From assembly GCF_003334305.1 (NCBI RefSeq), contig NZ_QOWS01000016.1: DNA of 64,000 nt. One strand, given 5' to 3'. Both the position numbers and the translations under genes were made by a program. Origin of the DNA: Escherichia coli (GTDB lineage Bacteria; Pseudomonadota; Gammaproteobacteria; Enterobacterales; Enterobacteriaceae). Shown here one piece after another: positions 1 to 64,000 of the stretch. Within the stretch, counting starts at the first letter, position 1; every line of letters starts with the position of its first letter. Under the pieces are notes generated by a model, which worked only from the letters and a program-made list of their open reading frames with translations, had not been told where the DNA came from and searched no databases.

Positions 1-9966: not shown

Positions 9967-11824
9967 TGAACTTGATGCCGGTAATGTGCTGGCGGTTGAA
10001 AATCTGAATATTGCCTTTATGCAGGACCAGCAGAAAATAGCTGCGGTCCGCAATCTCTCTTTTAGTCTGCAACGCGGTGAGACGCTGGCAATTGTTGGCG
10101 AATCCGGCTCCGGTAAGTCAGTGACTGCGTTGGCATTGATGCGCCTGTTGGAACAGGCGGGCGGTTTAGTACAGTGCGATAAAATGCTGTTGCAGCGGCG
10201 CAGTCGCGAAGTGATTGAACTTAGCGAGCAGAGCGCTGCACAAATGCGCCATGTTCGCGGTGCGGATATGGCGATGATATTTCAGGAGCCGATGACATCG
10301 CTGAACCCGGTATTTACTGTGGGTGAACAGATTGCCGAATCAATTCGTCTGCATCAGAACGCCAGTCGTGAAGAAGCGATGGTCGAGGCGAAGCGGATGC
10401 TGGATCAGGTACGCATTCCTGAGGCACAAACCATTCTTTCACGTTATCCGCATCAACTCTCTGGCGGGATGCGCCAGCGAGTGATGATTGCGATGGCGCT
10501 GTCATGCCGCCCGGCGGTGCTGATTGCCGATGAGCCAACCACCGCGCTGGATGTCACTATTCAGGCGCAGATCCTGCAATTAATCAAAGTATTGCAAAAA
10601 GAGATGTCGATGGGCGTTATCTTTATCACTCACGATATGGGCGTGGTGGCAGAGATTGCCGATCGGGTACTGGTGATGTATCAGGGCGAGGCGGTGGAAA
10701 CGGGTACCGTCGAACAGATTTTTCATGCACCGCAACATCCTTACACCCGTGCGCTGTTAGCTGCTGTTCCGCAACTTGGTGCGATGAAAGGGTTAGATTA
10801 TCCCCGACGTTTCCCGTTGATATCGCTTGAACATCCAGCGAAACAGGCCCCCCCCATCGAGCAGAAAACGGTGGTGGATGGCGAACCTGTTTTACGAGTG
10901 CGTAATCTTGTCACCCGTTTCCCTTTGCGCAGCGGTTTGTTGAATCGCGTAACGCGGGAAGTGCATGCCGTTGAGAAAGTCAGTTTTGATCTCTGGCCTG
11001 GCGAAACGCTATCGCTGGTGGGCGAGTCTGGCAGCGGTAAATCCACTACCGGGCGGGCGTTGCTGCGCCTGGTCGAATCGCAGGGCGGCGAAATTATCTT
11101 TAACGGTCAGAGAATCGATACCTTGTCACCCGGCAAACTTCAGGCATTGCGCCGGGATATTCAGTTTATTTTTCAGGACCCTTACGCTTCGCTGGACCCA
11201 CGTCAGACCATCGGTGATTCGATTATCGAACCGCTGCGTGTACACGGTTTATTGCCAGGTAAAGAAGCGGCTGCACGCGTTGCGTGGTTGCTGGAGCGCG
11301 TGGGCCTGTTACCTGAACATGCCTGGCGTTACCCGCATGAGTTTTCCGGCGGTCAGCGCCAGCGCATCTGCATTGCTCGCGCGTTGGCATTGAATCCGAA
11401 AGTGATCATTGCCGACGAAGCCGTCTCGGCGCTGGATGTTTCTATTCGCGGGCAGATTATCAACTTGTTGCTCGATCTCCAGCGTGATTTCGGCATTGCG
11501 TATCTGTTTATCTCCCACGATATGGCCGTGGTAGAGCGGATTAGTCATCGTGTGGCGGTGATGTATCTCGGACAAATTGTTGAAATTGGTCCACGGCGCG
11601 CGGTCTTCGAAAACCCGCAGCATCCTTATACGCGTAAATTACTGGCGGCAGTTCCGGTCGCTGAACCGTCCCGACAACGACCGCAGCGTGTACTGCTGTC
11701 GGACGATCTTCCCAGCAATATTCATCTGCGTGGCGAAGAGGTGGCAGCCGTCTCGTTGCAATGCGTCGGGCCGGGGCATTACGTCGCACAACCACAATCA
11801 GAATACGCATTCATGCGTAGATAA
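9953..11824 (+). CDS. gsiA: Glutathione ABC importer, ATP-binding subunit (two ABC domains)
   Basis: Track ORF extends to 9845 inside iaaA; TTG at 9953 preceded by AGGGG gives 623 aa starting (M)PHSDELD. Two Walker A motifs (GESGSGKS twice). Confidence 0.85.
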
Positions 11825-11843
11825 CATTCAGGCGGAGAATAAA

Positions 11844-13382
11844 ATGGCAAGAGCTGTACACCGTAGTGGGTTAGTGGCGTTGGGCATTGCGACAGCGTTG
11901 ATGGCATCTTGTGCATTCGCTGCCAAAGATGTGGTGGTGGCGGTAGGATCGAACTTCACCACGCTCGATCCGTATGACGCAAATGACACGTTATCTCAGG
12001 CCGTAGCGAAATCGTTTTACCAGGGGCTGTTTGGTCTGGATAAAGAGATGAAACTGAAAAACGTGCTGGCGGAGAGTTATACCGTTTCCGATGACGGCCT
12101 TACATACACCGTGAAATTGCGGGAAGGAATTAAATTCCAGGATGGCACCGATTTCAACGCAGCGGCGGTAAAAGCGAATCTGGACCGGGCCAGCGATCCG
12201 GCGAATCATCTTAAACGCTATAACCTGTATAAGAATATTGCCAAAACGGAGGCGATCGATCCAACAACAGTAAAGATTACTCTCAAACAGCCGTTCTCAG
12301 CGTTTATTAATATTCTTGCCCATCCGGCGACCGCGATGATTTCACCGGCAGCGCTGGAAAAATATGGCAAGGAGATTGGTTTTCATCCGGTGGGAACCGG
12401 ACCGTATGAACTGGATACCTGGAATCAGACCGATTTTGTGAAGGTGAAAAAATTCGCGGGTTACTGGCAGCCAGGATTGCCCAAACTGGACAGCATAACC
12501 TGGCGTCCGGTGGCGGATAACAACACCCGCGCGGCAATGCTGCAAACCGGTGAAGCGCAGTTTGCTTTCCCCATTCCCTACGAGCAGGCCACACTGCTGG
12601 AGAAAAACAAAAATATCGAGTTGATGGCCAGTCCGTCAATTATGCAGCGTTATATCAGTATGAACGTGACGCAAAAGCCGTTCGATAACCCGAAGGTCCG
12701 TGAGGCGCTGAATTACGCCATTAACCGTCCGGCGCTGGTGAAAGTTGCCTTTGCGGGCTATGCAACGCCAGCTACTGGTGTGGTACCGCCAAGTATCGCC
12801 TACGCGCAAAGTTATAAACCGTGGCCTTACGATCCAGTGAAAGCGCGCGAATTACTGAAAGAGGCGGGATATCCCAACGGTTTCAGTACCACGCTGTGGT
12901 CGTCACATAACCACAGCACCGCGCAGAAAGTGCTGCAATTTACCCAGCAGCAGTTAGCGCAGGTCGGGATTAAAGCCCAGGTGACTGCGATGGATGCCGG
13001 ACAGCGGGCGGCAGAAGTTGAAGGTAAAGGGCAAAAAGAGAGCGGCGTGCGGATGTTCTACACTGGCTGGTCGGCTTCAACCGGCGAAGCCGACTGGGCA
13101 CTATCGCCGTTGTTTGCCTCGCAAAACTGGCCACCGACGCTGTTTAATACCGCGTTTTACAGCAATAAACAGGTGGATGACTTCCTGGCTCAGGCACTGA
13201 AAACTAATGATCCGGCGGAAAAGACCCGCTTGTATAAGGCGGCGCAGGATATCATCTGGCAAGAGTCGCCGTGGATCCCGCTGGTGGTAGAAAAACTGGT
13301 GTCGGCACACAGTAAAAACCTGACCGGTTTTTGGATCATGCCAGACACCGGCTTCAGCTTTGAAGACGCGGATTTGCAATAA
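11844..13382 (+). CDS. gsiB: Glutathione ABC importer, periplasmic binding protein
   Basis: ATG 11844 after GGAG gives 512 aa with a signal peptide ([26 protein letters not shown]); family-5 solute-binding protein. Confidence 0.9.
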
Positions 13383-13399
13383 GCAACGCAGGGAGTGGA

Positions 13400-14320
13400 A
13401 TGCTTAATTACGTTATCAAACGATTACTGGGGTTGATTCCGACGCTGTTTATCGTCTCGGTGCTGGTGTTTTTATTTGTGCATATGCTGCCCGGCGATCC
13501 GGCGCGATTGATTGCCGGGCCCGAAGCTGATGCGCAGGTTATAGAACTGGTGCGTCAGCAGCTGGGGTTGGATCAGCCGCTGTATCACCAGTTCTGGCAC
13601 TATATCAGCAATGCTGTGCAGGGGGATTTTGGCCTGTCGATGGTGTCGCGTCGTCCGGTTGCCGATGATATTGCCAGCCGCTTTATGCCAACGCTGTGGC
13701 TGACCATAACCAGTATGGTCTGGGCGGTGATATTTGGTATGGCGGCGGGAATTATCGCCGCCGTCTGGCGTAATCGTTGGCCGGATCGATTGAGTATGAC
13801 CATTGCGGTGTCGGGGATCTCGTTTCCGGCATTTGCGCTGGGGATGCTTTTAATTCAGGTATTCTCCGTTGAACTGGGCTGGCTGCCTACCGTGGGAGCA
13901 GACAGTTGGCAGCACTACATTTTACCCTCCCTGACGCTCGGCGCGGCAGTGGCAGCCGTGATGGCGCGCTTTACCCGCGCGTCGTTTGTCGATGTTTTAA
14001 GCGAAGATTATATGCGTACCGCGAGGGCGAAAGGGGTGAGCGAAACCTGGGTTGTCCTCAAACACGGGCTACGTAACGCGATGATCCCGGTAGTGACCAT
14101 GATGGGCTTACAGTTTGGCTTTTTGCTCGGTGGTTCTATCGTGGTGGAGAAAGTTTTCAACTGGCCCGGACTTGGACGCTTACTCGTTGACTCCGTAGAA
14201 ATGCGCGATTACCCGGTGATTCAGGCGGAAATTCTGCTTTTCTCGCTGGAATTTATTCTTATCAACTTAGTGGTGGATGTGCTTTACGCCGCCATTAACC
14301 CGGCTATCAGGTACAAGTAA
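13400..14320 (+). CDS. gsiC: Glutathione ABC importer permease
   Basis: 306 aa, hydrophobic; DppB/OppB-like permease. Confidence 0.9.
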
Positions 14321-14322
14321 GG

Positions 14323-15234
14323 ATGCGACTATTTAACTGGCGACGTCAGGCGGTGTTAAACGCCATGCCACTGGTCAAACCTGACCAGGTGCGTACACCG
14401 TGGCATGAATTCTGGCGACGATTTCGCCGTCAGCATATGGCGATGACCGCCGCATTATTCGTTATTTTATTGATTGTGGTGGCCATTTTTGCACGCTGGA
14501 TCGCTCCCTATGACGCCGAAAATTATTTTGATTATGACAATCTGAATAACGGACCTTCTTTGCAGCACTGGTTTGGCGTCGATTCACTGGGGCGCGACAT
14601 TTTCAGCCGTGTCCTGGTTGGTGCGCAAATCTCGCTGGCGGCGGGCGTGTTTGCCGTGTTTATCGGTGCGGCGATAGGGACGTTGCTGGGCTTGCTGGCT
14701 GGATATTATGAAGGCTGGTGGGATCGGCTGATCATGCGCATTTGCGATGTGCTGTTTGCCTTCCCGGGTATTTTACTGGCGATCGCTGTTGTTGCGGTGT
14801 TGGGAAGCGGCATTGCTAACGTGATTATCGCAGTCGCCATTTTTTCCATCCCCGCGTTTGCCCGCCTGGTGCGCGGCAACACGCTGGTGTTGAAACAGCA
14901 AACCTTTATTGAGTCAGCACGCAGTATTGGTGCCAGCGATATGACCATTTTATTGCGTCATATCTTGCCTGGGACCGTCTCGTCTATCGTGGTGTTTTTC
15001 ACCATGCGCATTGGCACCTCGATTATCTCTGCCGCCAGCCTGTCATTTCTCGGCCTCGGTGCGCAGCCGCCGACACCAGAGTGGGGAGCAATGCTCAATG
15101 AGGCACGAGCGGATATGGTTATCGCGCCGCATGTCGCTGTTTTTCCGGCCCTGGCTATTTTTCTGACCGTACTGGCGTTCAATTTGTTGGGCGATGGTTT
15201 ACGCGATGCGCTGGATCCGAAAATTAAAGGATAG
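14323..15234 (+). CDS. gsiD: Glutathione ABC importer permease
   Basis: 303 aa, hydrophobic; DppC/OppC-like permease. Confidence 0.9.
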
Positions 15235-15411
15235 TTACGTTTGAATATTGCTTGAAAGGGTAATCACCTCACAGGAAATTATTGCCCTAAGCAAGTGTTG
15301 TAACTTTCTGCTGATTTTGTAGAATCGGGTAATTTGGTTAAAAAGCCGCAGCAAGGGACTATTTTTGCAGCGGCACAGCGTTCAGATAGTTATTTTGTTA
15401 AATGTATTAAC

Positions 15412-17760
15412 ATGCTGAGTTTATACGAAAAGATAAAGATAAGGCTGATAATTTTATTTTTATTGGCAGCACTGTCATTTATTGGTCTTTTTTTCATCAT
15501 TAACTATCAACTGGTATCGGAACGCGCGGTAAAACGTGCCGATAGCCGCTTTGAACTTATTCAGAAAAACGTTGGCTATTTCTTTAAAGATATTGAACGT
15601 TCGGCCCTGACATTAAAGGACTCACTGTATTTATTAAAAAATACAGAGGAGATTCAACGCGCCGTGATTCTGAAAATGGAAATGATGCCATTTTTAGACT
15701 CGGTGGGACTGGTACTTGATGATAATAAATATTATCTCTTTTCACGGAGGGCGAATGATAAAATCGTTGTTTATCATCAGGAACAAGTAAATGGACCGCT
15801 TGTCGACGAGTCAGGGCGGGTTATTTTTGCCGATTTTAACCCATCGAAACGACCGTGGTCGGTGGCTTCAGATGACTCTAACAACAGCTGGAATCCGGCA
15901 TACAATTGCTTTGATCGTCCGGGTAAAAAATGTATCTCTTTTACGCTACGTATCAACGGCAAAGATCACGATTTGTTAGCGGTAGATAAAATTCATGTCG
16001 ATTTAAACTGGCGGTATCTGAACGAGTATCTTGATCAAATCAGCGCTAATGATGAAGTTCTATTTTTGAAACAAGGTCATGAGATCATTGCCAAGAATCA
16101 ACTCGCTCGTGAAAAACTGATTATTTATAATAGCGAAGGTAATTATAATATTATTGATTCTGTCGATACGGAGTATATTGCAAAGACATCAGCAGTGCCA
16201 AATAATGCATTGTTCGAAATCTATTTTTATTATCCTGGCGGTAATTTATTGAACGCATCAGATAAACTTTTTTATCTACCGTTTGCGTTCATTATTATCG
16301 TGTTGCTGGTGGTATATTTCATGACCACTCGTGTGTTCCGTCGGCAATTTTCTGAAATGACCGAGCTGGTTAATACGCTGGCGTTTTTGCCCGACTCAAC
16401 GGATCAAATCGAGGCTCTGAAAATTCGCGAAGGCGATGCGAAAGAGATTATCAGCATCAAAAATTCGATCGCGGAAATGAAAGATGCCGAAATTGAACGG
16501 TCAAATAAATTGCTCTCACTGATCTCTTACGATCAGGAAAGCGGTTTTATTAAAAATATGGCGATTATTGAGTCCAACAATAATCAGTATCTGGCTGTGG
16601 GGATCATCAAACTGTGTGGTCTGGAAGCCGTGGAAGCGGTGTTTGGTGTTGATGAACGCAATAAAATCGTCAGGAAATTGTGTCAGCGAATTGCCGAGAA
16701 ATATGCGCAATGCTGCGATATCGTGACATTCAATGCCGATCTCTATTTACTTCTGTGTCGGGAAAATGTACAGACATTTACCCGTAAAATAGCGATGGTA
16801 AACGATTTTGACAGCAGCTTTGGCTACCGCAATCTGCGCATCCATAAGTCTGCCATTTGTGAACCTTTGCAGGGGGAAAACGCCTGGAGTTACGCAGAAA
16901 AACTGAAACTGGCGATTTCCAGTATCCGTGACCATATGTTCTCCGAGTTTATTTTTTGTGATGACGCGAAACTCAACGAAATAGAAGAGAATATCTGGAT
17001 TGCGCGTAATATTCGCCATGCAATGGAAATTGGCGAACTATTCCTCGTCTATCAACCGATCGTTGATATTAACACCCGCGCCATTCTGGGCGCGGAGGCG
17101 TTGTGCCGTTGGGTTTCTGCGGAGCGGGGGATCATTTCACCGCTGAAGTTCATTACCATTGCTGAAGATATCGGGTTTATCAATGAGCTGGGTTATCAGA
17201 TTATTAAAACGGCAATGGGTGAATTCAGACATTTTAGTCAGCGTGCGTCGCTGAAGGATGATTTCTTACTGCATATTAATGTTTCGCCCTGGCAGTTAAA
17301 CGAACCGCACTTTCATGAGCGTTTTACCACCATCATGAAAGAAAATGGCCTGAAGGCGAACAGCCTCTGTGTTGAGATCACTGAAACCGTGATCGAGCGA
17401 ATTAATGAACATTTTTATCTCAATATTGAACAACTGCGTAAACAAGGGGTACGGATATCGATTGATGACTTTGGCACCGGTTTGTCAAACCTGAAACGTT
17501 TTTATGAAATTAATCCAGACAGCATAAAGGTGGACTCGCAATTTACCGGCGATATTTTCGGTACTGCGGGAAAAATTGTGCGCATTATTTTCGATCTGGC
17601 ACGCTATAACCGGATCCCGGTGATTGCGGAAGGCGTAGAGAGCGAAGACGTTGCGCGCGAATTAATCAAATTAGGATGTGTTCAGGCCCAAGGGTATCTG
17701 TACCAGAAACCCATGCCATTCTCCGCCTGGGATAAAAGTGGAAAATTAGTAAAAGAGTAG
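15412..17760 (+). CDS. pdeI: c-di-GMP phosphodiesterase (EAL) with N-terminal periplasmic sensor region
   Basis: ATG 15412 gives 782 aa (YliE); N-terminal TM helix, large periplasmic region, second TM, then an EAL domain ([14 protein letters not shown]). Confidence 0.85.
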
Positions 17761-17767
17761 TTTACGT

Positions 17768-19096
17768 ATGTCCAGAATCAATAAGTTCGTACTTACAGTC
17801 AGTCTGCTGATTTTTATCATGATTTCAGCAGTTGCCTGCGGGATCTACACTCAAATGGTAAAGGAACGGGTGTATAGCCTGAAACAGTCCGTTATTGATA
17901 CTGCTTTTGCGGTGGCAAATATTGCTGAATATCGGCGTAGCGTGGCAATTGATCTTATCAATACGCTAAATCCCACGGAGGAACAGCTGTTGGTTGGCTT
18001 ACGCACAGCTTACGCTGACTCGGTTTCACCCTCTTACTTGTACGATGTCGGTCCTTATCTGATTTCCAGTGACGAATGTATTCAGGTAAAGGAGTTCGAG
18101 AAAAATTATTGTGCAGATATTATGCAGGTTGTGAAGTATCGACATGTCAAAAATACAGGGTTTATCTCTTTTGACGGTAAAACCTTCGTCTATTACCTCT
18201 ATCCGGTAACTCACAATCGTAGTCTGATATTTTTGCTTGGTCTGGAGCGTTTTTCTTTACTGTCAAAATCGCTGGCGATGGACAGCGAGAACCTGATGTT
18301 CTCTCTGTTTAAGAACGGTAAACCGGTGACCGGTGATGAATATAATGCTAAAAACGCCATCTTCACCGTTTCGGAAGCGATGGAGCACTTCGCCTATTTG
18401 CCGACCGGATTGTATGTATTTGCGTATAAAAAAGATGTTTATTTGCGGGTTTGTACATTGATTATTTTCTTTGCCGCATTGGTGGCAGTGATATCGGGTG
18501 CCAGTTGCCTCTATCTGGTACGCAGAGTGATTAATCGTGGTATTGTGGAGAAAGAAGCCATCATTAATAACCATTTTGAACGCGTACTGGATGGCGGGCT
18601 TTTCTTTTCGGCTGCCGATGTCAAAAAACTCTACAGTATGTATAACTCGGCGTTCCTGGACGACCTGACCAAAGCAATGGGCAGAAAATCCTTTGACGAA
18701 GATTTAAAAGCGCTGCCGGAAAAAGGCGGTTATTTGTGCCTGTTTGACGTCGATAAATTCAAAAACATTAACGACACCTTCGGTCATTTGCTGGGCGATG
18801 AAGTGTTGATGAAAGTGGTGAAAATCCTTAAATCACAGATCCCGGTAGATAAAGGTAAAGTCTACCGCTTCGGCGGTGACGAATTTGCGGTGATTTATAC
18901 GGGTGGAACGCTGGAAGAGTTGCTATCGATTCTAAAAGAAATCGTTCATTTCCAGGTGGGAAGCATTAATTTAAGTACCAGTATCGGTGTAGCACATTCA
19001 AATGAATGTCCTACCGTCGAACGCTTGAAAATGCTGGCGGATGAGCGGCTGTATAAGAGTAAGAAAAACGGCAGGGCACAGATTAGCTGGCAGTAA
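17768..19096 (+). CDS. dgcI: Diguanylate cyclase (GGDEF) with periplasmic sensor region
   Basis: 442 aa (YliF); two TM segments flanking a periplasmic domain; C-terminal [14 protein letters not shown] motif. Confidence 0.85.
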
Positions 19097-19106
19097 TCAT
19101 TATTCG

Positions 19107-19136
19107 CAGGCCGGACAAATGATTTTGCCCGGCCTG
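19107..19136. terminator. Stem-loop between convergent dgcI and rimO
   Basis: CAGGCCGG-loop-CCGGCCTG inverted repeat; no strong flanking U-run. Confidence 0.4.
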
Positions 19137-19142
19137 AATTAA

Positions 19143-20468
19143 TTAAACCCGGCTACCCCACAAATCGTACTCATCGGCGTGCTCGACTTTCACACGCAGG
19201 ATATCACCCGGCTTAACGTTGGTTTCACCATTGAGATAAACCGCGCCGTCGATTTCCGGTGCATCTGCCATGCTGCGACCAATTGCGCCTTCTTCGTCCA
19301 CTTCGTCGATAATCACCAGAATTTCACGGCCCACTTTCTCTTGCAGGCGCTCGGCGGAAATCTGCTGCTGCAGCTGCATGAAACGGTTCCAGCGTTCTTC
19401 TTTCACTTCTTCCGGAACCTGGTCAGGCAGGGCATTGGCGTCTGCACCTTCAACCGGGCTGTATTTAAAGCAGCCAACGCGATCCAGACGCGCTTCTTTC
19501 AGGAAGTCGAGTAGCATCTGGAAATCTTCTTCTGTCTCGCCAGGGAAGCCGACAATAAAGGTTGAGCGTAGGGTCAGTTCCGGGCAGATTTCGCGCCACT
19601 GTTTGATGCGCGCCAGTTGGCGATCTACAGAACCCGGACGCTTCATCAGTTTGAGAATGCGCGGGCTGGCGTGCTGCAACGGAATGTCCAGATACGGCAG
19701 GATTTTGCCTTCTGCCATCAGTGGGATGACGTCGTCCACATGCGGATAAGGGTAAACGTAGTGCAGACGTGTCCAGATCCCCAGTTTCGATAACTGTTCG
19801 CACAGGCTGACCATGCTGGTTTTTACCGGCTCGCCGTTGTGGAAGCCAGTACGATGTTTAACATCAACGCCATAGGCGGAAGTATCCTGCGAGATCACCA
19901 GAATCTCTTTAACGCCCGCATCTACCAGACGTTTCGCTTCACTTAACACTTCGCCAATCGGACGGCTCACCAGGTCGCCGCGCATAGACGGAATAATGCA
20001 GAAGGTGCAGCGGTGATTACAGCCTTCTGAAATTTTCAGATAGGCATAATGACGCGGTGTCAGTTTCACACCTTGTTCTGGCACCAGGCTCAGGAATGGG
20101 TTGTGTTTCGGTTTTGGCACGTAGTGATGAACGTGCTCCAGAACCTGCTCATAGCTATGAGGCCCGGTGATTTCCAGCACTTTCGGGTGGACTTCGCGGA
20201 TCTGATCTTCTTTTGCCCCCAGACAACCGGTCACAATTACCTTGCCGTTTTCATTCAACGCTTCACCAATGGCTTCCAGTGATTCTTGTACCGCGCTGTC
20301 AATAAAGCCGCAGGTGTTGACGATCACCATGTCCGCATCGTCATAGCTCGGTACCACGTCATAACCTTCAGTGCGTAGTTCGGTGAGAATACGCTCTGAA
20401 TCGACAAGGTTTTTCGGACAGCCAAGGGAAACAAAGCCGATTTTCGGCTGGGGAGTTACTTTGCTCAT
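19143..20468 (-). CDS. rimO: Ribosomal protein S12 methylthiotransferase (radical SAM MTTase)
   Basis: 441 aa; CNHRCTFC radical-SAM motif; N-terminal MTTase domain cysteines. Confidence 0.9.
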
Positions 20469-20680
20469 AGCTTAAAAAATATTCAGTTACAGGAAAGGTC
20501 AGGGCAGGGATTCTACAGAGTTCTGGATAAAATTTGTATCGCAATCTCATTCGCTGGCGGAGGCGAAGGAAATGTAAATTTTGTTAATTTGGCGTGAAGA
20601 ATTGATCCTGGACAGCATTTTGCTCAAAAAATAGCCATACTATTTAATTGCAACAAGGCTGGAAAGAGGAGGATCGAAGT

Positions 20681-21064
20681 ATGTTCGTTGACAGACAGCG
20701 AATCGATCTGCTGAACCGGTTGATCGACGCACGCGTTGACCTCGCTGCATACGTGCAACTGAGGAAGGCAAAAGGATACATGTCCGTCAGCGAAAGCAAT
20801 CATCTACGAGATAACTTTTTTAAACTGAATCGCGAACTGCACGATAAATCGCTGCGGTTGAATCTTCATCTGGATCAGGAAGAGTGGAGTGCTCTTCATC
20901 ATGCTGAAGAAGCATTAGCGACAGCCGCAGTATGTTTGATGAGTGGGCACCATGATTGCCCGACTGTTATTACCGTCAACGCCGATAAGCTTGAAAATTG
21001 TCTGATGAGCTTAACGCTGAGTATCCAGAGCCTGCAGAAGCACGCCATGCTTGAGAAGGCCTGA
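20681..21064 (+). CDS. bssR: Biofilm regulator BssR
   Basis: ATG 20681 after AGAGGAGG gives 127 aa starting MFVDRQRIDLLNRL. Confidence 0.85.
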   Translation: MFVDRQRIDLLNRLIDARVDLAAYVQLRKAKGYMSVSESNHLRDNFFKLNRELHDKSLRLNLHLDQEEWSALHHAEEALATAAVCLMSGHHDCPTVITVNADKLENCLMSLTLSIQSLQKHAMLEKA

Positions 21065-21070
21065 AAACTA

Positions 21071-21100
21071 AGGGGGAGAAAGCGTCTCCCCCTTCATGTT
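21071..21100 (+). terminator. Rho-independent terminator of bssR
   Basis: GGGGGAGA-aagcg-TCTCCCCC hairpin followed by T-rich tract. Confidence 0.55.
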
Positions 21101-21174
21101 TAAGTTTTTGTAAAAATGAATTTGTTATCTCCTCCACTGACTACGCTTTAAGCCAGAGTCAATCCGGAGGCGTT

Positions 21175-22290
21175 ATGCATCGACAATCCTTTTTCCTTGT
21201 GCCCCTTATTTGTCTTTCTTCCGCTCTCTGGGCGGCTCCTGCAACGGTAAATGTCGAAGTACTGCAAGACAAACTCGACCATCCCTGGGCACTGGCCTTT
21301 TTACCCGATAATCACGGTATGTTAATCACTCTGCGCGGCGGCGAGTTGCGTCACTGGCAAGCAGGAAAAGGATTATCTGCGCCGCTTTCCGGAGTTCCGG
21401 ACGTTTGGGCGCACGGGCAGGGCGGCCTGCTGGACGTGGTTTTAGCGCCTGATTTTGCTCAGTCTCGCCGCATCTGGTTAAGTTATTCCGAAGTTGGCGA
21501 TGATGGCAAAGCCGGAACTGCTGTGGGTTATGGCCGCTTAAGTGATGATCTCTCAAAAGTGGCCGACTTCCGCACCGTCTTCCGCCAGATGCCAAAACTG
21601 TCTACCGGCAACCATTTTGGCGGGCGGCTGGTATTCGACGGTAAAGGTTATCTTTTTATTGCTCTGGGCGAAAACAATCAGCGCCCGACGGCGCAGGATC
21701 TGGATAAATTACAGGGCAAACTGGTGCGTCTGACCGACCAGGGCGAAATCCCGGATGATAATCCTTTTATAAAGGAATCCGGTGCGCGCGCCGAGATCTG
21801 GTCTTATGGCATTCGTAATCCGCAAGGAATGGCGATGAATCCGTGGAGTAATGCACTGTGGCTGAATGAACATGGCCCGCGCGGTGGTGATGAAATTAAT
21901 ATCCCGCAAAAAGGCAAAAACTACGGCTGGCCGCTGGCAACCTGGGGAATCAACTATTCAGGCTTTAAGATACCGGAAGCGAAAGGGGAGATCGTCGCCG
22001 GGACCGAGCAACCTGTTTTTTACTGGAAAGATTCGCCCGCTGTGAGCGGCATGGCCTTCTATAACAGCGATAAATTCCCCCAGTGGCAGCAAAAATTATT
22101 TATAGGCGCGCTGAAAGATAAAGATGTCATTGTGATGAGCGTCAACGGCGACAAAGTGACAGAAGATGGCCGTATTTTAACGGACAGAGGGCAGCGAATT
22201 CGTGATGTTCGCACTGGACCCGACGGTTATTTATACGTTCTCACCGACGAGTCCAGTGGGGAATTACTTAAAGTTAGCCCACGCAATTAG
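21175..22290 (+). CDS. yliI: Soluble aldose sugar dehydrogenase (PQQ-dependent beta-propeller), periplasmic
   Basis: 371 aa with signal peptide; matches YliI. Confidence 0.9.
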
Positions 22291-22913
22291 CTAACGGGAA
22301 TCATCACCACTTTGCGCACTGCGGGGCGTTCAGTGAGTTGCTGATACCAGCGTTGCAGATTTGGACGCGGTGTCCAGGTCAGGCCAACGTTAAACAAATT
22401 GTAGATGAACGGTGCGATAGCGATATCGCCCACACCAAACTCGTCGCCAGAGAACCATTTTACTTTTGCCAGTTCCGCATCGAGCAGGGCAAACAGGGCG
22501 TCGCACTCTTTGCAACTGGCATCAATGGCGGCCTGATCGCGCTCTTCGGGTGGTGTTCTGACTAATCCCATCAGGATCCCGCGATGAGCATTACTGAGTG
22601 TCTGGTTTGCCCAGTCCATCCATTTTTCCGCTTCCGCACGACGTGCCGGTGAGTCGATCCACAGGCGTTTTTGCCCGTACTGTGCCGCCAGATAGCGGAC
22701 AATGGCGTTTGATTCCCAAAGAATGAGATCACTTTCGTCGTCACGCAACAACGGCACCAGCCCGTTAGGGTTCATCGCCAGAAAATCAGCATCGTGATTT
22801 ATCCCAAACTCACGGCCCGCGAGAATTTGCTCATAAGGTAGTTCCAGTTCTTCGAGCGTCAGCAATACTTTTTTTACGTTGGTTGAATTATTCCGACCCC
22901 ACAGCGTAATCAT
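22287..22913 (-). CDS. gstB: Glutathione S-transferase
   Basis: ATG 22913 gives 208 aa starting MITLWGR. Confidence 0.85.
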
Positions 22914-23159
22914 ACTCACCCCTTTTCCGACAGGCAGCCACAGACTGAACAGGACTCCGATGGTGAAGTAAAGTTAACTTTTAAGCAACAGCTGGCAAAA
23001 AAATGACACCAGAAGCAGCGAAGCGGCAGGATATTGCATAAACTTTAAAAACTTTACCAACTTACGGTTTCTTTAAGTTTGTGTGTGCGTTATTAATCAC
23101 CGAACTTATCATACGGCGATATAACGTATTTTTTTTGAATGGATACTCGGGTGGCATTT

Positions 23160-24362
23160 ATGACGCAATACTCCTCTCTCCTTCGTGGTCTTGCAGCGGG
23201 TTCTGCATTTTTATTCCTTTTTGCCCCAACGGCATTCGCGGCCGAACAAACCGTTGAAGCGCCGAGCGTGGATGCGCGTGCATGGATTTTAATGGATTAC
23301 GCCAGCGGTAAAGTGCTGGCAGAAGGCAATGCGGATGAGAAACTGGATCCCGCGAGCCTGACTAAAATCATGACCAGCTATGTGGTTGGGCAGGCGCTTA
23401 AGGCCGATAAGATTAAACTCACCGATATGGTGACGGTCGGTAAAGATGCCTGGGCGACGGGAAATCCGGCACTGCGTGCTTCATCGGTAATGTTCCTCAA
23501 ACCGGGCGATCAGGTTTCGGTGGCAGACTTGAACAAAGGTGTGATTATCCAGTCCGGTAATGACGCCTGTATTGCGCTGGCTGATTACGTTGCCGGGAGC
23601 CAGGAGTCATTTATTGGTCTGATGAATGGTTATGCCAAAAAACTGGGTCTGACCAACACTACCTTCCAGACGGTGCACGGCCTGGATGCGCCGGGGCAGT
23701 TCAGCACCGCGCGCGATATGGCATTGCTGGGTAAAGCATTGATCCACGATGTGCCGGAAGAGTACGCCATTCATAAAGAGAAAGAGTTCACCTTCAACAA
23801 AATTCGTCAGCCTAACCGTAACCGTCTGCTGTGGAGCAGCAATCTGAATGTTGATGGCATGAAGACAGGAACCACGGCAGGCGCGGGATATAATCTGGTT
23901 GCTTCGGCTACCCAGGGCGATATGCGTTTAATCTCCGTAGTGTTGGGGGCGAAAACCGACCGTATCCGTTTTAATGAGTCTGAGAAATTATTGACCTGGG
24001 GTTTCCGCTTCTTTGAAACCGTGACGCCAATTAAACCTGATGCCACCTTTGTGACTCAGCGCGTCTGGTTTGGTGATAAGAGCGAAGTGAATCTCGGGGC
24101 AGGTGAAGCGGGCTCAGTGACCATACCGCGTGGGCAGCTGAAAAACCTGAAAGCGAGTTATACGTTAACGGAACCGCAGCTTACCGCACCGCTGAAAAAA
24201 GGTCAGGTTGTCGGGACCATTGATTTCCAGCTTAACGGTAAATCCATTGAGCAGCGTCCGCTGATCGTGATGGAAAATGTGGAAGAGGGCGGATTCTTTG
24301 GTCGGATGTGGGATTTCGTGATGATGAAATTCCATCAGTGGTTCGGCAGCTGGTTCTCTTAA
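23160..24362 (+). CDS. dacC: D-alanyl-D-alanine carboxypeptidase PBP6
   Basis: ATG 23160 gives 400 aa; signal peptide; SxxK (SLTK), SGN and KTG motifs. Confidence 0.9.
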
Positions 24363-24369
24363 TCTTCTG

Positions 24370-24402
24370 ATAACCGGATGGCGCGAAACGTCATCCGGTT
24401 AT
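24370..24402. terminator. Bidirectional hairpin between convergent dacC and deoR
   Basis: ATAACCGGATG-loop-CATCCGGTTAT perfect 11-bp inverted repeat. Confidence 0.55.
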
Positions 24403-24408
24403 ACGTCA

Positions 24409-25167
24409 TTAATACATCAACTTAATGCGCTGCGTCTGCGCGTACTTCACATACTCATCTTCCGGGCAACAATCGCTCACCACAATATCAAAGCGTTTCA
24501 GGTCACCCATGCGCGCCGGACGCACCTTGCCAAATTTACTGTGGTCGACAACCAGCACATGCTTTTGCGCCATCGACATGGCCCAGTGTTTTACCGGCAA
24601 CTCTTCAAGATTAAAACAGGTAGCGCCTTTACTGACATGCACGCCCGCCGCAGAATAAAAAGCGATATCCGGGCAAAAATTATTCAGCGTTTGCTGAAAA
24701 TCGATGGGTTTGAAAATGGCGTTGCTGGCGTGAAATTCACCACCGCACAGAAATGCGCGGCAATGGGGTTTCTCTTTCAGCGCCAGAAAGGTATTTAGCG
24801 AATAACAAACGGCGGTGAAAGGTATTTCATTATCAATCGCTTCAATAATCCACGGCGTGGTGGTGCCACAGTCAAAAAAGAGGGTCTGATCGGGTTCTAC
24901 CAGCGTCGCAGCCAGTTTTGCCGCCCGGCGTTTTTCTTCCACCAGGCGGGATTTTTGATCGCTTAACAGATAATGGCTGGCACTGCGCGGTTCCAGAACA
25001 ATATAGCCGCCGAGCAAAACGACGGGCGCACTGTGGTTGTTCAGATCGCGACGAATCGTCATCTCCGAAACCCCAAGCAGGGCGGCGGCGTCTTTAAGAT
25101 GTAACTTATCGCTGCGTTTTAATTCTTGCAGCAGCTGCCCGATACGCTCTTCGCGACGTGTTTCCAT
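24409..25167 (-). CDS. deoR: DeoR transcriptional repressor
   Basis: 252 aa; N-terminal HTH and DeoR-type sugar-phosphate-binding C-terminal domain. Confidence 0.9.
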   Translation of the reverse strand: METRREERIGQLLQELKRSDKLHLKDAAALLGVSEMTIRRDLNNHSAPVVLLGGYIVLEPRSASHYLLSDQKSRLVEEKRRAAKLAATLVEPDQTLFFDCGTTTPWIIEAIDNEIPFTAVCYSLNTFLALKEKPHCRAFLCGGEFHASNAIFKPIDFQQTLNNFCPDIAFYSAAGVHVSKGATCFNLEELPVKHWAMSMAQKHVLVVDHSKFGKVRPARMGDLKRFDIVVSDCCPEDEYVKYAQTQRIKLMY

Positions 25168-25224
25168 AATCCCTCTGAATAGTTATTGAAGCGAGCCGCT
25201 CAATACTACACTTTTTAGCAGAGA

Positions 25225-25821
25225 TCAGTCACGCACCCAGCCTTTGCGGATCGGTAATGCAAAACAGAAGCGATACCACGATTGCAGACGTTGATAGAGT
25301 TTATGCCCCATCGCTTGCCAGATAATCTGGGCACTAAGGCAGCCAATCATACCTGCCAGCAATCCACCGAGCATATCCAGCGGCCAGTGGACGCCAAGAT
25401 AAACGCGCGACCAGGCAATGATGACGGCCAGCACCATTAAAAGTGAGCCGGACCACAGGCGATGCCAGCATAAAAATGCCAGTGCAAAGGTGAAAATCAC
25501 CGTACCGTGATCGCTTGGGAATGAGTCATCCGCCGCATGATGCAGGAAGTTATAGCCGATATTTTCGACAAAGGGTCGGTCGTGCGGAAAAAGATGTCCC
25601 ATCGTCCAGGACACAAACAGGCTGACCGCCAGCGCGATAGCGATTTTTATCACCAGTTGCCGTTGTGCTGTAAGCCCCCACAACCAAAGTACCGCGGCCA
25701 GCAGCGGCACCACGGTAATCAAATCTTTAGCAATAAAAATCGCCAACGAGATCATCCACGGAGCCGAGTCTGGCGTCGCGTTAATAAGAGAGAATAGAGA
25801 GAGATTCAAATTTTCCAGCAT
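25225..25821 (-). CDS. ybjG: Undecaprenyl-pyrophosphate phosphatase (PAP2 family)
   Basis: ATG 25821 gives 198 aa starting MLENLNL; membrane protein with PAP2 motifs (PSDH, SRVYLGVHWP). Confidence 0.85.
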   Translation of the reverse strand: MLENLNLSLFSLINATPDSAPWMISLAIFIAKDLITVVPLLAAVLWLWGLTAQRQLVIKIAIALAVSLFVSWTMGHLFPHDRPFVENIGYNFLHHAADDSFPSDHGTVIFTFALAFLCWHRLWSGSLLMVLAVIIAWSRVYLGVHWPLDMLGGLLAGMIGCLSAQIIWQAMGHKLYQRLQSWYRFCFALPIRKGWVRD

Positions 25822-26105
25822 AACTTCCCGACGCAAAGTGATTAAAAGGGAGCCAATACAGGCAAGTCGTTGAGAATAAAGTGCAGGTTAAACTGGGTAA
25901 AGCGGCATCGTCTTATTTCCCTCAAGCGGCCTGTTTACGGTGGGTGATTGTAACGGGCATAGGTTAAATAAAACTTAAAGAAAGCGTAGCTATACTCGCA
26001 ATAATGTAAGAATGTGCTTAACCGTGGTTTCAGCTACAAAATTCGCTTTCTCGTTAGCTGCGCTTTTATTAAACTCTGCGCGATTATTATTGGCGAAGAA
26101 ATTGC

Positions 26106-27338
26106 ATGCAAAATAAATTAGCTTCCGGTGCCAGGCTTGGACGTCAGGCGTTACTTTTCCCTCTCTGTCTGGTGCTTTACGAATTTTCAACCTATATCGG
26201 CAACGATATGATTCAACCCGGTATGTTGGCCGTGGTGGAACAATATCAGGCGGGCATTGATTGGGTTCCTACTTCGATGACCGCGTATCTGGCAGGCGGG
26301 ATGTTTTTACAATGGCTCCTGGGGCCGCTGTCGGATCGTATTGGTCGCCGTCCGGTGATGCTGGCGGGTGTGGTGTGGTTTATCGTCACCTGTCTGGCAA
26401 TATTACTGGCGCAAAACATACAACAATTCACCCTGTTGCGCTTCTTGCAGGGCATAAGCCTCTGTTTCATTGGCGCTGTGGGATACGCCGCAATTCAGGA
26501 ATCCTTCGAAGAGGCGGTTTGTATCAAGATCACCGCGCTGATGGCGAACGTGGCGCTGATTGCTCCGCTACTTGGTCCGCTGGTGGGCGCGGCGTGGATC
26601 CATGTGCTGCCCTGGGAGGGGATGTTTGTTTTGTTTGCCGCATTGGCAGCGATCTCCTTTTTCGGTCTGCAACGAGCCATGCCTGAAACCGCCACGCGTA
26701 TAGGCGAGAAACTGTCACTGAAAGAACTCGGTCGTGACTATAAGCTGGTGCTGAAGAACGGCCGCTTTGTGGCGGGGGCGCTGGCGCTGGGATTCGTTAG
26801 TCTGCCGTTGCTGGCGTGGATCGCCCAGTCGCCGATTATCATCATTACCGGCGAGCAGTTGAGCAGCTATGAATATGGCTTGCTGCAAGTGCCTATTTTC
26901 GGGGCGTTAATTGCGGGTAACTTGCTGTTAGCGCGTCTGACCTCGCGCCGCACCGTACGTTCGCTGATTATTATGGGCGGCTGGCCGATTATGATTGGTC
27001 TATTGGTCGCTGCTGCGGCAACGGTTATCTCATCGCACGCGTATTTATGGATGACCGCCGGGTTAAGTATTTATGCTTTCGGCATTGGTCTGGCGAATGC
27101 GGGACTGGTGCGATTAACCCTGTTTGCCAGCGATATGAGTAAAGGTACGGTTTCTGCGGCGATGGGAATGCTGCAAATGCTGATCTTTACCGTCGGTATT
27201 GAAATCAGCAAACATGCCTGGCTGAACGGGGGCAACGGACTGTTTAATCTCTTCAACCTTGTCAACGGAATTTTGTGGCTGTCGCTGATGGTTATCTTTT
27301 TAAAAGATAAACAGATGGGAAATTCTCACGAAGGGTAA
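26106..27338 (+). CDS. mdfA: MFS multidrug efflux transporter MdfA/Cmr
   Basis: 410 aa; 12-TM MFS profile; matches MdfA N-terminus [20 protein letters not shown]. Confidence 0.9.
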
Positions 27339-27341
27339 AAA

Positions 27342-27372
27342 AATGCCTGATTGCTTTGTGCGATCAGGCATT
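27342..27372 (-). terminator. Rho-independent terminator (ybjH; bidirectional with mdfA)
   Basis: AATGCCTGAT-loop-ATCAGGCATT hairpin with an adjacent A-run on plus, which is a U-run on the minus strand. Confidence 0.55.
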
Positions 27373-27378
27373 CTCGAA

Positions 27379-27663
27379 TTAATGGTGATGGTCGTCAATC
27401 TGGTGTTCGATAACCATCCCTTCACCTACGCTGGCAAGATGGCGAACATAAGGATGCGGGCGGTAAGCCGGAGCTGGCGCAGGAGCCACATAGACGGTTT
27501 GCGGCACAGTCGCGACGCTGACCGCTTGTGGAACGCTGACTGAATCAGGAACCACAACCACTTTGTATCCACTCGGCACATCGACGGTGACACTTTGCGC
27601 AATCGCCACACCAGTAAAGCCCATTAAAAGCGCGCCCAACAGTAGACAATTTTTCATAAACAT
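27379..27663 (-). CDS. ybjH: Small secreted protein YbjH
   Basis: 94 aa with N-terminal signal peptide (MFMKNCLLLGALLMGFTGVAIA). Confidence 0.7.
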   Translation of the reverse strand: MFMKNCLLLGALLMGFTGVAIAQSVTVDVPSGYKVVVVPDSVSVPQAVSVATVPQTVYVAPAPAPAYRPHPYVRHLASVGEGMVIEHQIDDHHH

Positions 27664-27748
27664 TTCGCCTGAAATAATGCAGCGGGTTAATTTCCGCGAA
27701 TTATGCAGCCTTCATTCAGGTATTGTGTTGCCGGGCGTGCTGCCGTTT

Positions 27749-28564
27749 TTATTGGTCAAATGGCGCTTCGTGTTTAAGCACTTTATCGATCACATCCAGT
27801 ACGCCTTCACGGTTATTGGAGCCTGCCCGGTATTTTGCCGCTGCGACGACCGCATTGCCGGCATTTTCCATTGCAAAACTAAAGCCTGCCTGACGCAGCA
27901 TCTCAATATCGTTACCGCCATCGCCAAAGACCACCACTTCGCTGTCGTCTATTCCCCATAATTTCTGCAGTTGGCGAAGGCCATTGGCTTTATGTACGCC
28001 GGGGATAATCAGATCGATGCTGCCGTTGCCGGTGTGGACCGGCACCATAATATCGCCGATGGCCTCATGTAATGCTTTTTGTACTTGTGGAATCAGTTCA
28101 TCGGAAAGATTCAGGCCAAACTTAAAGAAGATATCCTCTAAGTTGTCAAAGTTATCGACGTATTCCAGACGGTGATAATACATTTCCGCCACCGTTTTCA
28201 TGGCATCGTCATATTTTTTGAGCGTATAGGCGCTATTTTTTCCGCAGGCAATAATTTCCACTTCCGGGCGCGTCAGCAAATGTTCCACGACAGTAGTAAA
28301 CGCATCCTTCGACAGCTCGCCATTAAAAACATCTTTGCCTTCGCTCACTACCCAGCCGCCGTTTTCAGCCACAAAGGCAATTTCATTCGCAATTTCAGGG
28401 AAGAAAGAGATCAACTGATAATATTGATTCCCGCTGGCGACTACAAAGCGAATTCCTTGTGCTTTCATTTGCTGATACTGAGCCATAAACCGCTCACGGT
28501 TATAGGTTTTTTGATCGCTTAAGAAAGTACCATCCATGTCTACCGCAATTAATTTAATGCTCAT
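27749..28564 (-). CDS. ybjI: HAD-superfamily (Cof-type) phosphatase, paralog of ybiV
   Basis: ATG 28564 gives 271 aa ([15 protein letters not shown]); high identity to YbiV visible by eye. Confidence 0.85.
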   Translation of the reverse strand: MSIKLIAVDMDGTFLSDQKTYNRERFMAQYQQMKAQGIRFVVASGNQYYQLISFFPEIANEIAFVAENGGWVVSEGKDVFNGELSKDAFTTVVEHLLTRPEVEIIACGKNSAYTLKKYDDAMKTVAEMYYHRLEYVDNFDNLEDIFFKFGLNLSDELIPQVQKALHEAIGDIMVPVHTGNGSIDLIIPGVHKANGLRQLQKLWGIDDSEVVVFGDGGNDIEMLRQAGFSFAMENAGNAVVAAAKYRAGSNNREGVLDVIDKVLKHEAPFDQ

Positions 28565-29772
28565 CAACTATTCTCCATCGCCGTCTGCGTTTTGGTATCG
28601 GGTTTGGCGACGGCTTTCGCGACAATAGCCGCGAGAATAACCAGCGCCAGTACAACCAGCATTGCACTACGTAATCCATAATGTTCGCCGAGATAGCCCA
28701 GCAGCGGCGGCCCGACGAGGAAAGCCAGATAACCGGTCGTTGCTACCACACTGACGCGGGTTGGTGCATCGGGGCCGGTATCGCTGGCGGCAGAAATGGT
28801 CAGCGGGAAGCCCAGCGAGGCACCCAGTCCCCAGAGTACAACAGACACCCCAGCGACCCAGGCGCTATCGACAAAAATAATCAGCCCAATACCCAACGCC
28901 CCCATTAGTGCACTGGCCCGAACCACGGCAACGCGACTGTAACGGTCGATGAACCAACCGCCGGTGAAGCGTCCAACGGTCATCCCCAGGGTAAAACCGG
29001 CATAAATCAGCGAGCCGGAAGTAGGGCTAAAACCGTGACCGTCAACCATTAATAAGGGTAACCAGTCGTTGGCAGAACCTTCGGCAAAGGCCATCGCCAG
29101 CACCACAACACCTATCAGCAGCAACTGGATATCGCGATAAAAAGGAATGCCTTTTTCGCCATGCTGGGTGCCATCGGCAGCATTTTTGCCCGTACCGTCA
29201 GGGATTGCCTGAATGGCGATATAAATAGGCGCGATACCTACCAGCGCCGCCAATAAAATGTGCACCGTTGCCGGAACGCCAAAGGCCGTCAGTGCCATCC
29301 CGACACCAGCGCCTGCCAGCGTGCCCAGGCTATAAAAACCGTGCATCATTGGCAAAACCGTTTTATTCATTTCTCGCTCAACGGCGGCACCTTCAACGTT
29401 TATCGCCACTTCCGCAGAACCAAAACTTGCCCCAAAGACGCCGAGACCAACGGCAAAGAGCAGGGGCGATGTCAGCCAGAGTGCCAGACTTAATATCATC
29501 ATCCCGATCAATGCGCAGGACATCGTGACCAGGATGACATTACGCGTGCCAAAGCGTTTCACTAACCACGCCGAGCAGAGAATACCGCTCATCGAACCGA
29601 TCGACAGACCAAAGAGAACACCGCCCATTTCAGCGATCGAGACAGAGAGAATATCGCGGATAGCAGGCGTACGGGTTGCCCAGGACGCCATTAACAGGCC
29701 TGGCAAAAAGAAGAACATAAACAGCGCCCAGGTTCGGCGTTTCAATGCATTACGTGAAGAATTTACGGTCAT
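28564..29772 (-). CDS. ybjJ: MFS-family inner membrane transporter
   Basis: 402 aa, 12-TM hydrophobic profile; stop overlaps ybjI start. Confidence 0.85.
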
Positions 29773-29815
29773 AGATCACGTCAAAATAAGAAGAGGGAAG
29801 ACAACATTAGCAAGG

Positions 29816-29835
29816 TTGTGTACATTTGTACACAA
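29816..29835. promoter_or_regulatory. Perfect palindrome TTGTGTACA-TT-TGTACACAA in the ybjJ/rcdA divergent region; candidate RcdA operator
   Basis: 9-bp perfect inverted repeat with 2-bp spacer, about 20 bp upstream of the rcdA start; typical dyad site for a TetR-family autoregulator. Confidence 0.5.
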
Positions 29836-29855
29836 TTGCAGAGAGAGGAAATGAC

Positions 29856-30392
29856 ATGCGTCGCGCTAACGATCCGCAACGGCGAGAAAAAATTATCCAG
29901 GCCACGCTGGAGGCGGTGAAACTTTACGGAATACATGCTGTTACGCACCGCAAAATTGCTACCCTTGCCGGGGTACCGTTGGGATCGATGACCTACTATT
30001 TTTCAGGAATTGATGAGTTGTTGCTGGAGGCGTTCAGCAGTTTTACTGAGATTATGTCCCGGCAATATCAGGCATTTTTTAGCGATGTTAGTGATGCTCA
30101 AGGCGCATGCCAGGCTATCACCGATATGATCTACAGCTCACAGGTTGCAACGCCGGATAATATGGAGCTGATGTACCAGCTCTACGCGCTGGCTAGCCGA
30201 AAACCGCTATTAAAAACGGTAATGCAAAACTGGATGCAGCGCAGTCAGCAAACGCTCGAACAATGGTTTGAACCCGGAACCGCCCGCGCGCTTGATGCGT
30301 TTATTGAGGGGATGACGCTGCATTTTGTCACCGACCGTAAGCCGCTATCGCGCGAGGAGATTTTGAGGATGGTTGAGAGGGTTGCAGGGTAG
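29856..30392 (+). CDS. rcdA: TetR-family transcriptional regulator RcdA
   Basis: ATG 29856 gives 178 aa starting [21 protein letters not shown] with a TetR HTH. Confidence 0.85.
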
Positions 30393-30411
30393 TAGATAAG
30401 TTTTAGATAAC

Positions 30412-30490
30412 AAAAAACCCATCAACCTTGAACCGAAATGGCGGGGTTGATGGGCTCCACAAAATGGGGACATCAAAGAAAAGCAGTGGC
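30412..30490 (-). ncRNA. rybB: RybB small RNA (sigma-E-dependent, Hfq-binding)
   Basis: Minus-strand sequence GCCACUGCUUUUCUUUGAUGUCCCCAUUUUGUGGAGCCCAUCAACCCCGCCAUUUCGGUUCAAGGUUGAUGGGUUUUUU matches RybB as I recall it, with terminator hairpin and U-tail. Confidence 0.9.
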
Positions 30491-30525
30491 ACTAATTAAG
30501 ACTGATGCCCTGCGGAAAAGTTCTG
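30491..30525 (-). promoter_or_regulatory. Candidate sigma-E promoter of rybB
   Basis: On the minus strand, GAACTT (-35-like) and TCTTA (-10-like, consensus TCNAA) at suitable spacing upstream of the RybB 5' end. Confidence 0.45.
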
Positions 30526-30566
30526 CGGTTGTGCAAAAAAATTTCATTTTCAGGGCAACTTCAGTT

Positions 30567-32252
30567 TTATCCTAATCCTGGCCATACCATGACGATGATT
30601 GTCCCTGCCAGCGTCAGCAGGACGTTGGCGATTGCGTAGGTGCCCGCGTAGCCCAGCGCAGGGATGTTACTGCGAGCTGTATCACTGATGATCTCCATTG
30701 CCGGCGCGCAGGTGCGTGCGCCCATCATTGCGCCGAACAACAGTGCGCGGTTCATTCGCAATACATAAGCACCGAACAAGAAACAGATAACCACGGGCAC
30801 AAGACTGACAATTAATCCGGCAATCAACATCTGACCGCCAATCGCGCCCAGGCCGTTATTAATACCGCTACCGGCGCTCAGACCAACGCCTGCCATAAAC
30901 ACCATCAAGCCGAACTCTTTCACCATGCTTAATGCACCTTGCGGAATGTAACCGAAGGTCGGGTGGTTAGCACGCATAAAGCCCAGCATAATTCCGGCGA
31001 ATAACAACCCGGCAGCGTTCCCCATGCCGAAACTGAATGTGCTGAACTGGAAGGTGATCATCCCGATCATCAGCCCAATAACAAAGAAGGCGCAAAATGC
31101 CAGCAGGTCAGTGACCTGGCTGTGAATCGAGATAAAGCCGATGCGATCGGCGATGGTTTTTACGCGACGGGCATCACCGCTGACTTGTAAAACGTCACCT
31201 TTGTTAAGCACGACGTTGTCATCTATCGGCATCTCAATCTGGCTACGAATGACGCGGTTAAGGAAGCAACCGTGATCGGTCAACTTCAGTTGTGCGAGAC
31301 GTTTACCTACAGCGTTATGGTTTTTAACGACCACTTCTTCAGTGACGATACGCATGTCGAGAAGGTCACGATCGAAAACTTCTTTACCGTTACGGAAGCT
31401 GGGATCGAGTCGGGCATGGGCGTCGGGATAGCCTACCAACGCTATTTCATCGCCCATTTGTAGCACGGCATCACCGTCTGGATTTGCCAGAATCCCGTTA
31501 CGTCGAATACGTTCAATGTAGCAGCCGGTTTGTCGATAAATACCCAGTTCACGCAGATTTTTGCCGTCGGTCCAGGCCACCAGCTCCGGGCCGACGCGAT
31601 AGGCGCGGATCACCGGTAAATAAACCTTACGGTTGGCATCAGTGTCCAGGCCACGTTCGCGGGCGATTTGCTGGGCGCTGGTCTGTAAGTCCTGATGCTG
31701 CAATTTCGGCAAGTAACGCGCACCAACAATCAAACTCACCAGACCGATTAAATAGGTTAAGGCATACCCGAGGCTCAGATTATCCAGTGCCAGTGAGAGC
31801 TGCCTGCTTTCCATGCCGGAATGACGCAGTGTATCGCCAGCACCGACCAGAACCGGTGTCGACGTCATAGAGCCTGCTAACATACCGGCCGTCAGGCCAA
31901 TATCCCAGCCAAACAGCTTACCTAACCCTAAGGCGATCACCAGCGCACTGCCAACCATCACCAGTGCTAACATTAGGTAATTTTTCCCATCGCGAAAAAA
32001 AATGGAAAAAAAGTTCGGTCCGGCTTCGACCCCGACGCAGAAAATAAACAGCATAAAGCCAAGATTAAGCGCATCGGTGTTAATGCTGAAATGTTGTTGG
32101 CCTAATAACAGCGATACGACTAAAACGCCAATGGAATTACCCAGTTGGATCGAACCAAGTCGTAACTTTCCGAGACATAGCCCAAGCGCGAGGACCACAA
32201 ATAATAACAGAATGTAATTCCCATTTAACAATTCGGCGACGTTTATATTCAC
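30567..32252 (-). CDS. ybjL: Putative transporter of the AAE (YidE/YbjL) family with two cytoplasmic RCK_C-like domains
   Basis: 561 aa; hydrophobic N- and C-terminal halves separated by a soluble central region. Confidence 0.9.
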
Positions 32253-32521
32253 GGAGGCTAACTTCTTGTTTACTAGTAAGCTGTTGAAAGAAATGGTAAT
32301 TTACGATAATGTTTTTTACCAGAATTCAGGGCGCAGATTCATTCAGCGCACCTAAACGATAGTAAAGTAACAATATATTTTACTAGTGTAATCACATTAG
32401 GTATCAACGGCTATATGAATTGCGTTGGCCTATATTAGCATGGAATGCGAAGCGGCTTTATCTTACTGAACGCCACACTGGCGAAAAATGTGTTCGATAG
32501 ACGCAGTGTCAGGAGGAACGA

Positions 32522-32899
32522 GTGAAACATAAACAACGTTGGGCGGGGGCAATCTGCTGTTTTGTCCTCTTCATTGTGGTGTGCCTTTTTCTGGCGACGC
32601 ACATGAAAGGCGCTTTTCGGGCTGCCGGGCATCCTGAAATCGGCTTGCTATTTTTCATTCTTCCTGGAGCAGTCGCCAGCTTCTTTTCACAGCGTAGAGA
32701 AGTCCTGAAACCTCTGTTTGGCGCAATGCTGGCGGCACCCTGTTCGATGCTCATTATGCGGCTGTTTTTTTCACCGACGCGCTCATTCTGGCAAGAGCTG
32801 GCATGGTTACTAAGCGCGGTGTTCTGGTGTGCGCTGGGGGCACTGTGTTTCTTATTTATCAGTAGTTTGTTTAAACCACAGCACAGAAAAAATCAGTAA
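32522..32899 (+). CDS. ybjM: Small inner membrane protein YbjM
   Basis: 125 aa, four predicted hydrophobic helices. Confidence 0.7.
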   Translation: MKHKQRWAGAICCFVLFIVVCLFLATHMKGAFRAAGHPEIGLLFFILPGAVASFFSQRREVLKPLFGAMLAAPCSMLIMRLFFSPTRSFWQELAWLLSAVFWCALGALCFLFISSLFKPQHRKNQ

Positions 32900-32919
32900 A
32901 GCCCTCAACGCGAGGGCTT
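32899..32919. terminator. Hairpin between convergent ybjM and grxA
   Basis: AAGCCCTC-aacgcg-GAGGGCTT inverted repeat. Confidence 0.45.
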
Positions 32920-32928
32920 GTCAGACGA

Positions 32929-33186
32929 TCAGGCGTCCAGATTTTCTTTCACCCATGCAGCAAAATCGGTATAGCCGCCGATATGTTGCTGATCGACAAA
33001 AATCTGCGGCACGGTTTCTACGGGTTTACCTGCCTTTTGTTGTAGATCTTCTTTAGTGATCCCTTCCGCACGAATATCTACATACTGATACTGAAAATCA
33101 TCGCGTTCATTGCTCAATTTCTCAGCCAGATCTTTTGCACGCACACAGTAAGGGCAACCCGGACGACCAAAAATAACGGTTTGCAT
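32929..33186 (-). CDS. grxA: Glutaredoxin 1
   Basis: ATG 33186 gives 85 aa starting MQTVIFGR.GCPYC with the CPYC active site. Confidence 0.9.
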   Translation of the reverse strand: MQTVIFGRPGCPYCVRAKDLAEKLSNERDDFQYQYVDIRAEGITKEDLQQKAGKPVETVPQIFVDQQHIGGYTDFAAWVKENLDA

Positions 33187-33345
33187 TATTTCTCTCCTCA
33201 TAGATTTATGCCTGTAATGATCACGCTAAAATGTATTCGCTGAAAGTAGGTTTAACCTGTTGCATTAATTGCTAAAAGCTATAACTGTTAAACACAATAC
33301 AGTGAAAAGTTTTAGACTGAAGGCTCACTTTGCAGAGGGAAGCGT

Positions 33346-33633
33346 ATGCGCGCGATCGGTAAATTGCCTAAAAGCGTGTTGATACTGGAATTTATCGGAA
33401 TGATGTTGCTGGCGGTGGCGCTGCTGTCGGTAAGCGACTCCCTGTCGCTGCCTGAGCCATTTTCTCGGCCAGAAGTGCAGATTCTGATGATTTTTCTCGG
33501 TGTTTTGCTCATGCTTCCCGCTGCGGTGGTGGTTATTCTTCAGGTGGCAAAACGTCTTGCCCCACAGCTGATGAACCGTCCACCGCAATATTCACGTTCA
33601 GAAAGAGAAAAAGATAATGACGCCAACCATTGA
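33346..33633 (+). CDS. ybjC: Small membrane protein YbjC
   Basis: 95 aa, hydrophobic; overlaps nfsA start by 17 nt as in the ybjC-nfsA-rimK-ybjN operon. Confidence 0.7.
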   Translation: MRAIGKLPKSVLILEFIGMMLLAVALLSVSDSLSLPEPFSRPEVQILMIFLGVLLMLPAAVVVILQVAKRLAPQLMNRPPQYSRSEREKDNDANH

Positions 33634-34339
33634 ACTTATTTGTGGCCATCGCTCCATTCGCCATTTCACTGATGAACCCATTTCCGAAGCGCAGCGTGAG
33701 GCGATTATTAACAGCGCCCGTGCGACGTCCAGTTCCAGTTTTTTGCAGTGCAGTAGCATTATTCGCATTACCGACAAAGCGTTACGTGAAGAACTGGTGA
33801 CGCTGACCGGCGGGCAAAAACACGTAGCGCAAGCGGCGGAGTTCTGGGTGTTCTGTGCCGACTTTAACCGCCATTTACAGATCTGTCCGGATGCTCAGCT
33901 CGGCCTGGCGGAACAACTGTTGCTCGGTGTCGTTGATACGGCAATGATGGCGCAGAATGCATTAATCGCAGCGGAATCGCTGGGATTGGGCGGGGTATAT
34001 ATCGGCGGCCTGCGCAATAATATTGAAGCGGTGACGAAACTGCTTAAATTACCGCAGCATGTTCTGCCGCTGTTTAGGCTGTGCCTTGGCTGGCCAGCGG
34101 ATAATCCGGATCTTAAGCCGCGTTTACCGGCCTCCATTTTGGTGCATGAAAACAGCTATCAACCGCTGGATAAAGGCGCACTGGCTCAGTATGACGAGCA
34201 ACTGGCGGAATATTACCTCACCCGTGGCAGCAATAATCGCCGGGATACCTGGAGCGATCATATCCGCCGAACAATCATTAAAGAAAGCCGCCCATTTATT
34301 CTGGATTATTTGCACAAACAGGGTTGGGCGACGCGCTAA
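33617..34339 (+). CDS. nfsA: Oxygen-insensitive NADPH nitroreductase A
   Basis: 240 aa; matches NfsA. Confidence 0.9.
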   Translation: MTPTIELICGHRSIRHFTDEPISEAQREAIINSARATSSSSFLQCSSIIRITDKALREELVTLTGGQKHVAQAAEFWVFCADFNRHLQICPDAQLGLAEQLLLGVVDTAMMAQNALIAAESLGLGGVYIGGLRNNIEAVTKLLKLPQHVLPLFRLCLGWPADNPDLKPRLPASILVHENSYQPLDKGALAQYDEQLAEYYLTRGSNNRRDTWSDHIRRTIIKESRPFILDYLHKQGWATR

Positions 34340-34399
34340 AACCGCCACGTCGATGTATGATACGCGGGCTTTTGACCAGGTCTGACAGAGAGGTGCAGG

Positions 34400-35302
34400 G
34401 TGAAAATTGCCATATTGTCCCGGGATGGAACGCTCTATTCGTGTAAGCGGCTGCGTGAAGCCGCTATACAGCGCGGTCACCTGGTTGAAATTCTTGATCC
34501 GCTTTCTTGCTACATGAACATAAATCCTGCGGCGTCTTCTATTCACTACAAAGGCCGCAAGTTACCCCATTTTGACGCAGTGATCCCGCGTATTGGCACC
34601 GCCATTACCTTTTATGGGACGGCGGCACTGCGCCAGTTCGAGATGCTGGGGAGCTATCCGCTCAATGAGTCGGTCGCCATTGCCCGGGCGCGTGACAAAT
34701 TGCGTTCCATGCAACTGCTGGCGCGTCAGGGCATCGACCTGCCTGTCACGGGCATTGCGCATTCGCCGGATGATACCAGCGATTTAATCGACATGGTCGG
34801 TGGTGCGCCGCTGGTGGTCAAGCTGGTTGAAGGCACGCAGGGAATTGGCGTCGTGTTGGCGGAGACGCGTCAGGCGGCGGAAAGCGTGATTGACGCTTTC
34901 CGCGGTCTGAACGCGCATATTCTGGTGCAGGAATATATCAAAGAGGCGCAAGGGTGCGATATCCGCTGTCTGGTTGTTGGTGATGAAGTGGTCGCTGCGA
35001 TTGAACGGCGAGCGAAAGAGGGCGATTTTCGTTCCAATTTGCATCGTGGCGGCGCGGCAAGCGTCGCCAGTATCACACCACAGGAGCGTGAAATCGCGAT
35101 AAAAGCCGCGCGAACGATGGCGCTGGACGTTGCTGGTGTGGATATTCTGCGTGCTAATCGCGGGCCGTTGGTGATGGAAGTGAATGCGTCGCCAGGGCTG
35201 GAAGGAATAGAAAAAACAACCGGTATCGACATCGCGGGTAAAATGATCCGCTGGATCGAACGCCACGCTACGACGGAATATTGCCTGAAAACGGGTGGTT
35301 AG
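34400..35302 (+). CDS. rimK: Ribosomal protein S6 glutamate ligase (ATP-grasp)
   Basis: 300 aa; ATP-grasp fold; matches RimK. Confidence 0.9.
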
Positions 35303-35389
35303 TCGCAATCACATTACTGATCATGGTTTTGCCTGCGCTTTTTGCGTAAGCTGTGCCGGTCTTTTTATCGGAAGAGGTTGTACAAAATT

Positions 35390-35866
35390 ATGACATCGCT
35401 GGTCGTTCCTGGTCTGGATACGTTGCGTCAATGGCTCGATGACCTGGGGATGAGTTTTTTTGAATGTGATAACTGTCAGGCTCTGCATCTGCCCCATATG
35501 CAGAATTTCGACGGTGTCTTTGATGCCAAAATCGATCTGATCGATAACACGATCCTGTTTTCTGCCATGGCGGAAGTCCGACCTTCAGCCGTATTGCCGC
35601 TGGCGGCGGATTTATCTGCCATCAATGCTAGTTCGCTGACCGTGAAAGCATTTCTTGATATGCAGGATGATAATCTGCCAAAGCTGGTGGTTTGCCAGTC
35701 TTTATCCGTTATGCAGGGCGTAACCTATGAGCAGTTTGCATGGTTCGTGCGTCAGAGCGAAGAGCAGATTTCGATGGTCATTCTTGAAGCTAATGCCCAT
35801 CAACTGCTGTTACCGACTGACGATGAAGGGCAAAACAACGTTACCGAAAACTATTTCCTCCACTGA
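35390..35866 (+). CDS. ybjN: YbjN, putative sensory-transduction regulator-like protein
   Basis: ATG 35390 gives 158 aa starting MTSLVVPGLDTLRQW. Confidence 0.8.
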   Translation: MTSLVVPGLDTLRQWLDDLGMSFFECDNCQALHLPHMQNFDGVFDAKIDLIDNTILFSAMAEVRPSAVLPLAADLSAINASSLTVKAFLDMQDDNLPKLVVCQSLSVMQGVTYEQFAWFVRQSEEQISMVILEANAHQLLLPTDDEGQNNVTENYFLH

Positions 35867-36141
35867 TAACTCCTTTCGAGCACGCAGTCGCTGGTGCAGT
35901 GGCTGCGCGCTGCAAAATTATCTGCTGTTTTTAACCTTTTCTTAAAGATTGTTTCACTTATCTTGTGTCGATTTGGCTTTATCACATAGAGCAAATACGC
36001 ATAAAAATTTGTTAAATACCGTTTTTTAATCCGAGCTATAGTCTCAAACCCTGGCTAAAGTTATTCTTGCGATGCTTTTATATAGCGAGCAGTGCTGGCC
36101 GGGAGAGAGTTCTCTTTTCTTACACCGCGCCGATAAAAAAT

Positions 36142-36157
36142 ATGCACGTTTATTGCA
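36142..36157 (+). promoter_or_regulatory. Candidate sigma-54 promoter upstream of potF
   Basis: ATGCACG-TTTA-TTGCA matches the sigma-54 -24/-12 consensus TGGCACG-N4-TTGCA with one mismatch, about 60 bp upstream of the potF ATG. Confidence 0.45.
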
Positions 36158-36216
36158 TATCTTTCAGTGTGACAACTTTTGTTCGTTTGTTAACGAACTT
36201 TCAGAAGGAAAGAGAT

Positions 36217-37329
36217 ATGACCGCCTTAAATAAAAAATGGCTATCGGGTCTGGTTGCGGGTGCTCTGATGGCCGTCTCTGTCAGCACGCTCGCGGCTGAA
36301 CAAAAAACACTCCACATTTATAACTGGTCTGATTATATCGCCCCGGACACGGTGGCCAATTTTGAAAAAGAAACCGGTATTAAAGTCGTCTACGATGTTT
36401 TCGACTCTAACGAAGTACTGGAAGGCAAATTAATGGCGGGGAGCACCGGCTTTGACCTGGTGGTGCCGTCAGCAAGCTTTCTTGAACGCCAGCTGACAGC
36501 GGGAGTTTTCCAGCCGCTGGACAAAAGCAAATTGCCGGAGTGGAAGAATCTCGACCCGGAACTGCTGAAGTTGGTCGCCAAACACGATCCCGACAATAAA
36601 TTTGCTATGCCCTATATGTGGGCGACGACCGGGATTGGCTATAACGTCGATAAAGTCAAAGCGGTGCTGGGCGAAAACGCGCCCGTCGATAGCTGGGACT
36701 TGATCCTCAAGCCTGAAAATCTGGAAAAACTGAAAAGCTGTGGCGTCTCTTTCCTGGATGCGCCTGAAGAAGTTTTTGCTACCGTGCTGAATTATCTCGG
36801 CAAAGATCCCAACAGCACTAAAGCAGATGATTACACCGGACCGGCAACCGATCTGCTGTTAAAGCTGCGCCCGAACATTCGTTATTTCCATTCATCGCAA
36901 TACATTAACGACCTGGCAAACGGCGATATTTGCGTCGCTATCGGCTGGGCAGGCGATGTCTGGCAGGCGTCAAACCGCGCGAAGGAAGCGAAGAATGGCG
37001 TGAATGTCTCTTTCTCGATTCCGAAAGAAGGGGCGATGGCGTTCTTTGATGTCTTCGCCATGCCTGCGGATGCCAAAAACAAAGACGAAGCCTATCAGTT
37101 CCTGAATTACCTGCTGCGCCCGGATGTAGTAGCGCATATTTCCGACCATGTGTTCTATGCCAACGCCAATAAAGCAGCCACGCCGCTGGTGAGTGCGGAA
37201 GTCCGTGAGAACCCGGGTATTTATCCGCCTGCGGATGTTCGTGCGAAGCTGTTCACTCTGAAAGTGCAGGACCCGAAAATCGACCGTGTGCGCACCCGCG
37301 CGTGGACCAAAGTGAAGAGCGGAAAATAA
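36217..37329 (+). CDS. potF: Putrescine ABC transporter periplasmic binding protein
   Basis: ATG 36217 after GGAAAGAG gives 370 aa with signal peptide (MTALNKKWLSGLVAGALMAVSVSTLAA). Confidence 0.9.
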   Translation: MTALNKKWLSGLVAGALMAVSVSTLAAEQKTLHIYNWSDYIAPDTVANFEKETGIKVVYDVFDSNEVLEGKLMAGSTGFDLVVPSASFLERQLTAGVFQPLDKSKLPEWKNLDPELLKLVAKHDPDNKFAMPYMWATTGIGYNVDKVKAVLGENAPVDSWDLILKPENLEKLKSCGVSFLDAPEEVFATVLNYLGKDPNSTKADDYTGPATDLLLKLRPNIRYFHSSQYINDLANGDICVAIGWAGDVWQASNRAKEAKNGVNVSFSIPKEGAMAFFDVFAMPADAKNKDEAYQFLNYLLRPDVVAHISDHVFYANANKAATPLVSAEVRENPGIYPPADVRAKLFTLKVQDPKIDRVRTRAWTKVKSGK

Positions 37330-37423
37330 TCCGCAGCCTTAGATGCCGGGCGGGCGCACCACACCCGCCGGCAATTCGCACCATCATGGTGCGCTTGCAC
37401 ACATTCAATGCCGGAGAGCTGCC

Positions 37424-38557
37424 GTGAATGACGCTATCCCTCGCCCCCAGGCGAAAACCCGTAAGGCGCTGACGCCGCTATTAGAAATCCGCAACCTGAC
37501 CAAATCCTACGATGGCCAACATGCGGTGGATGATGTCAGCCTGACCATCTACAAAGGTGAAATCTTCGCGCTACTGGGCGCATCCGGCTGTGGCAAGTCC
37601 ACGCTGCTGCGTATGCTGGCAGGTTTTGAACAACCTTCTGCCGGACAGATAATGCTTGATGGCGTCGATTTGTCACAGGTTCCGCCTTACCTGCGCCCCA
37701 TCAATATGATGTTTCAGTCTTACGCGCTGTTTCCGCATATGACCGTGGAACAGAACATCGCTTTTGGCCTGAAACAGGACAAACTACCGAAAGCGGAAAT
37801 TGTCAGCCGGGTCAATGAGATGCTCGGCCTGGTGCATATGCAGGAGTTCGCCAAACGCAAACCGCATCAGCTTTCCGGTGGTCAGCGACAGCGTGTGGCG
37901 CTGGCCCGAAGCCTTGCCAAGCGCCCGAAACTATTACTGCTCGACGAGCCGATGGGCGCGCTGGATAAAAAGCTGCGTGACCGGATGCAGCTTGAAGTGG
38001 TGGATATTCTGGAGCGTGTCGGCGTGACCTGTGTGATGGTCACTCACGATCAGGAAGAGGCGATGACGATGGCGGGACGTATCGCCATTATGAATCGCGG
38101 GAAATTTGTCCAGATTGGCGAGCCAGAAGAGATCTACGAACATCCAACCACCCGCTACAGTGCTGAATTTATCGGTTCGGTTAATGTCTTTGAAGGTGTA
38201 CTCAAAGAGCGTCATGAGGATGGGCTTGTGCTTTATTCGCCTGGGCTGGTGCATCCACTGAAAGTCGACGCGGATGCCTCGGTGGTCGATAACGTGCCGG
38301 TACATGTGGCGCTGCGCCCGGAAAAAATCATGCTTTGCGAAGAGCCGCCCGCCAATGGTTGTAACTTCGCGGTGGGGGAGGTGATACACATTGCCTATCT
38401 CGGCGATCTTTCGGTGTATCACGTTCGTCTGAAAAGTGGGCAGATGATTAGCGCCCAGCTACAAAACGCCCATCGTCATCGTAAAGGGTTACCGACCTGG
38501 GGCGACGAAGTGCGTTTGTGCTGGGAAGTGGACAGCTGTGTGGTGCTGACGGTTTAA
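37424..38557 (+). CDS. potG: Putrescine ABC transporter ATP-binding subunit
   Basis: GTG 37424 after GGAGAG gives 377 aa starting (M)NDAIPRPQ; Walker A GASGCGKST. Confidence 0.85.
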   Translation: MNDAIPRPQAKTRKALTPLLEIRNLTKSYDGQHAVDDVSLTIYKGEIFALLGASGCGKSTLLRMLAGFEQPSAGQIMLDGVDLSQVPPYLRPINMMFQSYALFPHMTVEQNIAFGLKQDKLPKAEIVSRVNEMLGLVHMQEFAKRKPHQLSGGQRQRVALARSLAKRPKLLLLDEPMGALDKKLRDRMQLEVVDILERVGVTCVMVTHDQEEAMTMAGRIAIMNRGKFVQIGEPEEIYEHPTTRYSAEFIGSVNVFEGVLKERHEDGLVLYSPGLVHPLKVDADASVVDNVPVHVALRPEKIMLCEEPPANGCNFAVGEVIHIAYLGDLSVYHVRLKSGQMISAQLQNAHRHRKGLPTWGDEVRLCWEVDSCVVLTV

Positions 38558-38566
38558 GGAGCAAAG

Positions 38567-39520
38567 ATGAGTACACTTGAACCTGCTGCCCAGTCGAAAC
38601 CACCGGGCGGATTTAAGCTGTGGTTGTCGCAGCTGCAAATGAAGCATGGGCGCAAACTGGTCATTGCGTTGCCGTATACCTGGTTGATCTTGCTGTTTCT
38701 GCTGCCATTTCTGATTGTCTTTAAAATAAGCCTGGCAGAGATGGCGCGCGCTATTCCACCTTATACCGAACTGATGGAGTGGGCTGACGGGCAACTTTCC
38801 ATCACTCTTAATCTCGGTAATTTTCTGCAACTGACCGACGATCCGCTCTATTTTGATGCTTATCTCCAGTCGTTACAGGTAGCGGTGATTTCGACTATTT
38901 GCTGTTTACTGATCGGCTATCCGCTGGCGTGGGCGGTGGCGCACAGTAAGCCCTCGACCCGTAATATCTTATTACTACTGGTGATCCTGCCGTCGTGGAC
39001 CTCGTTTCTGATCCGCGTTTATGCCTGGATGGGAATATTAAAAAACAACGGTGTGCTGAATAATTTTCTGCTGTGGCTGGGGGTTATCGATCAACCGCTG
39101 ACCATTCTGCATACCAATCTGGCCGTTTATATCGGCATTGTTTACGCTTACGTGCCGTTTATGGTACTGCCGATTTATACCGCGTTGATTCGTATTGATT
39201 ATTCGCTGGTGGAAGCAGCGCTGGATCTCGGTGCACGACCGCTGAAAACGTTCTTTACTGTGATCGTGCCGCTGACTAAAGGTGGGATTATTGCCGGATC
39301 GATGCTGGTGTTTATCCCGGCTGTGGGCGAGTTTGTGATCCCGGAACTGCTCGGTGGCCCGGACAGCATCATGATCGGGCGCGTGCTATGGCAAGAGTTT
39401 TTCAATAACCGCGACTGGCCGGTGGCCTCGGCGGTAGCGATCATCATGTTGCTGCTGCTAATTGTGCCGATAATGTGGTTCCACAAACACCAGCAAAAAA
39501 GCGTGGGAGAACACGGATGA
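38567..39520 (+). CDS. potH: Putrescine ABC transporter permease
   Basis: 317 aa, hydrophobic ABC permease. Confidence 0.9.
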   Translation: MSTLEPAAQSKPPGGFKLWLSQLQMKHGRKLVIALPYTWLILLFLLPFLIVFKISLAEMARAIPPYTELMEWADGQLSITLNLGNFLQLTDDPLYFDAYLQSLQVAVISTICCLLIGYPLAWAVAHSKPSTRNILLLLVILPSWTSFLIRVYAWMGILKNNGVLNNFLLWLGVIDQPLTILHTNLAVYIGIVYAYVPFMVLPIYTALIRIDYSLVEAALDLGARPLKTFFTVIVPLTKGGIIAGSMLVFIPAVGEFVIPELLGGPDSIMIGRVLWQEFFNNRDWPVASAVAIIMLLLLIVPIMWFHKHQQKSVGEHG

Positions 39521-40362
39521 ATAATTTACCGGTAGTTCGTTCGCCCTGGCGGATTGTGATTTTGCTGCTGGGCTTTACCTTTCTCTACGCGCCAATGCTG
39601 ATGCTGGTTATCTATTCGTTTAACAGCTCGAAGCTGGTGACGGTGTGGGCCGGCTGGTCAACGCGCTGGTATGGTGAGTTATTGCGCGATGACGCGATGA
39701 TGAGTGCGGTTGGTTTAAGCCTGACAATTGCTGCCTGTGCGGCAACGGCGGCGGCGATCCTCGGGACTATTGCGGCGGTGGTGCTGGTGCGCTTTGGCAG
39801 GTTTCGCGGATCAAATGGCTTTGCCTTTATGATCACCGCGCCGCTGGTGATGCCAGATGTCATCACGGGCTTGTCGCTGTTGTTATTATTCGTCGCGCTT
39901 GCTCATGCCATTGGCTGGCCTGCGGACCGCGGTATGCTCACCATCTGGCTGGCGCATGTCACTTTTTGTACGGCTTATGTGGCGGTCGTTATTTCTTCAA
40001 GATTGCGGGAACTGGATCGCTCGATAGAAGAAGCAGCGATGGATCTCGGTGCGACGCCGCTGAAAGTGTTTTTCGTCATTACGCTACCGATGATCATGCC
40101 CGCGATCATTTCTGGCTGGTTACTGGCTTTTACTTTGTCGCTTGATGATCTGGTGATCGCCAGCTTTGTTTCCGGGCCGGGAGCCACCACGTTACCGATG
40201 CTGGTCTTTTCCAGCGTGCGGATGGGGGTGAATCCGGAAATCAACGCCCTTGCAACGTTAATTCTCGGTGCGGTCGGAATTGTCGGATTTATCGCCTGGT
40301 ATCTGATGGCTCGCGCAGAAAAACAGCGGATACGCGATATCCAGCGTGCAAGACATGGCTGA
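39517..40362 (+). CDS. potI: Putrescine ABC transporter permease
   Basis: ATG 39517 overlaps the potH stop (ATGA); 281 aa starting MNNLPVVRSPW. Confidence 0.85.
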   Translation: MNNLPVVRSPWRIVILLLGFTFLYAPMLMLVIYSFNSSKLVTVWAGWSTRWYGELLRDDAMMSAVGLSLTIAACAATAAAILGTIAAVVLVRFGRFRGSNGFAFMITAPLVMPDVITGLSLLLLFVALAHAIGWPADRGMLTIWLAHVTFCTAYVAVVISSRLRELDRSIEEAAMDLGATPLKVFFVITLPMIMPAIISGWLLAFTLSLDDLVIASFVSGPGATTLPMLVFSSVRMGVNPEINALATLILGAVGIVGFIAWYLMARAEKQRIRDIQRARHG

Positions 40363-40421
40363 AGACACTAAAATTTGCCAACCTGGCTACATAATGCCGC
40401 GCATGCCGCGGCATTGTTTTC

Positions 40422-40910
40422 ATGGAAGACGAAACGTTGGGATTTTTTAAGAAAACATCTTCATCTCATGCTCGCCTGAATGTGCCTGCGCTGGTGCAGG
40501 TGGCGGCGCTCGCCATTATTATGATCCGTGGCCTCGACGTGCTGATGATTTTCAATACGCTGGGCGTGCGCGGTATTGGCGAGTTCATTCATCGCAGCGT
40601 ACAAACCTGGAGTTTAACGCTGGTCTTTTTAAGCAGTCTGGTGCTGGTTTTCATTGAGATCTGGTGTGCGTTTTCACTGGTGAAAGGGCGTCGCTGGGCG
40701 CGCTGGCTATATCTGCTGACACAAATCACCGCCGCAAGTTACTTGTGGGCGGCTTCGCTGGGGTACGGTTATCCGGAGCTGTTCAGCATTCCCGGTGAAT
40801 CAAAACGTGAAATCTTCCATAGCCTGATGCTGCAGAAGCTGCCGGATATGCTCATCCTGATGCTGCTGTTCGTTCCCTCGACCAGTCGGCGGTTCTTCCA
40901 GTTGCAATAA
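40422..40910 (+). CDS. ybjO: Inner membrane protein YbjO
   Basis: 162 aa, multiple hydrophobic segments. Confidence 0.7.
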   Translation: MEDETLGFFKKTSSSHARLNVPALVQVAALAIIMIRGLDVLMIFNTLGVRGIGEFIHRSVQTWSLTLVFLSSLVLVFIEIWCAFSLVKGRRWARWLYLLTQITAASYLWAASLGYGYPELFSIPGESKREIFHSLMLQKLPDMLILMLLFVPSTSRRFFQLQ

Positions 40911-40950
40911 TGTGTATAATCGTCGCCCCTGATGATGTGAAGGTCAATGT

Positions 40951-42078
40951 ATGCAGTGCGCACTTTACGACGCGGGTCGCTGTCGTTCCTGTCAGTGGAT
41001 AACGCAGCCGATTCCAGAGCAACTCTCCGCTAAAACCGCCGATCTTAAAAATCTGCTCGCCGATTTTCCGGTTGAGGAATGGTGCGCGCCGGTGTCAGGC
41101 CCGGAACAAGGGTTTCGTAATAAAGCCAAAATGGTGGTGAGTGGTAGCGTTGAAAAACCACTGCTCGGTATGCTGCATCGCGACGGCACACCAGAAGACC
41201 TTTGTGACTGCCCGCTTTATCCTGCCTCATTTGCGCCCGTTTTTGCGGCGCTAAAACCGTTTATCGCCCGTGCGGGGCTGACACCCTACAACGTGGCGCG
41301 TAAGCGTGGCGAACTGAAATACATTCTGCTGACTGAAAGCCAGAGCGATGGCGGCATGATGCTGCGCTTTGTACTGCGTTCTGAAACCAAACTGGCACAA
41401 CTGCGTAAGGCGCTGCCGTGGTTACAGGAACAACTACCGCAACTGAAAGTTATTACCGTCAATATTCAGCCGGTACATATGGCGATTATGGAAGGGGAGA
41501 CGGAGATCTACCTTACTGAACAACAGGCGCTGGCAGAGCGTTTTAATGACGTACCGCTGTGGATCCGTCCGCAAAGTTTCTTCCAGACTAATCCGGCGGT
41601 CGCCAGCCAGCTGTACGCTACCGCGCGCGACTGGGTACGGCAGCTGCCAGTTAAACATATGTGGGATCTGTTCTGCGGTGTGGGTGGCTTTGGTTTACAC
41701 TGCGCGACGCCTGACATGCAGTTAACCGGGATCGAAATTGCATCAGAGGCCATTGCCTGTGCAAAGCAGTCAGCCGCTGAACTGGGCTTAACGCGTTTGC
41801 AATTTCAGGCGCTGGACTCCACTCAGTTTGCCACCGCTCAGGGGGAGGTGCCGGAGCTGGTGCTGGTTAATCCGCCGCGCCGCGGCATTGGTAAACCGCT
41901 ATGTGATTATCTCTCAACAATGGCACCGCGTTTTATTATCTACTCCAGCTGTAACGCCCAAACCATGGCGAAAGATATCCGCGAACTGCCAGGTTACCGC
42001 ATCGAACGGGTACAGCTTTTTGATATGTTCCCGCACACCGCGCACTATGAAGTGCTGACGCTGCTGGTGAAGCAATAA
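40951..42078 (+). CDS. rlmC: 23S rRNA (uracil747-C5)-methyltransferase RlmC (RumB)
   Basis: 375 aa; N-terminal Cys cluster (CxxxxCxxC) and a C-terminal SAM-methyltransferase fold. Confidence 0.9.
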
Positions 42079-42080
42079 AA

Positions 42081-42098
42081 AAGCCGCAGGTGCGGCTT
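42081..42098. terminator. Short hairpin after rlmC (bidirectional with artJ)
   Basis: AAGCCGCA-gg-TGCGGCTT inverted repeat directly after the rlmC stop, with an A-run upstream on plus. Confidence 0.45.
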
Positions 42099-42128
42099 CA
42101 GATTGCTGATCAGGTGCGCTTTGTTCAT

Positions 42129-42228
42129 GCCGGATGCGGCGTGTACGCCTTATCCGGCCTACAAAATCATGCTAAATCAATACATTGCAGAGTTGATGTG
42201 GGCCGGATAAGCGCAGCGCATCAGGCAA
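42129..42228. repeat. REP/BIME element pair between rlmC and artJ
   Basis: gccggatgcggcgtgtacgccttatccggcctaca and an inverted partner ggccggataagcgcagcgcatcaggcaa match REP consensus units. Confidence 0.7.
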
Positions 42229-42252
42229 TCTTACTTTTGTCATCAGTCTCAA

Positions 42253-42984
42253 TTACTGCGGAAACCACTGGTCATTGATTTTCTGATATGTACCGTCAGC
42301 TTTAATTGCTGCCAGCGCGTTATTCAGTTTTTCCAGCAGAGCTTTGTTATCCGGACGTACAGCGATGCCCAGACCGGTGCCGAAGTATTGCGGATCGGTC
42401 ACTTTTTCAGTAGCAACGCCCAGTTGCGGATTGGTTTTCAGCCATTCGTTTACCACCGCTGTGTCACCAAATACCCCATCAATACGACCATTTTTCAGAT
42501 CGATAAAGGCATTCTGATAACTGTCATAGGAGACAGTTTTCACTTCGGGGTGCTGATCCTGAATATATTTCTGGTGCGTGGTGCCGTTTTCCATCCCAAT
42601 ACGTTTGCCTTTCAGATCGGCAAACGTTTTGTAGGTATCTTTTTTGGCAATCACGACGGCTGAGTTTTCATAGTAGGGCGTGGTAAACGATACCTGCTTG
42701 CTACGCTCGGGCGTGATATCCATACCGGAGATTACGGCGTCATATTTTCTGAATTTCAGTGACGGGATCAGGCTGTCGAACGCGTGATTAGTAAAAGTAC
42801 ATTCTGCCTGCATTTGTTTGCACAAGGCTTTTGCCAGATCGATATCAAAGCCGACAATCTCATTATTAGCACCTATAGATTCAAAGGGTGGATAGGTGGC
42901 TGAAACGCCAAAATTGATTTTCTCTGCGGCAGAAGCACCGAAAGTAAAGGAAGCAAGTAAAGCGGCAAGAACTAACTTTTTCAT
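42253..42984 (-). CDS. artJ: Arginine ABC transporter periplasmic binding protein ArtJ
   Basis: ATG 42984 gives 243 aa with signal peptide (MKKLVLAALLASFTFGASA). Confidence 0.9.
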   Translation of the reverse strand: MKKLVLAALLASFTFGASAAEKINFGVSATYPPFESIGANNEIVGFDIDLAKALCKQMQAECTFTNHAFDSLIPSLKFRKYDAVISGMDITPERSKQVSFTTPYYENSAVVIAKKDTYKTFADLKGKRIGMENGTTHQKYIQDQHPEVKTVSYDSYQNAFIDLKNGRIDGVFGDTAVVNEWLKTNPQLGVATEKVTDPQYFGTGLGIAVRPDNKALLEKLNNALAAIKADGTYQKINDQWFPQ

Positions 42985-43053
42985 GATGGAACTCCCGTCT
43001 GTCAATCTTATGATTTTTGGCCGTGTCTGCGGCATGGGATAACAATGCCATCA

Positions 43054-43092
43054 AGTGAATTTATATGCAATAAATATGATTAAATAATTTAA
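43054..43092 (-). promoter_or_regulatory. Candidate ArgR boxes upstream of artJ
   Basis: AT-rich tandem near-palindromes (aGTGAATttatATGCAat, then ATGATtaaaTAATTT) resembling the ARG-box consensus TnTGAATwwwwATTCAnw, about 70-110 bp upstream of artJ. Confidence 0.4.
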
Positions 43093-43098
43093 ATGAAA

Positions 43099-43134
43099 TA
43101 AAAAAAGACGGATACCTTAGTGAGTTGTCCGTCT
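43099..43134 (-). terminator. Rho-independent terminator downstream of the artPIQM operon
   Basis: AGACGGA-loop-TCCGTCT hairpin with an A7 run on plus, giving a U-run after the hairpin on the minus strand. Confidence 0.55.
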
Positions 43135-43157
43135 TCATTATAAGAATTTATGCACTA

Positions 43158-43248
43158 TGTAGGCCGGATAAGGCGTCCACGCCGCATCCGGCACAGGCAC
43201 CGTGCTGATGTCTGATGCGACGCTGGCGCGTCTTATCAGACCTACAAA
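43158..43248. repeat. REP elements between artJ and artM
   Basis: tgtaggccggataaggcgtccacgccgcatccggca and tgtctgatgcgacgctggcgcgtcttatcagacctacaa match REP consensus types. Confidence 0.7.
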
Positions 43249-43275
43249 CCCCCCCGGCGAATGTACGCAGCTACA

Positions 43276-43944
43276 TTAATTTCGCCGTTCGAATGCCAGT
43301 GCTTTGCGCTCGATCAGACGCATCATCAGCGTCAGCAGGCCGTTGACGACCAGGTAAATAATCCCTGCCGCACCGAACACCATTACATCGTAGGTGCGTC
43401 CGTACAACAACTGGCTGTATCCCATCACTTCCATCAGCGTAATGGTGTAAGCCAGAGAGGTACTTTTGAACACCAGCACCACTTCGTTGGAATAAGAAGA
43501 GAGCGAGCGTTTAAAGGCATACGGCAGCAGGATCGCCAGCGTATCTTTTTTGCTCATTCCCAGGGCGCTACAGGACTGCCACTGACCTTCTGGGATCGCA
43601 CGAATTGCACCGTAAAACAGCTGCGTGGTATACGCCGCACTGTTCAGCGATAACGCAATCAGCGCACATAACCACGGTTCTGACAACAAATGCCACAGTG
43701 CCGGATACTCCTGCAAAGTCGGAAACTGGCCCGGCCCGTAATAAATCAGGAAGATCTGCACCAGCAGCGGCGTACCGGTAAACAGCGTGATATAACCCCG
43801 CACCAGCCACACCAGCACCGGCGTTTTCAGCGTCAGGATGATGGTAAAAATCAATGCCAGAATCAGTGCCACAATCAGCGAGGCAACGGTTAGCGTCAGG
43901 CTGGTGTGTAGCCCTTTCATCAGTTCGGGTAAATACTCAAACAT
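43276..43944 (-). CDS. artM: Arginine ABC transporter permease
   Basis: 222 aa, hydrophobic permease. Confidence 0.9.
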   Translation of the reverse strand: MFEYLPELMKGLHTSLTLTVASLIVALILALIFTIILTLKTPVLVWLVRGYITLFTGTPLLVQIFLIYYGPGQFPTLQEYPALWHLLSEPWLCALIALSLNSAAYTTQLFYGAIRAIPEGQWQSCSALGMSKKDTLAILLPYAFKRSLSSYSNEVVLVFKSTSLAYTITLMEVMGYSQLLYGRTYDVMVFGAAGIIYLVVNGLLTLMMRLIERKALAFERRN

Positions 43945-44660
43945 TAGCTGGGCCTCCGCTCAAAACGTGTCGCGCGCAGGTCAATGCGTTTGAGAATGTA
44001 CTGACTGAGCAGGGTGATCACCAGGTAAATCGCCGCCGCCACAATGTACCAGGTAAATGGTTCCTGGGTACGAGTAGCGATGCTTTTTGTTTGCAGCATT
44101 AAATCATTCACACTAATCAAACTGACCAGCGCGGTATCTTTCAGCAGCACCAGCCACTGGTTACCGAGGCCAGGCAGCGCATGACGCCACATCTGCGGCA
44201 TCACCAGACGGAAAAAGATAGCCGATTTCGACAGCCCCAGCGCCTGACCAGACTCCCACTGACCCACCGGCACCGCTTTCAACGCGCCCCGAAGCGTTTG
44301 CGAGGCATAGGCGGCATACAGCAGTGACAGAGCGATGACACCACAAAGGAACGGGCTAACGTCGAAGTTCTCAATGTCCATCTGCACTGGGATCTGCACG
44401 AACCCAAGATTGATAGTGAAGCCATCCGAAAGCGTCAGCAGCAGCTGCGAGGAGCCAAAATAGATAAACAGCACCACCAGAATTTCTGGCAGGCCACGCA
44501 GAATGGTTACCAGCGCTGAACCTGCCCACGCGACAGGACGCCATTTTGCCGACTCCCATACCGCAAAGAACATCGCCAGCGCCAGCCCGACAATCAATGC
44601 ACAAACGGCAAGGCCGACGGTCATCCCGGCGGCGCTTGCTAAAGGAAAAAATTCATTCAT
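43944..44660 (-). CDS. artQ: Arginine ABC transporter permease
   Basis: 238 aa, hydrophobic permease; 1-nt overlap with artM. Confidence 0.9.
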
Positions 44661-44666
44661 CAGGAA

Positions 44667-45398
44667 TTACTTCTGGAACCATTTGTTGTAGATGGTTTCG
44701 TAAGTGCCATCTTTCTTCACTTTTTCCAGCGCAGTGTTGAGTTTCTGCTGCAGCTCAGTGTTGCCCTGACGTACCGCGATGCCGAGGCCAGTGCCGAAGT
44801 AATCTTTATCGGTCACTTTGTCGCCCACCGCCGCCAGTTTCGGGTTATCTTTCAGCCACTCAGTGACCACTGCGGTGTCACCGAAGACGCCGTCGATACG
44901 CCCGTTTTGCAGATCCAGTTTTGCGTTCTGGTAGCTGTCATACGGAACGGTAGTGATTTCCGGGTGCTTATCCATAATGAATTTCTGGTGTGTCGTCCCG
45001 TTCTGTACGCCGACTTTTTTGCCTTTCAGCTGATCAACACTGGTGTATTTGCCTTGCTGACCCACAAACAGGGCAGAGTTGTCATAGTACGGGGTGGTAA
45101 ACAGCACCTGCTTTTCACGCTCCGGAGTGATATCCATGCCCGCCATCACGGCTTCTACGCGACGGAATTTCAGGCTTGGGATCAGGCTGTCAAACGCCTG
45201 GTTAGAGAAAGTGCAGGTTGCATCAATCTCTTTACACAGCGCTTGTGCCAGGTCGACGTCAAAACCAACGATCTGGTTGTTTGCATCAATCGATTCAAAC
45301 GGAGGATAGGATGCTTCGGTAGCAAAACGAATGGTTTCGGCAGCTGTGGCGGAAAGACTAAAACCTGCAATTAACGCGGCAATCAGAACTTTTTTCAT
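44667..45398 (-). CDS. artI: Arginine ABC transporter periplasmic binding protein ArtI (paralog of ArtJ)
   Basis: 243 aa with signal peptide; high identity to ArtJ visible by eye. Confidence 0.9.
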   Translation of the reverse strand: MKKVLIAALIAGFSLSATAAETIRFATEASYPPFESIDANNQIVGFDVDLAQALCKEIDATCTFSNQAFDSLIPSLKFRRVEAVMAGMDITPEREKQVLFTTPYYDNSALFVGQQGKYTSVDQLKGKKVGVQNGTTHQKFIMDKHPEITTVPYDSYQNAKLDLQNGRIDGVFGDTAVVTEWLKDNPKLAAVGDKVTDKDYFGTGLGIAVRQGNTELQQKLNTALEKVKKDGTYETIYNKWFQK

Positions 45399-45415
45399 TG
45401 TTGTTATCCCGAATC

Positions 45416-46144
45416 TTAGTGAGAGAGATAGTTTTTAAATGCTTCGGTTTGCGGCTCGGTAAAGCAGCTCGCGTCGCCTTGTTCTACGATATGACCATTT
45501 TCCATATACACCACTCGGCTGGCGGTTTTACGCGCCACTTCAACTTCGTGGGTGACGATCACCTGGGTAATATTCGTTTCTGCCAGCTCACGAATGATGC
45601 TGACGATTTGTGCCGTAATTTCCGGGTCCAGTGCGGCGGTCGGTTCATCGAACAGCAGTACCTGCGGTTCCATCATCAACGCACGGGCAATAGCAACACG
45701 CTGCTGCTGACCACCAGAAAGATGCAGCGGGTAACGATCGCTATAAGGTTTGAGACGCAGACGTTCCAGCAGTTTTTCTGCACGGGCCAGCGCCAGATCT
45801 TTACTCAACCCCAGTACACGGCAGGGCGCTTCAATCAGGTTTTGCTGCACGGTCAGATGCGGCCACAGGTTGTATTGCTGAAACACCATGCCAACGTTAC
45901 GACGCAAATCGCGAATCGCTTTGTCAGAGGCTGTTTTGGTGAAATCGAAATGGTTGCCTGCAATGTTGAGCGTACCGGAGCGCGGCATCTCAAGCAGATT
46001 GAGTACACGCAGCAGCGAGCTTTTACCCGCGCCGCTGGGGCCAAGTAACACCAGCGTTTCGCCCTGTGGGCAATCCAGCGTGATATCGAACAGCGCCTGA
46101 TGCGCGCCGTAGAAGCAATTAATGCCGTTTAATTGAATACTCAT
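45416..46144 (-). CDS. artP: Arginine ABC transporter ATP-binding subunit
   Basis: ATG 46144 gives 242 aa starting [13 protein letters not shown]; Walker [10 protein letters not shown], signature LSGGQQQR. Confidence 0.9.
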
Positions 46145-46361
46145 TGACACTCGTATACTGGCAGTCTGATAGCTATTGAGGTCGAAGATAGTACCTTTGA
46201 CAGAATAATTATGCAATATTTCTGCTTTAAAAGTTAAAAGCAAAGCGCATTATTCAATAAACATAGCACAAAATAACGGGGGCGGTGGTCGGCGAGCATA
46301 AATGTCGGCATTCCTCACGAAATGCCGGACAATTTACGGGGTTTATTGGTTGATCAAGGCG

Positions 46362-46877
46362 TTAGCGATTCTCGATGGACTGACGGAGCGTACCCGCCGT
46401 GGCATGAACGCTGCCGCCTAAATAGCGTACATCGTCGATCACCCAACACTGGCCTTCCTGAATCATTAACACTTCATCCTGCCAGCTCTGATCACCCTGT
46501 TTTAGATCCACACGCAGAGGAATATTTCGCGCATCACGATTCGGGATTGTTGAGGCACTGGCAACACGGGCGCTCTCTGGCAAGGTTGTGCGACTGGAGA
46601 ATGGATCGTTGGTCAGTAGTTCCCGATGGTTATTATCCCGGGAGGCATCGCTAAGCAGTGTCGCCAGTTTGTCGCTCAGATAAGGGCGCAAGGCGGTGAT
46701 GTCGTTGCTGCGGTGCAAAATGCGGTAGTCATAAAATTGCTGGGCCACGTTATCCGGGCCTCCTTCAACGCAAGGACCACTGCGTGTGCCGTTATCTTTA
46801 TAAGCTGGAGTGACTGTGGTGCAGGCACTGAGGAGCAGTGCGCAGGGGATAAGCATTGTCAATTTGCTGTAGCGCAT
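46362..46877 (-). CDS. ybjP: Lipoprotein YbjP
   Basis: 171 aa; lipoprotein signal with lipobox LSAC. Confidence 0.8.
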   Translation of the reverse strand: MRYSKLTMLIPCALLLSACTTVTPAYKDNGTRSGPCVEGGPDNVAQQFYDYRILHRSNDITALRPYLSDKLATLLSDASRDNNHRELLTNDPFSSRTTLPESARVASASTIPNRDARNIPLRVDLKQGDQSWQDEVLMIQEGQCWVIDDVRYLGGSVHATAGTLRQSIENR

Positions 46878-47002
46878 AATGATTTCCTTATAAGCGATCG
46901 CTCTGAAAGCGTTCTACGATAATAATGATATCCTTTCAATAATAGCGTATCAGTCTGATAATGCTTTAGAGATCGAAGGCTTAACAAACAAGGAGATCGA
47001 TC

Positions 47003-47326
47003 ATGCAATTTTCTACAACCCCAACTCTGGAAGGCCAGATCATCGTTGAATATTGCGGTGTGGTGACCGGCGAAGCGATTTTAGGTGCCAATATTTTCCG
47101 TGATTTCTTTGCTGGTATCCGCGATATCGTTGGCGGACGCTCCGGTGCGTATGAAAAAGAACTGCGCAAAGCGCGGGAGATCGCCTTTGAGGAACTTGGC
47201 TCCCAGGCCCGGGCGCTGGGGGCCGATGCCGTCGTCGGTATTGATATCGACTACGAAACGGTCGGGCAAAACGGCAGTATGCTGATGGTTAGCGTCAGCG
47301 GTACGGCGGTGAAAACGCGTCGATGA
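47003..47326 (+). CDS. ybjQ: UPF0145-family protein YbjQ
   Basis: 107 aa; matches YbjQ N-terminus [12 protein letters not shown]. Confidence 0.8.
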
Positions 47327-48153
47327 GAAGAGTCTTCTGGCTGATCGCTGCCGCTCTGTTACTGGCAGGGTGTGCAGGCGAAAAAGGCATTGTCGAGAAA
47401 GAGGGATATCAGCTTGATACCCGACGCCAGGCGCAGGCGGCGTATCCGCGCATTAGAGTGCTGGTGATCCACTACACCGCAGATGATTTTGATAGCTCGC
47501 TGGCGACACTGACCGATAAGCAGGTCAGCTCGCATTATCTGGTCCCTGCGGTACCACCGCGATACAACGGTAAACCGCGCATCTGGCAACTGGTGCCGGA
47601 ACAAGAACTGGCCTGGCATGCGGGGATTAGCGCCTGGCGCGGGGCAACGCGCCTTAACGACACCTCTATTGGCATTGAGCTGGAAAACCGTGGCTGGCAA
47701 AAATCGGCCGGAGTGAAATATTTTGCCCCGTTTGAACCGGCACAGATTCAGGCGCTTATTCCACTGGCGAAAGATATTATTGCCCGTTATCACATCAAGC
47801 CGGAAAACGTAGTGGCACATGCGGATATCGCACCGCAGCGCAAAGACGATCCGGGGCCATTATTTCCCTGGCAGCAACTGGCGCAGCAGGGGATTGGTGC
47901 CTGGCCGGATGCGCAGCGGGTTAACTTTTACCTTGCCGGGCGCGCGCCGCACACACCGGTAGATACCGCGTCATTGCTGGAGCTTTTGGCGCGCTACGGT
48001 TATGACGTTAAACCTGATATGACACCGCGCGAGCAGCGGCGCGTGATTATGGCATTCCAGATGCATTTCCGCCCGACGTTATATAACGGCGAAGCGGATG
48101 CAGAAACTCAGGCGATTGCCGAAGCATTGCTGGAGAAATACGGGCAGGATTAG
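47323..48153 (+). CDS. amiD: N-acetylmuramoyl-L-alanine amidase AmiD (lipoprotein)
   Basis: 276 aa; lipobox LAGC; start overlaps the ybjQ stop. Confidence 0.9.
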
Positions 48154-49163
48154 CGCGGCAGTTTTCCGTGGTCGCGTAGCCAGGCGGCAGTTTTCTCGAT
48201 ACCTTCATCCAGGGTGATGACCGGCTGATAACCTAACTCTTCCTGCGCACGCGTAATATCCAGCGTAAAGTCAAAATTCAACTTGGAGACGCCGTAGTGG
48301 GTCAGCGGCGGCTCTTTTGCTGACTTGCGGCCTAAACGCTCCATGCTGCGGGCGATCATATCCAGCATCGGGTAGGGGACGGAACGAATACGACAGTCAA
48401 TATTCAACTCGTCGATCAGCTTCTGCACGATGCTGCGCAGTGTGCGATGCTCGCCGTTGGTGATGTTGTACACACGCCCGGAAGGTAGCTTATCGCAGGC
48501 TTCCTGGCTTGCCAGCCACATTGCGTGCACGGCATTTTCATAGTAGGTCATATCGACCAGCGCACTGCCGCCATGCGGTAACAGAATACTGCCGTAGTGG
48601 TGCATCATATGCGCCAGACGGGGAATAAAGACTTTATCGTGCGGTCCGAACAGACTTTGTGGGCGCAGAATAGTAAAGCGCGTTTGTGGATTCGCCTGCG
48701 AAAGCATATTGATCACTTCTTCGCTGGCTGCTTTGCTGCGGGCAAACTCGTTGGCGAAGCGGTGAGGGCGAAAATCTTCTTTAATATCGCGATGGTGGTG
48801 ATAATCGAAGTACAGGGAGGGGGAAGAGATATGAATAAAGTTACGCACACCCCAGGCGACAGCCCATTCACCCAGGCGGCGAGTGGCGCGAACGTTAGCC
48901 AGATCGAAAGCCTGTTGTGTCCCCCAGGGTGAGGTAAAGCTGGAGCAGTGCCACAGCGTATCAATGCCCGCGAGCATCACTTTAGCTTGTGATGAAACCA
49001 GCTCGGTCAGATCCGCCGGAACAAACTCTGCGCCCATTTTTTCCAGCAATTTGCCCATTGCCTCGTTGCGACCGGTCGCTCGCACGCTGATGCCTTTCTG
49101 GCATAAAAACTCTACCGCGTTTCGACCTAAGCCGCTGGTGGCGCCGGTAACCAGTACCTTCAT
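48150..49163 (-). CDS. ybjS: NAD(P)-dependent epimerase/dehydratase-family protein
   Basis: ATG 49163 gives 337 aa starting [17 protein letters not shown] (Rossmann motif). Confidence 0.8.
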
Positions 49164-49261
49164 ATCAATCCACTGTTGTTGAGAAAATAACGTGCGCATT
49201 CTTCCGTGATTTCCCCCATGATGCAATGGGAAACATGAAAGAATAACGCAGGTTTTGTCGA

Positions 49262-50692
49262 TTAATCTGTGCTTTGTTCTGCCAGTCTGGCGATTTGTTT
49301 TGCCATTCCGCGAAAAATAAACAGATGCGCGGGGATCATCAATAACCAGTAAAACAGCCCCGGCATACCGTGCGGATGCCAGAAAGCGCGGACATCGATA
49401 GTACGATAGTCGCCTTTATCTTCCAGGCTAAAACACAGTCGTCCCAGCCCCGGCGCTTTCATGCCAAATAACAACGTAAGTTGTTTTTCCGGTTCAACGA
49501 CAATCACTTTCCAGCTATCTACCGCATCGCCAGTCTGTAAATATTCGCGCTCCGGGCGGCCTTTCGCCAGCTTATGACCGATCGCGCGGTCCATCAACGC
49601 CCGTGTCTGCCACAAAATATTGCCAAAGAAATAACGCTCTTTACCGCCGATTTGGTTCACTACCTGCCATAAAGCAGCAAGGCTGGCGGACGTTTTAACG
49701 GTAAACCCCGCCTGTTTGGCAAAATAACCGTACTCCGGTCGCCAGCGGGCAAAGGCCTGAGCGTCGTAGCCCCAGTCGCTGGAGTTGACCAGTTTTTCCT
49801 CCTCTTTCAACGTGCTACGTACCGCGTCATCGAAAGCGATCAGCCGTTGTGGGATGAGTGCACGTAGCGCGGTATCATCCGCCAGCAGATCGTGTTTCAG
49901 CCCCTGAATCAACGCCCTGGCGGTGGTGGGCGGTACGGAAGTAATCACATTGAGAAACCACACCGAAATCCAGCGGGTGGGGAGGGGGATGGGGATCAAC
50001 CAGCGGCGCTTACCGCTCACCGCCATAAAATGTTCAAACTGTTGCTGATAACTGAGCACCTCTGGTCCGGCGGCTTCGAAGATGCGGTGTTCGCTGGCCG
50101 GATGATCTAACAACGCCACCAGATAGTGCAGCAAGTTTTCCAGCGCGATGGGCGTGGTGCGTGAACGTACCCAGCGTGGCGGCGTTAACACTGGCAGGTT
50201 GTAGACCATATCGCGCATGACTTCGAACGCCGCTGAACCTGCGCCAACGATAATTCCGGCCCGAAGTTCGGTCACAGGTACATTCGATTCACGAAGAATG
50301 TCCGCCGTAGCCTGACGAGCACGCAGATGATCCGACTGCTCATGTGGCGGGGCCTGCAACGAACTGAGAAAGATTAATTGCTTAACTGGTACTTCACGTA
50401 GCGCATCGCGGACGTTGAGAGCCACCTGGCGCTCCTGAGCGATAAAATCGCCGCCTTCGCCCATGCTGTGCACCAGAAAATAGACGGTATCGATATCCTG
50501 CAACAGGGCCGAAAGGTTATCCGGCCAGCTGAGATCGACTTTATGGCAACTGACGTTTGCCAGTTGCAGCTTTGCAAGCCTGTCGACATGACGTGCCGCC
50601 GCCAGGATCTGATGCCCTTGCTGGCTGAGTGTGCGCACCAGATGCTGACCAATGTAGCCACTGGCACCGAGAACTAAAATGCGTTGCGGCAC
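49262..50692 (-). CDS. ybjT: NAD(P)-binding SDR-like protein with extra C-terminal domain
   Basis: GTG 50692 gives 476 aa starting (M)[18 protein letters not shown]. Confidence 0.8.
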
Positions 50693-50702
50693 GTCTCTCT
50701 CC

Positions 50703-51704
50703 TTAACGCGCCAGGAATGCGCGCCAGTGGGCGGCGACTTCCGCCAGTTGTTCGCGCGAGACGTCAAGATGCGTCACCAGGCGGACAATCGGCGAGGCGT
50801 TAATCAGCACGTTTCTCGCTTTCATGTATTCGCCTAACGCGGCAGCATTTTCTTCCCCGACGCGAACAAACAGCATATTAGTGTCCTGACGCATCACATC
50901 CGCGCCTGCTTCACGCAGTTGCTCCGCCATCCAGGCGGCGTTGTCGTGATCTTCCTGCAACCGTGCGACGTTATTTTTCAGGGCATACATCCCGGCGGCA
51001 GCCAGAATCCCGGACTGACGCATCCCGCCACCGGCCATTTTCCGCCAGCGGATGGCACGTTTAATGTAATCACGATTACCGACGAGTAATGAACCGACTG
51101 GCGTCCCAAGACCTTTCGACAGGCAAATGGTGAACGAATCACAATATTGCGTGATCTCTTTCAGTTCGCAGCCGTAAGCCACCACGGCATTAAAGATGCG
51201 CGCACCGTCAACATGCAGCGCCAGATTGCGCTCGCGGGTAAATTCCCATGCTTCTTTCAGGTATTCACGCGGCAGCACTTTGCCGTTGTGGGTGTTTTCC
51301 AGACTGAGTAATTTGGTGCGGGCGAAATGGATATCGTCGGGTTTGATTTTCATCGCCACTTTATCCAGCGGTAGCGTGCCGTCGGCAGCCGCGTCGATGG
51401 GTTGCGGCTGAATACTGCCCAGCACCGCTGCGCCACCGGCTTCAAACAGATAGTTATGCGCGGCCTGACCGACAATATACTCTTCGCCACGTTCGCAGTG
51501 ACTGAGCAGAGCGACCAGGTTGGCCTGAGTGCCGGTAGGCAGAAAAATGGCGGCTTCTTTACCGGAAAGCTCTGCTGCATAGTCCTGCAGAGCATGAACG
51601 GTAGGGTCGTCTCCGTAAACGTCGTCCCCAACCGGGGCGGCCATCATCGCTTCGAGCATGGCGCGGCTCGGTCGGGTAACGGTATCACTGCGTAAATCAA
51701 TCAT
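50703..51704 (-). CDS. ltaE: Low-specificity L-threonine aldolase (PLP-dependent)
   Basis: 333 aa; matches LtaE N-terminus [12 protein letters not shown]. Confidence 0.9.
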
Positions 51705-51740
51705 GGCATGTCCTTATTATGACGGGAAATGCCACCCTTT

Positions 51741-53459
51741 TTACCTTAGCCAGTTCGTTTTCGCCAGTTCGATCACTTCATCGCCGCGTCCGCTGATAAT
51801 TGCGCGCAACATATACAGGCTAAAACCTTTGGCCTGTTCGAGTTTGATCTGCGGTGGAATGGCTAACTCTTCTTTGGCGACCACCACATCCACCAACACC
51901 GGACCGTCGATAGAGAAGGCGCGTTGCAGGGCTTCATCAACTTCAGACGCTTTTTCTACACGGATACCCGTAATGCCGCACGCTTCGGCAATGCGGGCAA
52001 AGTTTGTGTCGTGTAGTTCGGTGCCGTCAGTCAAATAGCCACCAGCTTTCATCTCCATCGCCACAAAGCCCAGCACGCTGTTGTTAAAGACGACAATTTT
52101 CACTGGCAGTTTCATCTGCACTACTGAGAGGAAATCGCCCATCAACATGCTAAAACCGCCATCGCCGCACATGGCGACCACCTGACGTTCTGGCTCTGTC
52201 GCCTGCGCACCCAGCGCCTGCGGCATGGCGTTAGCCATCGAACCGTGGTTAAACGAACCTAACAGGCGACGCTTGCCGTTCATTTTCAGATAACGTGCCG
52301 CCCATACCGTTGGCGTGCCGACGTCACAGGTAAAGATGGCGTCATCGGCGGCAAAATGACTAATTTGCTGCGCCAGATATTGCGGGTGAATGGCTTTCTC
52401 GCTCGGTTTAGCTAAATCGTCCAGCCCTTTGCGGGCATCGCGGTAATCTTCCAGCGCTTTATCCAGAAACTTGCGATCGGTTTTTTCTTCCACCAGTGGC
52501 AGCAATGCACGCAGAGTCGACTTGATATCGCCGACCAGTGCCATATCCACCTTGCTGTGAGCGCCGATGCTGGCTGGGTTGATATCAATCTGAATGATTT
52601 TGGCATCGGTCGGGTAGAAGGCGCGGTAGGGAAATTGCGTGCCGAGTAGCACTAACGTGTCGGCGTTCATCATGGTATGGAAACCTGACGAGAAGCCGAT
52701 TAACCCGGTCATTCCAACATCATACGGATTATCGTATTCGACATGTTCTTTACCGCGCAGGGCATGAACAATAGGCGCTTTAATTTTCCCGGCAAACTCA
52801 ACTAACTCTTTATGCGCCCCCGCGCAGCCGCTGCCACACATCAGGGCGATATTGCTGGAATAACGCAGCAGTTGCGCCAGTTTGCGTAACTCTTCTTCTT
52901 CCGGCGTCACGACTGGTTGTGGCGCATGATACCAGTGCGTGGTTGCCCCTTCTGGCGCAGGTTTTAACGCCACGTCGCCTGGTAACACGACAACCGAAAC
53001 GCCACGGTTAAGCACCGCTTTGCGCATGGCAATCGCCAGTACTTGTGGGATCTGCTCCGGGCTGGAAACCAGCTCGCAATAGTGACTACATTCGCGGAAT
53101 AGCTCTTGTGGGTGGGTTTCCTGGAAATAGCCGCTGCCAATTTCGCTGGAGGGAATATGAGCGGCAATCGCCAGTACCGGAACGTGATTGCGGTGGCAAT
53201 CGAACAGGCCGTTGATTAAGTGCAGGTTGCCGGGGCCGCACGATCCGGCGCAGACCGCCAGTTCTCCGCTAAGTTGTGCTTCAGCGCCAGCGGCAAAGGC
53301 CGCCACTTCTTCGTGGCGGGTGGACATCCACTCGATGGTGCCCATGCGATTAAGACTGTCACTAAGACCGTTCAGAGAGTCGCCTGTGACTCCCCAGATG
53401 CGTTTCACCCCTGCCGATTCGAGTGTTTTGGCGATATAAGCTGCAACCGTTTGTTTCAT
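51741..53459 (-). CDS. poxB: Pyruvate oxidase (ubiquinone), TPP/FAD-dependent
   Basis: 572 aa; matches PoxB N-terminus [32 protein letters not shown]. Confidence 0.9.
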
Positions 53460-53556
53460 GGTTCTCCATCTCCTGAATGTGATAACGGTAACAAGTTTAG
53501 TTCATCTGACGGAGGGGGAAGGGATGGGAGAGAAAGGAGGCACTAACGGTTAAATA

Positions 53557-53582
53557 GCCCGATGAAAGGAATATCATCGGGC
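53557..53582 (-). terminator. Candidate terminator hairpin downstream of hcr
   Basis: GCCCGATGA-loop-TCATCGGGC perfect 9-bp inverted repeat between the hcr stop and the poxB promoter region. Confidence 0.4.
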
Positions 53583-53591
53583 ATAAGGCGA

Positions 53592-54560
53592 TTATGCGAG
53601 AACCAAATCCCCCTGCGGATGGCAGGAGCAGGCCAGTACGTAACCTTCAGCGATTTCGGCGTCGGTCAGCGTCATTGTACTGCTCACCGTATATTCACCG
53701 GAAACCACTTTTGTCTTACAGCAGCCGCAAACACCCGCACGGCAGGCAGCGACAACCGGAACGTTATTGCTTTCCAGCGCCTCCAGTAGCGTGGTGCCAA
53801 CCGGGGCGTAAAATTCTCGTGCCGGTTGCAGTTTGGTGAATTTCAGACCGCTGGTCGCCGCTTCTGCTACTGGGGTGAAGAATTTCTCTTTAAAGAAACG
53901 CGTCACGCCGAGCGCTTTCACTTCCTGCTCTACCCAATCCATATACGGAGCCGGGCCGCAGGTCATCACGGTACGTGAAGCTAAGTCAGGTACACCTGCC
54001 AGCAGTTCGCGAGTGAGACGACCAGCGATAAAGCCTTCGGTAACGTTATTTTCTGCCACCAGCGTTACCGGATAGTTACGCCACTCATCGGCGAAAATAA
54101 CATCCTGCGGCGTACGCACGTTGTAGATCACCCGCACATCGGCCTGTGGACGGTTCTTCGCAAGCCAGCGACGCATCGACATAATCGGCGTGACGCCGCA
54201 GCCTGCCGCCAGCAACAGGAATTTATCTTCTGCTTTATCGTCGCAGGTAAATTCCCCCATCGCGTCCGAAAGCCAGAGATAATCACCGCGTTTTACATCG
54301 CGCGTCAGCCACTGGGAGCCGACACCGTCATCAATCCGCCGCACGGTCAGGGTGATATATTCACTCACGCCTGGCGTGGAGGAAATGGTGTAAGCACGCA
54401 GCGTTTCCGCTGAGTTTCGCACGCTGACCAGTGCATATTGCCCGGCGCGATATGGGTAGTAATCGTGGCAAATCAGGGAAATCGTCCACACATCCGGCGT
54501 TTCTTGCGTAATGTGATGAACCTGCATCCGCCACGGGCATTGATTCGTTGGCATCGTCAT
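53592..54560 (-). CDS. hcr: NADH oxidoreductase for hybrid-cluster protein (FAD/[2Fe-2S])
   Basis: ATG 54560 gives 322 aa; C-terminal CRAGVCGCC 2Fe-2S ferredoxin motif. Confidence 0.9.
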   Translation of the reverse strand: MTMPTNQCPWRMQVHHITQETPDVWTISLICHDYYPYRAGQYALVSVRNSAETLRAYTISSTPGVSEYITLTVRRIDDGVGSQWLTRDVKRGDYLWLSDAMGEFTCDDKAEDKFLLLAAGCGVTPIMSMRRWLAKNRPQADVRVIYNVRTPQDVIFADEWRNYPVTLVAENNVTEGFIAGRLTRELLAGVPDLASRTVMTCGPAPYMDWVEQEVKALGVTRFFKEKFFTPVAEAATSGLKFTKLQPAREFYAPVGTTLLEALESNNVPVVAACRAGVCGCCKTKVVSGEYTVSSTMTLTDAEIAEGYVLACSCHPQGDLVLA

Positions 54561-54571
54561 CGACAAACTCC

Positions 54572-56224
54572 TTACGCGCTCAACAGTTGCTTCATGTCTT
54601 CTTCAACAGTGGTGATAGAACGCAGGCCAAATTTCTCGTTCAGCACCGCCAGCAGGTCTGGTGTCAGGAAACCAGGTGCAGTCGGGCCGGTGACGATATT
54701 TTTCACGCCCAGAGAAAGCAGCGTCAGCAGAATGACGATCGCTTTCTGTTCAAACCAGGAGAGCACCAGCGACAGCGGCAGATCGTTGACACCGCAGCCC
54801 AGTTTCTCTGCCAGAGTGACAGCCAGAATAATCGCTGAGTAAGCATCGTTACATTGACCTGCATCTACCAGACGCGGCAGACCTTCGATATCGCCAAACT
54901 CAAGTTTGTTAAAGCGATATTTACCACAGGCCAGGGTCAGGATCAGGCAGTCATCCGGCACGCTGGTGGCGAAATCGGTGAAGTAGTGGCGCTCGCCGCG
55001 TGCGCCGTCACAGCCACCAAGCAGGAAGATATGACGCAGTTTTTCACGGCTCACCAGATCAATCAGCGTATCCGCTGCGCCAAGCAGCGTCTGGCGGCCA
55101 AAGCCCACGGTGATCAGGTGCGGAATTTCGCTGTACGGGAAGCCCGCCATTTGTTGCGCCTGGGCGATGACCGCAGAAAAATCTTCGCCATCCAGATGAC
55201 GCACACCCGGCCAGCCAACGATGCTGCGGGTCCAGATACGATCGTCATAAGCGCCTACGGTTGGGTCGATGATGCAGTTCGAGGTCATCACGATGGGGCC
55301 AGGGAAACGAGCGAACTCTACTTGCTGATTCTGCCAGCCGCTGCCGTAGTTACCGACCAGATGCTTGAATTTACGCAGCTCCGGGTAGCCATGCGCAGGC
55401 AGCATTTCGCCGTGGGTGTAGACATTAACGCCCGTGCCTTCGGTCTGTTCCAGCAGGTTGTAGAGATCTTTGAGATCGTGACCGGAAATCAGAATGCATT
55501 TACCCGCCGTCGCTTTGACGTTGACCTGGGTTGGCGTCGGGTGACCGTATTTACCGGTTTCGCCTGCATCCAGAATGCTCATCACTTTGAAGTTCATCTG
55601 GCCGATTTCCATTGAACACTCAAGAAGCGCGTTCATATCGGCAGGCCAGGTCCCCAGCCACGCCATGATTTTATGGTACTGGGCATAAATATCGTTGTCG
55701 TATTGACCGAGAACATGCGCGTGTTCCATATAGGCCGCCGCACCTTTCAGGCCATACAGGCACAGCAGACGCAGGCCGAGAATGTTTTCGCCAATCGCCG
55801 CTTTATCTTTGTTAGGGGTAAATTCTGCTGCCTGACGTTGCAGCTCGCCGAGATCGTCGCTCACCAGTTGCAGGTCAGCCATCGGGTTATCGACGCGCGC
55901 GTTGGCATCTACAGCCAGGCATTGCGCTTTCAGCGCCTCGCGCAGGGCAATCGCTTCACGAGCGTAGCCGACAATACGCGGAGAATCGAAGTTAACGTTG
56001 GTCAGGGTTGAGAAAAAGGCACGTGGCGCGAAGCTGTCAACATCGTGGTTGATGATGCCGTATTCACGCGCTTTTACCGCCCAGGCAGAAAGCCCTTGCA
56101 GCGCCGCGATGAGTAAATCCTGAAGGTCAGAAGTTTCCGCCGTTTTACCACACATCCCCTGCGCGTATGAGCAGCCGTTTCCTGCCGGAGTACGGATAGT
56201 TTGTTCACATTGCACACAAAACAT
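54572..56224 (-). CDS. hcp: Hybrid-cluster protein (hydroxylamine reductase / NO-related)
   Basis: ATG 56224 gives 550 aa starting MFCVQCEQT with N-terminal Cys cluster. Confidence 0.9.
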
Positions 56225-56237
56225 GATCACACCTTTT

Positions 56238-56261
56238 AAAGTTATATTTAATATACATGTT
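56238..56261 (-). promoter_or_regulatory. AT-rich near-palindrome overlapping the hcp promoter; possible NsrR site
   Basis: Minus-strand AACATGTATATTAAATATAACTT is an imperfect dyad just upstream of hcp. Confidence 0.3.
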
Positions 56262-56320
56262 TAAGGTTAAGACGCTTAACGCGGGGATAAAAGGGATTTT
56301 TCATGCAACTTTAAGGGAGA

Positions 56321-56334
56321 TTGATTTAGCGCAA
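56321..56334 (-). promoter_or_regulatory. Candidate FNR box upstream of hcp
   Basis: TTGATTTAGCGCAA (minus-strand TTGCGCTAAATCAA) matches the FNR consensus TTGAT-N4-ATCAA in one full half-site and part of the other, about 100 bp upstream of hcp. Confidence 0.45.

Positions 56335-64000: not shown

Follow-up and report, generated by a model that had tools for sequence, protein, structure and literature searches.

Adjacent pdeI and dgcI genes of Escherichia coli encode a predicted c-di-GMP phosphodiesterase and a diguanylate cyclase with modeled double-Cache periplasmic sensors

Results

The pdeI-dgcI locus

Within the window, by which we mean the whole 64,000-nucleotide stretch of E. coli DNA analyzed here, two neighboring genes represent the known pdeI-dgcI operon, a low-GC Escherichia cassette encoding two inner-membrane c-di-GMP enzymes, each of which would be controlled by a periplasmic double-Cache sensor of its own and which together would form a push-pull unit; this is the interpretation we favor, with moderate confidence. 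Of the roughly 29 GGDEF/EAL proteins in E. coli, most have unknown input signals, and few have received as little study as PdeI and DgcI. The features of the locus are collected in Table 1.

Table 1. Features of the pdeI-dgcI locus (nucleotide positions in the window)
Feature	Position	Strand	Basis or remark
Candidate sigma-70-like promoter, TTGTAA-16-TAGAAT	15298..15325	+	9/12 consensus positions; within the 177-nt gsiD-pdeI spacer
pdeI (yliE) CDS, 782 aa	15412..17760	+	sequence identity, annotation
PdeI membrane helix 1, aa ~12-30	15445..15501	+	hydropathy peak 3.1; uncleaved anchor or signal peptide
PdeI periplasmic double-Cache sensor (modeled), aa 33-285	15508..16266	+	CHASE9 only aa 35-150 (nt 15514-15861)
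PdeI putative dCache amino-acid motif residues F142, R147, W149, Y164, D197	15835..16002	+	spacings x4, x1, 13, 32
PdeI conserved Cys pair C166/C174	15907-15933	+	inside the motif stretch
PdeI membrane helix 2, aa ~286-304	16267..16323	+	hydropathy scan
PdeI cytoplasmic linker and middle domain, aa 305-525	16324..16986	+	
PdeI EAL domain, aa 532-767, complete catalytic set	17005..17712	+	Pfam; alignment to 2r6o, 5yrp
Spacer from pdeI stop to dgcI ATG, 7 nt	17761..17767	+	
dgcI (yliF) CDS, 442 aa	17768..19096	+	sequence identity, annotation
DgcI membrane helix 1, aa ~8-26	17789..17845	+	hydropathy scan
DgcI periplasmic GAPES2 sensor, aa 28-222, compact double-Cache-like fold (modeled)	17849..18433	+	
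DgcI conserved Cys pair C104/C115	starts at 18077 and 18110	+	
DgcI membrane helix 2, aa ~224-245	18437..18502	+	hydropathy scan
DgcI GGDEF domain, aa 295-437	18650..19078	+	Pfam; alignments to DosC, DgcZ
GC-rich hairpin between convergent dgcI and rimO	19107..19136	.	folding vs shuffles

A 3.9-kb stretch carrying the pair was 100% identical to the genome of E. coli 05-3629, in which the two genes bear the annotations pdeI and dgcI and lie between gsiD and rimO. Each of the 5,426 complete E. coli genomes searched had a match to this stretch, with a coverage of at least 80% in 5,381 of them. DgcI is identical to the protein of K-12 MG1655 (YliF, b0834), and PdeI differs from its K-12 counterpart (YliE, b0833) at 3 of 782 residues only (H180R, E257A and L303F), all of them outside the motif residues; locus, gene order and protein lengths are likewise shared. 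The pair is the already named E. coli pdeI and dgcI and in itself adds nothing new, the genes, their domain families and the plasmid cellulose link described below having all been published. Its chromosomal neighbors are gsiABCD, rimO, bssR and yliI, and no effector or target gene adjoining the pair was found among the neighboring genes inspected. The GC content of the cassette (0.42-0.43) is lower than that of the flanking genes (0.52-0.53).

The mechanically derived open reading frame of pdeI begins at a TTG codon (position 15334), while the annotated ATG yields a lysine- and arginine-rich N-terminus followed by a membrane helix. Judging from their spacing only, the two genes look like a single operon and would be co-transcribed. 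The promoter upstream of pdeI is presented as a candidate only, since sigma-70-like sites were not more frequent in the region than in shuffled sequences. The hairpin downstream of dgcI (-20.3 kcal/mol; z = -5.0) was matched in stability by none of 200 shuffles and is probably a two-way terminator. An RpoN SELEX peak has been published between pdeI and dgcI. A candidate sigma-54 promoter for dgcI with two mismatches (17472-17487) was rejected, as 36 such sites were found against 45 expected in shuffles. An Rfam scan and a repeat search of positions 15000-19400 returned neither an RNA family nor the ends of a mobile element.

Two c-di-GMP enzymes of opposing type

A preliminary description of this DNA had proposed that the two neighboring genes encode c-di-GMP enzymes of opposing type, that each protein carries a large region between two membrane helices, and that PdeI is devoid of an obvious catalytic GGDEF motif which, in contrast, is intact in DgcI. 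All of this held on closer analysis. Hydropathy scans revealed two strong helices in each protein, and the catalytic residues of both predicted enzymes align with those of solved enzymes. PdeI consists of a transmembrane helix, a modeled dCache region (CHASE9 and a second module), a second transmembrane helix, a linker, a non-catalytic middle domain and an EAL domain. The latter matched the Pfam family PF00563 with an E-value of 2e-69 over positions 2-236 of the 236-position model, and alignment to 2r6o and 5yrp showed conservation of EALxR, NvS, EiTE, DDFGTG (loop 6), KvD, EGvE and QG, with EALCR at aa 562-566 (nt 17095-17109) and DDFGTG at aa 685-690 (nt 17464-17481). In agreement with this complete catalytic set, a published residue table lists EALR/QRDD/TE/ENEEDKEQ for yliE. 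PdeI is thus predicted from its full EAL catalytic set to be a c-di-GMP phosphodiesterase. Overexpression of PdeI was reported to confer resistance to phage N4, as did other phosphodiesterases (PMC8669469), and mutations in pdeI can suppress the impaired motility of a pdeH deletion strain, as relayed in a later paper (PMC12890032).

The middle domain of PdeI (aa ~366-525) is more difficult to classify. The protein contains no GG[DE]EF motif and did not match the Pfam GGDEF family even at E<=10; the sequence NADLY (aa 441-445; nt 16732-16746) occupies the GGDEF position. Searched alone against Pfam, NCBIfam and PDB profiles, the middle domain returned no match. Alignment of its family to the GGDEF domains of the DgcI family with hhalign gave the expected register, with NADLY under GGDEF, but only weakly (E = 0.13; probability 0.5%), and the inclusion of 84 GGDEF homologs together with five GGDEF domains of the DgcI family left the match weak (E = 0.016; probability 2.9%). 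Full-length NCBIfam alignments to GepA and DosP reach back to aa 377-388 of PdeI. The region was named HAMP plus degenerate GGDEF (xGGDEF), and helix 1 was labeled a signal peptide, in a recent preprint (10.1101/2025.05.09.653004); in our hands, no Pfam HAMP match followed helix 2 at E<=10.

DgcI harbors a transmembrane helix, a compact dCache-like GAPES2 region, a second transmembrane helix, a linker of about 45 residues and a GGDEF domain, the active site of which is intact (Pfam PF00990; E = 1.6e-24). GGDEF is found at aa 369-373 (nt 18872-18886) and DVDKFK at aa 327-332, and the catalytic residues (D-x-D-x-F-K...ND..GH..GD) are present in alignments to DosC and DgcZ. An RxxD allosteric site five residues before GGDEF is common in diguanylate cyclases, of which it is not a defining feature. 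This inhibitory site is absent upstream of the GGDEF motif of DgcI, where RSSD of DosC aligns to P-DKG, and is absent from all paralogs as well; in a published residue table, the I site of DgcI likewise reads GE instead of the consensus DR. Of four Shigella cyclases analyzed by LC-MS/MS, DgcI caused the largest rise in c-di-GMP, an effect abolished by a GG-to-AA substitution (PMC11327459).

Periplasmic sensors modeled as double-Cache domains

The region bracketed by the two helices of each protein (aa 33-285 in PdeI and 28-222 in DgcI) is predicted to face the periplasm because basic residues lie on the cytoplasmic sides. That these regions are periplasmic sensor domains, as had been suggested earlier, rather than unstructured linkers, is supported by structural models in which both are folded as double-Cache domains (pLDDT 88 for PdeI and 79 for DgcI), in which a long N-terminal helix leads into two alpha/beta modules, one distal and the next proximal to the membrane. 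The DgcI model is of moderate confidence, three of the five models having a pLDDT near 50. The PdeI region matched CHASE9 (PF17153; E = 2.3e-62; aa 35-150; six of nine family sequences matching) and the DgcI region GAPES2 (PF17156; E = 2.3e-143; aa 26-229; six of six matching). Comparison of the two sensor families with hhalign revealed no detectable sequence similarity (probability 0.1%); a common origin of the two sensors was accordingly rejected, and the comparison yields no evidence that they bind the same ligand. Both cysteine pairs recur in all full-length family members, despite overall identities of 20-34%. In the PdeI model, the pair lies in the distal module, at the base of a beta-hairpin.

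[quoted passage not shown] Four of these five residues are found in PdeI (F142-x4-R147-x-W149 ... Y164 ... D197), with spacings of 13 and 32 residues that fall within the published ranges, F and S standing at the positions of motif residues Y121 and Y129. The motif was placed by spacing and secondary structure, not by structural superposition. When the 31,032 residues of the six-frame open reading frames of the window were scanned, PdeI alone displayed a loose match. Among its paralogs, those of L002 and L009 carry the full YxxxxRxWY...Y...D motif, and the L005 lineage has none. PdeI otherwise differs from the known dCache_1AA sensors (PctA, Tlp3 and Mlp24/37; PMC8915833) by low identity (about 10-15%), an extra Cys-bridged hairpin, and its output, which is an EAL domain instead of a chemoreceptor. 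It also lacks a match to Pfam dCache_1 (PF02743), its sensor matching CHASE9 only, so that motif surveys relying on this profile would miss it; two of nine PdeI relatives matched dCache_1 weakly (E = 1e-3 to 0.1; best 1.1e-3), and one matched MCP-like_PDC_1 at 1.8e-3.

No Cache domain was retrieved by a profile search of PDB sequences with the PdeI sensor family, and PDB sequence searches with full-length PdeI and DgcI returned EAL and GGDEF chains only. Since the modeled PdeI sensor fold is dCache, a match to a SapA-type binding protein (E = 0.005 over 70 residues) was rejected as due to chance. The GAPES2 domain of DgcI has neither tryptophan nor the amino-acid motif; it resembles the periplasmic tandem-PAS/dCache sensors of KinD, CqsR and LuxQ at 9-14% identity, a likeness that does not point to a class of ligand. 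The papers found named no ligand for the sensor of either PdeI or DgcI.

Paralogous cassettes and distribution

The order EAL then GGDEF is maintained in four lineages of the cassette, the sensors of which are 20-34% and the catalytic domains 45-59% identical. Pairwise identities (PdeI/DgcI) are 38%/40% in L002, 32%/34% in L005 and 69%/78% in the syntenic L008, and the order is also kept in L009; spacing is tight, the genes overlapping by 11 nt in L002 and lying 9 nt apart in L009. The active site of the GGDEF domain is fully conserved in all paralogs. The dgcI query matched 106 plasmid records and the pdeI query 76. The pdeI-like and dgcI-like genes were adjacent in all 15 plasmids with listed coordinates for the two. 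In 24 of 24 plasmids with listed coordinates for the dgcI-like gene and bcsA, the latter lay directly downstream of the paralog and in the same orientation, beginning 1.0-1.3 kb past the N-terminal portion of the dgcI-like gene that was matched. On some plasmids (L006), a dgcI-like gene flanked by IS1 and devoid of a pdeI-like partner still neighbors bcsA. The plasmid- and island-borne YliE/YliF pairs at bcsA2-4 cellulose clusters (10.1101/2025.05.09.653004) resemble the chromosomal pair in architecture, order, spacing, cysteine pairs and active sites, but differ in sequence (32-40% identity overall and 20-34% in the sensors), in GC content (0.33-0.35) and in their linkage to bcsA, which the chromosomal pair lacks; the AA motif is complete in two of these lineages and lost in one.

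Residues 1-530 of PdeI, searched exhaustively against 1.84 billion representatives, yielded only 55 matches, most of which were fragments with an identity of 60% or more to E. coli PdeI, and two GAPES2 searches returned Escherichia and Shigella names only. A genome scan with two N-terminal peptide patterns, which alone is no proof of absence elsewhere, retrieved E. coli, E. albertii, E. whittamii and one contaminant. These sequence searches combined support a narrow family in which the pdeI-dgcI cassette would be limited to Escherichia and close relatives. A frameshifted dgcI allele of 399 residues stands for 1,305 database sequences, and natural strains show IS1 insertions as well as an IS1-mediated deletion of the pair.

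Discussion

In the mechanism that we propose, each sensor would bind a small molecule in its membrane-distal module, and helix 2 would relay the ensuing change to the geometry of the dimer and hence to the activity of the catalytic domain. Because the two sensors share a fold without sequence similarity, and because a putative amino-acid-type pocket is seen in PdeI only, the cues read by PdeI and DgcI are most likely different, that of PdeI being an amino acid or a close derivative. Since DgcI, devoid of an RxxD site, would escape inhibition by its own product, co-transcribed PdeI would probably serve as its dedicated brake, the two making up a push-pull unit. The output of the plasmid cassettes, which lie directly upstream of bcsA, would probably be the activation of cellulose synthase. 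A bolder version, which we put forward as speculative, is that the CHASE9 region of PdeI is a cryptic and highly diverged dCache amino-acid sensor, and that PdeI and its bcs-linked paralogs are amino-acid-gated phosphodiesterases co-translated with a feedback-insensitive cyclase in a private push-pull switch gating an exopolysaccharide synthase.

That the chromosomal pair would work as a signal-specific local module, as the preliminary description suggested, is plausible. The conservation of the EAL-then-GGDEF cassette in four diverged lineages and the presence of bcsA downstream on plasmids argue for it; the lack of any PdeI-DgcI contact reported in the literature text that was readable, and of an effector gene beside the chromosomal copy, argue against it. 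The text of a two-hybrid study names no result for PdeI, and DgcI was toxic in that system, from a higher-copy vector (PMC5635695). Known local modules of E. coli (DgcJ-NfrB, and DgcC/PdeK with cellulose synthase) similarly consist of a membrane diguanylate cyclase and/or phosphodiesterase serving one exopolysaccharide synthase, much like the bcsA-adjacent plasmid cassettes. They differ in being defined by demonstrated protein contacts; the chromosomal pdeI-dgcI pair has no linked synthase.

Among the alternatives, the one that deserves most consideration, although we deem it clearly less probable than the push-pull reading, is that PdeI and DgcI act independently on a common c-di-GMP pool in response to unrelated cues and are adjacent only because they were transferred horizontally together. 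The dissimilar sensors, the chromosomal neighborhood free of effector genes, the solitary dgcI-like gene of L006 and the excess of plasmid records matching dgcI over those matching pdeI all point this way, as do the unrelated phenotypes of single deletions in strain CFT073, where loss of yliE affected neither motility nor adherence while loss of yliF increased adherence, opposite to what is expected from the loss of a cyclase. Yet the order and tight spacing kept in four sensor-diverged lineages would be difficult to account for if the pair were not under selection, and the two genes were invariably adjacent in the 15 plasmids mentioned above. We regard it as unlikely that the cassette is mostly silent, decaying cargo, that is, poorly expressed foreign DNA with little function in many strains. 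Its low GC content, the frameshifted allele and the IS1 events would fit such decay, and so would the failure to detect DgcI by immunoblot in K-12 and earlier reporter data indicating very low expression (PMC5635695). Against it stand the coverage of the stretch in nearly all complete genomes, the intact catalytic residues of the pair in the window, the retention of an intact and active dgcI by Shigella despite the loss of most of its cyclases (PMC11327459), and the induction of both genes at 37 C in a uropathogen (PMC12890032).

That DgcI acts chiefly by contacting other proteins, as a scaffold or a regulator, and not through the c-di-GMP that it makes, appears somewhat more doubtful still. 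DgcI carrying the GG-to-AA substitution still reduces Shigella invasion and plaque size (PMC11327459), and early curli expression is elevated in a subpopulation of cells when dgcI is deleted; these effects suggest a role beyond catalysis, and the increased adherence of the yliF mutant has been noted above. The active site is nonetheless fully conserved in all paralogs, expression of DgcI strongly raises c-di-GMP (PMC11327459), and WspR, an unrelated cyclase, complemented the yliF mutant with respect to adherence. The least probable of the explanations considered is redox sensing without a ligand, whereby the periplasmic cysteine pairs would form DsbA-dependent disulfides switching the enzymes, as in PdeC. 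CSS-domain phosphodiesterases of the PdeC type likewise present a periplasmic loop with conserved cysteines between two helices ahead of EAL, and the conservation of both pairs despite low overall identity, the modeled position of the PdeI pair at the base of a hairpin in the distal module and the adjoining glutathione importer genes gsiABCD are consistent with this idea. Conserved periplasmic disulfides are usually structural, however, the gsi adjacency proves nothing, and PdeI, which has no Pfam match to the CSS-motif domain, belongs to a different periplasmic family modeled with a dCache fold.

Returning to the push-pull reading, a by-product of the analysis is a concrete route to a ligand, as the PdeI sensor keeps the Arg, Trp, Tyr and Asp of the putative amino-acid pocket and two paralogs retain the whole motif. 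Assignment of the PdeI signal could extend to the plasmid-borne cellulose switch of poultry and human isolates.

The pdeI-dgcI locus

Two adjacent open reading frames had been recognized here in the preliminary description as pdeI and dgcI, a c-di-GMP phosphodiesterase gene and a diguanylate cyclase gene. Their positions and identity are borne out by the ORF coordinates, by the annotation of E. coli 05-3629 (100% identity across the stretch), in which pdeI-dgcI is flanked by gsiABCD and convergent rimO, and by comparison with K-12, whose DgcI is identical and whose PdeI shows three residue differences. The feature is real, rightly placed and rightly identified, and both are known, named genes. 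Every one of the 5,426 complete E. coli genomes gave a match, and in 5,381 of them at least 80% of the stretch is covered.

Only 7 nt separate the two genes, which lie in a block with a GC content of 0.42-0.43 against 0.52-0.53 for neighbouring genes (0.53 for both gsiCD and rimO); repeats and mobile-element ends were looked for at the borders of this islet and none was found. Upstream of the annotated pdeI ATG, no stop codon interrupts the frame over 26 codons, as far as a TTG; the ATG is the better fit to the membrane topology. The strong GC-rich hairpin between dgcI and rimO was overlooked by a simple terminator scan. An RpoN SELEX peak has been published between yliE (pdeI) and yliF (dgcI); sigma-54-like sites at the locus, one of them listed below, are no more frequent than expected by chance.

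Features of the pdeI-dgcI locus and its products (window positions in nucleotides; aa, residues of the protein)
Feature	Position	Strand	Details
Open frame upstream of pdeI	15334-15411		from TTG
Low-GC block	15235-19140		
pdeI	15412-17760	+	782 aa
Sigma-54-like site TGGCACCGGTTTGTCA	17472-17487	+	within pdeI, over DDFGTG codons, ~290 nt upstream of dgcI
dgcI	17768-19096	+	442 aa
Hairpin	19107-19136		-20.3 kcal/mol, z = -5.0
PdeI periplasmic region	aa 33-285		predicted
PdeI CHASE9	aa 35-150		Pfam
PdeI EAL	aa 532-767		Pfam
PdeI EALCR motif	aa 562-566		
PdeI DDFGTG motif	aa 685-690		
DgcI periplasmic region	aa 28-222		predicted
DgcI GAPES2	aa 26-229		Pfam
DgcI GGDEF	aa 295-437		Pfam
DgcI GGDEF motif	aa 369-373		

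Catalytic domains

The enzyme identities are near certain. Alignment with solved active enzymes showed all catalytic and metal-binding residues to be present in the EAL domain of PdeI, with which the published residue table for yliE concurs, and the GGDEF active site of DgcI is complete. The motifs quoted in the preliminary description were recovered, and its reading of the pair as opposing c-di-GMP enzymes holds, as does its remark that the middle of PdeI is devoid of a catalytic GGDEF motif. The RxxD inhibitory site is absent from DgcI, where other residues align under the RSSD of DosC (the published table gives 'GE' for this site), and was found in none of the DgcI paralogues aligned. The middle of PdeI has been described as a degenerate GGDEF domain (10.1101/2025.05.09.653004). 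Two profile-profile comparisons of aa 366-525 with GGDEF placed NADLY beneath the GGDEF motif, as expected for such a domain, at weak significance (E 0.13 and 0.016); searched alone, the segment matched nothing in Pfam, NCBIfam or PDB. No HAMP profile match was found in PdeI with Pfam.

Periplasmic sensors and a ligand lead

In both proteins, two helices are strongly hydrophobic and basic residues mark their cytoplasmic sides, from which the intervening regions were assigned to the periplasm. PDB sequence searches found no solved structure similar to either region. Both were modelled, small alignments being built from the few diverged relatives, and the models show each protein with a folded, predicted dCache-type sensor, in agreement with the sensor domains first proposed. 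Comparison of the two sensors revealed no sequence relationship between them. A cysteine pair lies at a hairpin base in PdeI (C166/C174) and another is present in DgcI (C104/C115), both being kept in every full-length relative.

The published dCache_1 amino-acid motif reads YxxxxRxWY, 13-17 residues, Y, 27-34 residues, D (PMC8915833). PdeI reads F142-NPSK-R147-P-W149-S, 13 residues, Y164, 32 residues, D197, and gave the only loose match to the motif among 31,032 residues of six-frame ORFs in the window. These residues were placed by spacing and predicted secondary structure rather than by superposition, and the motif in PdeI thus stays a lead. The motif is complete in two diverged paralogues, from plasmid locus L002 (YVARERPWY...Y...D) and island locus L009 (YIPELRQWY...Y...D), and is lost in a third lineage (plasmid locus L005 and protein entry P0052). 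The DgcI sensor contains neither a tryptophan nor the motif. This lead is the sole element not found in the papers searched; the gene pair itself is already known.

Distribution and diverged copies

Residues 1-530 of PdeI yielded just 55 matches among 1.84 billion representative proteins, most of them fragments at least 60% identical to E. coli PdeI, with a handful of diverged relatives. GAPES2 searches returned Escherichia and Shigella names only, close relatives of the GGDEF domain bear names including E. fergusonii and E. marmotae, and E. albertii and E. whittamii came up in a genome scan of limited scope.

Four further versions of the pair retain the EAL-then-GGDEF order and tight spacing. 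One, L008 (Logan run ERR5005171), is syntenic (gsiCD-pdeI-dgcI-rimO) and comes from a relative further removed than E. albertii (93% across the N-terminal 290 aa of DgcI); its PdeI and DgcI are 69% and 78% identical to ours against 91% for GsiC, and the sensor enzymes are therefore diverging faster than their neighbours. L002, on plasmid p40EC-3, shows 38% and 40% identity and an 11-nt gene overlap; L005, on plasmid pTB402, shows 32% and 34%; and L009 adjoins integrase and TraI genes. Identity across versions is 20-34% in the sensors and 45-59% in the catalytic domains, and the GC content of the paralogues is 0.33-0.35. L005 also carries a perfect 9-nt tandem repeat, ACAGTATTA (8762-8867, 11.8 copies), encoding an Asn-Ser-Ile run inside the periplasmic sensor of the plasmid PdeI paralogue, a tract that could be length-variable.

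The pdeI-like and dgcI-like genes were adjacent in 15 of the 15 plasmids with both coordinates listed. Among the plasmids also present in the list for bcsA, the cellulose synthase gene, 24 of 24 have bcsA on the strand of the dgcI-like gene, starting 1.0-1.3 kb past the N-terminal portion of the latter that was matched; the intergenic gap is 823 nt in L002, and bcsA lies 35-41 kb away in the two L005-type plasmids. This linkage confirms and quantifies that reported in the preprint (10.1101/2025.05.09.653004).

Proposed working of the pair

The co-oriented, tightly spaced genes encode an EAL enzyme and a GGDEF enzyme, both intact, the latter lacking a feedback site. Each sensor would bind its own small molecule, that of PdeI being an amino acid or close derivative, and the signal would reach the catalytic dimer through the second helix. 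PdeI may act as a dedicated brake for a cyclase unable to limit itself, which fits the high output of Shigella DgcI (highest c-di-GMP among four cyclases; PMC11327459) and the toxicity of K-12 DgcI from a higher-copy two-hybrid vector, the protein being undetectable by immunoblot (PMC5635695). The plasmid context suggests activation of cellulose synthase as the ancestral output. Taken as a whole, we judge this picture to be somewhat probable; its weak steps are the ligand class and the coupling. The earlier idea that PdeI and DgcI could form a local module has gained comparative support.

Curli expression responds in a complex way to deletion of dgcI. In CFT073, deletion of yliF increased adherence, and the yliE deletion is not among the mutants reported with altered motility or adherence. 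CFT073 induces both genes at 37 °C, and the pdeH motility defect is described as suppressible by pdeI mutations (PMC12890032). Overexpressed PdeI protected against phage N4 like other active phosphodiesterases (PMC8669469), and a GG-to-AA substitution in Shigella DgcI abolished synthesis with invasion still reduced (PMC11327459).

Allelic variation

Among dgcI alleles in public data (P0004; H4, H6, H8, H11, H12; L014), a frameshifted 399-aa form accounts for 1,305 database sequences, and IS1 lies in dgcI in some genomes. Other observations, each in some genomes, are insertion of a RelE/ParE toxin-antitoxin pair into the dgcI-rimO interval and an IS1-linked deletion removing pdeI and most of dgcI. 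A 249-nt contig of a Nocardioides malaquae assembly (L013), which matches the beginning of E. coli dgcI at 100% identity, is almost certainly contamination.

Follow-up and report, generated by a model that had tools for sequence, protein, structure and literature searches.

yliI of Escherichia coli encodes a periplasmic PQQ-dependent aldose sugar dehydrogenase that relies on imported cofactor

One open reading frame within a 64,000-nucleotide stretch of E. coli DNA, called here the window, can be assigned with high confidence to yliI (asd), which encodes a periplasmic aldose sugar dehydrogenase that depends on pyrroloquinoline quinone (PQQ) and remains an apo-enzyme until PQQ from other bacteria is imported. 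We met no evidence that contradicts this explanation. The identity of the protein, its export class, its PQQ binding and activity, the absence of pqq genes, and the existence of an importer are each shown either by literature on this same protein or by the tests reported below. The paradox of a PQQ enzyme in a species that makes no PQQ is therefore real, yet it belongs to established knowledge and has already been explained: the structure was reported in 2006, PQQ dependence is likewise established, the lack of PQQ synthesis was demonstrated in 1997, and the importer was described between 2022 and 2025. The yliI gene in the window is one more wild-type allele, and nothing beyond that.

The yliI gene and its exported precursor

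The following features define the gene and its product.

21175..22290, + strand: yliI (asd), coding for the precursor of the PQQ-dependent soluble aldose sugar dehydrogenase; 371 codons and a stop
21166..21170, + strand: Shine-Dalgarno element GGAGG, 4 nucleotides 5' of the yliI ATG, read from the sequence
21175..21234, + strand: predicted Sec-type signal peptide, residues 1-20, with a predicted cut after Ala20 (alternatively Ala17), from the hydropathy profile
21235..22287, + strand: GSDH domain of the mature protein, a six-bladed beta-propeller spanning residues 21-371 (PF07995 at residues 34-366; PDB 2G8S at residues 21-370)

In the list of open reading frames for the window, the yliI frame begins with ATG, encodes 371 amino acids, and contains a single stop codon at its end, and its G+C content of 0.50-0.54 equals that of the flanking DNA. 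The encoded protein starts with a short, basic n-region that leads into a hydrophobic core, and small residues come ahead of the likely cleavage site, which is followed by APATV. The core reaches an 11-residue Kyte-Doolittle mean of 2.27 across residues 4-18. Furthermore, the alignment of the crystallized chain 2G8S to YliI begins at residue 21, and YliI has been placed among the SecB-dependent presecretory proteins (PMC4257090). We infer that the signal peptide is cleaved after Ala20. The original prediction of an intact gene with a signal peptide is thus borne out by the 371-codon frame, the GGAGG ribosome binding site, and the features of the n-, h- and c-regions.

Two further features frame the gene.

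21072..21090, + strand: predicted G+C-rich symmetrical hairpin GGGGGAGAAAGCGTCTCCCCC, from a consensus scan, just after the bssR stop (21064) in the 110-bp bssR-yliI spacer
22287..22919, - strand: gstB, the convergent neighbor, whose stop codon shares 4 bp (TTAG/CTAA, 22287-22290) with that of yliI

The putative hairpin scores as terminator-like on both strands in what is a consensus scan only, and a promoter scan upstream of yliI found no sigma-70 consensus promoter. PMC12288877 includes the overlapping genes yliI and gstB among its convergent 'excludons'. The chromosome of E. coli 602354, matched by 25 kb of the window at 99.74% identity, has the gene order gsiABCD-pdeI-dgcI-rimO-bssR-yliI-gstB-dacC-deoR. 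Two genes of that chromosome are annotated as disrupted, namely gsiA with a frameshift (segment 780-2650) and nfsA with an internal stop (segment 24443-25116), and the corresponding frames in the window (9845-11824 and 33617-34339, respectively) are uninterrupted.

Scans for Rfam families and tRNAs across the window revealed nothing related to yliI. Elsewhere in the window these scans returned a full-length RybB sRNA (RF00110; 30409-30487, - strand; 105 bits), which is the sigma-E-dependent sRNA expected at this E. coli locus, and an intergenic match to naRNA4/CssrE (RF02564; 43162-43242, + strand; 78.5 bits), a REP-derived nucleoid-associated RNA element.

YliI is a GSDH-family protein of known structure

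The original prediction described the product as a PQQ-dependent beta-propeller aldose dehydrogenase, and three lines of evidence sustain this identification. First, the encoded protein matches PDB entry 2G8S ('Glucose/sorbosone dehydrogenases'; E. coli aldose sugar dehydrogenase) at 348 of 350 residues (E 1.5e-243). This entry is the PQQ-bound structure of E. coli Asd/YliI (Southall et al. 2006, J Biol Chem 281:30650). Numbered on the precursor, the window protein departs from 2G8S by Thr130->Ala and Val204->Ala. The 7CDY homologue and natural E. coli alleles vary at these two positions too, and residue 130 is the sole difference between the window protein and that of the K-12 derivative BW25113. 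Second, YliI matches the Pfam GSDH model PF07995 over its full length (model positions 1-332 of 332, residues 34-366, E 3.8e-134). Third, many E. coli chromosomes carry DNA that is 100% identical and annotated as 'yliI: aldose sugar dehydrogenase YliI'.

A narrower family model gives a different result. NCBIfam TIGR03606 (non_repeat_PQQ, of the sGDH type) matches YliI only partially, across residues 23-254, with 109.3 bits against a cut-off of 434.55. Because its score falls below this cut-off, YliI is a sister of the GdhB-type sGDH proteins that lies outside their subfamily.

The PQQ and calcium sites are conserved

We aligned the Acinetobacter sGDH, the window YliI, and the Klebsiella orthologue with MAFFT, using an sGDH sequence identical to PDB 1C9U at all 454 positions. 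The designation of His144 as the sGDH catalytic base, together with the list of PQQ and Ca2+ ligands, is reported to be that of Oubrie et al. 1999. Three segments of yliI carry most of the equivalent residues.

21613..21615, + strand: codon for His147, in the motif GNHFGGRL, aligned with the sGDH catalytic base His144
21814..21879, + strand: residues 214-235, with the RNPQ motif and Gly234-Pro235, from the alignment with sGDH
22195..22203, + strand: Arg341-Ile-Arg343 in the motif RIRDV, aligned with sGDH Arg406 and Arg408 (PQQ carboxylates)

Within the second segment, Arg214, Asn215 and Gln217 align with the sGDH PQQ ligands Arg228, Asn229 and Gln231, and Gly234-Pro235 with the Ca2+ ligands Gly247 and Pro248. 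The remaining sGDH residues W346, K377 and Q76 correspond to W284, K314 and Q82 of YliI. YliI and the Klebsiella orthologue are identical to sGDH at all eleven of these positions (H144, R228, N229, Q231, G247, P248, W346, K377, R406, R408 and Q76 in sGDH numbering), and the only replaced site among the residues compared is sGDH Gln246, which is His233 in YliI. That sGDH and Asd have their PQQ-binding arginines in common has been reported previously (PMC6881789), which bears out part of the ligand list. In the active-site alignment with sGDH, the YliI sequence shows no sign of a change of cofactor.

E. coli genomes lack PQQ biosynthesis genes

Axenic E. coli cultures are reported to have contained no PQQ in a study from 1997. 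We searched for the corresponding genes with a pqqA-F locus that was located by using the K. pneumoniae PqqA peptide, which gave a 100% match to an annotated pqqA. No blastn match (word 11) to the Klebsiella pqqABCDE DNA occurs in 5,426 complete E. coli genomes, and a second, divergent query consisting of Acinetobacter plasmid pqqABCDE DNA likewise has no match in these genomes. As a positive control, the same sensitivity sufficed for the window yliI to retrieve the orthologue in the Klebsiella record that supplied the first query (69.6% identity, E 4e-113). This chromosome-wide search operates at the DNA level, such that a very divergent, horizontally acquired cluster would be missed. Within the 64-kb window, tblastn searches with the Klebsiella and Acinetobacter PqqA-F proteins yielded noise only (best E 0.05).

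At the protein level we turned to PLSDB. Besides thousands of plasmids from E. coli, this collection includes at least three complete chromosomes of the species that were entered as plasmids. A PqqC tblastn search of PLSDB matched only 217 records even at E <= 10, and no Escherichia appears among the ten commonest genera of these matches or among 60 evenly spaced rows. The whole chromosomes labeled as plasmids include three of E. coli (NZ_OL790696.1, NZ_CP141089.1 and NZ_CP134663.1, 4.8-4.9 Mb) and one of Klebsiella (CP125156.1, 5.37 Mb). Such mislabeled records are a handy protein-searchable E. coli set for our purpose, and they call for caution with plasmid statistics.

Two observations concern pqq genes in other hosts. 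In the Klebsiella record just mentioned, that of K. pneumoniae strain 176, pqqB and pqqE (segment 8127-9034 and 10081-11207) each match Acinetobacter PqqB or PqqE in two frames and are missing from the gene table, and these are either frameshifted pseudogenes or sequencing errors. Separately, the 17.5-kb Acinetobacter variabilis plasmid pXM9F202-2-17k from chicken feces bears a full pqqABCDE set together with a dipeptidase gene (2035-6352 of the segment). The occurrence of these genes on a plasmid from a gut sample indicates that bacteria living in the same habitats as E. coli can carry PQQ biosynthesis on plasmids.

It is conceivable in principle that an unrecognized pathway provides E. coli with PQQ of its own making, or with a PQQ-like quinone, and that YliI is therefore independent of other organisms. 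All that speaks for this idea is that the maintenance of two quinoprotein apo-enzymes seems odd a priori, and we give it almost no credence given that the DNA-level search met no pqqABCDE-like sequence in the 5,426 genomes and that the window contains no pqq homologue. Moreover, E. coli mutants deficient in the PTS grow on glucose only when PQQ is added, with 1 nM being enough when uptake proceeds via PqqU (bioRxiv 10.1101/2022.06.07.495086). Published accounts also deny PQQ synthesis by E. coli: both Gcd and Asd/YliI are stated to require PQQ, which E. coli is unable to make (Hantke & Friz, bioRxiv 10.1101/2022.06.07.495086), and the source given there for this inability is Matsushita et al. 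1997. The original prediction had assumed the same inability and had pointed to a complete pqq locus as a discovery that would overturn it. That locus, looked for at the DNA level, is absent from all 5,426 complete E. coli genomes, and the assumption agrees with both this result and the literature.

PQQ is supplied from outside the cell

The importer gene pqqU, which is located outside the 64-kb window, is present in 5,414 of the 5,426 complete E. coli genomes. Given that yliI is found in 5,425 of the same genomes and that pqq genes are absent, the enzyme and the importer both belong to the core genome whereas the biosynthetic pathway is missing. PqqU (YncD) is an outer-membrane transporter that depends on TonB-ExbBD, and at roughly 30-fold higher PQQ concentrations uptake becomes independent of it (bioRxiv 10.1101/2022.06.07.495086). 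Import of PQQ by E. coli thus involves both PqqU/YncD and porins (bioRxiv 10.1101/2022.06.07.495086; PMC12124388). Munder et al. obtained the structure of PqqU in complex with PQQ, found PqqU in 22 phyla with PQQ biosynthesis in only 23% of PqqU-encoding genomes, and described PQQ as a 'common good' that E. coli exploits (PMC12124388).

Biochemical evidence comes from a 2026 chemical proteomics study, in which YliI was purified free of cofactor and its glucose dehydrogenase activity was restored by adding PQQ (PMC13088180). Of the two alternatives that the original prediction left side by side, reliance on an exogenous cofactor therefore proves to be the correct one, as judged from the published import by PqqU and porins and from the reconstitution of YliI with PQQ. 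With Gcd and YliI, E. coli maintains a pair of apo-quinoproteins, and PQQ serves it much like a vitamin obtained from its community. This scavenging is relevant to cross-feeding in microbiomes and to engineering, and YliI is already in use as a biocatalyst and photoenzyme.

The following sequence of events is proposed. The YliI precursor is exported by the Sec pathway with assistance from SecB, its signal peptide of about 20 residues would be removed, and the mature propeller resides in the periplasm as an apo-enzyme. Since E. coli lacks pqqA-E, YliI becomes active only once PQQ of other bacteria reaches the periplasm, with nanomolar PQQ entering through PqqU (YncD) and higher levels through porins. 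PQQ and Ca2+ are then bound in the exposed active site. By analogy with sGDH, His147 is expected to serve as a general base that takes the C1-hydroxyl proton of the aldose, hydride would be transferred to C5 of PQQ, and the aldonolactone would leave. The resulting PQQH2 would be re-oxidized by an electron acceptor, for which periplasmic cytochrome b562 (CybC) is a candidate, again by analogy with Acinetobacter sGDH.

yliI is nearly universal and under purifying selection

The gene occurs at a median of one copy per genome, and only one of the 5,426 complete E. coli genomes has no yliI match. Comparison of the window allele with five others, sampled down to 98.0% identity, gives dN/dS values of 0.07-0.15, and the pooled pN/pS over all allele pairs is 0.066. 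These values indicate strong purifying selection on yliI. Furthermore, an orthologue with 73.5% amino acid identity (WXJ00944.1, 'PQQ-dependent sugar dehydrogenase') is present in Klebsiella pneumoniae in the same context, rimO-bssR-yliI-gstB-dacC-deoR, and yliI is thus an old, vertically inherited enterobacterial gene.

An exceptional allele is found in strain ET210 (NZ_CP100987.1, segment 1501-2418), where 198 bp flanked by short GCTGG repeats, equivalent to window positions 21429-21626, are deleted in frame, with the loss of residues 85-150, including His147. The product is annotated as an intact 306-amino-acid 'PQQ-dependent sugar dehydrogenase', and from its sequence it is probably inactive.

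These data bear on whether yliI might be a useless relic of a PQQ-producing ancestor that is drifting toward a pseudogene. Such a history would fit the presence of pqq genes and a syntenic yliI in Klebsiella alongside the lack of pqq genes in E. coli, the typically low abundance of YliI (PMC13088180), the ET210 deletion, and the one genome without a match. However, yliI is full-length and intact in essentially all 5,426 genomes, all of its active-site residues are conserved, and a dedicated high-affinity PQQ importer is conserved along with it. We regard decay of this kind as extremely improbable and reject it on the strength of the pooled pN/pS and the near-universal presence of the gene.

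A yliI-gstB segment with 100% identity also resides on a few E. coli records labeled as plasmids, among them the 55-kb NZ_CP148400.1 and NZ_CP148585.1, with five plasmid placements in the E. coli genome collection. These could be captured chromosomal segments or artifacts of assembly or labeling.

The physiological substrate of YliI

Broad-specificity oxidation of aldoses by YliI is documented by a crystal structure and assays in Southall et al. 2006 (cited in bioRxiv 10.1101/2022.06.07.495086, PMC6881789 and PMC6791322), and the enzyme has been employed for the preparative oxidation of xylose (PMC6791322). The published glucose assay, however, used 1.25 M glucose (PMC13088180), and this condition together with the low abundance of the protein raises the possibility that aldose oxidation may not be the physiological reaction. 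E. coli is known to have two PQQ enzymes, Gcd and YliI (PMC13088180).

We therefore considered whether the true job of YliI is something other than aldose catabolism, wherein a PQQ-dependent or PQQ-binding periplasmic enzyme acts on another substrate, possibly in connection with envelope stress. Beyond the assay condition, three observations point in this direction. First, expression of yliI rises 6- to 11-fold when the lipoprotein transport system LolCDE is inhibited (PMC5105897). Second, yliI groups with the CpxR iModulon. Third, in E. coli as in Klebsiella its neighbor is bssR, the gene of a biofilm regulator. Against this stand the structural and biochemical evidence for aldose oxidation in the 2006 report, the preparative activity on xylose, and the fact that no alternative substrate has been proposed. 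We consider a non-aldose role unlikely, albeit a good deal less so than the relic and self-synthesis scenarios, and it would refine our preferred explanation more than contradict it. In its most specific form, which we consider similarly unlikely, YliI might carry out an envelope-stress-linked periplasmic oxidation of a substrate outside sugar catabolism that is switched on only when neighboring microbes provide PQQ. The assignment of YliI as a PQQ-dependent aldose sugar dehydrogenase awaiting imported cofactor remains our preferred explanation.

Comparison with known systems

The closest known system is the E. coli Asd/YliI protein represented by 2G8S, which is the same protein, encoded at the same locus and with the same neighbors as yliI in the window. 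The K. pneumoniae locus displays the same synteny as that of E. coli, but its host genome, unlike that of E. coli, also has pqqABCDEF, and therefore the Klebsiella YliI can be supplied with cofactor from within the cell.

The sGDH (GdhB) of Acinetobacter calcoaceticus (1C9U, 1CQ1) belongs to the same six-bladed GSDH fold family as YliI (E 4e-22). Both enzymes are periplasmic, and they share the catalytic histidine as well as the ligands of PQQ and Ca2+. In contrast to YliI, sGDH is about 100 residues longer and carries long loop insertions, and Acinetobacter species have pqq genes whereas E. coli does not.

Finally, Gcd (mGDH) is the other E. coli apo-quinoprotein that, like YliI, relies on scavenged PQQ. 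Its gene lies outside the window and, unlike YliI, it is an unrelated, membrane-anchored propeller of eight blades that couples to ubiquinone (bioRxiv 10.1101/2022.06.07.495086; PMC6881789).

Follow-up and report, generated by a model that had tools for sequence, protein, structure and literature searches.

The window analyzed here, a stretch of 64,000 nucleotides from Escherichia coli, contains two divergently oriented genes separated by a spacer of 83 bp (29773-29855). On the + strand lies rcdA (ybjK; 29856-30392), identified by its open reading frame, annotation, Pfam and PDB matches as the gene of a TetR-family regulator of 178 amino acids. Its product contains the Pfam domains TetR_N (PF00440, E = 2.2e-7) and TetR_C_31 (PF17940, E = 2e-9) and is nearly identical to the E. 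coli RcdA structures 5x5i, 7acl, 7acm, and 7aco in PDB (E about 1e-115). The biologically sensible start codon is the ATG at 29856 (MRRANDPQ...), and the listed upstream TTG at 29826 falls inside the dyad described below. On the - strand, ybjJ (28564-29772) encodes an MFS transporter of 402 amino acids, the repressed target of the regulator. This gene was assigned by its open reading frame, its annotation and weak NCBIfam matches, all of them sub-threshold and spread over several MFS families. Downstream of it is ybjI (27749-28564, - strand), the second gene of ybjJI, encoding 5-amino-6-(5-phospho-D-ribitylamino)uracil phosphatase according to its open reading frame, annotation, and the literature (PMC3535384). 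Since the stop codon of ybjJ and the start codon of ybjI overlap (TGATG, window 28562-28566), the two genes form an operon, and the overlap suggests that their translation may be coupled. A transporter and this phosphatase make an odd functional pair under the control of RcdA. The gene names given in the original prediction, ybjJ for the MFS transporter and rcdA, match the RefSeq annotation in E. coli genomes sharing 2.2 kb with the window at 100% identity, and in the complete genomes with this identity the gene order along the stretch is ybjI, ybjJ, rcdA, and ybjL.

Within the spacer, positions 29816-29835 read TTGTGTACATTTGTACACAA, a perfect 9-2-9 dyad (TTGTGTACA-TT-TGTACACAA) with 9-nt arms that are 100% complementary and 2 nt between them; the palindrome had been claimed at exactly this place. 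The distances claimed along with it, approximately 20 bp to rcdA and approximately 45 bp to ybjJ, agree with the coordinates, as 20 nt separate the dyad from the ATG at 29856 and 43 nt separate it from the - strand ATG at 29772. The symmetry alone is weak evidence of function, because some perfect 9-2-9 inverted repeat is found in approximately 30% of dinucleotide-preserving shuffles of the window. The 20-mer itself occurs once in the window and in none of 100 shuffles, a trivial test, which covers this one sequence only. When arms of 9 nt or longer with spacers of 0-10 nt are counted, the window holds 16 registers of perfect inverted repeats versus 3.7 expected, and its perfect short-spacer repeats are mostly G+C-rich and hairpin-like. 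Among the others are TTATCTTTT-T-AAAAGATAA at window 27292-27310, which is A+T-rich with a 9-1-9 layout, and the perfect inverted repeats AGGTTGGCA-A-TGCCAACCT at 3334-3352 and CAGCCCACAT-GG-ATGTGGGCTG at 57480-57501. The dyad stands out from chance because it lies in a short spacer between divergent genes, is invariant across 80 species, and has been shown in published work to be bound.

Binding and regulation by RcdA

The existence of an RcdA operator between ybjJ and rcdA was published in 2012 (PMC3535384) and is part of the curated E. coli regulatory literature. Using purified His-tagged RcdA (then YbjK) in genomic SELEX, Shimada et al. recovered the palindrome TTGTGTACAttTGTACACAA (2012, MicrobiologyOpen, PMC3535384), which sits in a 72-bp overlap of SELEX clones and is identical to window positions 29816-29835. 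The ybjJ/rcdA spacer was among the most frequent SELEX-clos targets of RcdA, and DNase I footprinting at low RcdA concentration yielded one clear protection in the spacer (PMC3535384). The consensus unit of binding, the RcdA box, was given as TTGTnnACA and is palindromic at the ybjJ-rcdA locus (PMC3535384). In later papers of the same group, ybjJ/ybjK was again among the SELEX targets of RcdA (PMC5934670, PMC6134199). With the same 20-bp sequence, locus, regulator, and target operon, the dyad is the same object as the published E. coli K-12 RcdA operator. We accordingly annotate 29816-29835 as the RcdA operator, an 'RcdA box' palindrome, on the basis of its sequence and its match to the published site (PMC3535384).

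On Northern blots, ybjJI mRNA was present only in the rcdA mutant, and lacZ fusions in the rcdA mutant showed higher activity of the ybjJ promoter and much lower activity of the rcdA promoter, from which Shimada et al. concluded that RcdA represses the ybjJI operon and positively autoregulates rcdA (PMC3535384). Both experiments proposed in the original prediction, footprinting with RcdA and reporter fusions in an rcdA mutant, thus have published outcomes in its favor, with RcdA protecting the site from DNase I and, in the rcdA mutant, ybjJ going up and the rcdA promoter going down (PMC3535384). The reading of the dyad as a TetR-type operator that controls both the regulator and the transporter is borne out by the SELEX, footprint, and expression data, except that the published autoregulation is positive and not the classical negative one. 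Overall, it is very probable that RcdA (YbjK), a TetR-family protein, has its high-affinity operator at the dyad, within the divergent control region of ybjJ and rcdA in E. coli.

The 2012 paper assigns the 72-bp palindrome fragment in two ways: the body text attributes it to 22 tfaX-appY clones and the legend of Figure 1 to ybjJ-rcdA (PMC3535384). A search of the K-12 MG1655 tfaX-appY region (NC_000913.3 580000-588000, locus L085) for the palindrome with up to 3 mismatches gave no match. The legend of Figure 1 is therefore right and the body text mixed up, and at this mismatch level K-12 580000-588000 has no further copy near appY, where the 2012 text would put one upstream of the gene.

Three overlapping matches to the unit box TTGTNNACA lie within the dyad (29816 on the + strand, 29826 on the + strand, and 29827 on the - strand). 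As TGTACA is itself palindromic, an alternative reading of the dyad is that TTGTnnACA is directly repeated in it every 10 bp, which may bear on the tandem arrangements reported at other RcdA targets. Searches for further RcdA sites across the whole window gave no excess, with 6 matches to TTGTNNACA versus 7.6 expected by chance, and 7 matches to the 9-mer at no more than 1 mismatch versus 11.5 expected. RcdA has been described to spread cooperatively over DNA and to have approximately 30-40 other targets including csgD and stress genes (PMC3535384, PMC6134199), so it is not a simple one-operator repressor.

Conservation of the operator in E. coli and across Enterobacteriaceae

The 30-mer at 29811-29840 was present in 5423 of 5426 complete E. 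coli genomes, being exact in 4249, with one difference in 137 and with two differences in 1037. In K-12 derivatives such as DH10B and C600, the 30-mer around the dyad was 100% identical. We sampled seven strain sequences that differ in this 30-mer or in the wider 40-mer at 29806-29845 (P15-25, E41-1, UPEC 536, EC09, FUJ80154, Trh52, and UPEC 26-1). In all seven, changes were confined to the flanking positions 29810, 29815, 29816, 29839, 29840, and 29843, and the core at 29818-29832 was unchanged. The common type with two differences (1037 genomes, including UPEC 536, E41-1, and UPEC 26-1) has GAC in place of GGT at 29814-29816. This replaces the outermost base of the left arm (T to C) and turns the dyad into an 8-2-8 one.

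Beyond E. coli, a scan of species-representative genomes with the RcdA protein yielded 80 loci from approximately 20 genera, with RcdA identities of 67-98%. They covered Escherichia, Citrobacter, Klebsiella, Raoultella, Enterobacter, Kluyvera, Kosakonia, Lelliottia, Leclercia, Phytobacter, Pseudocitrobacter, and others, and also Salmonella arizonae and diarizonae. The window and these 80 loci made up a position table of 81 sequences. The dyad motif was found upstream of rcdA in all 80 loci, and the position table and the anchored alignment delimited an invariant core, GTGTACA-TT-TGTACA (29818-29832). Within it, TGTACA-TT-TGTACA (29819-29832), the central TT included, was identical in 81 of 81 sequences, and 29818 was G in 80 of 81. 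Its mirror position, 29833, was C in 34 sequences and T in 47, and the two outermost positions of each arm drifted. Full 9-nt complementarity was seen in 28 of the 81 sequences and 6-nt arms alone in 47; the perfect 9-2-9 form is limited to Escherichia and some relatives, and the functional core is therefore a 6-2-6 or 7-2-7 dyad. There was essentially no conservation outside 29799-29835 in the anchored alignment of the 80 loci. In 76 of the 80 loci the spacer contained two TGTACA hexamers, i.e., a single dyad. On the protein side, the N-terminal DNA-binding region of RcdA had a mean column identity of 0.85 versus 0.78 for the rest of the protein, and residues 28-35 (VTHRKIAT) and 41-45 (PLGSM) were invariant.

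This pattern bears on two other explanations of the dyad. One is that the 5' leader of the rcdA or ybjJ mRNA folds into a hairpin at the dyad which acts on stability or translation. A stem of 8-9 bp can indeed be folded on either strand (-13.5 and -12.7 kcal/mol; z = -4.4 and -5.6), and when C29833 becomes T, the only substitution often seen in the inner stem, a G-U pair with G29818 would still form on the + strand. Against this, no compensatory double changes were found among the 81 sequences, the complementarity of the outer arms was lost in 47 of them, and loop and stem bases were equally invariant, which argues for a constraint on the sequence rather than on the structure. Moreover, neither mRNA would hold the whole hairpin, because the predicted transcription starts fall inside or beyond the dyad, and the dyad had no Rfam match at E values up to 1, no T-run, and no terminator call. 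We therefore regard the hairpin as extremely unlikely.

The other explanation, a chance palindrome or the site of another regulator, for example a CRP-like protein, has hardly any probability left. A 9-2-9 repeat does turn up in about 30% of shuffled windows, but the invariance across 80 species excludes chance for this one. TGTGT...ACACA superficially resembles the CRP half-sites TGTGA/TCACA; however, a CRP site is TGTGA-N6-TCACA, and here 8 nt instead of 6 separate the symmetric halves TGTGT and ACACA, while the register with N6 gives TGTGT/GTACA, which matches at 4 of 5 and 3 of 5 positions. Furthermore, direct binding of RcdA has been published (PMC3535384).

The position of the RcdA operator relative to the two genes was then compared among the loci. 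A ybjJ homologue was divergent from rcdA in 79 of 80 loci, and the remaining locus ends early. The distance from the dyad to the ybjJ start codon was 42-46 nt in 78 of these 79 loci and 52 nt in one. The distance from the dyad to rcdA was 19-24 nt in 69 loci and 53-120 nt in 11 species, comprising Salmonella arizonae and diarizonae, the Klebsiella oxytoca group, K. indica, Raoultella, and two others. The 11 long gaps (L025, L026, L028, L034, L042, L052, L061, L062, L065, L067, and L081) hold unrelated, lineage-specific sequence, with the distance between dyad and ybjJ unchanged. As only the gap between dyad and rcdA grows, the position of the operator is fixed to the control region of ybjJ and not to rcdA. 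Judged from these sequences, Enterobacteriaceae with the gene pair have throughout kept both the operator and its placement with respect to ybjJ.

One locus in the set, L070 (CACSKA010000002.1), is titled Chryseobacterium sp. 18061 and has an Enterobacteriaceae-type ybjJ-dyad-rcdA arrangement with an RcdA 68% identical. Near the dyad, its spacer is very similar to the one in L066 (Citrobacter sp. 18056) from the same study. The assembly of L070 is probably mislabelled or contaminated.

Predicted divergent promoters and a proposed switch

Adjoining the dyad, GACAACAnTAGCAAG (29800-29814) is conserved as a second block among the 81 sequences. This block, annotated as GACAACAtTAGCAAG, is read here as putative core promoter elements. 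Within it, G29800, A29803-C29805, T29808, A29809, and C29811-A29813 were invariant in 81 of 81 sequences, and positions 29807 and 29810 varied. On the - strand, sequence and conservation point to an extended -10 element of the ybjJ promoter, TGcTAATGT (29804-29812), with TG at 29812-29811 and the hexamer TAATGT at 29809-29804. Its TG, T at -12, A at -11, and T at -7 were invariant in 81 of 81 sequences, and the 'n' position (29810) and one position of the -10 hexamer (29807) varied freely; we infer an extended -10 promoter because this is the pattern of variable and invariant bases expected of one. The corresponding -35 element is predicted by its spacing and its invariance in 81 of 81 sequences to be TGTACA on the - strand (29827-29832; four of six matches to TTGACA), that is, the right half-site of the dyad, with 17 nt between it and the -10 hexamer. 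A predicted -35 of ybjJ within the dyad fits the finding that RcdA represses this gene (PMC3535384). For the rcdA promoter on the + strand, the candidate -35 element is AAGACA (29798-29803), in which GACA is invariant or nearly so and which lies 17 nt from the candidate -10 element TACATT (29821-29826), located at the dyad center and invariant in 81 of 81 sequences. Based on consensus matches and conservation, the dyad would thus overlap both divergent core promoters.

A generic scan of the spacer for sigma-70 promoters and terminators, with a threshold of 9 of 12 promoter positions, found neither anywhere in the spacer. The predicted promoters were missed by the scan because they score 8 of 12. 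The only promoter-like site it returned, TTCACC-17-GATAAT (window 29892-29920, - strand), lies inside rcdA, as does one terminator-like site on the - strand of the coding region. We rejected this intragenic site as the ybjJ promoter, since a score of at least 9 of 12 was kept in only 3 of 80 orthologous loci, and it is probably a chance match.

The overlap raises the question of whether the dyad might be conserved for core promoter function only (ybjJ -35 and rcdA -10), with the binding of RcdA being incidental. The invariant bases do coincide with plausible hexamers of both divergent promoters, and the adjoining block at 29800-14 is conserved just as strongly even though it lies outside the dyad. 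Nevertheless, substitutions are usually tolerated in promoter hexamers, whereas here 14 positions in a row, the central TT and spacer bases among them, were invariant in 81 of 81 sequences. In addition, the dyad symmetry, the SELEX enrichment, the footprint, and the rcdA-dependent expression require an operator role (PMC3535384). A purely promoter-based constraint is therefore very unlikely, and most likely the promoter and operator roles of the dyad coexist.

Given both roles, we propose that a dimer of RcdA would occupy the 20-bp site with one helix-turn-helix on each TGTACA half-site. The site would be shared by two promoters, covering the -35 and spacer of ybjJ and the -10 and +1 of rcdA, and a dimer on 29816-35 would extend from about -19 to -38 of the ybjJ promoter and from about -18 to +2 of the rcdA promoter. 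Bound RcdA would exclude RNA polymerase from the ybjJ promoter, and in this geometry the repression of ybjJI would be explained by occlusion of the promoter. YbjJ, an MFS pump for tolerance to imidazolium ionic liquids, would be turned on once a mutation, or presumably a ligand, releases RcdA. In line with the route by mutation, two strain-engineering papers report that loss-of-function mutations and deletions of rcdA lead to imidazolium ionic-liquid tolerance, and there rcdA is described as a predicted regulator of the MFS pump ybjJ (PMC5691611, PMC6174563). With regard to ligands, those published for RcdA are very weak (TMAO with a Kd of 7 mM, and Tris), and acetate is reported to raise, not lower, its DNA binding (PMC6134199). 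The induction of ybjJ by approximately 3-fold with [C2mim]Cl (PMC4077768) is only suggestive of a release of RcdA by ligand.

The predicted geometry meets a difficulty at rcdA. If the -10 of rcdA does lie within the dyad, binding should repress rcdA, as opposed to the activation seen with the published reporter. The published positive autoregulation could reflect competition between the promoters, an effect of the reporter context, or an unusual mode of activation. A more encompassing model, which we consider possible but doubtful, is that the single dyad works as a two-way switch and is part of both promoters, with autoregulation arising either from an unusual activation over the -10 or from relief of competition between the interdigitated promoters, and that the module is ancient, fixed in Enterobacteriaceae, and anchored to ybjJ.

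The additions made here to the published operator are incremental. They consist of a footprint across genera, the finding that the dyad is anchored to ybjJ, an inferred geometry of the promoters, and a corrected reading of the 2012 body text; the 2012 paper gives neither the cross-genus conservation nor the promoter geometry (PMC3535384). Engineering of biofuel strains makes use of RcdA/YbjJ, the native route by which E. coli tolerates ionic liquids. The footprint sets GTGTACA-TT-TGTACA as the minimal invariant operator and suggests the places of both promoters, and it could aid the design of operator and promoter variants as well as the explanation of positive autoregulation by a TetR protein.

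Comparison with other TetR-family modules

The nearest analogue is EilR/eilO/EilA of Enterobacter lignolyticus ('Jungle Express', PMC6127294), where a TetR-family repressor is divergent from an MFS pump for imidazolium ionic liquids, as in RcdA/YbjJ. Like the RcdA dyad, eilO is a palindrome with a 2-bp center embedded in both divergent promoters, those of the RcdA system being predicted. The half-sites of both operators end in ACA by the center (...TTGGACA-CG-TGTCCAA... in eilOc and ...GTGTACA-TT-TGTACAC... for RcdA). On the other hand, eilO is a 24-bp, 11-2-11 palindrome (AAAGTTGGACA-CG-TGTCCAACTTT) with two copies per spacer, whereas the RcdA spacer has one dyad with a different half-site. 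The inducers also differ, those of EilR being cationic dyes active at nanomolar-to-micromolar concentrations and the published ligands of RcdA being very weak. EilR/eilO was rejected as an orthologous system, as EilR (5vl9) matches residues 5-68 of RcdA only, i.e., the helix-turn-helix (E = 1.5e-4).

Like RcdA, the classical TetR/tetO and QacR-type modules pair a TetR_N helix-turn-helix regulator with a divergently transcribed gene for efflux or transport, and a palindrome in the short spacer serves as operator over the promoters, those of the RcdA system being predicted. The autoregulation of TetR is negative, as opposed to the positive one reported for RcdA (PMC3535384). Unlike TetR/tetO, RcdA also spreads cooperatively, has approximately 30-40 further sites, and regulates csgD and stress genes.

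Follow-up and report, generated by a model that had tools for sequence, protein, structure and literature searches.

The sRNA gene rybB and its sigma-E-type promoter between rcdA and ybjL in an Escherichia coli contig

The minus strand of positions 30412-30490 in the 64-kb window (the whole stretch of Escherichia coli DNA analyzed here, 64,000 nt) almost certainly carries rybB of Escherichia coli as an independent transcription unit driven by sigma-E. All sequence features expected of RybB were found, namely a full-length score against the family model, the 5' seed, a covarying terminator with U-tail and the position downstream of ybjL, and no evidence contradicting the identification of RybB or of its sigma-E promoter emerged from the analysis. 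The finding is an ordinary one, the gene being already known and intensively studied.

Results

Identification of rybB

The entire 64-kb window was scanned against all 4227 Rfam families. RF00110 (RybB) matched positions 30487-30409 of the minus strand with 105.3 bits (gathering score 40, E value 1.3e-20), and the match spans model positions 1-79 of 79 with no truncation. As the covariance score exceeds the gathering score by a factor of more than 2.5, this demonstrates family membership. An earlier note on this DNA had assigned the minus strand to RybB and had named a failure to align with members of the RybB family as the outcome that would refute this; the sequence aligned fully, and the assignment is further backed by its identity with rybB of K-12. 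Relative to the annotated gene the Rfam model is shifted by 3 nt: it leaves out the first 3 nt at the true 5' end and extends 3 nt beyond the annotated 3' end. The curated K-12 ncRNA rybB (b4417, 79 nt, 887979..888057) maps to 30412-30490, which shows that the left coordinate chosen in the earlier note is the annotated 3' end. Direct reading of the minus strand from the 5' G at 30490 to the 3' U at 30412 gives the 79-nt sRNA sequence GCCACUGCUUUUCUUUGAUGUCCCCAUUUUGUGGAGCCCAUCAACCCCGCCAUUUCGGUUCAAGGUUGAUGGGUUUUUU.

From 30405 to 30560, a segment that covers the gene, its promoter and an upstream A/T tract, the window is base-for-base the same as K-12 MG1655, and the two copies of RybB (b4417; RF00110) also share neighbours and orientation. 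A 601-bp query around the locus (30200-30800) was 100% identical with several E. coli chromosomes and 99.2% identical with K-12; the window strain and K-12 differ here only in the ybjL coding sequence, in which all 5 of the 601 bases that deviate are located. When the 126 bp of gene and promoter (30405-30530) were used as query, 5419 of the 5426 complete E. coli genomes gave a match, 5196 of them with at least 99% identity. In a few cases the rybB segment matched records that bear a plasmid label (7 places with the 30405-30530 query, 11 places with the 30200-30800 query), and single E. coli genomes have up to 3-4 places that match it. These plasmid-labelled or multiple matches could reflect misassembled or mislabelled replicons, or duplications.

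Genomic neighbourhood of rybB

As described in the earlier note, the gene is located between rcdA and ybjL. rcdA is encoded on the plus strand and its TAG stop codon (30390-30392) lies 19 nt from the 3' end of rybB, while the end of ybjL (minus strand, 30567-32252) precedes the rybB 5' end by 76 nt. The same two genes, rcdA and ybjL, are annotated beneath the 601-bp match in E. coli chromosomes, and the location of rybB in the ybjK/rcdA-ybjL intergenic region of E. coli and Salmonella has been stated before (PMC1804206).

The conservation set was obtained by scanning genomes of 100,044 species with the first 20 nt of RybB. Exact matches were found in the genomes of at least 120 species, giving at least 120 stretches, and the genera matched were Escherichia, Salmonella, Citrobacter, Klebsiella, Enterobacter, Serratia, Yersinia, Hafnia, Proteus, Providencia, Xenorhabdus and others. 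Because selection was by an exact 20-nt match, RybB positions 1-20 are conserved by construction in this set and the most divergent homologues lie outside the sample. Among the matches listed, ybjL is located upstream of rybB on the same strand in 97 of the 113 loci that had room for it, and RcdA is the downstream neighbour in 27 loci only.

Beyond rybB the 600 bp downstream contain neither RcdA nor Ogr in 70 loci, so that the flank turns over and the linkage of ybjL to rybB is kept. Six loci from other species have an Ogr homologue directly beyond rybB (among the matches listed).

A conserved sigma-E-type promoter precedes rybB

Upstream of rybB the minus strand contains GAACTT at 30523-30518 and TCTTA at 30501-30497, separated by a spacer of 16 nt, and TCTTA is followed by the +1 G (30490) after 6 nt. 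The sigma-E-like spacing of these two elements had been pointed out in the earlier note and was recovered here, with both blocks conserved in 112 sequences. Relative to +1, the sigma-E-type -35 element GAACTTT occupies -33 to -27 (30517-30523) and the -10 element GTCTTAA -12 to -6 (30496-30502). The published sigma-E consensus is GGAACTTTT for the -35 and GTCAAA for the -10 element (PMC1804206). The -35 region of the window, aGAACTTTT, agrees with it at 8 of 9 positions and the -10 region, GTCTTA, at 4 of 6 positions of GTCAAA; at both deviating -10 positions T is the commonest base among the RybB promoters (among the matches listed). Both motifs are thus present, about 16 nt apart and with a short discriminator before +1, as expected of a sigma-E promoter.

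The spaced pattern GAACTT-N15-17-TCTNA has a single match in the 64-kb window, which is the one in front of rybB. About 0.17 matches per window are expected by chance, and for this reason the spaced motif is weak evidence when taken by itself. What lifts it beyond chance is its location directly before the RybB 5' end together with its conservation. The latter was analyzed in 116 usable loci anchored on +1, from which 112 distinct upstream 75-mers were compared without gaps (among the matches listed). The columns of GAACTTT (-33 to -27) were each conserved to 98-100%. In and around the -10 element, A at -13 was conserved to 93%, GTC at -12 to -10 to 100%, A at -7 to 100% and A at -6 to 95%, followed by T at -4 (99%), A at -3 (93%) and T at -1 (100%). 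The spacer (-25 to -14) was variable, with about 0.1-0.6 bits. Across these 112 distinct sequences from Enterobacterales (among the matches listed) the motif blocks are thus fixed relative to +1 while the spacer drifts. This conservation is not built into the sample, since the loci were chosen by the 5' end of the RNA and not by the promoter. Further upstream, the A/T tract AAATTTTTTT (30535-30544, minus strand; -54 to -45) corresponds to a stretch of A and then T that is conserved to 57-89% in columns -53 to -45. As judged from sequence comparison, the whole pattern corresponds to an ECF-type promoter footprint that includes an UP-like element. The UP-elements of sigma-E promoters have been modelled as A/T tracts in a promoter set that includes rybB (PMC3326320), and the tract at -54 to -45 probably has this function at the rybB promoter.

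Alternatively, RybB might be made by read-through and processing of the 3' UTR of the ybjL mRNA, the match to GAACTT and TCTTA being coincidental. The short distance of rybB from the ybjL stop on the same strand and the widespread linkage of the two genes would suit such an origin, and the spaced motif is not statistically rare, as at least one match appeared in 16 of 100 shuffled sequences. However, two blocks conserved almost without exception at a fixed distance from +1, amid surroundings that drift, are the signature of a functional promoter, and published rybB promoter fusions were strictly rpoE-dependent (PMC1804206; PMC4102768). We therefore regard read-through from ybjL as very improbable and transcription from the sigma-E-type promoter as the origin of RybB.

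In the literature, the same sigma-E motifs were shown in rybB of several species and the activity of the promoter fell close to background in a delta-rpoE strain (PMC1804206); the rybB promoter is also counted among the strongest sigma-E promoters (PMC4102768; PMC12249550). By virtue of the identical sequence studied in these publications, transcription of rybB in the window would be expected to depend on rpoE as well. A promoter scan of positions 30000-31000 yielded no sigma-70-like promoter. In 2025 it was described that NsrR lowers the activity of the rybB promoter without robust binding to it, and a protein-protein effect on sigma-E was proposed (PMC12249550). As robust binding of NsrR was absent in that study, an additional operator for a DNA-binding repressor is not claimed at rybB.

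Seed, terminator and U-tail of the RNA

The 5' seed region GCCACUGCUUUUCUUU (30475-30490, minus strand) includes CACUGCUUUU at 30488-30479, which represents the CRCUGCUUUU seed common to the sigma-E-dependent sRNAs RybB, MicV and VrrA (PMC6694218). Structural conservation was assessed in an alignment of 117 sequences with 89 distinct rows (among the matches listed), in which RNA positions 21-25, just beyond the part used for selection, are invariant in all 117 sequences.

The 3' part forms a Rho-independent terminator hairpin at 30416-30456 (minus strand), as seen in both the Rfam structure and the MFE fold. It consists of a 12-bp stem (30456-30445 paired with 30427-30416) and a loop of 17 nt that encloses a small GCC/GGU helix, and it is followed by a U6 tail (30412-30417, by direct reading) that is nearly invariant in the alignment; the terminator hairpin and U-tail of the earlier note were thus both found. 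The RNA folds with -25.2 kcal/mol, compared with -16.8 ± 2.5 kcal/mol for shuffled sequences (z = -3.3). In the terminator stem 99% of the alignment cells were paired, whereas controls with the stem slid along the alignment gave 19-49%. Seven of the 12 pairs were altered on both sides, with compensatory changes that include A-U to G-C, U-A to A-U and C-G to U-A. For the whole structure a covariation of 0.263 was calculated, against 0.130 ± 0.006 after shuffling (none of 500 shuffles reached 0.263) and at most 0.041 with partners slid by 1-3 columns.

A 5' helix CCAC/GUGG that is present in the MFE fold was rejected, as it showed zero covariation and its A-U pair is broken in 27 of the 89 distinct sequences. 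The absent support for this helix fits a 5' seed that would be single-stranded. A simple terminator scan, which accepts loops of 3-8 nt, missed the RybB terminator; this is not counterevidence, since the 17-nt loop is beyond the range of the tool. In published work, the 3' part of RybB served as a scaffold described as 'Hfq binding domain and rho-independent terminator' (PMC6694218).

The 3' end of rybB is an attachment site for P2-like prophages

The 601-bp query was non-contiguous in 1128 of 5423 complete E. coli genomes (about 21%). The split genomes that were sampled break at query positions 194-210, corresponding to 30393-30409 of the window at the 3' end of rybB, and in both genomes inspected a P2-like prophage adjoins rybB at the junction with its ogr/gpD/tail end. 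In NZ_CM172040.1 the prophage is about 35 kb long, with ogr adjoining rybB and the integrase adjoining rcdA. The sequence ATGGGTTTTTTGTT was found at both of its junctions (positions 455-462 and 35960-35973 of the extracted locus), and rybB is regenerated intact on the ybjL side after integration. In the window this attB core of P2-like (Felsduovirus) prophages is located at 30409-30422 on the minus strand, where it shares 11 nt with the 3' end of rybB; no prophage occupies it. The use of rybB as attachment site for P2-like prophages has already been published: rybB was listed as hotspot #29, occupied by Felsduovirus prophages only (PMC10121019), and in E. coli W, B and Crooks P2-like prophages were reported to be inserted at the 'rybB ncRNA' (PMC3032704). 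Other tRNA, tmRNA and sRNA genes with an attB at the 3' end, such as ssrA and, for P2-like phages, cyaR, resemble rybB in this respect, as here too the 14-nt end of the rybB region is duplicated at the prophage ends and the gene is restored. Unlike the occupied sites of this sRNA/tRNA type, the rybB attB of the window is empty, and the att feature belongs to the locus in the species.

Two variable spots of the NZ_CM172040.1 prophage (positions 13837-15940 and 33072-34748 of the extracted locus) encode an AAA ATPase with a DUF4435 protein and, beside the repressor and integrase, a protein with a 'SNIPE associated domain'. These accessory genes look like defence cargo, consistent with the published description of defence hotspots.

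The proximity of an att core and of a convergent gene raises the question whether the hairpin serves mainly as a terminator for rcdA or as a phage attachment site, with the RybB-like sequence being a non-functional relic in this genome. The rcdA stop codon, only 19 nt away on the opposite strand, and the P2-like att core formed by the last 14 nt would both be compatible with such a role. The entire gene and promoter, however, are the same as those of the functional K-12 copy, and on the plus strand the stem is not followed by a run of T, which makes the hairpin a poor intrinsic terminator for rcdA. Moreover, among the matches listed the RNA is conserved in all loci, whereas rcdA lies downstream in the 27 loci mentioned above only. 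A relic is accordingly even less probable than read-through from ybjL, and the attachment site is better seen as a feature of a functional rybB gene.

Past the U-tract, the sequence after GTT (window 30400-30408) reads ATCTAAAAC in E. coli and GCCTGAAAT in most other enterobacterial genera (among the matches listed). The GCCTGAAAT version also occurs in E. albertii and E. whittamii, both of which have rcdA downstream. At the lysogen junction in NZ_CM172040.1 (positions 463-475 of the extracted locus), GTT followed by ATCTAAAAC is replaced by GTT followed by GCCTGAAAT, by which GCCTGAAATTT is restored. Recombination of P2-like phages takes place within the final 14 nt of the rybB region, so that lysogens swap the bases immediately downstream. 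The conserved motif past the U-tract could have a function of its own or could merely reflect the history of the att site. That prophage integration at the 3' end of rybB, or the conserved downstream motif, affects the formation of the RybB 3' end (termination efficiency, 3'-end length or Hfq loading) is a speculative idea to which we give little credence.

Annotation of the locus and other RNA elements in the window

The earlier note had remarked that rybB is absent from the open reading frame track, in agreement with the RefSeq/PGAP annotation, in which no feature lies under the rybB segment (30405-30530) in any of the E. coli matches listed. The curated K-12 record alone carries the rybB ncRNA, and elsewhere the gene is systematically unannotated. 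That an unannotated rybB was recovered from raw sequence indicates that the scan was working correctly.

Least likely of all, to the point of being negligible, is a small protein encoded by one of the short overlapping ORFs in the open reading frame track (30345-30476, minus strand, 43 aa, TTG start; 30438-30575, plus strand, 45 aa; 30505-30639, plus strand, 44 aa), as conservation is of the RNA type with compensatory changes in the stem, indels of 1-3 nt across species would break the frames, and a CDS annotation is absent at the locus in K-12 and in the E. coli matches listed.

The statement of the earlier note that rybB is the only RNA gene in the window can be upheld with a single reservation. 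Neither a tRNA nor a tmRNA was found in the 64 kb, and besides rybB no other annotated ncRNA of K-12 lies in the corresponding region of about 64 kb. The reservation concerns a second RNA element recognised by Rfam and missing from the earlier note, naRNA4 (CssrE, a REP-type nucleoid-associated RNA), which matched 43162-43242 on the plus strand above the threshold (78.5 bits vs 59.5) in a region that corresponds, by collinearity with K-12, to the artJ-artM intergenic region. Weaker naRNA4 matches were obtained at 43162-43242 and 42123-42159, both on the minus strand, and up to an E value of 0.1 the scan of the whole window gave no additional matches other than naRNA4/REP.

Discussion

Family membership, identity with K-12, promoter geometry and conservation, covariation of the terminator and synteny with ybjL were computed here. 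Dependence on sigma-E and Hfq, seed pairing and the target set are derived from publications on Salmonella and on the K-12 copy, which has the identical sequence; accordingly, RybB of the window would likewise bind Hfq and repress omp mRNAs (PMC1804206, PMC4102768, PMC6694218). In this model, accumulation of unfolded outer-membrane proteins would lead to degradation of RseA and release of sigma-E (RpoE). RNA polymerase with sigma-E would then use the -35 element GAACTTT (30523-30517) and the -10 element GTCTTAA (30502-30496), start at the G at 30490 and produce the 79-nt RybB, which would end at the intrinsic terminator formed by the stem at 30456-30416 and U6. Hfq would bind RybB via its 3' part, and the single-stranded 5' end GCCACUGCUUUUCUUU would be able to pair with many omp and other mRNAs. 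This pairing would block translation and speed mRNA decay, thereby lowering porin synthesis, easing the envelope stress and, as feedback, damping sigma-E. The targets described for RybB are mainly mRNAs of outer-membrane proteins, e.g. OmpC and OmpA, which are subject to repression and decay (PMC1804206, PMC4102768, PMC6694218).

MicA and MicL, the other enterobacterial members of this group, share the promoter class with RybB and are likewise sigma-E-induced, Hfq-binding sRNAs that repress abundant mRNAs of envelope proteins (PMC4102768). They are, however, not homologous to RybB, and their sequences, loci and target sets differ; MicL, for instance, is embedded in cutC and targets lpp, unlike RybB. 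MicV and VrrA of Vibrio cholerae have the CRCUGCUUUU seed and the control by sigma-E in common with RybB, which can replace them functionally (PMC6694218), but they belong to other RNA families and Vibrio is without RybB.

As gene and promoter are the same as the experimentally studied K-12 copy, the window makes no open question testable. If an influence of P2-like integration or of the downstream motif on the RybB 3' end were nevertheless true, the envelope-stress output of roughly one in five E. coli strains would be slightly altered, or else the downstream motif would itself be functional. The significance of the present finding is one of annotation only: RybB, a model among Hfq-dependent sRNAs and central to the envelope-stress response governed by sigma-E, carries no label in thousands of E. 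coli genomes annotated automatically by PGAP.

Follow-up and report, generated by a model that had tools for sequence, protein, structure and literature searches.

An NtrC-type dyad between potF and potG as a candidate downstream enhancer of the σ54 promoter of the Escherichia coli putrescine-uptake operon

Introduction

How does NtrC act on the potFGHI operon, and what is the function of the two inverted repeats that separate its first gene from its second? The operon is an accepted NtrC-dependent member of the σ54 regulon, although the -24 element of its promoter fails the canonical GG test. An initial annotation, made from sequence alone, had read both repeats as RNA hairpins that could attenuate downstream expression. 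Here, the promoter region and the potF-potG spacer were compared across Enterobacterales and set against published σ54 and NtrC binding data.

Results and Discussion

The potFGHI locus and its σ54 promoter

The region under study is the E. coli potFGHI putrescine-uptake operon. The analysed stretch of DNA (64,000 nucleotides, hereafter “the window”) carries ybjN-potF-potG-potH-potI as part of the E. coli chromosome (RefSeq annotation), and positions 35850 to 37500 were 95 to 100% identical to thousands of E. coli chromosomes. The gene for the periplasmic putrescine-binding protein, potF, occupies positions 36217 to 37329 on the plus strand (ATG at 36217, TAA at 37329) and is separated by a spacer of 94 nt (37330 to 37423) from potG (37424 to 38557, plus strand; 377 aa), for which the GTG start proposed initially at 37424 was confirmed by the RefSeq annotation. 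The comparative set comprised 80 potF loci, one genome per species, and counts are given over 81 sequences (Enterobacterales). Scanning of positions 35000 to 39000 with Rfam covariance models returned no relevant match; a match to COG2908 inside potG was sub-threshold (18.7 bits; gathering score, 58.7).

The string ATGCACG-TTTA-TTGCA, first noted as a σ54-like promoter, is present upstream of potF at 36142 to 36157, in a -24/-12 element (TATGCACGTTTATTGCA, 36141 to 36157, plus strand) from which a transcription start near 36168 is predicted. Compared with TGGCACG-N4-TTGCW, the element has two mismatches over the 12 specified bases and not the single mismatch originally counted. The -12 TTGCA is correct and the G-N10-GC spacing exact; the -24 reads TGCACG, with T replacing the first G of the near-invariant GG (-25/-24). 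The bare pattern is at chance level (10 matches with ≤2 mismatches in 64 kb versus 15.1 expected), and the element was assigned on its identity to a ChIP-seq site and on its conservation. Conservation was seen in 52 of the 81 loci; there the element takes the form (A)TATGCAYR-N4-YTGCAT(A), 74 to 124 nt upstream of potF, with the non-consensus T at -25 in every locus that carries it. All sampled Enterobacteriaceae genera have the element except Yokenella (σ54 spacer one base short); it is also missing in Salmonella diarizonae (-12 TTGCA replaced by AGGCA). No σ54 element was found upstream of potF in Yersiniaceae, Pectobacteriaceae and relatives. Most of these carry instead a palindrome, TTGTATC-N5-7-GATACAA.

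Site OS08 of the σ54 ChIP-seq data set of Bonocora 2015, 49 nt upstream of potF (b0854), is the exact 17-mer TATGCACGTTTATTGCA (PMC4591121). By coordinate conversion, the OS08 motif falls at 36149 to 36154 of the window, on the element described above. The “P” flag that OS08 carries in the Bonocora 2015 table we take to mean “previously predicted”. An RpoN gSELEX peak has been reported near the potF promoter (PMC8743547), its centre mapping ∼300 bp upstream, and Kroner et al. include potF in the known σ54 targets to which Lrp also binds (bioRxiv 276808). Upon nitrogen depletion, potG mRNA increased 6.0-fold and potI mRNA 3.2-fold, and Shimada 2021 concluded that activation of the operon requires both RpoN and NtrC (PMC8743547). 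The potFGHI promoter is of the σ54 type and is bound by σ54 in living cells, and nitrogen limitation induces the operon by way of NtrC; the proposal of a nitrogen-regulated σ54 promoter is borne out by the identity of the OS08 17-mer and the published RpoN- and NtrC-dependent induction of potG and potI. Such control of potFGHI is already published and not new, and its confirmation adds little because it is textbook-level regulon knowledge. What remains of interest is that the only NtrC site sits downstream, inside the operon.

Two inverted repeats of different character in the potF-potG spacer

Both inverted repeats are present in the spacer as originally described, at 37345 to 37372 and at 37377 to 37393. 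Their joint reading as RNA hairpins stood for the first, which is structurally conserved, and fell for the second, an NtrC box with uncompensated halves. The spacer is a composite of an RNA-type hairpin after the potF stop codon, a 17-bp NtrC dyad, and a strong Shine-Dalgarno sequence followed by a weak potG start that is conserved.

The GC-rich first repeat (hairpin 1; 37345 to 37372, plus strand, identified by folding) begins 15 nt past the potF stop codon and consists of 9 bp with one bulged G, its arms GCCGGGCGGG (37345 to 37354) and CCCGCCGGC (37364 to 37372) enclosing the loop CGCACCACA. The folding energy of hairpin 1 was -19.2 kcal/mol (z = -2.28), equalled or bettered by 7 of 200 shuffles, and that of the second repeat was -10.1 kcal/mol (z = -3.55), equalled or bettered by 1 of 200; both together folded at -29.3 kcal/mol (z = -2.65), whereas the fold of the whole spacer was not unusual (z = -1.41). 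A hairpin occupies the same position in nearly all 81 loci with differing stem sequences (alternative stems include GCCGGGCA.../...TGCCCGGC, TCCGGTGGCG/CGCCACCGGA and ATCACC/GGTGAT), and the outgroups Yersinia, Pectobacterium and Dickeya have a canonical hairpin with a T-run there (e.g., GGAACAGG...CCTGTTCCTGTTTTTTATTG). Hairpin 1 is genuine, and its structure is conserved. As a stable hairpin at that position is nearly universal while the stems differ, hairpin 1 plausibly serves a structural role in the RNA, and it could stabilize or partly terminate a potF-only transcript. A GC-rich hairpin directly after the binding-protein gene of an ABC-transporter operon is shared with the intercistronic stabiliser hairpins of malE-malF (a REP) and hisJ-hisQ. 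In contrast to malE-malF, an assignment of hairpin 1 to REP/BIME elements was rejected because it is single-copy in E. coli genomes (a 41-nt query found a median of one place per genome). Several Enterobacter and Klebsiella loci have extra REP-like insertions in the spacer.

The second repeat (CGCACCAtcaTGGTGCG, 37377 to 37393, not assigned to a strand; arms CGCACCAT and ATGGTGCG) was recognized as an NtrC box by consensus match and conservation. Compared with TGCACCA-N3-TGGTGCA, CGCACCATCATGGTGCG differs only in its two outermost bases (12 of 14 positions agree), and it is the sole match with ≤2 mismatches in the 64-kb window (0.27 expected). Over the 81 loci, matches of this quality numbered 24 in potF-potG spacers versus 1 in ∼480 kb outside them (roughly 900-fold enrichment). 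The box is conserved in 49 loci. Its 39 distinct 17-mers have invariant G2, C3, C5, C6, G15 and C16 and free positions 7 to 11, with GCACC/GGTGC halves that are almost invariant. Deviations in the core are all one-sided (e.g., GGTGC to AGTGC, TGTGC or GATGC), with no compensatory change in the five core pairs; the outermost pair alone alternates between C...G and T...A, and free covariation is seen in the other hairpins of these spacers. E. coli sequences differ in the box centre (C or T) and in the hairpin but share the same half-sites. Given that the halves are conserved, the centre is free and deviations are uncompensated, the 17-bp dyad is better explained as a DNA site recognized by NtrC than as an RNA stem. 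An intercistronic palindrome is not RNA structure by default, and here it is a transcription factor site.

Additional half-sites flank the box. An auxiliary NtrC-like half-site, GCGCACCA (37354 to 37361, plus strand), precedes the left half of the box by 22 to 23 bp, within the loop of hairpin 1. It was identified because its sequence repeats the left arm of the box exactly and can pair with the right arm; of the 49 loci, 10 have a half-site at offset -22. On the other side, the half-site-like motif TGCACAC (37396 to 37402, plus strand), noted for its recurrence across genera, is 19 bp downstream of the left half-site of the box. Other genera have TTGCACC or TTGCCCC at its position, and 17 of the 49 loci have a forward half-site at +19 or +22. 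The E. coli spacer contains one full NtrC dyad with flanking half-sites about two helical turns away, and a full second dyad, 22 bp upstream, was seen in Kosakonia-type spacers only.

Binding of NtrC to the spacer in vitro has been reported by Shimada 2021, both as a gSELEX peak in the potF>potG spacer at 95% of maximum and as a gel shift of a potG probe with purified NtrC (PMC8743547). Conversion of coordinates places the peak at window position ∼37340, ∼40 bp from the box, and the probe at 37091 to 37510. The NtrC gSELEX table has no peak in the ybjN-potF spacer (PMC8743547), and within 500 bp upstream of potF our own search (≤3 mismatches) found no NtrC box in the 81 loci but for one weak match. 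In vivo, neither of two NtrC ChIP-seq studies of nitrogen-starved E. coli lists a potF/potG peak (PMC4066584 Table 1; PMC5217608 supplement).

Relation of the NtrC box to the potF promoter

Presence of the box closely followed that of the σ54 element: both were found in 49 loci, the promoter only in 3, the box only in none and neither in 29 (Fisher P = 6 × 10−19, which overstates independence, since the split is mostly one clade versus outgroups). Yokenella and Salmonella diarizonae, which are without the strict promoter pattern, are also without the box, and three species (L020, L038 and L064) keep the σ54 element with no box in the spacer. The distance from promoter to box is near-constant (1,208 to 1,390 bp across the 49 loci), the E. 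coli box being 1,236 bp downstream of the -24 element. No other σ54 element with correct spacing was found near the box, within several hundred bp on either strand. Since the box is the sole local NtrC site, the promoter is the sole σ54 site, and the two are gained and lost jointly across Enterobacterales, this comparison of sequences suggests that the box is most likely an enhancer of the potF promoter. NtrC bound at the box would loop the DNA back to the promoter from ∼1.24 kb downstream, within the transcription unit. The best explanation overall, to which we give a probability of about 0.55, is that the box enhances the potF promoter from downstream and that the hairpin and the non-ATG start of potG probably lower PotGHI relative to PotF.

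By sequence the dyad conforms to the definition of an NtrC site; by position it falls outside the classical UAS interval (100 to 150 bp upstream of the promoter served). Natural NtrC enhancers normally lie 100 to 150 bp upstream of their promoter and consist of at least two full sites, and a literature search gave nothing of use on natural downstream NtrC enhancers. NtrC sites moved >1 kb upstream or downstream of glnAp2 are reported to still activate that promoter (attributed to Reitzer and Magasanik, 1986). At high concentration, NtrC can also activate from solution, and therefore a binding site may be dispensable. If the box does enhance the potF promoter, bacteria would offer a rare natural example of an enhancer situated >1 kb downstream and within its own operon, and the oddity of an accepted NtrC target with no known NtrC site at its promoter would be resolved. 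A broader claim, that the box is a natural, family-wide enhancer ∼1.2 kb downstream that every transcribing polymerase traverses, is held more tentatively, at somewhat under even odds. If it were true, passage of polymerase through the enhancer could make activation self-limiting and bias output towards potF, and an intra-operon enhancer would also explain ChIP-seq results without stable NtrC occupancy.

Alternative readings of the spacer

The initial proposal, in which both repeats act purely as RNA hairpins that limit read-through or stabilize a potF-only transcript, thereby setting how much binding protein is made relative to transporter, is consistent with the stability of the two folds, with the near-universal hairpin after potF and its T-run in Yersinia, Pectobacterium and Dickeya, with a potG start that is never ATG, and with the drop in induction from potG (6.0-fold) to potI (3.2-fold). 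However, neither stem has a U-tract (hairpin 1 is followed by AAUUCGCACC), no intrinsic terminator was predicted on the plus strand of the spacer, and potF/potG 3′ ends do not appear in the available portion of the supplements to the E. coli Term-seq study of Adams 2021. The second repeat, with its uncompensated halves and consensus match, lies in a spacer that NtrC binds in vitro, and this too argues for a protein site. A helix that would hide the potG Shine-Dalgarno sequence in the minimum free energy fold (37333 to 37340 with 37414 to 37422) was rejected because the common K-12 allele breaks two of its pairs; the K-12 allele also weakens the inner stem of hairpin 1 (G37350A, C37351G). Taken together, a purely RNA function of both repeats appears unlikely, and a role in attenuation or stoichiometry remains plausible for hairpin 1 only. 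Could the box instead serve a separate, internal σ54 promoter for potGHI? Shimada 2021 named the spacer region the “potG promoter”; its gSELEX table assigns the NtrC peak to potGHI, and RpoN holoenzyme shifted the 420-bp potG probe in vitro (PMC8743547). Against this, the box is only 30 nt from the potG GTG in E. coli, no correctly spaced -24/-12 element exists on either strand of the spacer or its surroundings, TGGTGCG...TTGCA has σ54 spacing in Citrobacter only, and the σ54 ChIP-seq data of Bonocora contain no site in potF or potG (PMC4591121). With neither a correctly spaced element nor a ChIP-seq site, an internal or antisense σ54 promoter for potG was rejected as a candidate; a dedicated potGHI promoter is very improbable, and the name “potG promoter” was probably misapplied to this spacer.

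It is also possible, although quite unlikely, that the box is a genuine NtrC site with no part in activating potF, acting as a roadblock or repressor of read-through into potGHI or of a weak σ70 promoter, or as an affinity sink that has no regulatory effect in E. coli. In layout, the potF-potG spacer is like that between glnA and glnL, where NtrC ChIP-seq gave a peak (PMC4066584), the in vivo NtrC data described above are negative at potF/potG, and one study depicts potHI as not regulated by NtrC (PMC9853098). There is a weak σ70-like match whose end is at 37330 (TGGACC-16-AATAAT); however, it agrees at 9 of 12 positions, lies in coding sequence and is one of five such matches in the region against 1.6 expected, and the σ70 scan of the region gave weak matches only, all in coding sequence. 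A glnLp-like σ70 promoter over the box was rejected because its candidate -10, CATCAT, sits in the non-conserved centre of the dyad. Repression is also at odds with the induction of potG under nitrogen limitation (PMC8743547), and family-wide conservation of the box, coupled to the σ54 element, points to a function tied to the promoter.

Comparison with known NtrC-regulated systems

The regulatory elements of potFGHI share with glnAp2 (glnALG) a σ54 -24/-12 promoter, 17-bp TGCACCA-N3-TGGTGCA dyads, phosphorylated NtrC and induction by nitrogen limitation. Whereas glnAp2 has two strong NtrC sites ∼110 to 140 bp upstream, potF has only one full dyad, accompanied by half-sites, which lies ∼1.24 kb downstream within the transcribed operon, and its -24 element has TG in place of GG. 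As to arrangement, the nearest analogue of the potF-potG box would be the NtrC site of the glnA-glnL spacer: in both, an NtrC box lies in the first intercistronic spacer of a σ54/NtrC-dependent operon, after a hairpin behind the first gene. The NtrC box of glnLp overlaps and represses a σ70 promoter, whereas no credible σ70 promoter overlaps the potF-potG box. The two also differ in that the ChIP-seq peak in the glnA-glnL spacer was obtained in vivo (PMC4066584), with no such report for potF-potG. Membership of the NtrC/σ54 regulon, a nitrogen-scavenging logic, the class of promoter and σ54 ChIP-seq sites are common to potFGHI and to the binding-protein transport operons glnHPQ, hisJQMP, argT, gltIJKL and ddpX. 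Those operons, in contrast to potFGHI, have NtrC ChIP-seq peaks at their promoters (PMC4066584), and the sole recognisable NtrC site of potFGHI lies downstream of potF.

The potG start and PotF:PotGHI output

ABC transporters of this kind require more binding protein than membrane components. The potG Shine-Dalgarno sequence, GGAGAG (37413 to 37418, plus strand; identified by sequence and conservation), is 5 nt from the GTG, and GGAGA(G) precedes potG in essentially all 81 loci. Of the 81 potG sequences, 65 start with GTG, 16 with TTG and none with ATG; potF starts with ATG in 78 of 81 sequences as extracted. A non-ATG potG start, a near-universal hairpin, falling induction from potG to potI and the depiction of potHI as outside NtrC control (PMC9853098) fit a lower output of PotGHI than of PotF. 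A potF-only RNA would be stabilized or terminated by hairpin 1, and translation would initiate less often at the weak potG start, the two probably bringing PotGHI output below that of PotF.

A further hairpin was detected by folding in the 5′ untranslated region of potF (36181 to 36198, plus strand), with the sequence GTTCGTT-TGTT-AACGAAC followed by TTT (-7.5 kcal/mol, z = -3.78). Across 26 genera, 87.8% of its cells were paired, and one pair changes from U-A to C-G in 10 sequences.

Conserved sequence upstream of potF

The −24/−12 element of the σ54 promoter of potFGHI (36141–36157, plus strand) is itself a dyad, ATATGCA-N7-TGCATAT (36141–36161), and the nonconsensus T at −25 is kept in every locus that has the element. 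The dyad and the constant −25 T suggest either that a weak −24 is selected or that a second dimeric protein would bind the same site. Some 90 to 200 bp further upstream lies a strongly conserved AT-rich block of ∼120 bp (35955–36080), which includes ...TGCATAAAAAATTGATAAAAGGCGTTTTTTAATCTGGGCTATAGCCTC..CCTGGCTAAAGTTATTCTTGCG and, in most genera, an integration host factor (IHF)-like core on the minus strand (TATCAA-N4-TTA); published Lrp ChIP reports constitutive binding of Lrp at the potF promoter region. The top RpoN peak in the gSELEX data of Shimada et al. 2021 (PMC8743547) falls at position ∼35842 after coordinate conversion; the σ54 site found by ChIP-seq (OS08; PMC4591121) lies about 300 bp downstream of it. 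The motif that Shimada et al. assigned to this peak, TTTGCATGGTTCGTG..., lies within ybjN (35735–35751); its minus strand, ACGCACGAACCATGCA, is a further single-G σ54-like variant, and the ybjN motif may be a second RpoN site in vitro.

Yersinia, Rahnella, Pectobacterium and their relatives are without the σ54 element at potF and carry a palindrome, TTGTATC-N5-7-GATACAA, about 30 to 60 nt upstream of the gene (compared potF loci L045–L059, L061, L063, L066, L068–L072 and L078). The palindrome points to a putative different regulator of potF in the families that are without the element.

Downstream of the promoter, the potF 5′ untranslated region contains a hairpin (GTTCGTT-TGTT-AACGAAC, 36181–36198) followed by TTT, ∼15 nt 5′ of the potF Shine-Dalgarno sequence. 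Across 26 genera, 87.8% of its cells were paired, and in 10 sequences one pair changed from U-A to C-G; at this position, Cedecea, Buttiauxella and Mangrovibacter instead have another hairpin, GC-rich and accompanied by TTTAC. The 5′ hairpin could serve as an attenuator in the leader or as a stability element.

Variation in the potF-potG spacer

Between the NtrC box (37377–37393) and potG, other genera have two more covarying hairpins, GGACAGAGG...CCTCTGTCC and GTAYGGCAACCGGGCCRTAC, and in Cedecea-type spacers the box sits inside a longer dyad, GGGGCAG-TGCACC...GGTGCA-GCTGCCCC (loci with extra hairpins or the longer dyad: L014, L018, L025, L029–L032, L037, L042–L044, L060 and L067). Starting potG at an in-frame ATG at 37343 would add 27 codons (37343–37423) and give the 404 amino acids of the open reading frame list. 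This ATG falls within the stem of hairpin 1, the GC-rich hairpin after the potF stop codon (37345–37372), and has no Shine-Dalgarno sequence; translation almost certainly does not start there, because the spacer is unconserved in length and sequence. A subthreshold match to the Rfam COG2908 RNA within potG (38396–38449; 18.7 bits, E = 0.22; gathering cutoff, 58.7 bits) is most likely due to chance.

Mobile repeats were also found inserted in the spacer. In Buttiauxella sp. A111 (L064), an ERIC-like element has taken the place of the box region, REP-like hairpins occur in Enterobacter and Klebsiella (L016, L019, L022 and L035), and E. coli strain 7CC (L085) has a ∼120-nt insertion between the potF stop codon and hairpin 1, with hairpin and box both intact.

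Follow-up and report, generated by a model that had tools for sequence, protein, structure and literature searches.

The malE-malF intercistronic REPs are a known case of REP elements acting as 3′-UTR stabilisers. REPs of Escherichia coli are divided into types y, z1 and z2, which are defined, together with the GTAG tetranucleotide and the non-complementary bases of the stem, in PMC3333891. Pairs of such units make up BIMEs: BIME-1 consists of y and z1 in inverse orientation and occurs in single copy, frequently with an IHF site in its long (L) linker, and BIME-2 consists of y and z2 in inverse orientation over a short (S) linker and is usually repeated in tandem (PMC3333891). For E. coli K-12, the literature already covers the REP elements of the locus considered here, the control of the artJ promoter by ArgR, and a monocistronic artJ transcript. 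The artJ/artPIQM entry of a table in PMC10100675, which cites EcoCyc, gives REP83a-b, and the sigma-70 promoter of artJ is repressed by ArgR via two 18-bp ARG boxes, 3 bp apart, over the -35 (PMC6640053). The K-12 RefSeq annotation of the region lists no repeat features, and a literature search did not yield a published name for the REP adjoining artM.

We analyzed a 64,000-nucleotide stretch of E. coli DNA (the window), in which the genes follow the E. coli order potHI-ybjO-rlmC / artJ / artMQIP. Gene identities were taken from annotated E. coli records that are identical or nearly so, K-12 included. The rlmC coding sequence (23S rRNA m5U747 methyltransferase; 40951-42078, plus strand), placed from the ORF list and from two annotated records, an identical one and K-12, is convergent with artJ (42253-42984, minus strand), annotated as a periplasmic arginine-binding protein of 243 residues. 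The final gene of artPIQM, artM, is annotated at 43276-43944 on the minus strand. ArtJ and ArtI are 65% identical, in agreement with an earlier statement that artI is a paralog of artJ inside the operon. An ORF at 42090-42278 (plus strand) was rejected as spurious; it overlaps the BIME-1 described below, and REP-overlapping ORFs, e.g. yahH, are a known annotation artefact.

A preliminary description of the locus had placed REPs on both sides of artJ and had named alignment to REP consensus families as the check. Aligned in this way, the four units show 1, 1, 2 and 3 mismatches, and 0 of 100 dinucleotide-preserving shuffles matched for each REP consensus; the y, z1 and z2 consensus strings are backed by an Rfam match and by identical copies of the units at further loci. 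The three units other than the z1-like one form hairpins that are imperfect but stable (-20 to -22 kcal/mol, z -3.5 to -5.8) and keep the GTAG tetranucleotide. Both clusters are intergenic, and related copies occur at fetB/cnoX, wcaK/wzxC and yiaW/aldB. At the first two of these loci the y and z2 units are near-identical to those at artJ, with unrelated linkers and flanks, and a megablast search with a 28-mer seed placed the BIME-2 unit at a median of 9 sites per genome. The consensus matches, the Rfam match and the copies at other loci thus uphold the REPs on both sides of artJ, with essentially exact coordinates, and both clusters are ordinary, already catalogued members of the E. coli REP/BIME family.

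The cluster in the rlmC-artJ spacer (42128-42230) is a single BIME-1 downstream of artJ, in which a y REP and a degenerate z1 REP stand in inverse orientation, in single copy, on either side of a 35-nt linker containing AATCAATACATTG. The y-type REP (42128-42163, plus strand; consensus match 42129-42162) has one mismatch to the y consensus, folds at -20.9 kcal/mol with a 2-nt symmetric internal loop in the stem, and is found as an identical 35-mer elsewhere in other genomes; CTAC at 42159-42162 corresponds to the GTAG of this REP on the minus strand. Within the L-type linker (42164-42197), AATCAATACATTG at 42175-42187 matches the IHF consensus WATCAANNNNTTR exactly, and is a predicted IHF site. 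The z1-like REP (42198-42230, minus strand; consensus match 42198-42226) has 3 mismatches to the z1 consensus: GTGG (42198-42201) replaces GTAG, an extra mismatch is present in the stem, and the predicted fold is weak (-8.5 kcal/mol, z -0.7). In K-12 the GTAG and the stem of the z1 REP are intact, so that compared with the K-12 BIME-1 the z1 unit of the window has lost GTAG and one stem pair. A flanking motif of the mosaic element, …GTGCGCTTTGTTCA (42100-42127), also adjoins the y REP at the unrelated yiaW/aldB locus and is missing in the REP-free allele described below.

The second cluster, in the artJ-artM spacer (43158-43245), is one BIME-2 unit downstream of artM, in which a short linker joins a y REP to a z2 REP. 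The y-type REP (43158-43193, minus strand; consensus match 43159-43192) has one mismatch, carries GTAG at 43159-43162 on the plus strand, and folds at -21.8 kcal/mol with a 1-nt internal loop. It is present in all 6 of the E. coli strains aligned, including the short allele of ECO20 and EC50. The z2-type REP (43210-43248, plus strand; consensus match 43210-43245) has 2 mismatches, with CTAC at 43242-43245, and folds at -19.8 kcal/mol with a 2-nt symmetric internal loop. The S-type linker between them (43194-43209; 16-17 nt in length) is variable between loci where the REPs are conserved. The y/z2 pair and the short linker are those of BIME-2, of which only one unit, and no tandem series, is found here.

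On the minus strand the order at each cluster is the same: stop codon, REPs, and then a hairpin with a U-tract. Hairpin terminators beside the REPs had been proposed, and both were located on this strand. The intrinsic terminator of artJ (42074-42099) is an AAGCCGC-ACCU-GCGGCUU hairpin (42080-42099) followed by U6, which was found by a terminator scan and folds at -18.7 kcal/mol (z -5.7). Its U-tract overlaps the rlmC stop codon, and on the plus strand the same hairpin comes after rlmC without a U-tract. The artPIQM terminator (43098-43137) is an interrupted hairpin (43105-43135) with U7, with a fold of -12.7 kcal/mol (z -3.7) in the window strain and -21.1 kcal/mol in K-12; it was missed by the pattern scan because the stem is interrupted in the window strain, and was recovered by folding.

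Published K-12 transcript ends agree with this arrangement. Term-seq in minimal medium gives an artJ RNA 3′ end at 899644 on the minus strand, and full-length SMRT-Cappable-seq reads of artJ run from a TSS at 900626 to a TTS at 899643. These 3′ ends correspond to window positions 42077 and 42076, in the U-tract of the distal hairpin, although they were obtained in K-12, whose rlmC-artJ allele, unlike that of the window, has a second hairpin copy. The span of the K-12 transcript implies that artJ is monocistronic, as had been suggested, and that BIME-1 lies inside the artJ 3′ UTR. K-12 full-length reads of artPIQM end short of artJ, i.e. they contain the operon without artJ; the Term-seq supplement of Adams et al. 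holds no curated 3′ end for artM/artPIQM. In the database used by Yan et al. (their supplement), the artJ terminator is annotated as Rho-dependent. We regard both terminators as intrinsic, that of artJ on the basis of the hairpin, the U-tract and the K-12 3′ ends, and that of artPIQM on the basis of the hairpin, U7 and conservation.

The promoter region of artJ likewise conforms to the K-12 description. Scanning the minus strand for the sigma-70 consensus did not recover the artJ promoter, which combines a poor -10 (CATTGT) with an extended TG; its position was taken instead from the K-12 TSS in the literature. Transfer of this TSS by alignment would set the start of transcription at 43035, and the hexamers read off the sequence are an extended -10, TGgCATTGT (43042-43050), and a -35, TTGCAT (43065-43070), within a 5′ UTR and promoter spanning 42985-43070 on the minus strand. 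Both TGGCATTGT and TTGCAT are conserved across genera. The ArgR operator (43054-43092) comprises a proximal ARG box (43054-43071) with one mismatch and, 3 bp away, a putative, weaker distal box (43075-43092) with ~4 mismatches as read from the sequence. The ARG-box scan of the window gave 10 matches, not above the chance expectation of 7.7, and is informative only by rank and position: the two best matches lie upstream of artJ and artP, and the proximal artJ box ranks first in the entire 64-kb window. Together with PMC6640053, in which ArgR binding and repression at artJ are K-12 data, this substantiates the suggestion that artJ has an ARG-box promoter of its own; the K-12 and window operators differ at a single position of the alignment, on the border of the distal box.

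To place these elements in a wider context, we compared 79 Enterobacteriaceae artJ loci in which both genes were found, 6 from Escherichia and 73 from other genera. When scanned with the E. coli consensus sequences, E. coli-type REPs flanked artJ in none of the 73 non-Escherichia loci and only in the 6 Escherichia loci. The other elements are retained: a hairpin with a T-run lies upstream of artJ in 65 of the 73 non-Escherichia loci, and 72 of the 73 have the ARG-box/-35 motif with no more than 2 mismatches. The stem sequence of the artPIQM terminator changes between genera and the hairpin is retained. On the other side of artJ, the shortest rlmC-artJ spacers in genera with this adjacency measure 33-47 bp, most of them containing a single hairpin and T-run abutting the rlmC stop, and the hairpin and T-run beside the rlmC stop are conserved in Citrobacter and Kosakonia. 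The REPs had also been invoked to explain the large intergenic gaps, and they do account for the extra length: the artM-artJ spacer is 291 bp in the window versus a median of ~180 bp in non-Escherichia loci, and the rlmC-artJ spacer is 174 bp in the window versus 28 bp in E. coli without REPs there.

Two points go beyond the preliminary description: the rlmC-side cluster belongs to type BIME-1, with an IHF consensus in its linker, and both clusters show presence/absence variation among strains. The REP-free rlmC-artJ spacer of 28 bp occurs in ~1457 of 5426 complete E. coli genomes (~27%), a figure that is an approximation, since it is the class of at least 99% identity to an empty-site junction query, and this query also picked up the second hairpin copy of K-12-type alleles (3103 genomes). 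On the rlmC side, window-type, K-12-type and REP-free alleles make up roughly 27%, 31% and 27% of E. coli genomes, respectively. In the K-12-type allele, a ~148-bp BIME-1 mosaic lies within a ~22-nt direct repeat, i.e. between two copies of the terminator hairpin; the window-type allele differs by exactly 24 bp and is without the artJ-proximal copy beside the artJ stop, and the REP-free allele has one hairpin copy, as in other genera. On the artM side, a single y REP without z2 is found upstream of artJ in at least 1221 of 5426 genomes (at least 22%). The REP-free E. coli allele could be the product of secondary excision rather than the ancestral state. It is quite improbable that the three rlmC-artJ alleles record a cycle of BIME-1 insertion and excision. 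If the duplication is a target-site footprint, terminator hairpins would be insertion targets of BIMEs, and the locus would offer a natural before/after/excised series for the mechanism by which REPs and BIMEs spread.

We propose that both clusters are ordinary BIMEs, and that the separation of artJ rests on older terminators and an older promoter, for which the REPs are dispensable; we put the probability of this reading at about 90%. In outline, each BIME would have been acquired within the Escherichia lineage, landing in the short interval from a stop codon to an intrinsic terminator already in place, and such an insertion would make the REPs part of the transcribed 3′ UTRs of artJ and artPIQM. 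The separate status of artJ with respect to artPIQM and rlmC would predate the REPs and would depend on (i) the artPIQM terminator hairpin with its U-tract, (ii) the ArgR-operated sigma-70 promoter directly behind that terminator, and (iii) the artJ terminator, whose U-tract runs over the rlmC stop codon. The REPs lengthen the spacers and, by analogy with REPs elsewhere, may modestly protect the upstream mRNA from 3′ exonucleases or bind IHF or gyrase on the DNA; we call them passengers because they appear dispensable. The preliminary description had the REP clusters isolating artJ. This is accurate as to their flanking position, and fails in the causal sense, in that REP-free alleles and genera keep the terminators, the operator and the promoter. 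A model in which the REP clusters themselves insulate or terminate, and so make artJ a separate unit, could draw on reports that BIMEs terminate or attenuate transcription and serve as topological insulators (PMC3333891, introduction), and, with no plus-strand U-tract at the rlmC-side hairpin of the window strain, rlmC transcripts may need BIME-1 or Rho in order to stop. The K-12 artJ RNA, however, ends at the hairpin U-tract past the BIME and not at the REPs, and the terminators and promoter are retained in the REP-free alleles of ~27% of genomes and at the 73 REP-free non-Escherichia loci, which makes such a role very improbable.

A selected function of the REPs as 3′-UTR stabilisers, with hairpins that block 3′-to-5′ exonucleases and tune artJ and artM mRNA and protein, is possible but unlikely. 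The REPs at artJ are transcribed, three of them fold stably, and REP-containing transcripts give degradosome-dependent decay intermediates and are stabilised (PMC10100675). Several other genera carry palindromic repeats of their own in the same slot, which might hint at a selective benefit of a structured element there. On the other hand, a stable terminator hairpin after each REP already shields the 3′ end, the presence of the REPs is highly variable within E. coli, and the window allele carries a decayed z1 unit. Binding of IHF, Pol I and gyrase is established for the REP/BIME family (PMC3333891), and with an exact IHF consensus in the BIME-1 linker one may envisage a role in DNA, where IHF on this linker and gyrase on BIME-2 would relieve supercoiling, or insulate against it, between the convergent genes rlmC and artJ and between the tandem units artM and artJ. 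We consider this distinctly unlikely, given that by alignment the K-12 linker is one base off the core IHF consensus and that many strains dispense with the elements. That the y-z2 unit is a gene for a naRNA4-like nucleoid-associated non-coding RNA is extremely improbable, even though Rfam naRNA4 (RF02564) matches 43162-43242 on the plus strand with 78.5 bits, above its gathering score of 59.5. The transcript known from this site, the 3′ UTR of artPIQM, comes from the opposite, minus strand, where the model scores 47 bits, below threshold, and a model built from a REP element recognises any y-z2 BIME, of which there are ~9 per genome. Rfam matches to lsy-6, ES036 and isrK were below threshold and are put down to chance.

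Beyond correct annotation, the importance of these results is small. On the reading of the REPs as dispensable passengers, the refinement is that they were added specifically in Escherichia, to an arrangement of transcription units that is conserved across Enterobacteriaceae, that they lie inside 3′ UTRs rather than at unit boundaries, and that E. coli genomes differ in whether they have them. The series of alleles could be used as a natural experiment, on a small scale, to follow the effect of REPs on mRNA fate and the turnover of BIMEs.

Compared with known systems, the BIME-1 of the window resembles the BIME-1 elements of E. coli, also described as RIP/RIB or IHF-binding REP elements, in its long conserved linker and in being extragenic and at the 3′ end of a gene. 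The y/z2 pair is likewise arranged head to head over a short variable linker as in other E. coli BIME-2 elements, which typically form tandem multiples, whereas this locus holds one unit, reduced in many genomes to the y REP. With respect to the bidirectional intrinsic terminators of convergent genes, the REP-free allele, Citrobacter and Kosakonia have a single hairpin between the stop codons of artJ and rlmC, with an A-tract on one side and a T-tract on the other, whereas the window hairpin, following the proposed BIME-1 insertion, has a U-tract in the artJ direction only. Finally, the artJ locus shares with malE-malF stable REP hairpins that are transcribed downstream of a coding region, but differs in that its REPs, ~22 and ~30 nt from the stop codons, each precede a canonical terminator.

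The locus is the E. coli potHI-ybjO-rlmC / artJ / artMQIP region; across positions 41900–43400 the window agrees with several E. coli chromosomes at 100% identity, and this stretch has matches in 5,426 of the 5,426 complete genomes of the collection. According to the annotations of K-12 and of an identical record, rlmC lies at 40951–42078 (+), artJ at 42253–42984 (−) and artM at 43276–43944 (−), followed by artQ, artI and artP, which leaves spacers of 174 bp (rlmC–artJ) and 291 bp (artJ–artM). ArtJ and ArtI share 65% identity over their whole length, in line with the earlier view of artI as the paralog kept in the operon.

REP clusters are present on both sides of artJ where the preliminary description had placed them. 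Cluster 1, in the rlmC–artJ spacer, pairs a y REP (42129–42162, +; 1 mismatch to the y consensus) with a z1-like REP (42198–42226, −; 3 mismatches to z1) across a 35-nt linker with an exact IHF core consensus, a predicted site, at 42175–42187. Cluster 2, in the artJ–artM spacer, pairs a y REP (43159–43192, −; 1 mismatch) with a z2 REP (43210–43245, +; 2 mismatches) across 16–17 nt. For the y, z1 and z2 consensus strings scanned, independent support was sought from Rfam, copy number and other loci, and was obtained. The Rfam naRNA4 model, which derives from a REP element, matches 43162–43242 with 78.5 bits (gathering score 59.5), and searches seeded with 28-mers still place the 91-nt y–z2 unit at a median of 9 sites per genome. 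Units near-identical to the y and z2 of cluster 2 are found at fetB/cnoX and wcaK/wzxC, where linkers and flanks are unrelated, and in another strain the yiaW–aldB interval contains the y 35-mer of cluster 1 unchanged, again flanked by the motif GTGCGCTTTGTT. No match to any of the three consensuses arose in 100 dinucleotide-preserving shuffles of the window. A further y-type REP (3 mismatches) is located at the window start (113–146, −), and the C-tract directly past the z2 REP (43249–43255) is C7 in the window, C6 in K-12 and C5 in O157:H7.

On the minus strand, the artJ stop codon (42253) is followed after 22 nt by the z1 REP, then by the linker, the y REP and a terminator hairpin (42080–42099, −) with a U6 tract overlapping the rlmC stop codon. 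In published full-length K-12 reads (SMRT-Cappable-seq), the TSS–TTS pair 900626–899643 holds b0860 (artJ) alone and the artPIQM (b0864–b0861) units exclude artJ; in M63 glucose medium, Term-seq maps a K-12 3′ end to 899644(−). It falls on the final U behind the distal hairpin, equivalent to window 42077, and none of the curated Term-seq 3′ ends falls at the artJ-flanking REPs. The reads and the mapped end show that artJ is monocistronic, as had been proposed, with a 3′ UTR of ~200 nt that carries the BIME-1 of cluster 1, and that the transcript boundary is the hairpin and U-tract rather than a REP. For the terminator (42074–42099; K-12 899643–899656), the supplement of Yan et al. records an earlier annotation as Rho-dependent; despite this annotation, it is a canonical hairpin with U6, and the mapped 3′ ends fall in the U-tract.

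The order 3′ of artM is similar: stop codon (43276), z2 REP (~30 nt on), y REP, then the artPIQM terminator (43105–43135, −), an interrupted hairpin followed by U7. Cluster 2 lies within the artPIQM 3′ UTR, and hairpin terminators do sit beside both clusters. The stem is a perfect 13 bp in K-12 (−21.1 kcal/mol) and an interrupted one in the window strain (−12.7 kcal/mol), where read-through toward the artJ operator region is possibly higher. The ArgR operator starts 8 nt past the U-tract. In an ARG-box scan of the whole 64-kb window the best match (43054–43071, 1 mismatch) is found here, and the second-best (46200–46217) upstream of artP. Work from Charlier's group (PMC6640053) describes an ArgR-repressed sigma-70 promoter of artJ's own, with two 18-bp boxes, 3 bp apart, overlapping the −35. 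When the published K-12 TSS 900626 is carried across the alignment, the start falls at window 43035 (−); its extended −10 is TGgCATTGT, and its −35, TTGCAT, lies within the proximal ARG box. The separate ARG-box promoter previously suggested for artJ is thus borne out.

To compare other genera, we used 80 artJ loci from Enterobacteriaceae species representatives, in 79 of which, 6 of them Escherichia, artM and artJ were both located. Only the 6 Escherichia loci have E. coli-type REPs flanking artJ. Among the 73 others, where the median artM–artJ spacer is 180 bp, an ARG-box/−35 motif with ≤2 mismatches is present in 72 and a hairpin with a T-run just upstream of the operator in 65; the stem sequence changes between genera while the hairpin is retained. 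From the artM stop to the T-run the median is 57 nt in other genera vs 158–173 nt in Escherichia, so REP insertion took place past the stop codon and ahead of the terminator. Three loci (L018, L032 and L077) carry different palindromic repeats of their own in this slot, namely a z1-like REP in Salmonella arizonae, a REP type of its own in an Enterobacter, and three GAGGG…CCCTC palindromes in L077; the slot is a recurrently colonised position. In other genera with rlmC next to artJ, the rlmC–artJ spacers are 33–47 bp at their shortest, and most of these short ones contain AAAGCCGC-loop-GCGGCTTTTTTATTGC directly at the rlmC stop, like the REP-free E. coli allele. This junction is also an insertion hot spot: it holds PTS IIC/IIB and sulfatase genes in O157:H7 (L004:1-2452) and, in many Klebsiella, Raoultella (L026:3308-5493) and Enterobacter-like genomes, a ~2.3-kb two-component system (490-aa histidine kinase, 238-aa OmpR-type regulator), with just 33–47 bp in Citrobacter amalonaticus and Kosakonia.

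Both artJ-flanking spacers vary within E. coli. On the artM side, the y REP stands alone in at least 1221 of 5426 genomes. On the rlmC side, 1473 of 5426 have the window-type junction, 1702 the K-12-type, with BIME-1 and a second terminator hairpin copy beside the artJ stop, and ~1457 a 28-bp spacer with one hairpin and no REP; most of the rest presumably resemble O157:H7 with its inserted genes. The ancestral artJ/rlmC terminator hairpin is a ~22-nt direct repeat flanking BIME-1 in the K-12-type allele (L001:3147-3344) and a single copy in the REP-free allele (L003:478-505), and the window allele (42079–42252), whose junction is common to E. albertii and other Escherichia species, lacks the artJ-proximal copy, a difference of exactly 24 bp. 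The repeat may be the footprint that BIME insertion left by duplicating its target, it may serve as a substrate for precise excision, or both may hold. In window-type and K-12-type alleles the hairpin beside the rlmC stop no longer precedes a T-rich tract in the rlmC direction, and the window allele (42080–42112, + strand) also lacks the second, T-flanked copy.

The preliminary description held that the REPs and the terminators beside them isolate artJ. The arrangement of REPs, terminators and promoter that it drew is supported, but a causal role of the REPs is not, since the boundary lies at the hairpin and U-tract and terminators and operator are kept where REPs are absent; its observation is confirmed and its interpretation stands apart from this role. 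The window strain would have the same transcript boundaries as K-12, since it shares the conserved promoter and distal hairpin. The comparative evidence indicates that the artJ-flanking REPs are late, dispensable insertions, probably selectively near-neutral passengers that at most contribute 3′-exonuclease protection or IHF/gyrase binding.

Known REPs have GTAG at the hairpin foot and an internal stem mismatch; BIME-1 combines y, z1 and an L linker with an IHF site, and BIME-2 y, z2 and a short linker (Ton-Hoang et al., PMC3333891). Both clusters display these hallmarks except in two respects: the window strain's z1 unit carries GTGG and an additional stem mismatch, owing to which its fold is weak (−8.5 kcal/mol, z −0.7; the remaining three units, −20 to −22 kcal/mol), and the BIME-2 of cluster 2 consists of one unit, not a tandem array. 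A PMC10100675 table that cites EcoCyc gives REP83a-b for the artJ / artPIQM entry, so the elements were already catalogued; they are known elements and represent no departure from known kinds.

Follow-up and report, generated by a model that had tools for sequence, protein, structure and literature searches.

At positions 47,003 to 51,704 of the window, the whole 64-kb stretch of Escherichia coli DNA that was analysed, three independent units of the core genome of this species probably adjoin one another and do not form one system. The region was found in 5425 of 5426 complete E. coli genomes. Three transcription units with different evolutionary histories meet here, and the arrangement is thus interpreted as ordinary gene packing, with no hidden cell-envelope module. 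A well-studied cell-wall amidase adjoins three poorly understood genes. The annotation detail that is new here comprises Phe140 of YbjS, a His/Arg pair of YbjT, and the recognition of DUF2867 as a START/Bet v 1-type domain.

The plus strand carries ybjQ (47003-47326, 107 aa), which leads a pair with amiD (47323-48153, 276 aa); both genes are open reading frames annotated in RefSeq. The minus strand carries ybjS (48150-49163, 337 aa), ybjT (49262-50692, 476 aa, with a GTG start), and ltaE (50703-51704), which is located 10 nt upstream of the ybjT GTG. The starts of ybjS and ybjT are those of RefSeq. The RefSeq-annotated gene poxB (51741-53459, minus strand) lies outside the interval of the original prediction. 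The ATGA at 47323-47326 is common to the ybjQ stop and the amiD start. The convergent 4-nt overlap of amiD and ybjS (48150-48153) includes the amiD stop TAG (48151-48153) and, on the minus strand, the ybjS stop TAA (48150-48152). All open reading frames and junctions predicted originally were reproduced, including both 4-nt overlaps, and the predicted gene identities and domain architecture were correct according to Pfam, NCBIfam, and PDB matches. The ends were also described as overlapping or abutting. The overlaps exist and only 10 nt separate ltaE from ybjT, but ybjT and ybjS do not abut, being separated by a 98-nt spacer.

Such packing is not above chance here, and 4-nt overlaps are commonplace. 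Three of the 10 convergent gene pairs in the window overlap by exactly 4 nt (yliI/gstB, amiD/ybjS, and ybjD/ybjX), and a 4-nt overlap is also observed in three co-directional pairs (potH/potI, ybjQ/amiD, and macA/macB). The amiD/ybjS overlap is retained in only 22 of about 60 related loci.

Gene content was compared among 80 Enterobacterales loci, all anchored on ybjT and all from one order; ltaE is present in 80 of them, ybjS in 79, amiD in 65, and ybjQ in 58. The ltaE-ybjT-ybjS arrangement is stable while ybjQ-amiD comes and goes. ybjT is adjacent to and co-oriented with ybjS in 79 loci, 66 of which have a spacer between 85 and 99 nt in length, and the remaining locus, L063, has ybjT without ybjS. 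The ybjQ-amiD pair is missing at this site in Enterobacter, Leclercia, Lelliottia, and most Yersinia, all of which retain ybjS-ybjT. In Y. pestis the pair is cleanly gone between ybjS and ybjP, and several loci carry amiD without ybjQ. In Proteus, ybjT (58% identity) is directly beside artP, and ybjS, amiD, ybjQ, ltaE, and poxB are not nearby. The surroundings of seven distant YbjT homologs, a small sample, revealed no shared neighbours.

YbjQ belongs to PF01906 (formerly UPF0145; Pfam E-value 2.4e-38) and matches NCBIfam NF002776 over its full length with 216.9 bits, above the equivalog cut-off of 160. It also matches the structure of its Shigella ortholog (PDB 1y2i) over the full length with the E-value 1.2e-63. 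The scan of its sequence found neither a signal peptide nor a hydrophobic segment, and YbjQ is a small cytoplasmic protein, probably pentameric like the solved orthologs. The family name "heavy-metal-binding" is a prediction, and no experiment on such binding was found.

AmiD contains an Amidase_2 domain (Pfam PF01510, E-value 6.2e-30) besides a weak PG_binding_1 match, and its residues 18-276 match the crystallised E. coli AmiD (2bh7, 2wkx, 3d2y, and 3d2z) with the E-value 5.5e-177. It has a lipoprotein signal peptide whose lipobox LAGC, read from the sequence, places the cysteine at position 17 and Ala at the sorting position +2 for the outer membrane; the Pfam LPAM_1 match is weak. AmiD is a proven peptidoglycan amidase with a known substrate range, a zinc enzyme that cuts the MurNAc-L-Ala bond of anhydro- and non-anhydro-muropeptides (PMC6403190). 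The ybjQ/amiD junction is ATGA or another overlap, or a gap of 10 nt or less, in 54 of 57 loci. The two genes would constitute a translationally coupled plus-strand pair, of which AmiD is exported, lipid-anchored in the outer membrane, and cuts muropeptides with zinc, as shown by others. In a small sample, YbjQ homologs with 59-81% identity from Aeromonas, Thermus, Aureibacter, and Bacillus have no amidase close by, and the pairing appears to be limited to Enterobacterales. Both AmiD and YbjQ are known proteins whose structures are already solved.

The second unit would be ybjS, transcribed alone on the minus strand from a non-coding block that is conserved within the spacer between ybjT and ybjS (49192-49233, minus strand). 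This block, TTTCCCATTGCAT-N10-ATTCACGGAAGAATGCGCACG, is 42 nt in length and lies 29-70 nt 5' of the ybjS ATG. In the alignment of 15 genera, ATTGCA and CACGGAAGAATGC(G/C)C show little or no variation, and the flanks are variable. The block includes a weak -35-like TTGCAT, a 17-nt spacer, and a -10-like AAGAAT, and it scored weakly and was not picked up in the consensus promoter scan with sigma-70. Its conservation indicates a probable promoter or operator. The end of the ybjS transcript would run into that of the amiD transcript. No strong terminator was found between amiD and ybjS, and PMC12288877 names the two genes, on the basis of RNA-seq, as a convergent excludon. ybjS was induced 2.3-fold in a study of the CpxR regulon (PMC2731931).

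YbjS belongs to the extended-type SDRs, in their 3-beta-HSD/OleD-like branch. The protein matches Pfam PF01370 (Epimerase) at residues 3-234 with the E-value 2.4e-29 and PF01073 (3Beta_HSD) with 6.4e-17, and it has a Rossmann fold in which the glycine-rich nucleotide motif TGATSGLG is intact at residues 6-13. The Ser...Tyr-x-x-x-Lys motif is not complete: Ser113/114 and Lys144 are kept, and Phe140 occupies the position of the catalytic Tyr. The stretch F140-A-R-S-K144 aligns with the YxxxK of NSDHL (6jkg), 9g83_P, MoeE5, and 3wj7. Phe is observed at this position in 78 of 79 Enterobacterales orthologs, and Tyr in Hafnia. Loss of the catalytic Tyr is no proof of lost catalysis. The assignment of YbjS as OleD (NF042422, 2-alkyl-3-oxoalkanoate reductase) was rejected with 137 bits against a cut-off of 580, and the search of the window for oleA-, oleB-, and oleC-like genes found none.

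Distant YbjS homologs are surrounded by a cassette of KAS III, (ATP-grasp), SDR, MBL-fold hydrolase, and an F390-synthetase-related adenylating enzyme (TIGR02304). In a small sample drawn only from a plasmid and chromid collection, 33 non-enterobacterial records contain a YbjS homolog, 25 of them with the MBL partner directly downstream, and all 26 MBL hits adjoin a YbjS homolog. Against the Tyr-bearing cassette SDRs from Ralstonia and Burkholderia, YbjS shows an identity of 48-50%, which falls to 35-41% for their counterparts in Paracoccus, Pseudomonas, Bacillus, and Paenibacillus; Tyr is kept in all six cassette SDRs inspected. When the cassette proteins were compared with the 64-kb window by tblastn, YbjS alone was matched and no cassette partner was detected. 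The flanking genes of ybjS are ybjT and amiD, instead of KAS III upstream and MBL downstream. The ancestor of YbjS may be the reductase of a lipid- or polyketide-like cassette that is widespread, and in Enterobacteriaceae and Yersiniaceae YbjS would have lost its partners and the catalytic Tyr while strong conservation was kept. Because it is orphaned and Tyr-less, yet strongly conserved, YbjS is likely to be an NAD(P)(H)-binding protein and not a classical dehydrogenase, most likely one with impaired or altered redox chemistry.

The third unit would be the stationary-phase operon poxB-ltaE-ybjT, of which ybjT is the tail. This operon has been published (PMC2759082). Its first gene, poxB, encodes the ubiquinone-dependent pyruvate dehydrogenase, and ltaE encodes the low-specificity L-threonine aldolase (NCBIfam NF007825, 708.7 bits against a cut-off of 312). 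Among the 80 loci, ltaE and ybjT are no more than 23 nt apart in 72, and poxB adjoins ybjT in 75.

YbjT is a single chain with an N-terminal NAD_binding_10/Epimerase domain and DUF2867 at residues 332-463 according to Pfam. The family includes 812 clusters at E-value 1e-30 or below, and 49 representatives that were aligned match over the full length with 27-58% identity. An atypical NDUFA9-like SDR with GASGYIG makes up residues 1 to about 300, in which S120-x-H122-x-x-x-R126 replaces S-x-Y-x-x-x-K. In the alignment of 49 sequences, H122 is nearly invariant and R126 is invariant, and hhalign placed them over the Y/K of a Thermus NDUFA9-family protein with a probability of 99.4%. The best PDB matches by sequence and fold are 9g83_P and mitochondrial NDUFA9, with Foldseek E-values for NDUFA9 no better than those for sugar epimerases. 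The AlphaFold2 model has pLDDT 91.7 and pTM 0.90.

The extra C-terminal domain of about 150 aa that had been noticed in YbjT was confirmed at residues ~326-475 (49268-49717, minus strand), and domain annotation clarified that this DUF2867 is a START/Bet v 1-type (SRPBCC) domain, a kind of fold that encloses a hydrophobic small molecule. It shows the helix-grip fold, an antiparallel sheet round a long C-terminal helix. The hydrophobic stretch at residues 442-460 is this helix and not an obvious membrane span. A pocket of this fold may hold a hydrophobic ligand. YbjT was placed in an envelope-biogenesis network with an inner-membrane label (PMC2672614), and this label may have its origin in the hydrophobic helix at the C terminus, which is buried in the START fold in the model. 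YbjT would join an NDUFA9-like nucleotide-binding domain to a START-type pocket domain, and it most likely works at the inner membrane or close to it, with NAD(P)(H) and a hydrophobic compound (a lipid, a quinone, or an isoprenoid-like molecule) as its ligands. As predicted originally, neither YbjS nor YbjT has an assigned substrate; no NCBIfam model was reached and no paper characterising them was found in the literature searched.

The tight packing of ybjQ, amiD, ybjS, and ybjT had been taken as the sign of one cell-envelope module, in which adjacency would reflect a joint function such as peptidoglycan or envelope-lipid remodelling. This reading, very improbable now, was not borne out. The four genes are not a single operon that is co-directional, co-transcribed, and co-occurring across taxa; they are split between two strands and among three transcription units and dissociate across taxa, with ybjQ-amiD lost from the Enterobacter-group genera and most Yersinia, only ybjT kept in Proteus, and no neighbours shared by distant homologs. 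Their adjacency in most Enterobacteriaceae (58-65 of 80 loci) and the reported amiD/ybjS excludon fit a module, whereas the 4-nt convergent overlap is found in three of 10 convergent pairs of the window and is kept in a minority of related loci. The relation to the envelope stands for single genes, that is, for AmiD acting on peptidoglycan, for ybjS listed as Cpx-induced, and for YbjT in its network, and is not supported for one shared module.

A narrower reading takes ybjS and ybjT as a functional pair of non-canonical SDR-fold proteins that have one hydrophobic substrate or partner in common, with ybjQ-amiD and ltaE-poxB as unrelated bystanders. Their nearly constant adjacency and spacing could indicate a real functional pairing rather than inherited synteny alone, both proteins are without the catalytic Tyr, and both are akin to lipid-type SDRs (OleD/NSDHL for YbjS, NDUFA9 plus START for YbjT). 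Such a pair is nevertheless unlikely: L063 is without ybjS, no YbjS-like gene is located within 6-10 kb of ybjT in Proteus, Aeromonas, and five more distant homologs, YbjS homologs elsewhere are paired with KAS III, MBL, and F390-synthetase genes and not with a DUF2867 protein, and ybjS has its own conserved upstream block. It is equally improbable that YbjT is a membrane-peripheral, NADPH-holding, quinone- or lipid-binding accessory of PoxB (pyruvate:ubiquinone oxidoreductase) in stationary phase. The published operon and its conserved layout, the reported association with the inner membrane, the likeness to NDUFA9 at the quinone site of complex I, with bacterial and mitochondrial NDUFA9 among the best matches, and a START-type domain suited to a lipophilic ligand are consistent with this role. 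Against it, neither poxB nor ltaE is near ybjT homologs outside Enterobacteriaceae, Yersiniaceae, and Hafniaceae, the Foldseek values do not favour NDUFA9 over sugar epimerases, and the membrane label may stem from the buried helix. Slightly less likely still, YbjS and YbjT are Tyr-less pseudo-dehydrogenases kept as nucleotide- and lipid-sensing proteins, YbjS being an orphaned Phe140 remnant of a lipid-type biosynthetic cassette that Enterobacteriaceae reuse, under envelope-stress control, as a regulator or scaffold able to bind NAD(P)(H), and YbjT being an NDUFA9-like/START fusion that in stationary phase holds, at the inner membrane, a quinone or an isoprenoid lipid. Three adjoining independent units are preferred to the envelope module, the ybjS-ybjT pair, and the PoxB accessory.

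Among known systems, the AmiD/AmpDh2/AmpDh3 lipoprotein amidases (2bh7, 2wkx, 3d2y, 3d2z, 4bpa, and 4bxd) include the AmiD of the window, which is the known enzyme with no difference. YbjQ is a member of the YbjQ/UPF0145 family, represented by the structures 1y2i, 1vr4, and 2gtc; outside Enterobacterales, its genes were not seen paired with amiD. Among NCBIfam models and PDB chains, the closest to YbjS are OleD and the NSDHL/3-beta-HSD extended SDRs, aligned over the full length. The set around its distant homologs is Ole-like in containing a condensing enzyme, a reductase, an adenylating enzyme, and a hydrolase. This KAS III/SDR/MBL/F390-synthetase cassette is uncharacterised; its SDR resembles YbjS, but the E. 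coli window is without the partners and has Phe in place of Tyr. The complex I of E. coli is not known to have an NDUFA9-type subunit. By sequence and predicted fold, the N-terminal domain of YbjT appears similar to NDUFA9, the 39-kDa subunit of complex I, and to 9g83_P, an NDUFA9-like subunit of an alphaproteobacterial supercomplex. YbjT differs from the NDUFA9 family in the added START-type domain and in having His/Arg instead of Tyr/Lys. Its C-terminal domain is comparable to SRPBCC/START/Bet v 1 proteins, such as SMU.440 (3ijt), polyketide ARO/CYC, and PYR/PYL receptors, at only 4-16% identity, and the SDR-SRPBCC fusion 3oh8 is grouped with the known systems closest to YbjT.

The interval 47003-51704 contains five genes in the RefSeq annotation: ybjQ (47003-47326, + strand), amiD (47323-48153, + strand), ybjS (48150-49163, - strand), ybjT (49262-50692, - strand, with a GTG start), and ltaE (50703-51704, - strand). 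In RefSeq, the flanking genes are ybjP-artPIQM and, at the opposite end, poxB-hcr-hcp. The 4.7-kb interval shows 100% identity to E. coli chromosomes and was found in 5425 of 5426 complete E. coli genomes. These are already known genes, annotated as E. coli core genes, two of them with solved structures. The gene identities in the original prediction are right, as is its statement that YbjS and YbjT have no assigned substrates. The gene layout matches, and both short overlaps, ATGA between ybjQ and amiD and 4 nt where amiD and ybjS converge, are real; the observation itself is therefore confirmed. The intergenic gaps are 10 nt between ltaE and ybjT, and 98 nt between ybjT and ybjS.

The proposal of a cell-envelope module, drawn from this tight packing, is unsupported, as the packing is commonplace and the genes dissociate across taxa. 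An exact 4-nt overlap was observed in three of the 10 convergent gene pairs of the 64-kb window: yliI/gstB (22287-22290 of the window's first half), amiD/ybjS, and ybjD/ybjX (27130-27133 of its second half). Three co-directional pairs in the window, potH/potI, ybjQ/amiD, and macA/macB, also overlap by 4 nt. The gene packing here is not special. The same three convergent pairs are among the 165 convergent "excludons" of E. coli reported by an RNA-seq survey (PMC12288877). The amiD/ybjS overlap is retained in just 22 of about 60 loci, and the gap varies from 0 to 2921 nt in the others; thus, this overlap is incidental. Among the 80 Enterobacterales loci sampled, ybjQ and amiD overlap by ATGA in 33/57 and are joined by some overlap or by a gap of at most 10 nt in 54/57. 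This conservation is compatible with translational coupling.

The 80 Enterobacterales loci were collected by a YbjT-anchored scan with one genome per species, at 62-95% identity, and gene presence was counted within 10 kb of ybjT. ltaE was present in all 80 loci, ybjS in 79, poxB in 75, amiD in 65, and ybjQ in 58. The site is without ybjQ-amiD in Enterobacter, Lelliottia, Leclercia, Huaxiibacter, and most Yersinia; in Y. pestis, ybjS is directly followed by ybjP and artP. In several of the 80 loci, amiD occurs without ybjQ, or ybjQ is displaced or inverted. The scan was built on eight YbjT sequences, a closer set than the 49-sequence family alignment, and returned Enterobacterales only; therefore, it is no test of deep conservation. 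The first homolog search was similarly narrow, with no relative below about 80% identity.

The more distant genomes show the genes apart. In Proteus mirabilis, ybjT (58% identity) abuts artP, and ybjS, amiD, ybjQ, ltaE, and poxB are all absent within 10 kb of it. Aeromonas has ybjT alone, with ybjQ 1.6 Mb away and no amidase adjoining ybjQ. Distant YbjT homologs from Corallincola, Alginatibacterium, Biformimicrobium, two metagenome-assembled genomes, and Thermus have no neighbours in common with E. coli or with one another. The YbjQ homologs of Thermus, Paracoccus, Azospirillum, Bacillus, and Bacteroidota are still 58-65% identical to the E. coli protein and lie in mutually unrelated gene contexts. 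From this dissociation, it follows that the four genes do not behave as a unit. Clear orthology of YbjS or YbjT to enzymes of a known pathway outside the envelope was also looked for and was not found, as the two proteins could be placed in no known pathway. The interval is best accounted for as three independent units in a synteny block common to Enterobacteriaceae.

poxB-ltaE-ybjT was reported as a single operon conserved in enterobacteria (PMC2759082), and ltaE and ybjT lie no more than 23 nt apart in 72 of the 80 Enterobacterales loci. The ybjT-ybjS spacer is constant in size (85-99 nt in 66/79 loci) and includes a 42-nt non-coding block upstream of ybjS (49192-49233, - strand). In an alignment of 15 enterobacterial genera, this block, TTTCCCATTGCAT-N10-ATTCACGGAAGAATGCGCACG, is nearly invariant while its flanks drift. 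On such sequence grounds, it probably represents ybjS's own promoter or operator. It matches the sigma-70 hexamers weakly, and a consensus promoter and terminator scan detected neither a promoter-like site between ybjT and ybjS nor a convincing terminator 3' of amiD or ybjT; promoter-like sites were fewer than in shuffles. By eye, the matches of the block to a CpxR box (GTAAA-N5-GTAAA) and to sigma-32 or sigma-E promoters are too weak to claim, and it could be assigned to no sigma factor or regulator. Rfam revealed no RNA element within the interval. Outside it, RybB sRNA (105 bits, 30409-30487, - strand) and naRNA4/CssrE (78.5 bits, 43162-43242, + strand) matched above the gathering score. 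LtaE-YbjT fusions are recorded in the protein database as a dozen singleton ORFs (806-814 aa) of E. coli assemblies. The ybjT GTG is out of frame with the ltaE stop (50692-50705, 13-nt offset), and the fusions therefore need a frameshift; errors of sequencing or assembly are their probable origin.

AmiD corresponds to the E. coli enzyme of known crystal structure (2bh7, 2wkx, 3d2y, and 3d2z), and carries Amidase_2 and a lipobox with Ala at +2. YbjQ scores above its NCBIfam equivalog cut-off and matches 1y2i, the structure of the pentameric Shigella ortholog. The conservation of YbjQ (47003-47326) is unusually high for a functionally uncharacterised protein. In Thermus oshimai, cobT and the ribazoletransferase gene flank its homolog within a cobalamin-synthesis operon, and in Paracoccus the homolog adjoins sufB.

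The full-length architecture of YbjT is widespread, with 812 clusters at E <= 1e-30. In the family alignment of 49 members, a glycine motif and several C-terminal motifs are conserved, H122 is nearly invariant, and R126 is invariant. In a profile-profile alignment, the Tyr and Lys of an NDUFA9-family protein coincide exactly with H122 and R126 of YbjT. Among its best PDB relatives, in sequence as in fold, are 9g83_P, the NDUFA9-like subunit of an alphaproteobacterial supercomplex, and mitochondrial NDUFA9, and sugar epimerases score about equally. YbjT was labelled "inner-membrane tethered" (PMC2672614). In a confident predicted model, its sole hydrophobic stretch, residues 442-460 (mean hydropathy 1.52), forms the core helix of a START fold; thus, this label may overstate its membrane integration, and the model lends no support to YbjT as an integral membrane protein. 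A literature search on DUF2867 found no characterisation, and the remaining mentions of ybjT are screen hits with no follow-up. YbjT is best regarded as a fusion of an atypical nucleotide-binding domain with a START-type putative ligand pocket. A YbjT homolog with 32% identity is encoded on pTT27 of Thermus thermophilus HB27 (7998-9443 of locus L092). It lies within an annotated light-response/carotenoid set that comprises carH, ldrP, photolyase, uvsE, a gene of the phytoene/squalene synthase family, a YceI-family protein, and a separate NDUFA9-family SDR; this setting hints at an isoprenoid or photo-oxidative link of the YbjT family in this species.

YbjS belongs to the extended-type SDRs. 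Among curated families, it comes closest to OleD (137 bits, where the cut-off is 580), HpnA, and SdmB, and its best PDB match is human NSDHL. Orthology to OleD or HpnA is rejected, as the scores are below the curated cut-offs, and by the same thresholds YbjS is not a member of SdmB. Five independent pairwise alignments place F140-A-R-S-K144 on the catalytic Y-x-x-x-K motif. Phe occupies the position of the catalytic Tyr in 78 of the 79 Enterobacterales orthologs; the Hafnia ortholog has Tyr. Within the same genomes, YbjS is more conserved than YbjT and AmiD (87%, 82%, and 78% identity, respectively, in Klebsiella). YbjS should not be presumed a working dehydrogenase, as Phe replaces the catalytic Tyr, and its classical redox chemistry may be impaired or changed. 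Phe140, His122/Arg126, and the START fold are annotation refinements. The main gain is a sharper annotation of two long-standing y-genes, ybjS and ybjT, minor as a discovery, which opens the way to direct and cheap experiments for assigning their functions.

Outside Enterobacterales, YbjS homologs (35-50% identity) lie in a co-linear operon with overlapping gene ends. The gene order is KAS III, ATP-grasp (Bacillota only), SDR, MBL-fold hydrolase, and an F390-synthetase-related adenylating enzyme (TIGR02304, 498 bits). The cassette is distributed in Beta-, Alpha-, and Gammaproteobacteria and Bacillota, its gene ends often overlapping, and was located in six loci (L089 7018-11105, L090 7015-10980, L091 5895-11119, L099 5024-9087, L100 4554-7804, and L101 3763-9178). 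It was observed in Burkholderia, Ralstonia, Paracoccus, Pontibacillus, and Paenibacillus, and Pseudomonas amygdali has the KAS III, SDR, and MBL genes without the F390-synthetase homolog. In a plasmid and chromid collection, the MBL gene is directly downstream of the YbjS homolog in 25/33 non-enterobacterial records that contain such a homolog, and all 26 MBL hits adjoin a YbjS homolog. Two large "E. coli plasmids" carry the cassette with 44% identity to YbjS, CP054248.1 (542 kb, 91034-92831) and NZ_CP141085.1 (386 kb, 86460-88257); these PLSDB records are either unusual megaplasmids or mislabelled. PLSDB also lists several whole chromosomes as plasmids. The 64-kb window encodes no cassette partner, and a literature search on the KAS III/MBL/F390-synthetase cassette found no characterisation. 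It is apparently a conserved, uncharacterised operon, and the nearest relatives of YbjS are part of it. The Tyr is retained in all six cassette SDRs inspected, and E. coli YbjS would be an orphaned descendant of the cassette reductase. The cassette is lipid- or polyketide-like, and its logic is similar to that of the Ole pathway, with a condensing enzyme, a reductase, an adenylating enzyme, and a hydrolase.
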